32,000 nucleotides of DNA from Candidatus Hermodarchaeota archaeon (GTDB lineage: Archaea > Asgardarchaeota > Heimdallarchaeia > Hodarchaeales > Hodarchaeaceae), in NCBI GenBank assembly GCA_048886185.1, contig JBHLKY010000017.1, positions 1-32,000 of the forward strand, given 5' to 3'. The position numbers and the translations under genes were made by a program. The notes under the pieces were generated by a model that had not been told where the DNA came from, did no database searches, and worked only from the letters and a program-made list of their open reading frames with translations. Each line of letters opens with the position of its first letter. Position 1 is the first letter of the stretch. Shown here one piece after another: positions 1-32,000 of the stretch.

Positions 1-209
1 CCAGTTCTTTCCATTTCATTGAGTGACCACAGTTTTTCAGTATTAGCTTCTAGCTTTGCTTGTACTTTAGCCCATTCAAGACTTTCATGACGGTTCATGT
101 TTTTCTCAAAACGGGCTTTCAATGTTCTGAGTAATTCTTCACGTTGTTCTGGTGACAACTCTTTTTTGAATGTAGTAATTGATGACTTGCGCATAATCAT
201 AGTATTCAT
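1..209 (-). CDS. DUF4256 family protein, N-terminal part (runs off the window start)
   Basis: Not in the ORF track. Manual translation from ATG at 209 gives MNTMIMRKSSITTFKKELSPEQREELLRTLKARFEKNMNRHESLEWAKVQAKLEANTEKLWSLNEMERT, matching the characteristic DUF4256 N-terminus (LKARFEKNMNRH..LEW..VQAKLEAN.EKLWSL.EMERTGGEP). ATGs at 200 and 194 are alternative in-frame starts. Confidence 0.85.
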   Translation of the reverse strand, partial: MNTMIMRKSSITTFKKELSPEQREELLRTLKARFEKNMNRHESLEWAKVQAKLEANTEKLWSLNEMERT

Positions 210-237
210 CCTGAGTTTTTAAAATTATCTATGCAGG

Positions 238-357
238 GTGAAATTTACTTTACAAGTCACTATTCCAAAAGTAGAAGAAGGAATAAGCTGGAAAGTGCCA
301 ATCTACAAATATCACGGTATTCTTGCTAGATTTAGCAAGAGATTCACAGAGATCTAA
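238..357 (+). pseudogene. Probable DUF1801 (YdhG-like) remnant
   Basis: Manual translation from GTG 238: MKFTLQVTIPKVEEGISWKVPIYKYHGILARFSKRFTEI*. IPKVEEGISWKVPIYKYHGIL resembles the DUF1801 core (P.aeE.isw..P.y...g.l), but both flanking parts of the domain are missing. Confidence 0.45.
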
Positions 358-691
358 AAATTTTTTTCATTATTTTGAAAAATATGATGTTAGGATTTTT
401 AATTTAATGAAAAAGTATGAATTATCAAAAATTCGGGGAAAATTATCAATATTTTGACTAACATAAATAACTAATGAAGTTAGTATTTAATAGATTTATC
501 ACAATTTTTGAAAACCCACAAATTCAAAGAAGTGAGTCAAGAAACGACTTATAATTATCAAATTTGGTGACTATCTGCCTCAGAAAGCTATTATTAAAGC
601 TTTTTTTCACGCCTGAGGCAGATAATTTTGTTATCAATGATTTATCAATTTATTGATGAACAGGTTCCTTTAACAATTAGTATAGGTTATT

Positions 692-1393
692 TCAGTCATT
701 AGGGGGTGCAAAAAAGTCCGCTAGTACGAATACAGACCCATGACCAGGATATACAAGATTGATTTCATAACCTTTTAATTTCTCAATACTAGCGTTTAAA
801 TCTTCTTTTCTATCAACCAAGGAAGACCTCCCCGGCTTTTTAAGATTCATAAATAAATCACCACAAAACAGAGCTCCATCAGCTGTTAAAATACCAATGG
901 AACCCTTAGAATGACCTGGAAGATGAAGGACAGAAGCGTTGAAACCATAGGAGGAAAGATCATCACCATGAGCTAATTTGACATCTGGAGTGAATTTTTC
1001 AAACTTACCAGTCCGATAAGCGATTAAAATAATTTTAAGAATAACACGTGTGAAAATATTTCTACCCTTCCTTTTCCAAAGCATATCTCCGCGTTCAACC
1101 GCTTCAACATCTTCAATATGCATAGCTATAGGACAATTGTACTTCTCCCGAATGAACACTGCATTCCCAGTATGATCAAAATCTTGATGAGTAAGGATAA
1201 GCAGTCGCAACGATCCAGACTCACATCCGGCCTCATTGAGCGCCTTTTCAAGGTCTTTTCGTTTTCTAGGAAAGCCCGTATCGATGAGAATAAATCCTTC
1301 ACTAGTTTTTATTAGGTAACAAGATACAAAGCCTAATTTAATGGGAATAATGGTGTTACCGATTAAGATCTCACTATTTTCTTCAGCTACCAA
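692..1393 (-). CDS. MBL-fold metallo-hydrolase (glyoxalase II-like)
   Basis: Motifs LIDTG, THQDFDH (HxHxDH variant), HLPGHSKGS, GDLF and YPGHG. Confidence 0.9.
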   Translation of the reverse strand: MVAEENSEILIGNTIIPIKLGFVSCYLIKTSEGFILIDTGFPRKRKDLEKALNEAGCESGSLRLLILTHQDFDHTGNAVFIREKYNCPIAMHIEDVEAVERGDMLWKRKGRNIFTRVILKIILIAYRTGKFEKFTPDVKLAHGDDLSSYGFNASVLHLPGHSKGSIGILTADGALFCGDLFMNLKKPGRSSLVDRKEDLNASIEKLKGYEINLVYPGHGSVFVLADFFAPPND

Positions 1394-1440
1394 GGCTTTT
1401 TATATCTCCTTAACTTGATTCAACCTAAATTTCAAGAAGT

Positions 1441-2082
1441 TCAATTATCTACCTCAAGCTTTTTCGTATATCTTTGAACATCATATACTAATCCACCGAA
1501 TATCATTAGGAGGATTGGTATAAACATAACGACAGCAAGAATTTCTAATGGTTTTATCAATACCACATCGTTAACACCAATTATTGTTAAACCAAGCATA
1601 GTAGAAGATATAAATACATAAGCAATTAAGGAAAAAGGAAATAGTTTAATGAGCTTTAGTTGTTGGTTTGATGAAAGATGGGCGTGCAACCAGTTTAATG
1701 GTTTATCAATCCTAGTAGCCAAAATACACGTTATTAGAGCTAGATCAATTACCCACCCTCCACCAACAAGCATCTGTGTGATAGAAAGACCCAGTAAGAT
1801 CAATGCTCCATTTTTCTCATGTACAAATCTCACTGACCATATAATCACCAAACAGCTAACGATAACAGCAAGTATTCCAGTTATCAACATATTTGGTATG
1901 ATGGTTACTGCAAAATAAGTAAAATCACCTGCCATACTATAATTCGGACCAATAGTACTGATTATAAACCCATTTGGGTGAATACTCCCTTGAAGGATCT
2001 CAAAACACCCAGCTATTATCCCAGTTAATCCACAAAGGATCCCAAATGCGGTAACTACTACTCTTGTTCCATCTGATGCCAT
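1441..2082 (-). CDS. Hypothetical integral membrane protein (about 5-6 TM)
   Basis: 213-aa ORF with repeated hydrophobic segments, co-oriented with and closely spaced to its neighbours. Confidence 0.75.
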   Translation of the reverse strand: MASDGTRVVVTAFGILCGLTGIIAGCFEILQGSIHPNGFIISTIGPNYSMAGDFTYFAVTIIPNMLITGILAVIVSCLVIIWSVRFVHEKNGALILLGLSITQMLVGGGWVIDLALITCILATRIDKPLNWLHAHLSSNQQLKLIKLFPFSLIAYVFISSTMLGLTIIGVNDVVLIKPLEILAVVMFIPILLMIFGGLVYDVQRYTKKLEVDN

Positions 2083-2146
2083 AAATTGCCCCCTTCAATG
2101 ATTTGTTTAAGTTCCATTTCTTGTTTCACTAAAGATAAACTCCTCG

Positions 2147-2647
2147 CTAGTTTGTGCTTATGATTGTTCCTATTTCTTCCGCCCAAGTTTGAATAAGTCC
2201 CCAGTCTCGATTATCGCCTAAATGACTAAACTGTCCAACATACCGTCCTCCTAATGCCCTTCTAGAGGTAGCTTGAAGATTGAATTTGTTAAGAGTATTA
2301 TCAATCCATTTCTTCTGAAGTTCTTCATACTTTTCGTAATCTTTCTTTTGAAATGCCTCTCCAGCACCACCAGATGACACAAATACAAACAATTTTTTCT
2401 CTGCAAGGATTTTTCTGTTCTTTTTGAGAAAATTCTTTCCTTCTTTTGCCCATCGAAATTTCGCTACGCTTACACCAAGAATTATATTCTCATAAGCAGA
2501 AATATCTGGATTCTTAGATTTTTTATCTTTCAGATTGATCAGATCAACCTCAATCTGAAATTTCTCATTTAATACTCGTATAATTTCTTTTGCTGTTTCT
2601 GTAGTTGCCCCCCACCGAGTTGCGTACACTAAAACTGTTTTATTCAC
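2147..2647 (-). CDS. Flavodoxin-domain protein (Flavodoxin_5 / HemG-like)
   Basis: N-terminal FMN-binding loop VLVYATRWGATTETAKEI, YENIILG, LFVFVS, C-terminal DNRDW..I..WAEEI. GGTGAG RBS upstream of the GTG start. Confidence 0.85.
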   Translation of the reverse strand: MNKTVLVYATRWGATTETAKEIIRVLNEKFQIEVDLINLKDKKSKNPDISAYENIILGVSVAKFRWAKEGKNFLKKNRKILAEKKLFVFVSSGGAGEAFQKKDYEKYEELQKKWIDNTLNKFNLQATSRRALGGRYVGQFSHLGDNRDWGLIQTWAEEIGTIISTN

Positions 2648-2674
2648 GATCTCTCACCGATATCTCCATCTTTC

Positions 2675-3160
2675 CTAAATTAACGTTGAGAGGAACAAAA
2701 AACTACCTAATAGAAGCGAACCCCCCTCAGCTATAATGACTCCCATTTTTGTCCTCATCAAGCCAAGACCTACTTTCGGTGACTCACCAAATGGGTGAAG
2801 AAGCTTTCCAGTATCATTTGGAAAAGCGTATGTCATTGGGGATACAATAAAATCTATTATCCAGTGACTGAAAACAGTAAACCCAATAATTATACCAGTC
2901 AAAATGTCTTGAATAATTAAGGCAACAATCATCGCCGCAAGTATTGACCAAATTAGAGCCATGAAAAGGCTGTGAGACCAAGGAGTTTCACTCACACGAT
3001 CATTCCGTGGGAGTTCTTCAAGACCTGCAAACATGAAAATTAAAAAGATGAGATCCAGAAGATATGCACAGACTACTAGAAGAATTACTGGGATTTCAGG
3101 AGCAATTAGTTTGAATGCCAATCCGACACCTAAATGTGCTATTCCAGCCATATACGACAA
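2675..3160 (-). CDS. Membrane-bound metal-dependent hydrolase (YdjM/DUF457-like)
   Basis: Conserved pattern H..(AH), LLD, PWSHSL, SHW..D set within hydrophobic helices. The true start may be the ATG of MAGIAH. Confidence 0.7.
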   Translation of the reverse strand: MSYMAGIAHLGVGLAFKLIAPEIPVILLVVCAYLLDLIFLIFMFAGLEELPRNDRVSETPWSHSLFMALIWSILAAMIVALIIQDILTGIIIGFTVFSHWIIDFIVSPMTYAFPNDTGKLLHPFGESPKVGLGLMRTKMGVIIAEGGSLLLGSFLFLSTLI

Positions 3161-3168
3161 CTACCTTT

Positions 3169-3891
3169 TTATACCTTAATAACGATTGTTTCTGCTAAAA
3201 TATCTAATCCTCTCTGATTTCTCGCCTTTACTGGATCCATCCTTTCCAAAATCATCCCAAGTATTACATCAAGGGGTAAAAGCTCCTCTGATACATATAG
3301 TTTAGATAAATTTCGAATTATGGCTTGTTTCCAACTGATTCTAACACCATCCTGATCAACAACCATTAAATTCAGAAGTCGTTTTCCGATTGTGGCACCA
3401 AAGTAATACTCAAAAGCAGCATTATATCCTAACCAAACAATAAAGGCAATGATGAGTAGTATAGTGATAAAAATTATCATCAGAAGTACTTGAGTAGAAA
3501 CAGTAATCGTGCCCTGTTCCCACTTCGAGAACTCACCAACAAGTTCGTCAAAAGGAATGATCGTAAATACTAGAACTAAAAATCCAATGCCAAGCAAACA
3601 AAGAATTAAACCGATTTCGATAATCAGGTCAAGAAACCAAGCAAACAAGCGAGTACGCCATCTAGCACGTTCATCATGCCAATCATGACTCTGACTCAAA
3701 TTAATTGCAACATCTCGAGGATTACCGAACACCATGGACGGTGTTTCCCCCTGTGAGTCCTTCATTGCTGCTTGAACATCTATTCGTAACTCTTCTAATG
3801 CCTCAAACTTCTTTGATTTCGGATAAGGTAAGAAACCATTCACTTCATTAATATATTGGTCAATTTGGTTCAAATCTTCATACTTTCCCAT
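3169..3891 (-). CDS. HAAS-like helical domain fused to an RDD-family membrane domain
   Basis: N-terminus IDQYINEVNGFL...ALEELRIDVQ...FGNPRDVA fits the HAAS/DUF1700 pattern. C-terminus RLFAWFLDL, GATIGKRLLNLMVV, AIIRN, QRGLDILAETIVIK fits RDD. Confidence 0.8.
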   Translation of the reverse strand: MGKYEDLNQIDQYINEVNGFLPYPKSKKFEALEELRIDVQAAMKDSQGETPSMVFGNPRDVAINLSQSHDWHDERARWRTRLFAWFLDLIIEIGLILCLLGIGFLVLVFTIIPFDELVGEFSKWEQGTITVSTQVLLMIIFITILLIIAFIVWLGYNAAFEYYFGATIGKRLLNLMVVDQDGVRISWKQAIIRNLSKLYVSEELLPLDVILGMILERMDPVKARNQRGLDILAETIVIKV

Positions 3892-3897
3892 TTTTTT

Positions 3898-4248
3898 TCA
3901 CAATTCTCCAGGAGTATCAATCATTTCTTGAACTATTTGAGTAAACTCCGTCATTGATTGCAAAAGAGGAATCAGGAATTCCCTACCCTTTTCAGTGAGA
4001 GAGTACATCCTTTTCTTTGTTTGCTTATCCTTCTGACTACTAATCAAGCCACCATCTTCAAGGGTTTTTAGAATAGGATAGATATTAGACCCCGCAATGG
4101 CAATCTGACCTTTAGTTCGACCAATGATCGTTTTGGTTACTTGATAAGGGTAGTTCGGTTTTTCAGCGAGGGTGAGGAGAATAAACGGTTTGGAAAATCC
4201 CTTTTTGAATTCCGTTTCCCATTTTTGAAGTTCTATCTCAAACGTCAT
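3898..4248 (-). CDS. PadR-family wHTH transcriptional regulator
   Basis: ILLTLAEKPNYPYQV..I, GSNIYPILKTLEDGGLI, KRMYSLTEKGREFL. Confidence 0.92.
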   Translation of the reverse strand: MTFEIELQKWETEFKKGFSKPFILLTLAEKPNYPYQVTKTIIGRTKGQIAIAGSNIYPILKTLEDGGLISSQKDKQTKKRMYSLTEKGREFLIPLLQSMTEFTQIVQEMIDTPGEL

Positions 4249-4260
4249 GATTTCAACTCG

Positions 4261-4289
4261 TATATAGATAAATACTATAAATCTATATA
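4261..4289. promoter_or_regulatory. Inverted repeat TATATAGAT-N11-ATCTATATA upstream of padR; candidate autoregulatory operator
   Basis: Perfect 9-bp inverted repeat (4261-4269 / 4281-4289), 13-41 bp upstream of the PadR start. It is AT-rich, so chance occurrence is possible. Confidence 0.4.
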
Positions 4290-4397
4290 TAGTTTGTGAT
4301 AATGGTATTATACTATAAATAGAGTGAATTTTAAGTACTTATCCTCAGAAATAACTAAAAGAAGTGCGTCCTGGGCTGAAAATTCATTAATTAGCTA

Positions 4398-5222
4398 CTA
4401 TAATTTCAGGCTCATCTTGAAAAGTCTGTGGTGAAGTTTATAAGCCCGTTCTTCGCATAATTTGGCCACTTTAGGATAATCAGTGAATGTTATGCGAGTA
4501 TAATCAAACTCCGGCAAACTAAACGGTTTCATTCCAACCAAGAAATCATCGAAAGAATCCACATAATCAAGCACAAATGGAAAACAACCAGGAAAACTAG
4601 GAGTAAATCTACAAGCTCCCACAATATCTTTATTGCTATCCTTAAGAGTCAGAACATAAAAATCATCATAAGTTAAAAACCGCCTTATCTGGGCAGCAGG
4701 GAGGGTATCATTATACTTCTCCCCAACAGGATCAATTTCATTCTCAAGAATCTTTTGGCAAGTATACATATTGAGAGGGTTCAAAGAGGCAAAAGGAACG
4801 AAATAGTGCCAAGTAGTTCCTGTGATAGAAAAACCAAATTTTCGGTAGAGATTTTGTGCTATTTTGTTGTGATCTTGGGTATAAAGATGAATTTGCTTGA
4901 TTATTTTCTGTTTCCGAAACCACTCAATTCCATACATCATTAAGAGATTACCGTAACCCTTACCCTGATGATTTCGACTCACACCTATCCGTCCGAAATG
5001 TCCTTCATTTTCCCCAAAAAGAGCCACAATTAGCTGTCCGACGATTTGGTTATTATATTCTAATGCAAAAATTCCATCACGTTCAACTCGTTTTTTAAAC
5101 CAATCTTCAGCTATTGAGTCTTCAGGAAAAATGTCTATATCGAATTGATGAAAATTATTCCAATCTTCACTAGTCATAGGCCGAATTATAGGTTCATTAC
5201 TCAATATTTCTAGCTCCTTCAT
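4398..5222 (-). CDS. GNAT N-acetyltransferase (RimI-like N-terminal domain plus C-terminal extension)
   Basis: RIGVSRNHQGKGYGNLLM (acetyl-CoA motif A) and N..AQNLYRKFGF (motif B), followed by about 130 extra aa. Confidence 0.88.
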   Translation of the reverse strand: MKELEILSNEPIIRPMTSEDWNNFHQFDIDIFPEDSIAEDWFKKRVERDGIFALEYNNQIVGQLIVALFGENEGHFGRIGVSRNHQGKGYGNLLMMYGIEWFRKQKIIKQIHLYTQDHNKIAQNLYRKFGFSITGTTWHYFVPFASLNPLNMYTCQKILENEIDPVGEKYNDTLPAAQIRRFLTYDDFYVLTLKDSNKDIVGACRFTPSFPGCFPFVLDYVDSFDDFLVGMKPFSLPEFDYTRITFTDYPKVAKLCEERAYKLHHRLFKMSLKL

Positions 5223-5269
5223 CTTACTCAGTTTTCATTCTTGTTGAAGCTTTCCTTATAGAAGGGAGT

Positions 5270-5839
5270 TCAGTCATTATGTTTTGTTTTTTTGTTTCTT
5301 ACTTCTTCAATAATTTTTTCAGCCTCATTATCAAGAGAACTCGGAGTCCCTTCTTGAACATCTCGTATGATTTGATTGATTTCATCGTCAGAATCAAGGC
5401 CCATTAATAATGCATCATCTGCAGAAGGTGCATATTTCTTAAATCGTTTCAACAGGATTTTCCGATTGGATTCAGAACGTGATTTTCTTAAATCAAGTAC
5501 TTGTTTAGTAATAAGATAAAAATCTTCTGTCAGAGTGTTTTCCTCTGGTATTCGCCGTGCTAGAACCTGAATTTTCTTTAGAAAATCGAGTTGAACATCA
5601 TACTCTAATGTTTTTGTCAATTGATGTCTTCCCTCCTCTACCGCTTGTTTACTGCCTTTGAAATCTAGTTTTGAAAGCTTTTCATCATATTCTACTAAGT
5701 AATCCTGCTCTGCTAGCTTTGAATCTTCATACTTCTGTTTAATTACAGAAATTAAGCGTTCTAATCTCTCCTGAAATTCTCCCAAAGTGATAACTTCTTC
5801 TTGACCACTAATTTTTCGGAATAACTTGTCAAAGGGCAT
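5270..5839 (-). CDS. Hypothetical all-helical/coiled-coil protein (possible divergent ESCRT-III/PspA-like fold)
   Basis: 189 charged helical aa with an amphipathic N-terminus MPFDKLFRKISG and an acidic C-terminal helix LDSDDEINQIIRDV. GGTGAG RBS present. The CDS is well supported; the fold is speculative. Confidence 0.75.
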   Translation of the reverse strand: MPFDKLFRKISGQEEVITLGEFQERLERLISVIKQKYEDSKLAEQDYLVEYDEKLSKLDFKGSKQAVEEGRHQLTKTLEYDVQLDFLKKIQVLARRIPEENTLTEDFYLITKQVLDLRKSRSESNRKILLKRFKKYAPSADDALLMGLDSDDEINQIIRDVQEGTPSSLDNEAEKIIEEVRNKKTKHND

Positions 5840-5886
5840 TACTAACTCACCACATATTTCTAGAGAATATCCTTACAGAATATTTT

Positions 5887-6777
5887 TCATTTTTGGAGCA
5901 TCTTTGAACTTCTGGAAAAATGTCCGAATTTATTTGCCCAAAAACTTTCATCCTGAACACCGATAACACATTTTTTTAGAGTGAGTTTTAAGAATTCTTC
6001 CTTAGGATATGCTAAGTCATGAAAATCAATTGAATTTGTATCCAAATCTAAAATCGCAAATGATGAATTACCACTACCATCACGAGGTTGTCCCACGGAA
6101 CCAGGATTTAAAATAATTCTGCTGCTTTTGAAGGAAATCGTATGAGGAAAATCTATAGGATTTTTCTCGAGAATATCACCAATCAGTGACCATGAAACAG
6201 AATTGTCAAGCTGGAGTAAAAAGCGTTGATGTGTATGGCCAATGATAATTATGTCACTGTACTTTGCCCCCTTTACCTTTTCAATCCGCCTTTTTATAAT
6301 TTCTAATTCTTGAAGTGGTGGAGGTAAAAGATATCTACCAAAATTCTCACTTTTCCTAACAGATGGTGTACCATGGGTCAAATAGATTTTTTTTTGACCA
6401 ATCTGGAAAAGCAGTTTAAATTGAAGGTTCTCAAGGAATTTACTCTCTTCTTGATGTAATTTACGAGCATTTAACTCTAACATCTCTGCAGCAGCCTTAC
6501 GAAATCTGAAAGTTTTCAGGATATTGAAATCGGTCTTATTCTGTTGTGAATGAACTCGATTATAACTATCACGAACCCCCAAATCATGATTGCCTAAACA
6601 TAGATAATTCGGTAATGGAAAATCTTTGAATATCTTAATACACTCCTGAGGTTGAGGACCATAACCCACGAAGTCCCCTGCACAAATTAGTGCATCAATC
6701 TTATCCTCTAAATACTCAAGTACTGTTTGTAACGCAAACTTGTTGGAATGAATATCTGCAATAACTCCAAGCTTCAT
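5887..6777 (-). CDS. Calcineurin-like metallophosphoesterase (YfcE/MPP family)
   Basis: ADIHSN, GDFVGYGP, GNHD, THG, GHTH, NPGSVGQPRDG. Confidence 0.92.
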   Translation of the reverse strand: MKLGVIADIHSNKFALQTVLEYLEDKIDALICAGDFVGYGPQPQECIKIFKDFPLPNYLCLGNHDLGVRDSYNRVHSQQNKTDFNILKTFRFRKAAAEMLELNARKLHQEESKFLENLQFKLLFQIGQKKIYLTHGTPSVRKSENFGRYLLPPPLQELEIIKRRIEKVKGAKYSDIIIIGHTHQRFLLQLDNSVSWSLIGDILEKNPIDFPHTISFKSSRIILNPGSVGQPRDGSGNSSFAILDLDTNSIDFHDLAYPKEEFLKLTLKKCVIGVQDESFWANKFGHFSRSSKMLQK

Positions 6778-6971
6778 TTATGGCATAATCTCCAAAGTAG
6801 AATGTAATAAATCCTAATTCGGTTTTTGATTTCTCATTAAAGCTGTAATATCTTTTCTCAGCCAACTTGTGGAAAACTTGATACATATTAACTTTGTGAT
6901 AAAGTTTTTTAATTATGTACAATATCAACTGAATTAAGATCACAAGATGATGAAACAGATGGTAAAAGACG

Positions 6972-7166
6972 ATGGTTGAATCAGAATTTGATTATAAGAA
7001 TAAAACCTGCGGAGATTGTGCGTATCTAACTGACAAAGCATCTATTAAATATGCAGATTTGACAGAAAAGGAATCAGGTCTTTGTCGGCTTTTAATATTA
7101 CATAATAATTTCGCCATAATGCTTCGGGATGAAAGAGCATGCCCAGATTATATCCCACGAGATTGA
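6972..7166 (+). CDS. Small Cys-rich putative metal-binding protein
   Basis: 64 aa with CGDC, LC and ACPDY (4 Cys). Lies in an intergenic position, divergent from the phosphoesterase. Confidence 0.6.
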   Translation: MVESEFDYKNKTCGDCAYLTDKASIKYADLTEKESGLCRLLILHNNFAIMLRDERACPDYIPRD

Positions 7167-7454
7167 ATTCTTAACATTTTCTTTTTATTAAAAAAAGTAT
7201 TTCAGATTAATCTTAAATACTTCTTAAATCTGTATACTATTCATAATAACTGATTTTTTTTAAAAATTTAGTAAAATAAAATAAGTTAATTACGGAAATA
7301 GAATCCGAAAATTTATTTTAGTACTATTTTATAAAATCCTAATTCAGAATATGTTATAAATTGACACTAATCCACATCTGTCTGAAAAGAGGGACTTAAA
7401 ATCCTTTATAGAGTAAAAAAAGATAGAGTTGGCCTCTGTACCCTCATCATATTA

Positions 7455-10400
7455 TTGCTTTCCATTTTTTCACCTTTTCTGTTCCTTAATTCGAACGATT
7501 TGAGTGATCAAAATCAATTTCATGAAGTAAAAACTCTTCTTCCAGCACTAGAGAATACTGAAGAAAATTTTCAATCAGAATCTCTGATAAAACTCCCATC
7601 TCTAGCCATTCAACACATTCAATTCTCCAATATTAACATTTTATTCATTGTTGGAGATGAAAACTCACCAGACCCATTTCTTGATCAGCCATTCTACAAT
7701 AATATTACAAATTTAGGGATGTCTGTAATTTATCATGATGCCAATAACTCATATAATTATTCGGATTATGATGCGATAATTATTTCAGATTCAATTGATG
7801 AGGTAGCGATCCCTGGTTCTGTGGATTCTTTAGAAAATGCTACGATTCCAATCCTTACCATGGAACCAAAGACTTGGAATATATTTAGTCTCGGAAATAG
7901 TTATGGAGTATCAATAGCAGATAATAAATTGATCGATGTGCTTGATAATTCATCCTATATCACGAATCATTTACCTCTTGGCCCATTAAACATATCAACT
8001 GATCCTAATGCAGATAAAAATTATCTAACTGGGTTCAATGCAGTACCTCCTGAATCTAATGTTATAGGTTTAATTCGTCCTACATATAACTTTCCTTCTG
8101 AGAAATTCTACAGATCACTAGTAGTTTTAGATAAAGAAGGTGTAGATTGGAGTGGAATACAAAGAGCTCCAGATCGTAGAGCTTTCTTTGGTTTTAGTAC
8201 TGGTCCATCTCTCAATCTAGAAGGGTGGAAATTATGGAATAAAACTTTAAAGTGGATTCTCTATGATGATTATCTTGGAAATGCCAGTATAACAGTAAAT
8301 GTAATAGATCGTAATTATGAAAGCATTTTTAATGCCACTGTTACACTTAAAAATAGTTCCACGAACATAATTCAATATACAAACGACACAGGGAGTACTG
8401 TTTTTAATAATATTTCTTGGGGACAGTATAATATTACAGTTGACTTCGAAGGTAATACTGACAATAATTTGACATTTATCGAGATCGTACCAAATCGTAC
8501 TTATCATCAAACAGCACAATTTACATTTAATGTACAATTACCATTTTATTTAGATATTATACCACCGTGGTTTTTCAATATTCATTTTGACAAAGATCTG
8601 AGTCAAGGAACATTTTACGCTGAAGTAAAGGATGAAAATTTAGTTGAATCTTCTGTAACTCTTAATATCACCGCCATTAACTTAACAAGCGGATTAATAG
8701 TTGTTGAAGAGAATTTCACGATGGTTCAGCAAATAGGAAATACGTTTTATAATGACACAGCGCTTGATACTATAATTGATATAAGTAATATCAGTATTAA
8801 GTATAATATAATTGCAGAGGACACAGCTGGCAACATTAATAAAACTCAACTTATTACATTTTTCTTGAGTGACCCTGACCCTCCAATTATTCAGGAGGTG
8901 AATGTAACTGATTATGGGGATGGAACATTAGATTTTTATGCAATTATTACCGATGAAAGTGGAATTCAAGATGTATTATTGCAGCTTAATGGAACTTTCC
9001 ACTACATGAATCTTAATGAATCAGGATATTGGATACATCGTACACAAGCATATTTTGGAGTTGTATTGAATTATACAATCTTTTCAGTCAATGATACAGT
9101 TGGTAATGAAAATGGTTCTAAGATTCCAAGTTTTCCAATGACTCCTGGTTATATCACTGTTTCTGATACTACTCCTCCCCAACTAGAATGGAGAAACGTC
9201 ACCAATGACAAAGGATTGGTAGAATGGCAAATCAGACTATATGAATCAACGATTTTTCAAAGTGGTCTCGATATTAATAGTGTTAATATCACAATCTCAG
9301 TCAATTATGGAGTAAATCTTACATATCCTATGATTAATCTTGGGGGGGATTACTTTTATTTTTTTGGAACTTACACTTATAATGATATAGTCGAATTCTG
9401 GATTAATGCTAGCGATTTAGCTGAAAATAGTCGGGTTGATTACGGAATTATTGAGATTAATGACAGTGCTATTCCAGAAGTGGCATATAATGCGATTGAC
9501 CTCGGAAATGGGACTGTAATATTCTATGTGACAGTTGTGGATTGGCCCAATAACATTACTACAGCCTTTGTTTATGAAAACTCTACAGGAATTTGGGTAA
9601 AATATAACATGACTCAAATTAATGATAATCTACATACCCGAATATGTAGAGATTTTACTTATTCTAATAGAGATCTATTCTATTATGCTGAGGCTATTGA
9701 TGAAGCAGGAAACAATAATTCAATAACTCAAATTAAACAATTAATCTTGACTGACCTTGTACCTCCTGAGATAGATTTTACCGTTGAGAATTCTCTTGAA
9801 ATAGATGGTCAAATCAGAATTCAAGCATTGGCGATTGATAGCTGGGGAAGTTCACAATATGTCATAAATCCTTTTTATGTTAATATAACAGAACAAGATC
9901 TTACCACAACCTATGAAATGGAACAAGAAGTAGTATATTATGTTTCAACACATAATTTTCATGTCTCTGATCAGTTAACGATAACTATATGGACTTATGA
10001 TGATGCAGGAAACCAAGGGCTGACCACTAAATTAGTAATAATCGATGATTTGGCACCCCCCAAAATTATGAATCCCGATGCAATTATCTACCAAAATGGC
10101 ACAGTTCTTATTTGGGCTGAAGTTGTAGATTATGGAAGTGGGCTAGCTAACGACAATTCTTCCGTTACAATCAATTATAATGACCCTTCTTCTTATAGAT
10201 ATAACTCTACAATGATATGGAATGGAACTGGAAATTTTTATACCTTTTTAACATCAGGATATGGCCCAGAACAAACATTGATATATATTATATATGCTAC
10301 TGACAAAAATAATAATCCCAGCAAAACTGATCCAATATTTGTACCTATTATTGATTTAACTCCACCAGTTTTCAATAATTTTAGTTATTCACAAAAATTA

Positions 10401-12290
10401 GTTGATCATACGACTACAAAACTCTCCTTCTGGGCTAATGTCAGTGATCCTTTTGGGAATATTGAAGGTGTTAACCTTACTCTGAACTATTTAGACAAAT
10501 CTCAATGGTTTAATCGAACTTATAAGATGAATTACAATGGATCACATTATATTTCTTCATTTGAGCTGATCTGTGATCACTATTTTTGTTTTAGTTTGAA
10601 GGTTTATGATGAAGCTTCGAATGCCCTTAATTCTCCCTTATTAGAAAATTGGACTTTAGACTTTTTCCCAACAACAGCACAAGGATATGGGGTTGAATTT
10701 AGAAGCACAGTACAATTTACTGGAAAAGCTAGATTTTGGATTAAAATTAATGACATCTTTGAAGAGCATACTTTTCAGGATCATACTCTTATATTGTCTG
10801 TGATAGATGAAACTCTTGGTACACAAATTATAAATCAAGAAGCAATGAATTCAAATGATACTCACCACATCTTTGATCTATCTATTGAGTATATGCATAT
10901 TTTCTCCTATACAATACAAGTGATTGATGATGGAGTTATAGGAGGTTTCTACGATCCTTATCAATATACTAATTCTAGCCAAATGCTTGATTATTGGAGA
11001 CCGATTATTACTAAAAGTGAAATTACTGAAATCAATGATACAGCTTTCTTAGTCTGGGCTAATATCTCTGATTGGGGTTCAGGAGTCAAAAATGTAACAC
11101 TATATTATAAATTCTCTCCATTTGAAAACAACGGAGGTTCTGGGAGCCAGTTTGAAAGCAAAAAAATGGAATTCAACGGAAGTTATGGAATTCAATGGGA
11201 GATATATACCATAGAATTAAATTCTATTGAATCAGCAGAATTACTCTGGTATATTGTTGTTTTCGATGATAACCTCAGCTCAACCTCTGAAGAAAGGACT
11301 TATAATCATATAATACCACCGGAACCTTTCTTAGGTTTCAATCTTACACAAACCGTTATAATTATTCTAATAGTTATAGTGGTTTTAATCTCAACAGTAA
11401 TTACTTTATTTTCTGCAGTAAGAATGTATCAGAAGAAAAGCAGTGCCAGATACCAAAAAGTAAAAGAATTTGAGGAGAAATTATCACTTGTATCCAATGT
11501 TTATGCCATATTACTTAGTACTGATGTAGGTGTCCCAGTTTATACTGTGACGAATGTTGTGTATCAAAGGGATAAATCATTGAGTGATGCGCTAAGCGGC
11601 CTTTCTGTTGGCATTGATTCCTTCCTTCAATCATTCCAATCAGATTTCTTGAATCATGTTCAACAACAGGAGTCAGAGTACTATGTTGAGACCAGACTGG
11701 ATGAAAAAATACGTATTAGCGTAATTGAACAACAAAAATTCCAGATTTTAATAGTAGCATCAGAATCTTTCAGATTATTCGTGTTTCTAAGAGAGAAACC
11801 ACCAGCCTTTGCTAGAGATGCATTTTATCAGGCCATTAAAGAGATTGAAAAATGGATTCATATACCAAATTTGGGGATTGTTGATGAATCGATGTATAAA
11901 ACCCAAATCCAGAATATTATCAGTAAATACTTCCCTCTTCCTCTTCTATTACCCTTCACTATCGACCTAGTTAAATTGAAAACCATTGAGATTGAAGAAA
12001 AACACGGACTAAGACCAGTCCAAATTTCACAAGTAGGTATCAACGCACTTAAGCGACTAACGGTCGTTACAACATTTTCAAAAACGAAGACCATTGATGC
12101 TTATGCAGAAATTCAATTATTTGACAGTGAAATGCATAAAGGTACCATGAAAAAGACTAAGAGACTGTTATTCAATGATGCTAAGAAAGTCATGACAGAA
12201 GTGCTTAAAATCCCTCCTGAAGATATTTATGAAGCTCTGTGGAAAGGCAGTTCTGCTGAGGTTGGATTAATTGAATCTCATGAAGAATAA
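7455..12290 (+). CDS. Large single-pass surface glycoprotein: Ig-like repeats, one TM helix, cytoplasmic longin-like domain
   Basis: About 9 repeats marked by D-x-x-P-P-like motifs roughly every 290-330 nt (about 8553-11000). Many N-x-S/T sequons. TM VIIILIVIVVLISTVITLFSAV at about 11355-11420. Cytoplasmic VYAILLSTDVGVPVY...DALSGLSVGIDSFLQSF is longin-like. The real start is probably upstream (see findings). Confidence 0.85.
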   Translation: MLSIFSPFLFLNSNDLSDQNQFHEVKTLLPALENTEENFQSESLIKLPSLAIQHIQFSNINILFIVGDENSPDPFLDQPFYNNITNLGMSVIYHDANNSYNYSDYDAIIISDSIDEVAIPGSVDSLENATIPILTMEPKTWNIFSLGNSYGVSIADNKLIDVLDNSSYITNHLPLGPLNISTDPNADKNYLTGFNAVPPESNVIGLIRPTYNFPSEKFYRSLVVLDKEGVDWSGIQRAPDRRAFFGFSTGPSLNLEGWKLWNKTLKWILYDDYLGNASITVNVIDRNYESIFNATVTLKNSSTNIIQYTNDTGSTVFNNISWGQYNITVDFEGNTDNNLTFIEIVPNRTYHQTAQFTFNVQLPFYLDIIPPWFFNIHFDKDLSQGTFYAEVKDENLVESSVTLNITAINLTSGLIVVEENFTMVQQIGNTFYNDTALDTIIDISNISIKYNIIAEDTAGNINKTQLITFFLSDPDPPIIQEVNVTDYGDGTLDFYAIITDESGIQDVLLQLNGTFHYMNLNESGYWIHRTQAYFGVVLNYTIFSVNDTVGNENGSKIPSFPMTPGYITVSDTTPPQLEWRNVTNDKGLVEWQIRLYESTIFQSGLDINSVNITISVNYGVNLTYPMINLGGDYFYFFGTYTYNDIVEFWINASDLAENSRVDYGIIEINDSAIPEVAYNAIDLGNGTVIFYVTVVDWPNNITTAFVYENSTGIWVKYNMTQINDNLHTRICRDFTYSNRDLFYYAEAIDEAGNNNSITQIKQLILTDLVPPEIDFTVENSLEIDGQIRIQALAIDSWGSSQYVINPFYVNITEQDLTTTYEMEQEVVYYVSTHNFHVSDQLTITIWTYDDAGNQGLTTKLVIIDDLAPPKIMNPDAIIYQNGTVLIWAEVVDYGSGLANDNSSVTINYNDPSSYRYNSTMIWNGTGNFYTFLTSGYGPEQTLIYIIYATDKNNNPSKTDPIFVPIIDLTPPVFNNFSYSQKLVDHTTTKLSFWANVSDPFGNIEGVNLTLNYLDKSQWFNRTYKMNYNGSHYISSFELICDHYFCFSLKVYDEASNALNSPLLENWTLDFFPTTAQGYGVEFRSTVQFTGKARFWIKINDIFEEHTFQDHTLILSVIDETLGTQIINQEAMNSNDTHHIFDLSIEYMHIFSYTIQVIDDGVIGGFYDPYQYTNSSQMLDYWRPIITKSEITEINDTAFLVWANISDWGSGVKNVTLYYKFSPFENNGGSGSQFESKKMEFNGSYGIQWEIYTIELNSIESAELLWYIVVFDDNLSSTSEERTYNHIIPPEPFLGFNLTQTVIIILIVIVVLISTVITLFSAVRMYQKKSSARYQKVKEFEEKLSLVSNVYAILLSTDVGVPVYTVTNVVYQRDKSLSDALSGLSVGIDSFLQSFQSDFLNHVQQQESEYYVETRLDEKIRISVIEQQKFQILIVASESFRLFVFLREKPPAFARDAFYQAIKEIEKWIHIPNLGIVDESMYKTQIQNIISKYFPLPLLLPFTIDLVKLKTIEIEEKHGLRPVQISQVGINALKRLTVVTTFSKTKTIDAYAEIQLFDSEMHKGTMKKTKRLLFNDAKKVMTEVLKIPPEDIYEALWKGSSAEVGLIESHEE

Positions 12291-12315
12291 ACATAGATTT
12301 GATTTTTACACCCTT

Positions 12316-13605
12316 TTAGCTCTGAATATTCTGCGCTGTCAATTCTAATAACGCATCAATTCTAGTCCATGCTTGTTCTTCACTGAAGTTACGATTATCA
12401 CACATATCTCCTTCGATTATCACACCAGGTTTTCCAGTTTTCTCTGTTACTTCCCGTCGCGTTATTGGTTGCCCTAAGGAATATCTTTTGCAGCTTCTCA
12501 TCGAGTGATAAAGAATGCCGTCACACTCGTATTCATTAACCAAGGAAGTAATTAAGTCAATTTTATGTTGAAGAGTCTTATTTAGATAGATATTCGAGTA
12601 AATGACCGCAACATCATGTAATAAATCTCCTGTCTCTGTGAATTTTTGAGACCAGGCTTGTGTGTATGTATCAACAGGAAAAACTACACCTTTTGCAGAA
12701 AGAGAATTGAAGAATTCATATAAATTGAACCAAATTGGGATATTATCAAATAATAGCCGATATTTCTCAGGAACAGTTATTGCGCCAAGTCCTTTATCAA
12801 CCCGTTGTTGAATCTCTGATAAAACTTCTTCATAGACCTGCACAATCTCAGGAACACCTCTTTGAGATACCACGGGTGCCATTAATAAGAATCGATCTGC
12901 ACAATTTAGTGGACTAGGCTTAGTTTTGCAGAGTTGTAGAATTTGGGTCCATAACTGAGTAGTATGACGAGAACATTTCATCGTTTCAATCATCCTTTCT
13001 TCATCCATTTTTCTACCCATTTGATCTTCTAGAAATTTGATAAAATTCTGCAATTGAGAAGTGAGGTAGTCGATATAATAGCTAGGAATAGTGTCACTCA
13101 TTAAAGGAGGAGTGTCAAATAAGAACAAGGGAATCTTGAAATATCGAGATAAATCCTGATACCATTTTAACACAGTTCCACATATATTATTCCCTGCGAT
13201 CAGCATGTCAGGTTGAGCTAATCCTCCCACACCATCAATCTCCGAAAGAGGGGTTGGAGGATCGGGAGAAAAAATACTTCCAAAAGAGGTACGAGCATAA
13301 GCACAGAGATCAGGACTATACCCCTTACTCTCTGCTACTTGAGAAAGGCGTGTCGAATCCTTTGCCGCTCCTGCGATAGCACCATACTGTTCAGGATATA
13401 ATGGTACAATATCCATTGCAATTAGGAATTCTACCGGCGCCCCCGATGTAACCCATGCAATTTTCTTCCCCTCATCATGTAGATAAGGATTTTTACTCAT
13501 AAGATAATACATGGCTTGAGAGTTTTTGACACTCTGTAAACTTTCAAGACGACGATACACACGTTTCTTTTCCTGTTCGCTAGACATAATTTTCATCACC
13601 TTCAA
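12316..13605 (-). CDS. 2-hydroxyacyl-CoA dehydratase / benzoyl-CoA reductase-type subunit (HgdA/FldB/BcrB-BzdO family)
   Basis: KKIAWVTSGAPVEF, GYSPDLCAYAR, NNICGT, DGILYHSMRSCK, IEGDMCD.R.FSEEQ..TRIDA. Confidence 0.88.
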   Translation of the reverse strand: MKVMKIMSSEQEKKRVYRRLESLQSVKNSQAMYYLMSKNPYLHDEGKKIAWVTSGAPVEFLIAMDIVPLYPEQYGAIAGAAKDSTRLSQVAESKGYSPDLCAYARTSFGSIFSPDPPTPLSEIDGVGGLAQPDMLIAGNNICGTVLKWYQDLSRYFKIPLFLFDTPPLMSDTIPSYYIDYLTSQLQNFIKFLEDQMGRKMDEERMIETMKCSRHTTQLWTQILQLCKTKPSPLNCADRFLLMAPVVSQRGVPEIVQVYEEVLSEIQQRVDKGLGAITVPEKYRLLFDNIPIWFNLYEFFNSLSAKGVVFPVDTYTQAWSQKFTETGDLLHDVAVIYSNIYLNKTLQHKIDLITSLVNEYECDGILYHSMRSCKRYSLGQPITRREVTEKTGKPGVIIEGDMCDNRNFSEEQAWTRIDALLELTAQNIQS

Positions 13606-14711
13606 TGTAACATTTCAACAAATGCAGAAAAACGTGTTTGTATCTGCTGGACATTTGATAAACGAGGAGAGGTCTCAAGATTTAGGTAAGGAATATCGAG
13701 ATCTTTCAATTTATTTTGAATAAAGACAAATTCAAACGAATCAGGATCGCAAAATTTAATTCCAAGGAATACCACTCCATCAACTTTATGACTATTTAGA
13801 GCTTTTTCCAGACCTACCCAGCGTTTTTCCATATCATATGCTGTAGGATCAGGAGTCCTTTCCAGGTATGCTTTAGCATATCCCTGTAAGAAACCGCTTT
13901 GTGGCATTGAAAAGTGAAAATTCCGTGTTCCAAAAGATAAATCGTCAGCTACGATATAATTATCAAACTCAGGAACCTGTTCAAATAAACGATAGTTATC
14001 AAACATACCCCCAGTAAGAAGGAGACGAGGATTTTCTGATATAGTTAACTTACTTGAATTAATCTCAATCTGTTCAATTTTTCCGTTAAAATAGGAATTA
14101 ATAATCTCTATGGGAAGAATATCTCCAAGAAGTAAAAGTTTAAAATAATCTATAAATCTCAACTTCCTCTCTGAAACTAAGCTAGCTAGTTTCTGAAGAT
14201 TAACACGTTTTATATTGTATAATTTAATACTATTCAGCAGAGTAAAACCTTCAGTATTTTCAGGAAACCGTTGAGAGAGATTTTGAATTAAGACGTCGAA
14301 CTCATTTTGTAAGTAGTCAATAGCTGCCTCAGAATCTGTTAAAACAGGAAAAGTGAGATTATATGTCCAGTGATCGGGAAAAACTTTTCTCCAGATGTCA
14401 GAGAGGTTCTGTAGAGAATCACAAGTACCCGTGGAAAATATGACTCCATCAAGAATTGTATAACCTTTGTTAAGGCCAATATCCATGATGTATTGTAACC
14501 AAGAACAAGCGAATTTTTGAATATAGCGTTCGGATGCTCCCTGCACTGCTGGACCTATGGATAATATCCGAGTGGGGATTATATTCAAAGCATGGAGAAT
14601 TTCAACAGGAACTCGGTTAGTAAAATAGCCTAAAAGAGGTTTACCTTGATGTTGTAAAACCTTTAACGAATCGGTGTAATTTTCTAAAAAAAAAGAGGGC
14701 GTATAATTCAA
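13602..14711 (-). CDS. 2-hydroxyacyl-CoA dehydratase / benzoyl-CoA reductase-type partner subunit (HgdB/FldC/BcrC-BzdN family)
   Basis: LGYF..RVPVEILHALNIIP, FACS, GTCDS, IVADDL..G.R, DGVVF...KFCDP, QIQTRFSAFVEML. Overlaps the next gene by 4 bp. Confidence 0.88.
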   Translation of the reverse strand: MNYTPSFFLENYTDSLKVLQHQGKPLLGYFTNRVPVEILHALNIIPTRILSIGPAVQGASERYIQKFACSWLQYIMDIGLNKGYTILDGVIFSTGTCDSLQNLSDIWRKVFPDHWTYNLTFPVLTDSEAAIDYLQNEFDVLIQNLSQRFPENTEGFTLLNSIKLYNIKRVNLQKLASLVSERKLRFIDYFKLLLLGDILPIEIINSYFNGKIEQIEINSSKLTISENPRLLLTGGMFDNYRLFEQVPEFDNYIVADDLSFGTRNFHFSMPQSGFLQGYAKAYLERTPDPTAYDMEKRWVGLEKALNSHKVDGVVFLGIKFCDPDSFEFVFIQNKLKDLDIPYLNLETSPRLSNVQQIQTRFSAFVEMLH

Positions 14712-14809
14712 AATAAGGCCCTTTTCATTATGTCCTATTATTTTGGCTTTGGATGTCTGATCAAATTCTTTTATTTTATTTATCTTAGTTATTCTAGATC
14801 ACCTATCTT

Positions 14810-15613
14810 TTATTTCACTGACATTCCACCATCAATTACTACATACTGTCCAGTAATATTTGAAGATGCTTCAGATGCTAAGAAACATACAGCTGCTTTT
14901 ATGTCAGTAGGTTTATTGAAACGATGTGTTGGGATCATTTCAATGAGAGTTTCTCTCATGGGGCTAAGTTCATTAGTGAATACTTTAGCCATTGTGTCTC
15001 CCTCAATAAACGAAGGCGCAATGGCGTTTACACGAATATTCCACTTACTCCATTCTATTGCTAGCTGTCGTGTTAATCCTAAAACACCGGCTTTGGAAGC
15101 AGAATACCCAATCTGACTACCAACTTCCACTCCTTGAAAAGCTAATGTACTACTGATGTTAATAATTGTACCCCCACCTTTGGGAATCATAAGTTCATTT
15201 GCAACTTCGCGTGTGAGAAGGAAAAGTCCAGTAAGATTTGTATCAATGACTCGATGCCAGGTTTCTAGTGTTTGATCTATTGTAGGAGCATTCCAAGTAA
15301 CTCCTGCATTATTAACCAGTATGTCAATTCGGTCTACATCATCTTTTATTTTCTTTATCAATGATTTAACTTCTGATTCATTTGAAACATCACATTGGAC
15401 TGCAATAATCTTTGCACTAGGGAATAAATCTGATAATCGATCCTGTTCATCTTCTAATGAACCATGACGCCCTCTACCACATAAGATCAATGTATTGGCT
15501 CCTGCTTCTAATACACCTTCATTTATAGCGGTACCTAATCCTTTGGCACCTCCTGATACCAATACAACCTTTTTAGTGAGCTTGAATAAATCTAATACAT
15601 GAGCGGAATTCAT
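14810..15613 (-). CDS. Classical SDR oxidoreductase (gluconate 5-dehydrogenase-like), copy 2
   Basis: SGGAKGLG, DILVNNAG, NISS, YSASK, RVNAIAP, ITGQ..VIDGG. Confidence 0.92.
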   Translation of the reverse strand: MNSAHVLDLFKLTKKVVLVSGGAKGLGTAINEGVLEAGANTLILCGRGRHGSLEDEQDRLSDLFPSAKIIAVQCDVSNESEVKSLIKKIKDDVDRIDILVNNAGVTWNAPTIDQTLETWHRVIDTNLTGLFLLTREVANELMIPKGGGTIINISSTLAFQGVEVGSQIGYSASKAGVLGLTRQLAIEWSKWNIRVNAIAPSFIEGDTMAKVFTNELSPMRETLIEMIPTHRFNKPTDIKAAVCFLASEASSNITGQYVVIDGGMSVK

Positions 15614-16392
15614 TTTGAAATGTATCCTCCATCAACAGGGATTATTGTACCAGTGATATACGAACTTGCTTGACTGGCTAAAAATACAACTGGCCCTTTC
15701 AACTCCCAAGGTTTCCCAAATCGTCCAAATGGATTATCAGCTAGTAATTGCTCGCGATACGGACTATCATCTCCTGTGAAATGACGAGTCATGTAAGAGG
15801 GAAACCAACTCGGAGCAATAGCATTTACACGAATACCATAAGAAGCCCACTCAATCGCTAATTGTTTTGTTATACCAATGACTCCTGCTTTTGATGCAGA
15901 ATAACCAGAGATTCCTATTTCTCCACCAGTCATTCCAGAGATGCTTGTAATATTGATTATGGAACCACTTCCCTGTGGAATCATGAACTCTTTAGCTACC
16001 TCTCGTGTTACAAGAAATAATCCTGTTAAGTTTGTCTCAACAACCATATTCCAGCGATCTAAAGGTAATGTTTCCGTTTCATGCCCCCAGGAGACACCTG
16101 CATTGTTAACAAGAATATCTATAGTAAAATCTTTATCACTTAAGGTGTGAACAAGGTGTATAACCTCTTCTTCAATACTCACATCACATTTTTCTGCTAA
16201 TATTTCAGAACCAATTTTTGCGAGATTAGAAGAGGCTGATTCAAGTGAACCATGTCTCCCTCTGCCACAAATCGCAATTGCTGCTCCTGCTTCAGCTAAT
16301 CCCTCCGCCATTGTATAACCAATACCAGTTGCTCCTCCTGTTATTAAAGCTTTTTTTCCTGTCAAGTCAAATAAATGTTTAACATTTTTCAA
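15610..16392 (-). CDS. Classical SDR oxidoreductase (gluconate 5-dehydrogenase-like), copy 1
   Basis: TGGATGIG, DILVNNAG, YSASK, RVNAIAP, YITG.IIPVDGG. Overlaps copy 2 by 4 bp. Confidence 0.92.
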   Translation of the reverse strand: MKNVKHLFDLTGKKALITGGATGIGYTMAEGLAEAGAAIAICGRGRHGSLESASSNLAKIGSEILAEKCDVSIEEEVIHLVHTLSDKDFTIDILVNNAGVSWGHETETLPLDRWNMVVETNLTGLFLVTREVAKEFMIPQGSGSIINITSISGMTGGEIGISGYSASKAGVIGITKQLAIEWASYGIRVNAIAPSWFPSYMTRHFTGDDSPYREQLLADNPFGRFGKPWELKGPVVFLASQASSYITGTIIPVDGGYISK

Positions 16393-16439
16393 TTGTGGTT
16401 AACCTCATAAATAAGGCGTTTAATCCAATATCTGAATTA

Positions 16440-17507
16440 TTATCCTTTTTTTTCTTTATCTTGATGAAAACTAAGAAGTAATCTCCCCCATACCCTGATC
16501 ATACGCTCATCTCTGGTAAGATCAATTGTTTGTTCTGTACCAACGTAAGTGTCTAAAAGTGTCTCAACTGACAATTGAGTTAATTTTTCTTCATTATATT
16601 GGAGAATCTCTTCTATAATTAAATCTTTAATGCCAGAGGACATATCTCTAAGAATTTTGTAACTTGTTCCAAACAGCTCTCTCTGAAAATCATGTTTAAG
16701 AAGAAGATCGGAAACAAAGCTGGTATCAATTGCCATAAAATATTTCTGTCCGTAAATAAATCGGAGCTTGTGGATTTCTGTTGAACCAAAACTTATATAT
16801 TTGGGTTTTGAGTCAAAAAGTGAGTGAATGAATCCAACAATTGCAGCAAAAAAACCAGCCCAAATTCCTTCTTTAGTTAAATTATACGATAATGGAACCT
16901 CCCAACCTTCGAGATTAGCAATCATTGCCCAACTAGTTGGTGCGGTATAACTGGCACGTTCAGCTTGTTTACGAAGATAATAATGCAACAATAAGCACTC
17001 TTCAAATGTTAGAATGGAGAAATTACTACCATATTCACCAACGATCGAGTTAAGGGTGTCGTATGTGTAATCAGGGTTAATATCTAATATAATATCCTGG
17101 AAATCCTTCTCAATTTTTCTTTTGGTTTCAGCATTAGCATCGGTTATACTATTTGCATAAAGTATACTCGCTTGTCCCACGAGTACAGCGGTCATGATGT
17201 CTTTTATGTGCTCAGGAATACCTTCTTGAGCAGAAATCAACATTAAAGTGACAGCTGGATCAGAAATAATTAGAAAAAATTGATCTTGAAGAGAGACAAT
17301 GAAAATCTCGGAAGTTTTCATTCCACTGTGCTTCCGTAAATCAAAATTGATACTAGCGATGCCCTCTCCGAATAGTTCTTTACCTAGATTCCCCAAACCC
17401 ATTAGAAAGTTTGAAACCACTTCTTGAAATTCAATGCTGGGATTTCCAAAACTCCATCGTATATCAGTTCCCTCAACAAAAAGTGCCCATTGTTCATGAA
17501 TACGCAT
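16440..17507 (-). CDS. Hypothetical protein with two longin/roadblock-like domains
   Basis: Two segments fit the Asgard longin-like pattern: VVSNFLMGLGNLGKELFGEGIASINF and IWAGFFAAIVGFIHSLFDSKPKYISF, each preceded by a short beta-hairpin and followed by beta strands. Confidence 0.65.
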   Translation of the reverse strand: MRIHEQWALFVEGTDIRWSFGNPSIEFQEVVSNFLMGLGNLGKELFGEGIASINFDLRKHSGMKTSEIFIVSLQDQFFLIISDPAVTLMLISAQEGIPEHIKDIMTAVLVGQASILYANSITDANAETKRKIEKDFQDIILDINPDYTYDTLNSIVGEYGSNFSILTFEECLLLHYYLRKQAERASYTAPTSWAMIANLEGWEVPLSYNLTKEGIWAGFFAAIVGFIHSLFDSKPKYISFGSTEIHKLRFIYGQKYFMAIDTSFVSDLLLKHDFQRELFGTSYKILRDMSSGIKDLIIEEILQYNEEKLTQLSVETLLDTYVGTEQTIDLTRDERMIRVWGRLLLSFHQDKEKKG

Positions 17508-17738
17508 ATTATACCCCTATTTTTGCCTAAACGAAGTTATGAATAAGAATATTTTAATGAATTAATAGATATTTCTGATTTATTCATAGTAATTTGCCTG
17601 ACTGGTTTATTTTAAAAGCGATTTTTTTATTATTTAAACACTTTTTAATGCTTTATTACTTGTTTAATAACAACAGACTTATTTTTATTTTCTCTTAATA
17701 ATAAAAAAACTTTAACTTTCACCTAAATTAGAGAATAA

Positions 17739-18085
17739 TTTTCTCTCATTCCGACCTTCGGTAATACAGGAGTCTATATAGGAGTAATTACCTTCTCATT
17801 ATTTGAGGAATTTAAAGGGAAAGGTGATTTGTAGTAAGCCCTATAGCTTAGGATAATCGCTTAAATCATGCATTAGTTACCTCTGGTGCGAAAGAAATCC
17901 AACTTCAGCAGGATTTGCCAATTTTATCTTATGCAGTAGCCTTCTATATGAAAAATGGGTTTATAGTTACTTATAATAGTGCCATAGAATGGAAGAAACT
18001 ACAGTACTGTGATTGGCATCGGGTTTTTTCCCTTCCTACAAATAAGAAGAAGACTAAAAAAGAAAAAAAGGGAAAGGCCTCCTAA
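17739..18085 (+). pseudogene. Possible degraded GNAT acetyltransferase remnant
   Basis: One frame gives GVYIGVITFSLFEEFKGKGDL* (motif A-like). A second frame gives SGAKEIQLQQDLPILSYAVAFYMKNGF (motif B-like). The two are in the expected order but separated by stops and a frameshift. Confidence 0.3.
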
Positions 18086-18088
18086 TGA

Positions 18089-18544
18089 TTAAAGAGGTTT
18101 CATTGTCCAGATCCGATATGCTTCATAACTAAAAAAAATGATTCCAGATATCATAAAAATGAAAAAAAGGAAATCTTCAGTGTATATAATTGCTGTTTCT
18201 CTATTAAATATTACTAACAGATATAAAAAGCAACCGACGGTAAAGAAAGAAATGTAAAACAGCATTCTTGGAATCATTCGTGTACCAATTTTAATAAAAA
18301 GACCAAAAATACCCGTTTTAACCGTTTCTTCGACATGATACTTTTCTGTTGATAATTTTGAAACCAACCCCGCATCAACAAGCTTATTTATGTGATAAGA
18401 AACAGTAGATGGGGAAGAGATTTTTAGATGACGTTTTATTTCCCGTATCCCACTTTCACCATGAGTAAGCAAGAACCAGTATATCTTCATGGTTTTACCC
18501 TGCAACAATTCGTCTGATTGCTCTTCCATTTTGAGTACTTCCAC
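18089..18544 (-). CDS. Membrane-anchored winged-helix transcriptional regulator (wHTH plus 2 C-terminal TM)
   Basis: KIYWFLLTHGESGIREIKRHLKISSPSTVSYHINKLVDAGLV (ArsR/TrmB-like HTH), followed by two hydrophobic helices. Alternative start ATG at 18529. Confidence 0.85.
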   Translation of the reverse strand: MEVLKMEEQSDELLQGKTMKIYWFLLTHGESGIREIKRHLKISSPSTVSYHINKLVDAGLVSKLSTEKYHVEETVKTGIFGLFIKIGTRMIPRMLFYISFFTVGCFLYLLVIFNRETAIIYTEDFLFFIFMISGIIFFSYEAYRIWTMKPL

Positions 18545-18737
18545 TTTTCAAACATTTTTAATAGAAATAAATATGTAATTCTAGGTGAACTAAATGATCT
18601 TTAGTCTCAAACGAGTTGAAACATAAAAGATATACTAAATTTTGATCAAGACTTTATAATTATCTGTATTTCATTGGTTTAAATCATCCAAAAAAAAGAG
18701 AAAGAATTTCCAGCCCCCCATCAAGAGAAATAAACTC

Positions 18738-20987
18738 TTAACCTTCTTTAGCTACAATCAAAGCCAAAAAATTATCACTTACTTGAATCATAAGGATACT
18801 GGATATCCATTCAGGTAACAATGGAGGATTCAAATCGAGAAGTTCGTGCCATTCTTCATCACTTAATCGATTGGTCATGGGGTGTTTAAATTCATAGTAG
18901 GAGAAAGTTCCTCCTCGGGTTAACCGTAATTTCCCTGTGTGATCTTGCACAATTACATAAATAACATATGGATCTCCCACACCTACCTCCAACACTTGCC
19001 CAGAATTTGGATCTGTATGAACATCAGCAATAATTGCCATCCTATCATCTGCTTCATTAACCCAAGGTTCAGCGTCAGGATCATGGAAACTAGCAATCAT
19101 ACTAATTTCTTCTCCAAAATTGTTTATGAATATTGTATCACTATCGTTCAAAGGTTTATTCTCGAGTTCTTTGATACTTATTTCAACCAATCTGTCAAAT
19201 TTTTCAGCAATTGAATCAAGCTTGTTACTAAAACCTTCAATGTATAATTCCCGATCCTCTAATCCACCTTTCATAAGGCGAACGAGAGACGCTAATCGAG
19301 CATAAACCTCAGGATAGGGTTCAACGTATCCAGGTGGGGATGTAGGTACTGCTGTTTCATAACTGTATGATTGTTTGGCATAAAGGATTGTATCATGGCG
19401 TAATTCAGCCCATGAACCCATTACAGTAATTAAAGCCCTATCTAACCAAGCATTACTAAGCATAAAACTTGGATATCCTTCTGTTGCAGGGTGTAATAAG
19501 GGAAACAATGAGTATAACCATAACCAATACAGGTTTTGTGTCCAATCAATGTCTGTTAAATTACTGAATTCATCTCGTAATTTTAGAATTTGAGAATTAT
19601 AATCAGAGTAACTTTTATTCTCTGCTTGAAGATGATATTCAGCTCTCAAGCTACCAAATACCGAAAAAACATCTAATCCATTAGGAAATAAGCGGCCATT
19701 AACTTTATCATGAACTAATTGCTGAAAAATGTATGAATCTGGAATAAATCTCTGCCCCATTAACCTAAAACCTTGAGTGACATTCTCGTGGTCAAGTGCG
19801 TCAAAAATGAACATAGAATTTATCAGTGGTTTCCGATATGTTTTTGCTTCCTTGATAATCTCTAGTATAAGCTCCTCATCAGCTAAAAGGTCACCTCCAG
19901 GGAGATTAAACTTCTTCCAAATTTGATAGTATTCCATAGGGGTTAAATCATCACTAGAGCCAACGTAGAAGGTCGTTGGTTGATATATGCGATCCCATAA
20001 GTTCCATACTGTCTCAGATCCAATAGTGCTATTGAAGGATGATAAGAGTGAAAGCGCCATCCGTGTATGGTTAATACCCATTTCTATTTCACCAGATGGA
20101 CTTTGAAGTAAAAATCCCATCCTGCCGGCATACATCATCGCTTTGAAATAGTTTGACAAAATAGCATTCCGAGTATAGTGTCCTCGAACTTTATATTGGG
20201 AATAATCCTCTTCATAACCGAAAATAGCTGACTTGGCTCTTTCTCCAGCTGCAATCTTTACCAATTCTGAATTAACCAGCCCCGCCACGTCTTGGGGAAT
20301 CGTTGTACTATTATCTATAAAATATAGCATGACAGTAAGATAAGCAATATTTTTAATCAGAGCATCGTGAACACTTTCTTCAGTTACCGAGTCTTTAAGA
20401 TCCATTTGGTCATATCTTAACGTTTGTAGCATCAACTCAAAATCATCACTAAAGAATGTCCCCTCTAAAATCCGTAAGCTAATATCATACAGCACATGGT
20501 ATGCATGGAGACAGAGATCCGTTGTTATATACTTTGGATATTCTTCCAGAGGATAGATATCATAAATATCTTCATAACCCTCATCTACTAATGAAAAGCC
20601 ATATTTTTCTAAATCCTTTTTTATTTCAGTCTCTAGAGTTAAACCCTGCATATCAACATTCGCTAAGTTCGATTGGATTAAAGTGGGAACAATTTGGGGA
20701 TCATATGACAAGATTTGCGGAGAATAAGTACCGAATTCGGTTGCAAGAGTATTCTTTATCTGATAAGTAGAAGCTGAGTTATTTAATAATGAAGGAGTTT
20801 TTACATCAGGTACATTTAATGGAATTGTCAACGGATTAAAGAAACCTGTAGCAATGATAAAAACCAGAACTGCGATAGTTCCCCCTCCGATAGTTGAGAA
20901 AAGACCATATTTTCTTAATTTCCCATCGATTCTCATTAAAACATCACCATTTCTCTCTTTAAGTGTTACTATTCCCATCAACCACAA
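18738..20987 (-). CDS. DUF3160 domain-containing membrane-anchored extracellular protein
   Basis: YITTD..LHAYH, DYSQYKVRGHYT, YFKAMMY, SWAELRHDTILYAKQSY, GYVEPYPE, IADVHTDP, GGTFSYYEF. The likely true start is ATG 20936 (MRIDGK), which has a GGTGATG RBS. N-terminal TM anchor present. Confidence 0.9.
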   Translation of the reverse strand: MWLMGIVTLKERNGDVLMRIDGKLRKYGLFSTIGGGTIAVLVFIIATGFFNPLTIPLNVPDVKTPSLLNNSASTYQIKNTLATEFGTYSPQILSYDPQIVPTLIQSNLANVDMQGLTLETEIKKDLEKYGFSLVDEGYEDIYDIYPLEEYPKYITTDLCLHAYHVLYDISLRILEGTFFSDDFELMLQTLRYDQMDLKDSVTEESVHDALIKNIAYLTVMLYFIDNSTTIPQDVAGLVNSELVKIAAGERAKSAIFGYEEDYSQYKVRGHYTRNAILSNYFKAMMYAGRMGFLLQSPSGEIEMGINHTRMALSLLSSFNSTIGSETVWNLWDRIYQPTTFYVGSSDDLTPMEYYQIWKKFNLPGGDLLADEELILEIIKEAKTYRKPLINSMFIFDALDHENVTQGFRLMGQRFIPDSYIFQQLVHDKVNGRLFPNGLDVFSVFGSLRAEYHLQAENKSYSDYNSQILKLRDEFSNLTDIDWTQNLYWLWLYSLFPLLHPATEGYPSFMLSNAWLDRALITVMGSWAELRHDTILYAKQSYSYETAVPTSPPGYVEPYPEVYARLASLVRLMKGGLEDRELYIEGFSNKLDSIAEKFDRLVEISIKELENKPLNDSDTIFINNFGEEISMIASFHDPDAEPWVNEADDRMAIIADVHTDPNSGQVLEVGVGDPYVIYVIVQDHTGKLRLTRGGTFSYYEFKHPMTNRLSDEEWHELLDLNPPLLPEWISSILMIQVSDNFLALIVAKEG

Positions 20988-21057
20988 ATTTAAATACCTA
21001 TATAATCGAACACCCTAGCCTCAAATTAGTACAGAGCGTTTGAAATTATGTACGAGC

Positions 21058-21075
21058 TGTTCGACTTTACGAACA
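21058..21075. promoter_or_regulatory. Palindrome TGTTCG-N6-CGAACA upstream of DUF3160; candidate operator
   Basis: Perfect 6-bp inverted repeat, with an extra CGAACA half-site at 21007-21012. Confidence 0.4.
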
Positions 21076-21184
21076 TGATTCCATTTGTATTCATAAAAGA
21101 AACTTTTACAAGAAATGCTACTTAAATCTATGAATTACTCCAGAAAAATTGAAAATAATTTAATTGTACAATTCAAAGACAGAT

Positions 21185-21691
21185 TTACGACTTTTTTATT
21201 AATATACTTCCCTTTAATTCTAATATCCCCTTCTCTATTAACTCATCAATACTTCTCTCTAGCTCTCCCTTTTTTGGGGGCTTTCTTCCTTGGGATAACT
21301 CAGCCATTGTAGCATTCATTATTATTGCAGCCCTATTTTCATATTTTCCTTGGAAAGAAGCCAGAATTCTCTTTTGGTTCTCTGTAAAGTCTCCTTTAAT
21401 CGTATTTATAGATATATTGGGTAATTCTACTTCCTCATCCTCTTCCTCTTGCTGAATCTCCATTGAAGTAGGTTTTGTTGATTTCAGGATTAGGAGAGAG
21501 CCTTTTTTCTCAAAAATTCCCTCATTAACCATTGCATTTATACACTCCTCAATTTCATTCTTTGGAGGAGGTTTATTACCATCATGAGCTGTGTTTACAA
21601 TGTATTGTATTATAAACGCTTGTTCATTTTCTATTTTACCAGGAAATTCTTTTAAGAGTTTTTCCTTTAATTCTTGTGACATTTTACTCAC
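21185..21691 (-). CDS. Protein with two tandem winged-helix-like repeats
   Basis: aa 7-71 and aa 104-168 align (F.GK.EN...I...G.KPP.K.E.E..I......GI.E.KGS.LI.KS) and are joined by an acidic linker. Confidence 0.75.
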   Translation of the reverse strand: MSKMSQELKEKLLKEFPGKIENEQAFIIQYIVNTAHDGNKPPPKNEIEECINAMVNEGIFEKKGSLLILKSTKPTSMEIQQEEEDEEVELPNISINTIKGDFTENQKRILASFQGKYENRAAIIMNATMAELSQGRKPPKKGELERSIDELIEKGILELKGSILIKKS

Positions 21692-21694
21692 TGA

Positions 21695-22270
21695 TCAAAT
21701 TAAATATGGATATTCAAACATGAACTTGATAACATTAGATAATGCTGCAAAAACTTCAGCTACATTGGATGATGGTCGAGCAGAAGTATTAAGATACTGC
21801 ATAATATAGTGAGTCTTCGCAGACATAAATTCTCGTTCAGATCTTCTTAGGAATTTATCTAAGGCTGATTGATCAATTTTACGCTTAAGACCACTTTTAT
21901 TTCGTAATAATATAAAAGGAACCATTTTACCAACATGGGTGTAAAGCTCATTTTTCCAGTTTTGGATATTGGAAAGAGACTCTGGACGAGTTTGATCAAA
22001 AACTAGAATCACACCATGAGAACCCCTGTAGTAGATCGCTCTTATAGTATTAAAACGATGTTGGCCCGCTAAATCCCAGATTTGACATTAATACAAAAGA
22101 CCGTTAACTTTAATCCCATAAGTAGTAAAATCAGCTCCAATAGTCAGTAAATACGTACTTTCAAATCCTCTCCCAAGAGCTGTTTCTCGTAAAGACGTCT
22201 TACCAACCCCTCCGTCTCCAATGAGACAGATTTTGAAATAAGATTTATTATGTCTCATTGGATAAGCCAT
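21695..22270 (-). pseudogene. Rab-like small GTPase interrupted by an in-frame TAA (22088-22090)
   Basis: The two track ORFs are in one frame: G1 GDGGVGKT, G2 TIG, then LLY*CQIWDLAGQ (G3), RNKSG (degenerate G4) and TSAR (G5). Confidence 0.85.
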
Positions 22271-22295
22271 ATTAGTGTATTCCCCCTTAATAAAA

Positions 22296-22961
22296 TTATT
22301 TGAAAGCCCAAAATAAGCTCAACAGACCTGCTATGTAAGACAAATGCCCTGGATATCGGAATTCAGGGAAAAAAGCAAAATATGCAATGCCTACTGTAAC
22401 TAAAAATAGTCCTGCAGTTAATCTGAGTAATTTCTGTTTTAAGATTGGATCACCACTTGATTGTCTAATCCTCAAATATTGAATCATTGCAAAAAAGATG
22501 CATAACATTGGAATGAATAACAATGCAATTTTCCCGATAAGCCCAAATTCGGGATCAGCTTGTTCGAAAATGACATATGTATCAACAATTCTTCCTGAAT
22601 CAAAGGGTATGCCGATAATTACAAGTAATACAAGGCAAAGAAAGCCAATCACTAAATTAATCTTTCTATCAACGATTATATCTCCATACTGTACGATTAG
22701 GGCAGAGAACACCAAAAGAATAACTGCCAATGTAGAGAAAAAAATACTAAGATCACGAAGGAGATTTATCACTTGAAGATCTTCAATATCAAGTAAATAA
22801 ATTATCGATTCAAAAAAAAGGTACCCTGTAAAAGATAACATCACAAGAAAAAAGATTTTATTTAACAACTGCGATTTATCTCTTCTTATAATGAAAGCTC
22901 CGATGATAAGAGCTAAAAATACTTCAAATAACAATACGATTCCATATAAAAAGTCAAGCAT
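22296..22961 (-). CDS. Stand-alone 7-TM membrane protein (HisKA_7TM-like sensor fold, no kinase)
   Basis: Seven hydrophobic segments. The TM1-TM2 junction IIRRDKSQLLNKIFF resembles N-terminal 7TM sensor domains. Confidence 0.7.
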   Translation of the reverse strand: MLDFLYGIVLLFEVFLALIIGAFIIRRDKSQLLNKIFFLVMLSFTGYLFFESIIYLLDIEDLQVINLLRDLSIFFSTLAVILLVFSALIVQYGDIIVDRKINLVIGFLCLVLLVIIGIPFDSGRIVDTYVIFEQADPEFGLIGKIALLFIPMLCIFFAMIQYLRIRQSSGDPILKQKLLRLTAGLFLVTVGIAYFAFFPEFRYPGHLSYIAGLLSLFWAFK

Positions 22962-23093
22962 GGTATTTTCCTCAAGTCGTTATTTGTTGATTGAGTTAAT
23001 ATTCGTCCACCTGTTTTAAAGCTTTTAATTTAACAGTGTTTTGATAGTGAAGAATTAACAAAAAGCTATTGGTATAATACTTGATTATTCTTA

Positions 23094-23381
23094 ATGGAGT
23101 TTGAATTTATGACAAATTATGAAATAAAGATCGAGGTAACCGATATTTTAGCAGAAGGTAGATGCCCTGGTGGCCATAAAGTCGGAGATGTTTTTAATTA
23201 CCCAGAAGATAGAGGTAAGATGTGTCCATCCGCTTTTCATAGTATTTTTCCAACTATTCGAATAATGCAAAGTGGTGGTAAAATGCCATGGTTTGATACA
23301 CCTGATAGTCACTCAAACTGTTGTCCAGACTATAAACGCCCAGTTGTTTTTAGGATTTCCCGAAAAGAAAAGCAGGATTAA
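23094..23381 (+). CDS. TIGR04076 family protein
   Basis: GRCPGGHKVGD.F, MCPSAFHSIFP, CCPDYKRPVVFRISR. Confidence 0.85.
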   Translation: MEFEFMTNYEIKIEVTDILAEGRCPGGHKVGDVFNYPEDRGKMCPSAFHSIFPTIRIMQSGGKMPWFDTPDSHSNCCPDYKRPVVFRISRKEKQD

Positions 23382-23403
23382 TATGATAACATTCATTCTC
23401 TAA

Positions 23404-23664
23404 TCAAGATAAGTTACGATCAGATATCTCATGTTCTCTTATGAGTTCCCTCAATGTATCTCTGGTAGGAAGGCTCCTTCCGAGAAATAATTCGCCATTA
23501 ACATTATCAAAATATTCTTGACTATCTACTATTGTTAATCTTGGATTAGTCCCTGTAGGATTTTTTATCACAAATATCTTTCTCTGAGGTGACCTTGTAA
23601 GGCCTTTAAGAAAACCTTCGGTTGTTATTATATTCCATATCTTATTTAACATACTCAAGTCCAT
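23404..23664 (-). CDS. Hypothetical protein (86 aa)
   Basis: Non-overlapping ORF with an ATG start and plausible composition. No motif recognised. Confidence 0.5.
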   Translation of the reverse strand: MDLSMLNKIWNIITTEGFLKGLTRSPQRKIFVIKNPTGTNPRLTIVDSQEYFDNVNGELFLGRSLPTRDTLRELIREHEISDRNLS

Positions 23665-23865
23665 AAATAACTAGTAAATATGTCATTATTTAATATTTGA
23701 TAACACAAACTTCAAAAAAAAAAAAACAGATTTAAACTTCAAAGAGAGTAATAATTTAAACAAACTACTCAAATTATTCAAAATGATTATGAGATAATTT
23801 TAATCCTTTACGATAAGGCATTCATTTATTATCGCTGTTATTTATAATATTTAATTGAGTGATTT

Positions 23866-24840
23866 TCAAAATAAAGTTTTATTTACTAGGGAACGATGAT
23901 TTGAACTCGCTAAATAAATTGAGGAGATGATCAATAAACTTCCCAAGACACTAATAACTGAGAGACTCTCGGATAGAAGCAAATTAGCTGTTAATAACCC
24001 AACTACTATGTTTAATAAAAGGATAACATTTAGCTCGGTTGCTTTAATGGATTTACTAGCGTAAATGTATAGAATGAAGGGTAAGATTGTACAGAAGATC
24101 GCTAAATAAATCACTGTTATCCATGCTTCTATTGTTAATGACTCAATACTTGGTGATTGATCTAGAATAAACATCATAAATCCCACAATCAGTACGGAAT
24201 AAAAACTTGAAGATGTAAATACCGCTGATGAATTATTCATCTCTCTAATACGTTCTTGTGTTGCTTTCTTATTCAGAATACTAGAAATTACTCCATAAGC
24301 ACCCCAAACAAGACCTGATAAAAGAACAAGGAATGTACTAATAAGAAAATCGATTGTGTCATTTGGAGCTAATTGAGTTGAGAAACTCCAAGAAACAACC
24401 AAGACTCCAAATATTCCTCCTGTAACTGCTAACTTTAGCCTTAGTGTAATTTTAGTACCCTGAAATAATGATGAGAGAAATGGTGTCGAAATTAGATATG
24501 TACTAGCCATTAATGTAGCTATTGCAGCTGTTGTACCTGATTGACCAATAAATTGTAGTATGTAAGCTAAACCATTTATCAATCCTAGAATTATGATAAA
24601 TTTTTTCTTTAAAAGTGTGAAAATGTCATTTCTTGGTGTTGAAAATATCAATAATGGAGTAAGTAACAGTAAGCTTACTAAAAAGCGTAAAAGAAGGTAT
24701 CCAAGTGGAGGTAGAGGAGGAGAAAGTATTGACAGGCCAATCTTAACAACTGTAAACGGTGTACCCCATAAAACTGCTGCGAGAATTCCTGCAATATAAG
24801 CAGAAGAACGATTGTCCATTAATACACGTCTTTTTAGCAC
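23866..24840 (-). CDS. EamA/DMT-family transporter
   Basis: About 10 TM in two repeats: LWGT.F...K, LLLRF, LAIFCTILPF.LY..A.K.I.AT. Confidence 0.9.
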   Translation of the reverse strand: MLKRRVLMDNRSSAYIAGILAAVLWGTPFTVVKIGLSILSPPLPPLGYLLLRFLVSLLLLTPLLIFSTPRNDIFTLLKKKFIIILGLINGLAYILQFIGQSGTTAAIATLMASTYLISTPFLSSLFQGTKITLRLKLAVTGGIFGVLVVSWSFSTQLAPNDTIDFLISTFLVLLSGLVWGAYGVISSILNKKATQERIREMNNSSAVFTSSSFYSVLIVGFMMFILDQSPSIESLTIEAWITVIYLAIFCTILPFILYIYASKSIKATELNVILLLNIVVGLLTANLLLSESLSVISVLGSLLIISSIYLASSNHRSLVNKTLF

Positions 24841-24857
24841 TATTATATTGAATGTTA

Positions 24858-26195
24858 TTAGAAAATCATCGGTCTCAACATAGAATTTTTTAAATCTTTT
24901 TTTTCATTTAGTATTCTTCCAAGAAGCTTAATACCTTCTGTGATCATCTCTGGAGATAATAATGAATATCCAATTCTCATTGCGTTAGTTGGTATTTCTA
25001 ATGGAATTAATTTAGTCTCTTCAGTAATAGAATAACCATGTTGAGGGTAAAAGGCACTTCCAGGGACATAAGCTACTCCCTTGTCTATAGAAGTCTGGAT
25101 GAACTTTAGCGAATCAAAAATAGGATTTGATGTTTCATACCAAACAAAAAATCCACCAGTAGGTTTAGTAAATGAACCATTAGGCATGAATTCTGTTATC
25201 GCTCTAATCATGGCTTTACATCGTTTCTCATAACCCTGACGTATTAAGGGGAGGTTAATATCAATGTATTTTTCATAATATCGTGCAAGAATTGCTTGTA
25301 CAAATTCTGATGAACAAAGGTCATAATATCCCTTACACTTTATCATAGCTTTCCTCAAATTTTCAGGAAGAACACTATAACCCACTCTAAAAGAGGCAGC
25401 TTCCTTGGTGGAGGTAGATAAATATGCAATTCGCTGATTATCGGGATCATTTTCCTTTAAAGGGTGAATATAATTCCCATTTTGTCGAAATTGAATTTCT
25501 TTGTACGCAACATCTTCCACAATAAGGAGATCATTATAACAAAACACAATATCTATAATCTGTTTTTTTCTCTTAGGAGAAAGAGTAGTTCCTTTTGGAT
25601 TATCAGAATAAGGAATGGTATAAAGAATCTTGGGAACCTTCCCAAACTTGGTTTTACATAATTCAATAGCATCCTCAATGAACTCTGGAATTAAACCCCC
25701 ATCATCGGAAGGAAGAGTAACAATAGTCGCCCCAAGCTTTTCAGCGGGTAAAAGAAAACCCAGATAAGTAGGTCTAGTTGTTAGAATGATATCTCCAGGA
25801 GTAATTAAACAATCATTAATGGCATAGAGTGTCTGTTGAGAACCAGTCGTAATCAGGATATCGTCGGCATCGCACGATACATGATCGTGCTTCTTCAGCC
25901 TTTTAGCTAATATTGTTCGGAAATTAATATTCCCTTCTGTGGCTCCATAGTTATACTTCTCCAATACACTACTATCTTTTTTTTGGATTAAGATTCTGTC
26001 ATCAGAAATAATGTCCTCCATAATCCGATGGAAAGTTTCAATAGGCAAGATACCCGGTTTTCCCCCACCAAAGTAATACTTAGGGGAGAACCTTAATAGA
26101 CGTCGAATTTCACTTTCAGGTAATTTATTAACCCAATCTGCATATTTAAGGGATAAAGGAGGGTGTTTGGTCTGTAATAATCCACTAGTGTTCAT
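24858..26195 (-). CDS. PLP-dependent class I/II aminotransferase (LysN/ARO8-like)
   Basis: SEIRRLL, FGGGKP, ITTGSQQ, PTYLG, YTIP..DNPKGTT, IVED.AY, STSTK (PLP Lys), FRVGY, PTGGFFVW, GVAYVPG..FY, MRIGYS. Confidence 0.92.
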   Translation of the reverse strand: MNTSGLLQTKHPPLSLKYADWVNKLPESEIRRLLRFSPKYYFGGGKPGILPIETFHRIMEDIISDDRILIQKKDSSVLEKYNYGATEGNINFRTILAKRLKKHDHVSCDADDILITTGSQQTLYAINDCLITPGDIILTTRPTYLGFLLPAEKLGATIVTLPSDDGGLIPEFIEDAIELCKTKFGKVPKILYTIPYSDNPKGTTLSPKRKKQIIDIVFCYNDLLIVEDVAYKEIQFRQNGNYIHPLKENDPDNQRIAYLSTSTKEAASFRVGYSVLPENLRKAMIKCKGYYDLCSSEFVQAILARYYEKYIDINLPLIRQGYEKRCKAMIRAITEFMPNGSFTKPTGGFFVWYETSNPIFDSLKFIQTSIDKGVAYVPGSAFYPQHGYSITEETKLIPLEIPTNAMRIGYSLLSPEMITEGIKLLGRILNEKKDLKNSMLRPMIF

Positions 26196-26330
26196 TTTTA
26201 ATAACCAACAGATAAACTTCTTAATTTATCTGGATATATACTAAAAAAACATTATTTAATATATTGATCGATAGACGAACTAGCAATATATTTATATATC
26301 TAAATGGACGATTATTTTCTTGTAGAATAA

Positions 26331-26867
26331 TTGGATTGGTTTCTCTTGTATACAGATGCAGAAGTTATTGATCGAATAGATCGTCAAATTATCGAAATGA
26401 TGAGAGTAGATGGAAGGATTTCTAGACGAAAAATAGCTAAAAAGCTTAATATTTCTCCTCAAACAGTCCAAAATCGAATAAACGCTTTGGAGGAGAACGG
26501 AATTATCTTAGGTTATACAATCATAACTAATGAAAAGAAATTAGGAAAAGGTGTAACCGCATTTCTCCTTGTTATTTTGGACCGAACAAAGCATGCATGG
26601 TCTTTTACTGAACAACATTTAATGTTACGTCAACAAGATTTGGAGATAATAGAGATGCACCATATCACTGGTAACTGGGATGTAGTTCTAAAGATTAAGA
26701 CACGCAACCTTGATACTTTAGAAAACACCATTCTGAAAATAGTCAACATGCCAGGAGTTAGTCGAACACTTACATTGATGTGTCTTAGTTCAACTGAATA
26801 TGGTTATGAGATGAAACGATCTCAACCTGAATTACTGCCCTCCGACCTTCTTTGGAATTTCACGTGA
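26331..26867 (+). CDS. Lrp/AsnC-family transcriptional regulator
   Basis: IDRIDRQIIEMMRVDGRIS...IAKKLNISPQTVQNRINALEENGII, plus a RAM domain (HHITGNWDVVLKI). Divergent from the aminotransferase. Confidence 0.92.
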   Translation: MDWFLLYTDAEVIDRIDRQIIEMMRVDGRISRRKIAKKLNISPQTVQNRINALEENGIILGYTIITNEKKLGKGVTAFLLVILDRTKHAWSFTEQHLMLRQQDLEIIEMHHITGNWDVVLKIKTRNLDTLENTILKIVNMPGVSRTLTLMCLSSTEYGYEMKRSQPELLPSDLLWNFT

Positions 26868-26894
26868 ATTTCAATTAAAGATATGAAATTGAGC

Positions 26895-27302
26895 TTATTC
26901 TAAATGACTCAAAAGCTGTTCTGCATTGGATATATCTGATAAAGGTTCACCATCCACAATGAAAATAGGTGTCTTTCGTATACCCTTGATTGTAAGTTTT
27001 AACTGACCCCACAAGCTTTTTCCCACATCAACTATCTCAATGTTGACTCCCGTCTTCTCTTGTACCATTCTAGCGATATTTAGCGCATTCCAATCCTCAT
27101 CGGAGTAGAATTGTCCAACACGATCACTTACTCCATCAAGATTGATGCTAGGATTTTTATAGCTCATAAATCCCATACCACGATCACAGGGATGCTTTCC
27201 GCCACCTTGCTGATTCGCAATAGACCGTGTATTGATATTTATGGACTTAACATGTAATGTGACTTTGACATTACCTTTTTCATTCAAATTATTCATCCTC
27301 AT
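26895..27302 (-). CDS. Hypothetical protein, possible degenerate thioredoxin/glutaredoxin-like fold
   Basis: C-terminal VNIEIVDV...GIRKTPIFIVDGE resembles the Trx-fold cis-Pro region. No CxxC. Confidence 0.6.
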   Translation of the reverse strand: MRMNNLNEKGNVKVTLHVKSININTRSIANQQGGGKHPCDRGMGFMSYKNPSINLDGVSDRVGQFYSDEDWNALNIARMVQEKTGVNIEIVDVGKSLWGQLKLTIKGIRKTPIFIVDGEPLSDISNAEQLLSHLE

Positions 27303-27633
27303 TTTCCTTGCTTTGATTATTTCTGTGATGATTCAAGCTATTTGTGATTTAGAGAGGGATTGATACCTTTTTTACAGTTTATATATGTGTAAATTATGCA
27401 GGTATTTTCAAGAAGTGAGATTTTAAGTCCAAACTATAATTTAGATAAAGAATGAAAGCTTAAGACGGAATAGAGAGAACTTTCATCTATCATTTACTAT
27501 CTCTTTAGTTCTCATGTGATCATGAGAAGTAAGGAATTCAGGTTTCTGAAAGATAAACCACAATCTTTTGATTTTGTGAGTAAAAAATCTACATAGGAAA
27601 TCTCATAAGGGAGGATGAAGGCAATCAAAACAA

Positions 27634-27798
27634 ATGAAAAAAGAAGAATTCCTTACAGTTTTAAACGAAAAACGTCAAATTTGGAAAAGGAAACTTGAAT
27701 TATACTCAATTCCTGATATCCCTCAATTTTATGGGATTTTAGCTACAGTTAGCTTATTAGACTATGTTATATCCCTTGCAGAAGAATTAGAGTGTTAA
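27634..27798 (+). CDS. Small hypothetical helical protein (54 aa), below the ORF-track cutoff
   Basis: Manual translation MKKEEFLTVLNEKRQIWKRKLELYSIPDIPQFYGILATVSLLDYVISLAEELEC*, in an otherwise empty 600-bp gap. Confidence 0.45.
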   Translation: MKKEEFLTVLNEKRQIWKRKLELYSIPDIPQFYGILATVSLLDYVISLAEELEC

Positions 27799-27902
27799 AT
27801 TTAACCAAAACGAATGCTGACTCTGATATAAATGTGGATAACTCTTAGCTCAAAATCAGGAAAAAAAATTCTCAATTTTGAGTCAGTGGTGTTAGAAAAA
27901 AA

Positions 27903-28601
27903 ATGACAGATTACACAACCAATTTAATAGATTGTGCTCTCACTCTAGGAGCTACTCTCGTAGGTGTTGCGGATTTATCACAATTAGAATCTCTAGAAAC
28001 ACATCCTCAAGATCTATTAAACGATTTTAAATTCGCTATTTCAATAGCTATTTCATTACCAACAAATGTTTTTAATCTAATATCAAATGAAAATCCAGGA
28101 GAACTCTATGCTCATTATTATATAACAGGGAATACATTTCTTGATCAGTTAACCTTCCGTCTTTCAGAACGAATTATTCTATATGGATATAAGGCTCTTG
28201 CGATACCAGCTTCCTTAAGCTTGGGTGAACACGAACTTTTGTCAAATATATCGCATAAAGCAATAGCTAGAAATGCAGGACTTGGATGGATCGGTAAAAA
28301 TTTGCTTTTAATAAACCCAAAACACGGCCCACGTATACGGCTTGCTACAGTTTTATCAGACATTCCATTAACTCCTGGAAAACCATTAAGAAATCAAAAT
28401 TGTGGAAATTGTACGAAATGTATTGATTCTTGCCCAATTAAAGCATTAAAACCATTTGATTTCAAAGAATATCCTCTTGAAAGAGAAAAAGCATTCGATG
28501 CAAAAAGATGTCAGACTCGTTTAAAGAAAAATAGAAAACTCACTAATATTGATGTTTCAATCTGTGGTATATGCATCAAAGTATGTCCGGTAGGAAAGTA
28601 A
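27903..28601 (+). CDS. QueG/reductive-dehalogenase-like 2x[4Fe-4S] (probably cobalamin) protein
   Basis: GATLVGVADL, SHKAIARNAGLGWIGKNLLLINPKHGPRIRLATVLSD, CGNCTKCIDSCP, C...CGICIKVCP. Confidence 0.85.
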   Translation: MTDYTTNLIDCALTLGATLVGVADLSQLESLETHPQDLLNDFKFAISIAISLPTNVFNLISNENPGELYAHYYITGNTFLDQLTFRLSERIILYGYKALAIPASLSLGEHELLSNISHKAIARNAGLGWIGKNLLLINPKHGPRIRLATVLSDIPLTPGKPLRNQNCGNCTKCIDSCPIKALKPFDFKEYPLEREKAFDAKRCQTRLKKNRKLTNIDVSICGICIKVCPVGK

Positions 28602-28817
28602 AGATTAAGATGGAGGAGGAAAAATCTAAATAATAATTGTCCAGATTCCAAGATGTTCTATATCTAAGGAGTCTTAATCCTTATTCAAGAAGAAAGAATT
28701 ATTTTACTAGAATAATTTTCATCAACTTGTACGATTTTTTATCAAAAAGTAGAAAAAATTCTTAATCTTTAATCCTGTAATAATCTCAAGCTACTCCTAA
28801 AAGGAGAAGAGAACAGT

Positions 28818-29765
28818 TTGGAAGATTTATCAAAAAAACGTATTCCTATAGCTATAGTAGGATTAGAAAATGCTGGGAAGACAACACTAGCCAATAGATT
28901 ACAAACTGGAAAGTTTATCCCTACCACAACTCCAACAAAAGGATTAGATATAGAAACAGTTCAGATTAAAGAAAATTTTTTCCAGCTTTTTGACTTAGGA
29001 GGACACGTATCTTTTCGGGAGATGTTCTGGCAAACCTATGTGAAATTGTCTCAAGGAATCATTTTTGTCATTGATTCAACTGATATAAAGAGAATTGATC
29101 AAACAAGCGAATGGCTTTGGAAATGTCTTGAGTGGAATTCAACAGCTCCAATTTTAATTTTGGCTAATAAGGCAGATTTGGCTCATATCGAATTAAATGA
29201 GCTACTAAATAATCTAAAACTTGATCAGCTACCACAAAAGAGCCCAGAACGTTCATTTCAGATCTATGAGGTGTCTATGAAGGAAGGTACAAATTTAGAT
29301 GAAGCATTAGGTTGGTTTTTTCAAAAATTAATCCCAATCCTTCAAAAAAAGAAAGTAAAATTAATAGGGATTTATTTGTATCTTCCTACAGGGATTCCAA
29401 TCGCATCACATCGATTCACATCTGAATCAGAGGAATTGGATGAAGCTACAGTCCCTGGATTTTTATATGCTCTTGATCAATTTGCTTCTGGGGTTATTGG
29501 CCCAAGTGACGGATTAAATTCGATTTCTACAGGACAAGGAAGTATTCTTATGGTTAAGAGAGAAGGAGTGATGTGTGCCATTGTAACAGATAAAGAGTCT
29601 GATCCCATTACCTCACGCATTATTGCTGAATCTTTTTTAACTTATGTAGAAACAACATTTTCACAGAGTATCTCATTACTAGTAAAAGAAGGAAAAGTGA
29701 GTTTTCCAAAGAATCTTATTCTTGACTTTTTAACAAGAGAATTTGCTCAAAATATAATTTTTTAG
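28818..29765 (+). CDS. Arf/Sar-family small GTPase fused to a C-terminal longin-like domain
   Basis: GLENAGKT (G1), PTKG (G2), FDLGGH (G3), NKAD (G4), VSMK (G5). C-terminal IGIYLYLPTGIPIA...VPGFLYALDQFASGVI. AGGAG RBS upstream. Confidence 0.9.
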   Translation: MEDLSKKRIPIAIVGLENAGKTTLANRLQTGKFIPTTTPTKGLDIETVQIKENFFQLFDLGGHVSFREMFWQTYVKLSQGIIFVIDSTDIKRIDQTSEWLWKCLEWNSTAPILILANKADLAHIELNELLNNLKLDQLPQKSPERSFQIYEVSMKEGTNLDEALGWFFQKLIPILQKKKVKLIGIYLYLPTGIPIASHRFTSESEELDEATVPGFLYALDQFASGVIGPSDGLNSISTGQGSILMVKREGVMCAIVTDKESDPITSRIIAESFLTYVETTFSQSISLLVKEGKVSFPKNLILDFLTREFAQNIIF

Positions 29766-29778
29766 CTTTGAAGGAGAA

Positions 29779-30048
29779 TTAACAACTACTTTGGGTTGCC
29801 TTTAATCTTAAGAATTTTCGAAGCTTAGTCTTTAATACTCCACCCATACAGCCACATCCTAATGGATGCGTAAGAATTGCATCTGTTGGACATTGTAAGG
29901 TGCAAGCACCACATTCTATGCATTCAGCTTCAACCATAATCTGAGCTTTTTTATTCTCATCAAGAATTATGATTTGGTGGGGACAGACATTTACACACCA
30001 CTCACATCCGATACATTTTTCAATGAATATTTGTGCTGTCAATTTCAC
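29779..30048 (-). CDS. hgcB: HgcB-like 2x[4Fe-4S] ferredoxin
   Basis: CIGCEWCVNVCPH and CIECGACTLQCP (the HgcB C(M/I)ECGA signature), extra GCGC and a terminal Cys. Starts 12 bp downstream of the hgcA-like gene. The symbol means hgcB-like. Confidence 0.8.
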   Translation of the reverse strand: MKLTAQIFIEKCIGCEWCVNVCPHQIIILDENKKAQIMVEAECIECGACTLQCPTDAILTHPLGCGCMGGVLKTKLRKFLRLKATQSSC

Positions 30049-30060
30049 TTTCCTCTAAAA

Positions 30061-31722
30061 TTATAATAACATGTTAATTGCCGAACTCACCACTGGCAGT
30101 AGTAAGGCAATCACCGCAAGAACTAACGCAGGGATTGAGAACAATACGAGGTCACTTTCCACATCAAGATGATTGGTGAATGGAGTACTACCTGCAAAAT
30201 CCAAAACGACAAACATACTTACAAGTAATACCAAAGCTATCCAAAAAAGAACTGTACCAATATTATTTCCTTGATTAATGACATAGATAAAAACCAAAAC
30301 TGCGTTTATTCCGCCTAAAAGAATTCCTTTCTTGAAAAACGACCTTACTGGATTCAAAATAGGATAAATCCATGCAAATAACATAGATACAGTACAACCG
30401 ATAATTGTCATCTGGATCATAACATTAAACCAAAATAAAGCACCAATAATTCTTAAATATCCCAGGAAACCTGTTAAGAAGCATAAAGGAAGAAAAACGA
30501 CGATTAGTATGAAAAAAGTATGTTGTATCCCCATTAAGGTCCTATAGGAAAAATCAAACTTCACTTTTCCTTGATTTTGTGTTTTATTACCGTCCCTGAT
30601 AAAATCATCTATAGAATCAATATAAACTGGACCGAATTTCGGTTTCCATCCAAAATCTTTGAGTTTCTGGTGATCAACACCTGTTGCAGAGAGTTGGGGG
30701 AGTATCAAATTTCTATGATTTACTACTAACTCTGCATTAAACAGACGTAATGCATCAATAACTTGAGAATGGCTAAAATGTCCACCCCCAGCAGCACACC
30801 AGACATTAATGCCTGCAGAATCAATAACTAACAAGTAACAATCAATTTTTTGCTTGATTAGAGAGGAATAAACAGAATGGAGCGTCCAATAATAATTACC
30901 AGTAACAAGAAAAGGTGATGTTTGTTTGGGTGTTCCTACTTTATAAAGTCCAGGTGGGACTTGTTTGCGTGTTAACAATCCATTTAAAATACACCAAGCA
31001 ACCTTTATTCGACTAACTCGGCCCAGAACAGAGTTTATTGGAGTAAAACTCACCCTCTTGGAATCAAGAGTCTCTTTCAATCTACATTGATAAAATTGGA
31101 CTGATTTCTTTAAACCCTTGTACAAGAGTTCGCATGAATAATAATCACTTAAAAGAACCTCAAAATTTCTGATTGGGGTTGTTGTTGCACTACTTCTTAA
31201 TAACATTATCTGGGAATTAATGGCCTGTTTCATTGAATATACAAATCGCTTAAATAATGAAGTGGGGATGGTTTCAGCTGCGATAAGCAAGCTTCCTGTT
31301 GTTTTTAGCAACTGACTGGTCTGTTTTATGAATAGTTCTTGTTGAAGGGGACTAAATTCCGAAAGAACAAATGTTGAAACTATAAAGTCAAACGGTCCTA
31401 GATTTTTCAGGTTATCAAATATTTGAAAATCGATAAAACTTCCTTGTATGAAATTAATGCTAACTTGTTCCTTTTCAGCAGATTTACGAGCATGATTAAT
31501 CATTTCTACTGAAATGTCCACAGCTACTACATCAAGGTCTTGTTCTGCTAATTGGATGGCTAGCTGGCCTGTGCCACACCCAATCTCTAAAATTCGGCCA
31601 ACCTTCCCGACTTTTTTTCTGATTATTTCATAAATCGAAGATGATTCAGGAAAAAGCTTATGAAACTCCTCATCATATTTATCAGGTTCCTTTTCTAGGA
31701 TTTTCATGTAAATAAGACTCAT
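30061..31722 (-). CDS. hgcA: Fusion of a class I SAM-dependent methyltransferase with an HgcA-like corrinoid domain and TM domain
   Basis: N-terminal ILEIGCGTG, VVAVDIS.EM, FDFIVSTF. Middle PPGLYKVG.P...SPFLVTGNY, LLVIDSAGINVWCAAGGG, LILPQLSATGV, FGPVY. About 5 C-terminal TM helices with DFAGSTPFT. The symbol means hgcA-like; activity is not established. Confidence 0.88.
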   Translation of the reverse strand: MSLIYMKILEKEPDKYDEEFHKLFPESSSIYEIIRKKVGKVGRILEIGCGTGQLAIQLAEQDLDVVAVDISVEMINHARKSAEKEQVSINFIQGSFIDFQIFDNLKNLGPFDFIVSTFVLSEFSPLQQELFIKQTSQLLKTTGSLLIAAETIPTSLFKRFVYSMKQAINSQIMLLRSSATTTPIRNFEVLLSDYYSCELLYKGLKKSVQFYQCRLKETLDSKRVSFTPINSVLGRVSRIKVAWCILNGLLTRKQVPPGLYKVGTPKQTSPFLVTGNYYWTLHSVYSSLIKQKIDCYLLVIDSAGINVWCAAGGGHFSHSQVIDALRLFNAELVVNHRNLILPQLSATGVDHQKLKDFGWKPKFGPVYIDSIDDFIRDGNKTQNQGKVKFDFSYRTLMGIQHTFFILIVVFLPLCFLTGFLGYLRIIGALFWFNVMIQMTIIGCTVSMLFAWIYPILNPVRSFFKKGILLGGINAVLVFIYVINQGNNIGTVLFWIALVLLVSMFVVLDFAGSTPFTNHLDVESDLVLFSIPALVLAVIALLLPVVSSAINMLL

Positions 31723-31859
31723 TGTTGATCAAAACCCGTAATAGGGAAATTTAGTTTCATCTTATATATCTCTGGATTGTGGTGCAGCACAATATTTCCG
31801 AACATTGATATGAGATAATGGATTCAATACATTTGATTAACTTTTGGAGTTAACAGCGA

Positions 31860-32000
31860 ATGAAGGTGAAGTGTCAAGCCTACTGCAGCAAATGTTACCA
31901 TGAAAAAGGGAGGACACAAGAATATGATCCCAACGATTTAATCTGGTTCTGTTCGAGTTGTAAGAAGAATTTTTTATGTGAGATTGGTGTTACAAAAGGT
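31860..32000 (+). CDS. Small Zn-ribbon-like Cys-rich protein (partial, runs off the window end)
   Basis: Manual translation MKVKCQAYCSKCYHEKGRTQEYDPNDLIWFCSSCKKNFLCEIGVTKG, with two CxxC pairs and a GGAG upstream. Divergent from the hgcA-like gene. Confidence 0.6.
   Translation, partial: MKVKCQAYCSKCYHEKGRTQEYDPNDLIWFCSSCKKNFLCEIGVTKG

What the first reader, a model, noticed from the sequence alone, without database searches (positions are those of the whole stretch)
29779..31722. SAM-methyltransferase::HgcA-like corrinoid fusion with an adjacent HgcB-like ferredoxin in a probable Asgard archaeon
Seen: one 553-aa ORF joins a class I SAM-MTase (about aa 1-215; EIGCGTG, VDIS), an HgcA-type corrinoid domain (LVTGNY, GINVWCAAGG, LILPQL) and about 5 TM helices. 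A ferredoxin with the HgcB signature CIECGAC starts 12 bp downstream. Established: canonical HgcA is a corrinoid domain plus TM domain with no MTase domain, it works with HgcB to methylate Hg, and SAM has been reported as its methyl donor. Inference: this architecture physically couples a SAM-binding MTase to the cobalamin carrier and its reductant. It could be a self-contained membrane SAM-to-corrinoid-to-acceptor methyl-transfer system acting on Hg, another metal(loid) or an unknown substrate. It may also shed light on the native function of the HgcA family.
Basis: partly seen in the sequence, partly recalled or inferred. Interest (0 to 1): 0.9.

Follow-up and report, generated by a model that had tools for sequence, protein, structure and literature searches.

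The report
SAM-methyltransferase fused to HgcA-like protein
An Asgard archaeon has a two-gene operon in which a SAM methyltransferase is fused to a membrane vitamin-B12 protein related to, but not the same as, the mercury-methylating enzyme HgcA, followed by an HgcB-type iron-sulfur partner; the module is widespread, partly catalogued and never tested, and probably relays methyl groups from SAM through cobalamin to an unknown, possibly metal(loid), acceptor.

Summary
A 553-aa ORF (window 30061-31722, minus strand) joins a class I SAM-methyltransferase, an HgcA-like corrinoid domain with the cap-helix Cys, and five TM helices. An 89-aa HgcB-type ferredoxin starts 12 nt downstream.

It is not an assembly chimera: the same single-frame fusion occurs in more than 40 of 201 sampled Asgard genomes and in Anaerolineales.

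It is not canonical HgcA. It scores below every NCBIfam cut-off, lacks the Lys of NVWCAAGK, and falls outside the canonical clade (100/97 support). Its MTase is a divergent CpaM ("corrinoid protein-associated methyltransferase", NF043040), so the MTase-corrinoid link is already catalogued. I found no paper describing this fusion. This scan has flagged the family repeatedly on other DNA.

New here: the three parts occur split, pairwise fused and triply fused, and the same genome also has an unfused copy. All 41 partner ferredoxins of fused genes keep the HgcB hallmark cysteines. A sister Loki-type clade sits in ArsR/ACR3 operons; the window's clade does not.

Best reading: a SAM to Co(I)-corrinoid to acceptor methyl relay. 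The substrate is unknown, and mercury methylation is possible but unlikely. This is a new variant of a known kind, of moderate interest.

The parts
30061..31722 (-). Fused gene (553 aa; 548 aa if it starts at the ATG at 31707): CpaM-like SAM methyltransferase :: HgcA-like corrinoid domain :: 5-TM domain
31078..31722 (-). Class I SAM-MTase domain (aa 1-215). Motif I G48/G50/G52 is invariant and D69 is at least 90% conserved. Best family hit is CpaM NF043040 at 140.5 bits (cut-off 180).
30967..31077 (-). Interdomain linker (aa 216-252), modelled with pLDDT 83-95
30589..30966 (-). Corrinoid-binding domain (aa 253-378), homologous to the C-terminal domain of CFeSP/CdhE but far closer to the HgcA and HgcAB-like models
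30784..30807 (-). Cap helix NVWCAAGG (aa 306-313). N306, W308, C309 and A311 are invariant in 102 fused homologues. C309 is the putative lower axial Co ligand. The canonical Lys is replaced by Gly.
   Evidence: PMC7305189, PMC5893877
30088..30552 (-). Transmembrane domain of five helices (aa 391-422, 428-456, 462-483, 488-512, 518-545)
30049..30060 (-). 12-nt intergenic spacer with a GAGG ribosome-binding motif before the ferredoxin's GTG start
29779..30048 (-). HgcB-type 2x[4Fe-4S] ferredoxin (89 aa) with two CxxCxxCxxxCP motifs, CIECGAC, the post-cluster GCGC (C65/C67) and a C-terminal Cys (C89)
31762..31769 (-). ATATATAA, a possible archaeal TATA box about 40 nt upstream of the first ATG (low confidence)
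   Evidence: sequence only

Best explanation
A two-gene operon encodes a membrane-anchored, three-component methyl relay of the CpaM / HgcA-like / HgcB-like type. (1) The N-terminal CpaM-like class I domain binds SAM and methylates the Co(I) corrinoid held on the adjacent HgcA-like domain. (2) The corrinoid is ligated from below by cap-helix Cys309 ('Cys-on'), which favours transfer of the methyl group to a soft electrophile. (3) The HgcB-type ferredoxin docks on the corrinoid and TM domains, returns Co(II) to Co(I), and presents the acceptor through its post-cluster Cys pair and C-terminal Cys. The acceptor is most likely a thiol-bound metal(loid) at the membrane face. Shown here: the domain composition, conservation of the catalytic residues, the obligate genetic linkage of the three parts, and placement in a distinct non-canonical HgcA lineage. 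Inferred: the direction of methyl flow, corrinoid binding, and the nature of the acceptor.
For: Domains and residues. Rosetta-stone linkage, with the same three parts in four arrangements: three separate genes in the window's own genome (C4 locus); MTase::HgcA plus HgcB (the window, and 41 of 45 fused loci); MTase plus an HgcA::ferredoxin fusion (where the MTase gene overlaps the next start by 8 nt; and at least 12 Asgard genomes); and a triple fusion (P0162 scores CpaM 264 and HgcAB_like 360 bits; L086-88). Canonical hgcAB loci have no MTase neighbour in 3 of 3 cases. The MTase hits CpaM far above any other family (140 bits vs 51 or less), and other fused members pass the CpaM cut-off (P0124 at 211 bits). 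No Cys is conserved in the MTase domain, so it is unlikely to bind a metalloid itself as ArsM does. Partner ferredoxins: 41 of 41 keep GC(G/R)C after cluster 2 and at least one Cys in the last 6 residues, and 38 of 41 keep two or more. These positions align with HgcB Cys73 and Cys94/95, which are required for Hg methylation (PMC7305189). Complex prediction: ipSAE 0.75 vs a best control of 0.00, with run agreement of at least 73% and partner pLDDT of at least 74; that mark was reached by 58 of 80 solved complexes and 2 of 110 mismatched pairs. The interface covers cap-helix residues 308-313, loop 343-352 and the TM4-TM5 turn against ferredoxin residues 61-74, as in the published HgcAB model. 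SAM is the experimentally shown methyl donor of canonical HgcAB (PMC11588087). The sister Loki-type fused clade lies in ArsR/ACR3/ArsB contexts, which parallels the ArsR-like, As- and SAH-responsive control of canonical hgcAB (bioRxiv 10.1101/2022.10.17.512643; PMC7438021).
Against: There is no biochemical evidence for any member of this lineage. Canonical HgcAB uses SAM without any MTase domain (PMC11588087), so the need for CpaM is unexplained. The window's own subclade has no ars or other metal genes nearby. The window's ferredoxin has only one C-terminal Cys. Organisms with the HgcA::ferredoxin fusion did not methylate Hg (PMC5893877). The genome shows no CobS or CbiC, so the corrinoid must be scavenged. 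The complex pass may owe something to the deposited computational HgcAB model 9a0b. I could not inspect the model's coordinates, so the geometry between the SAM site and the cobalt face is untested.
Confidence: 0.6

Rival explanations
1. It is a functional mercury methylase. This would be an HgcAB equivalent with a built-in SAM-loading domain, missed by screens that require NVWCAAGK.
For: It keeps every residue shown by mutagenesis to be needed: the HgcA Cys93 equivalent (C309), the TM domain, the HgcB Cys73 equivalent and at least one C-terminal Cys (PMC7305189). SAM is the donor for HgcAB (PMC11588087). The HgcA model matches over its full length (aa 253-547).
Against: It lies outside the canonical clade, scores below the HgcA and HgcB cut-offs and lacks the motif Lys. 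The only non-canonical relatives tested (fused HgcAB in P. furiosus and M. methylutens) made no MeHg (PMC5893877). No mer or Hg-related genes are nearby.
Confidence: 0.15
2. It is a cobalamin-dependent arsenic (or other metalloid) methylation or detoxification module, an alternative to ArsM.
For: In the Loki-type fused clade, ACR3 (281 bits vs a 282.8 cut-off) sits directly upstream on the same strand in 10 of 45 loci, an ArsR/SmtB regulator is adjacent in 18 of 45, and ArsB is present in L050. The Cys-rich ferredoxin tails suit As(III) binding. Canonical hgcAB is As-responsive in ND132 (bioRxiv 10.1101/2022.10.17.512643).
Against: None of the 8 loci of the window's own subclade, the window included, has ars genes. 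ArsR/SmtB regulators sense many ligands, SAH among them. No arsenic chemistry has been shown for any HgcA relative.
Confidence: 0.2
3. The acceptor is an organic molecule such as a lipid, cofactor, natural-product intermediate or protein thiol. The family would then be a general membrane methyl-transfer device with no link to metals.
For: Some family members sit in biosynthetic-looking clusters. L044, for example, has a B12-radical SAM enzyme, a MiaB-like radical SAM enzyme and an AMP-binding enzyme around CpaM plus an HgcA::ferredoxin fusion. The flanks of the window's subclade are not conserved and not metal-related. Several paralogues per genome suggest several substrates.
Against: The partner ferredoxins of the MTase::HgcA type, unlike those of the HgcA::ferredoxin fusions, keep the metal-handling Cys features of HgcB in 41 of 41 cases. 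Cys-on corrinoid chemistry is argued to favour transfer to metals (PMC7305189).
Confidence: 0.2
4. The MTase domain and the ferredoxin act only as a MetH-like reductive-methylation repair unit. SAM would re-prime oxidised Co(II), while the routine methyl donor is something else.
For: In methionine synthase a fused SAM-binding domain plus a low-potential electron donor does exactly this (established knowledge). That would explain why canonical HgcAB can do without a dedicated MTase.
Against: SAM is the stoichiometric donor for canonical HgcAB (PMC11588087). The genome has no CFeSP/ACDS gamma subunit, and 0 of 6 sampled same-class genomes have one, so no Wood-Ljungdahl methyl branch is evident. 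No second methyltransferase is conserved at the locus.
Confidence: 0.1
5. The fusion is an assembly or annotation artefact: a chimeric join or a missed stop between two genes.
For: Independent contigs do not fully cover 30913-31017.
Against: The same one-frame architecture, with no stops, appears in more than 40 independent Asgard genomes at 28-51% identity, in hundreds of database proteins, and in bacteria. The AF2 model is confident and compact through the linker. No indels or joints appear in the laid contigs.
Confidence: 0.01

Closest known systems
CpaM (NCBIfam NF043040) with the 'HgcAB-like fusion protein' (NF043039), i.e. the 'fused HgcAB' of Podar 2015, Gilmour 2018 and Lin 2023
   Same: It has the same three functional parts (CpaM-type SAM-MTase, HgcA-like Cys-cap corrinoid/TM protein, dicluster ferredoxin) in obligate genetic linkage. 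Like them it lacks the cap-helix Lys and has an unknown substrate.
   Different: The fusion point is different: MTase::HgcA with a free ferredoxin, instead of a free MTase with HgcA::ferredoxin. It forms its own clade (100/99), and its sister group depends on the model: it groups with the HgcA::ferredoxin fusions in the mixture-model tree but is unresolved in the careful LG+G4 tree. It scores below all three cut-offs. Its ferredoxin keeps the HgcB post-cluster and C-terminal cysteines, which 9 of 10 HgcA::ferredoxin fusions examined lack.
Canonical HgcA/HgcB mercury methylase (NF040863/NF040864; P. mercurii ND132)
   Same: It shares the corrinoid-binding domain with the Cys cap helix, five TM helices, an adjacent HgcB-type ferredoxin with the Cys73-like and C-terminal Cys, and the predicted docking mode. 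SAM is the methyl source, shown for HgcAB and implied here by the fused MTase.
   Different: Canonical HgcA has no MTase domain or MTase neighbour. It carries NVWCA(A/G)GK, forms a separate clade, and has demonstrated Hg methylation activity.
CFeSP large subunit / ACDS gamma (AcsC, CdhE; PDB 4DJD, 2H9A)
   Same: The corrinoid-binding domain is homologous (aa 255-376 vs 320-441; E about 1e-7).
   Different: CFeSP has no N-terminal [4Fe-4S] or TIM-barrel part in common with this protein. Its cap helix has no Cys ligand and it is soluble. Its methyl donor is methyl-H4folate/H4MPT via a TIM-barrel methyltransferase. It separates from this family in the tree with 100/100 support.
Methionine synthase MetH reactivation module (SAM-binding domain plus flavodoxin); CmuA-type methyltransferase::corrinoid fusions
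   Same: A methyl-donor-binding domain is fused in cis to a corrinoid carrier, and a low-potential electron donor restores Co(I).
   Different: The folds and families are unrelated. In MetH, SAM is used only for repair. This is an analogy from established knowledge and was not tested here.
ArsM (As(III) SAM-methyltransferase)
   Same: It has a class I SAM-MTase fold, and some relatives of the window's gene sit in ars operons.
   Different: The MTase domain has no conserved As-binding cysteines, ArsM models give only trace scores (26-29 bits vs cut-offs of 240-575), and ArsM needs no corrinoid.

Membership tests
Canonical HgcA (NF040863) | Corrinoid-binding domain of the PF03599 type with a cap-helix Cys (Cys93 of ND132) | tested here: met
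   PF03599 at 1.4e-15. C309 in NVWC is invariant in 102 homologues.
Canonical HgcA (NF040863) | Full motif N(V/I)WCA(A/G)GK, as used for screening (PMC5893877) | tested here: not met
   The sequence reads NVWCAAGG, with Lys replaced by Gly. Among the representatives, the two Lys-motif proteins tested pass the HgcA model at 405-414 bits.
Canonical HgcA (NF040863) | C-terminal domain of five TM helices | tested here: met
   The AF2 model has helices at 391-422, 428-456, 462-483, 488-512 and 518-545, and the hydropathy profile agrees.
Canonical HgcA (NF040863) | Score at or above the curated cut-off of 275 bits | tested here: not met
   189.2 bits.
Canonical HgcA (NF040863) | Placement inside the canonical HgcA clade | tested here: not met
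   The canonical clade has 96 SH-aLRT support in the 136-row tree and 100/97 in the 63-row tree. It is monophyletic in 100% of bootstrap trees and excludes the window's protein.
Canonical HgcA (NF040863) | Hg(II) methylation activity | not testable with these tools
   This needs an in vivo or in vitro assay.
HgcB (NF040864) | Two CxxCxxCxxxCP motifs, a conserved Cys about 12 residues after the second motif, and at least one C-terminal Cys (PMC7305189) | tested here: met
   C12-C22/P23 and C43-C53/P54, C65/C67, and C89. The features are conserved in 41 of 41 partner ferredoxins.
HgcB (NF040864) | Score at or above the curated cut-off of 99 bits | tested here: not met
   69.2 bits, though this is the best-scoring family.
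CpaM (NF043040) | Class I SAM-MTase genetically coupled to an HgcA-like corrinoid protein | tested here: met
   It is fused in cis. Motif I and D69 are conserved. CpaM is the top family by about 90 bits.
CpaM (NF043040) | Score at or above the curated cut-off of 180 bits | tested here: not met
   140.5 bits over model positions 1-192 of 216. Fused relatives P0124 (211 bits) and P0162 (264 bits) pass.
HgcAB-like fusion protein (NF043039) | HgcA-like and ferredoxin parts in one polypeptide, scoring at least 285 bits | tested here: not met
   The ferredoxin is a separate gene. The score is 208.9 bits alone and 262.4 bits reading through both genes.
CFeSP large subunit / ACDS gamma (NF003195) | Full-length match including the N-terminal Fe-S and TIM-barrel parts, scoring at least 306 bits | tested here: not met
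   72.6 bits, covering model positions 323-446 only. It separates from CdhE in the trees with 100 support.
ArsM | Conserved As(III)-binding cysteines in the MTase domain and a family-level score | tested here: not met
   No Cys is conserved in aa 1-215. ArsM-type models score 26-29 bits against cut-offs of 240-575.

The most novel reading that the evidence does not exclude
The MTase::HgcA-like plus Cys-tailed HgcB systems of Asgard archaea (and Anaerolineae) may be genuine SAM-driven, cobalamin-dependent metal(loid) methylases acting on As, Hg or another soft metal. They would be invisible to current hgcA screens. The CpaM association spans all the non-canonical HgcA lineages sampled here, and if it is ancestral, canonical HgcAB is a derived form that lost its dedicated SAM-loading domain. 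That would supply the missing mechanistic link for the 2024 finding that SAM is the HgcAB methyl donor, and would point to the native function of the family.
Probability: 0.25. Interest if true: 0.85.

Novelty: new variant of a known kind. Interest (0 to 1): 0.55.

Why it matters
HgcAB makes methylmercury, yet its native function and the way it takes a methyl group from SAM are open questions. A natural fusion of a SAM-methyltransferase to an HgcA-like corrinoid protein, found in all fusion permutations, is strong genomic evidence that SAM to cobalt methyl loading is a family-wide trait. It also gives an experimentally convenient single-polypeptide system to test that idea. The HgcB-type cysteines and the ArsR/ACR3 context of a sister clade give a concrete, testable lead that the family's native substrates are metalloids. 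If any of these proteins methylate Hg or As, environmental surveys that require the NVWCAAGK motif undercount methylators in sediments, where Asgard archaea are common. If they do not, they define which features separate Hg methylases from look-alikes.

Tried and rejected
- Literature: seven full-text searches found no paper naming CpaM or describing an MTase::HgcA fusion. This covers the held library only and is not proof of absence.
- Read laying: only Logan contigs were available and they were fragmentary. X4 laid nothing. 30913-31017 had only a 33-nt piece over it. No RNA holder was listed, so nothing can be said about expression.
- AU test on the 136-row tree: it did not finish in two 288-s runs. 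I replaced it with a careful 63-row tree.
- Backbone relations between the HgcA lineages are unresolved. The grouping of the window's clade with the HgcA::ferredoxin fusions (SH-aLRT 96 in the mixture-model quick tree) was not recovered in the careful LG+G4 tree, so I do not claim it, nor an ancestral state.
- Model coordinates are not exposed to scripts, so the SAM-pocket-to-cobalt geometry could not be measured.
- Pfam and NCBIfam gave nothing for the divergent upstream ORFs (L017:860-1846 and 1906-2439), nor for the small conserved ORFs of the Loki-type operons.
- CdhE grouping was considered and rejected.
- ArsM-like direct metalloid binding by the MTase was considered and rejected.
- The nearby EamA transporter (23866-24840) and YdjM (C17:33436-34440) recur near some relatives, but they are not in the operon here. 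I treat this as unproven.
Full report
**1. What is there**

On the minus strand, a 553-aa ORF (30061-31722) is followed after 12 nt by an 89-aa ORF (29779-30048). The spacer reads TAA-tttta-GAGG-aaa-GTG, a Shine-Dalgarno-like site, so the two genes form one operon. A TATA-like ATATATAA lies about 40 nt upstream of the first ATG. The flanking genes are on the other strand: a convergent Arf-family GTPase downstream and divergent unknown ORFs upstream. The unit is therefore a self-contained two-gene operon.

M6 is invariant in 102 homologues and the database copy is 548 aa, so translation may start at the ATG at 31707.

**2. Domains**

Pfam finds a class I methyltransferase domain (aa 44-143, 1e-17) and the CdhD/PF03599 corrinoid domain (aa 254-366, 1e-15). 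The small protein is a dicluster ferredoxin.

NCBIfam is more specific. All hits are below the curated cut-offs:

| Part | Model | Score (bits) | Cut-off |
|---|---|---|---|
| C-terminal 300 aa | HgcAB-like fusion protein, NF043039 | 208.9 | 285 |
| C-terminal 300 aa | HgcA, NF040863 | 189.2 | 275 |
| C-terminal 300 aa | ACDS gamma | 72.6 | 306 |
| N-terminal 192 aa | CpaM, 'corrinoid protein-associated methyltransferase', NF043040 | 140.5 | 180 |
| Ferredoxin | HgcB, NF040864 | 69.2 | 99 |

The next-best family for the N-terminal domain scores 51 bits or less.

AlphaFold2 on a 102-sequence alignment gives a very confident compact model (pLDDT 93.7, pTM 0.89). It has a 7-stranded Rossmann domain, the corrinoid-binding domain and five long TM helices. 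Foldseek's best PDB match is the deposited HgcAB model 9a0b (32% identity over 333 columns), followed by small SAM-methyltransferases.

**3. The fusion is real and widespread**

A word-indexed search returned 697 relatives, nearly all about 550 aa with MTase plus PF03599. They come from Heimdall-, Hod-, Loki-, Odin- and Hermod-archaeal MAGs and from Anaerolineales, and are annotated only as 'methyltransferase domain-containing protein'.

In 201 sampled genomes of the phylum, 95 have a match. More than 40 carry the full-length fusion as one open frame without stops, at 28-51% identity.

Contigs from other samples and studies show no indel, stop or joint where they cover. They are fragmentary, however, and leave 30913-31017 essentially uncovered. 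Conservation, not read laying, is what excludes a chimera.

**4. Organism**

One genome that the tool places in the same genus (G119) carries a protein identical to P0015 of 'Candidatus Heimdallarchaeota archaeon B3_Heim', on a contig of the same length. With the Arf-family GTPase next door, the Asgard (Heimdall-group) assignment holds. The DNA occurs in sediment metagenomes.

**5. Position in the HgcA family**

An exhaustive profile-free search with the HgcA-like part found 948 representatives. They sort cleanly by architecture and cap-helix motif.
- Proteins of about 330-380 aa with NVWCAAGKG and no ferredoxin score 405-414 bits on the HgcA model, so they are true HgcA.
- HgcA::ferredoxin fusions score 341-401 bits on HgcAB_like.
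- In other MTase-fused members the N-terminal domain passes the CpaM cut-off (P0124 at 211 bits).
- P0162 is a full CpaM::HgcA::ferredoxin triple fusion (264 plus 360 bits).

In trees rooted with Asgard CdhE, all HgcA-like proteins separate from CdhE with 100 support. Canonical HgcA is one clade (SH-aLRT 96 in the 136-row tree; 100/97, and 100% of bootstrap trees, in the careful 63-row tree). The window's protein lies outside it, in its own Heimdall-type MTase-fused clade (100/99).

Other well-supported lineages are a Loki-type MTase-fused clade (96/95), the HgcA::ferredoxin fusions together with an Anaerolineae-type fused group (99/91), and the lineage of the genome's second copy (100/100). 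The backbone among these lineages is unresolved. MTase fusion needs several gains or losses on the tree.

**6. Linkage of the three parts**

The window's own genome has a second, unfused module on contig C4: an MFS transporter, a CpaM-like MTase (217 aa), an HgcA-like protein (327 aa, cap NVWCSAAGG) and a plain ferredoxin (72 aa).

HgcA::ferredoxin fusions elsewhere have a 217-223-aa MTase gene directly upstream. It overlaps the next start by 8 nt at P0137 and sits 17 nt upstream at P0210. At least 12 Asgard genomes show the same adjacent split arrangement. Three canonical hgcAB loci have no MTase neighbour.

So the three parts occur as three genes, as two kinds of pairwise fusion and as a triple fusion. 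This is classic Rosetta-stone evidence that they work together.

Across 102 fused proteins the SAM motif I glycines (G48/G50/G52) and cap-helix residues N306, W308, C309 and A311 are invariant, and D69 is at least 90% conserved. No Cys is conserved in the MTase domain.

**7. The ferredoxin is HgcB-type**

HgcB is defined by two cluster motifs, a strictly conserved Cys about 12 residues after the second motif (Cys73, essential) and at least one C-terminal Cys (PMC7305189).

The window's protein has C65/C67 in 'GCGC' and a terminal C89. In an alignment with two canonical HgcB sequences, C67 and C89 are invariant.

Of 45 fused loci, 41 have a separate ferredoxin directly downstream (median gap 31 nt). 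All 41 have the post-cluster GC(G/R)C and at least one Cys in the last six residues, and 38 have two or more.

By contrast, 9 of 10 HgcA::ferredoxin or triple fusions examined end just after cluster 2 with no such cysteines, as does the C4 paralogue's ferredoxin.

The complex test supports docking. The score is ipSAE 0.75 against a best control of 0.00, with run agreement of at least 73% and partner pLDDT of at least 74. That mark was reached by 58 of 80 solved complexes and 2 of 110 mismatched pairs. The interface joins cap-helix residues 308-313, loop 343-352 and the TM4-TM5 turn to ferredoxin residues 61-74. This matches the published HgcAB model's description, and the pass may in part reflect that model, which is in the PDB copy.

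**8. Context clues to the substrate**

In the window's own subclade (8 loci) the flanks are not conserved and not metal-related. A 3-methyladenine DNA glycosylase is upstream in five same-genus loci, but not in the window.

In the Loki-type clade (cap NVWCAARG[ND]) the picture differs. An ArsR/SmtB regulator (77.9 bits, cut-off 55) is adjacent in 18 of 45 loci, mostly divergent. An ACR3-type arsenite pump (281.0 bits vs 282.8) sits directly upstream on the same strand in 10 loci. ArsB occurs in one locus.

It also parallels published links between canonical hgcAB and arsenic: ArsR-like control responsive to As and SAH in ND132 (bioRxiv 10.1101/2022.10.17.512643), and ars genes next to hgcAB (PMC7438021).

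**9. Physiological setting**

The genome (96% complete) has no ACDS gamma/CFeSP. None was found in 6 same-class genomes, although 34 of 61 phylum genomes have one. A Wood-Ljungdahl methyl source is therefore unlikely here.

CobS and CbiC were not found, but at least 9 proteins carry B12-binding domains. The organism looks like a corrinoid scavenger and user.

**10. Mechanism**

The best-supported reading is a relay from SAM to Co(I)-corrinoid to an acceptor. The CpaM-like domain loads the methyl group. Cys309 ligates cobalt from below. The HgcB-type ferredoxin supplies electrons and, through its cysteines, handles the acceptor.

SAM as donor fits the 2024 demonstration for canonical HgcAB (PMC11588087). 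Why canonical HgcAB needs no MTase is unexplained.

The acceptor is unknown. A thiol-bound metal(loid) is favoured by the ferredoxin cysteines and the sister clade's ars context. Hg methylation specifically is possible but disfavoured, for three reasons: the phylogeny, the altered motif, and the negative results for organisms with fused HgcAB (PMC5893877). None of this has been tested biochemically.

**11. Novelty**

The MTase-corrinoid partnership is already catalogued (NCBIfam CpaM and HgcAB-like). The 'fused HgcAB' clade, including Asgard members, is in the literature (PMC10083202). This scan has noted the family 27 times in at least 23 genomes, including the same architecture in another Heimdall-type genome.

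I found no description of three things in seven literature searches:
- this fusion topology as a distinct clade;
- its consistent pairing with an HgcB-type, Cys-tailed ferredoxin;
- the ars-operon embedding of its sister clade.

I therefore rate it a new variant of a known kind, of moderate interest. It is most valuable as a tractable system for testing SAM loading and the native function of the HgcA family.

Noticed in passing
G000:C4:110012-113638 (locus L010; outside the window, same genome): A second, unfused paralogous module: MFS transporter (426 aa), CpaM-like MTase (217 aa), HgcA-like protein (327 aa, cap NVWCSAAGG) and a 72-aa ferredoxin without the HgcB cysteines. The genome therefore carries both flavours of the system.
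   Followed up: partly
window 28818-29765 (+): An Arf-family small GTPase (PF00025, 6.5e-37) with a C-terminal extension of about 140 aa, convergent with the operon. This is a typical Asgard 'eukaryotic signature' protein.
   Followed up: no
window 27903-28601 (+): A 232-aa protein whose C-terminus is a Fer4_16 double-cluster domain. The N-terminal 165 aa have no family hit.
   Followed up: no
L044:1-6125 (metagenome contig carrying P0210): CpaM plus an HgcA::ferredoxin fusion, flanked by a B12-binding radical SAM enzyme, a MiaB-like radical SAM enzyme and an AMP-binding enzyme. This is a biosynthetic-looking context unlike the ars context of the Loki-type clade.
   Followed up: no
L048, L051-L054 (same-genus loci): A 3-methyladenine DNA glycosylase I gene (PF03352, 4.6e-83) lies about 110 nt upstream on the same strand as the fused gene in five same-genus loci, and a conserved unknown 181-aa ORF lies downstream. 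Neither is in the window.
   Followed up: partly
L058-L076 (Loki-type loci): Two conserved small ORFs of unknown family (about 106 and 120 aa) follow the HgcB-like gene in 11 loci each, and a 417-aa unknown protein lies divergently upstream in 10 loci. They may be further components of the ArsR/ACR3-linked operon.
   Followed up: partly
G000, whole genome: No ACDS gamma/CFeSP, CobS or CbiC was found in a 96%-complete genome, yet at least 9 proteins have B12-binding domains. The organism appears to use corrinoids without synthesising them.
   Followed up: partly
L086-L088 (genomes G052, G011, G122): Triple fusions (596-601 aa) of MTase, HgcA-like and ferredoxin parts, with cap motif NVWCAACGG, in one Asgard family.
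   Followed up: no
G000:C17:33436-34440 (-) (L017:2436-3440): A YdjM-family membrane protein (PF04307) lies 1.7 kb upstream of the operon. The same family recurs within about 1.5 kb of the fused gene in six Loki-type loci. This could be coincidence or a weak link.
   Followed up: no
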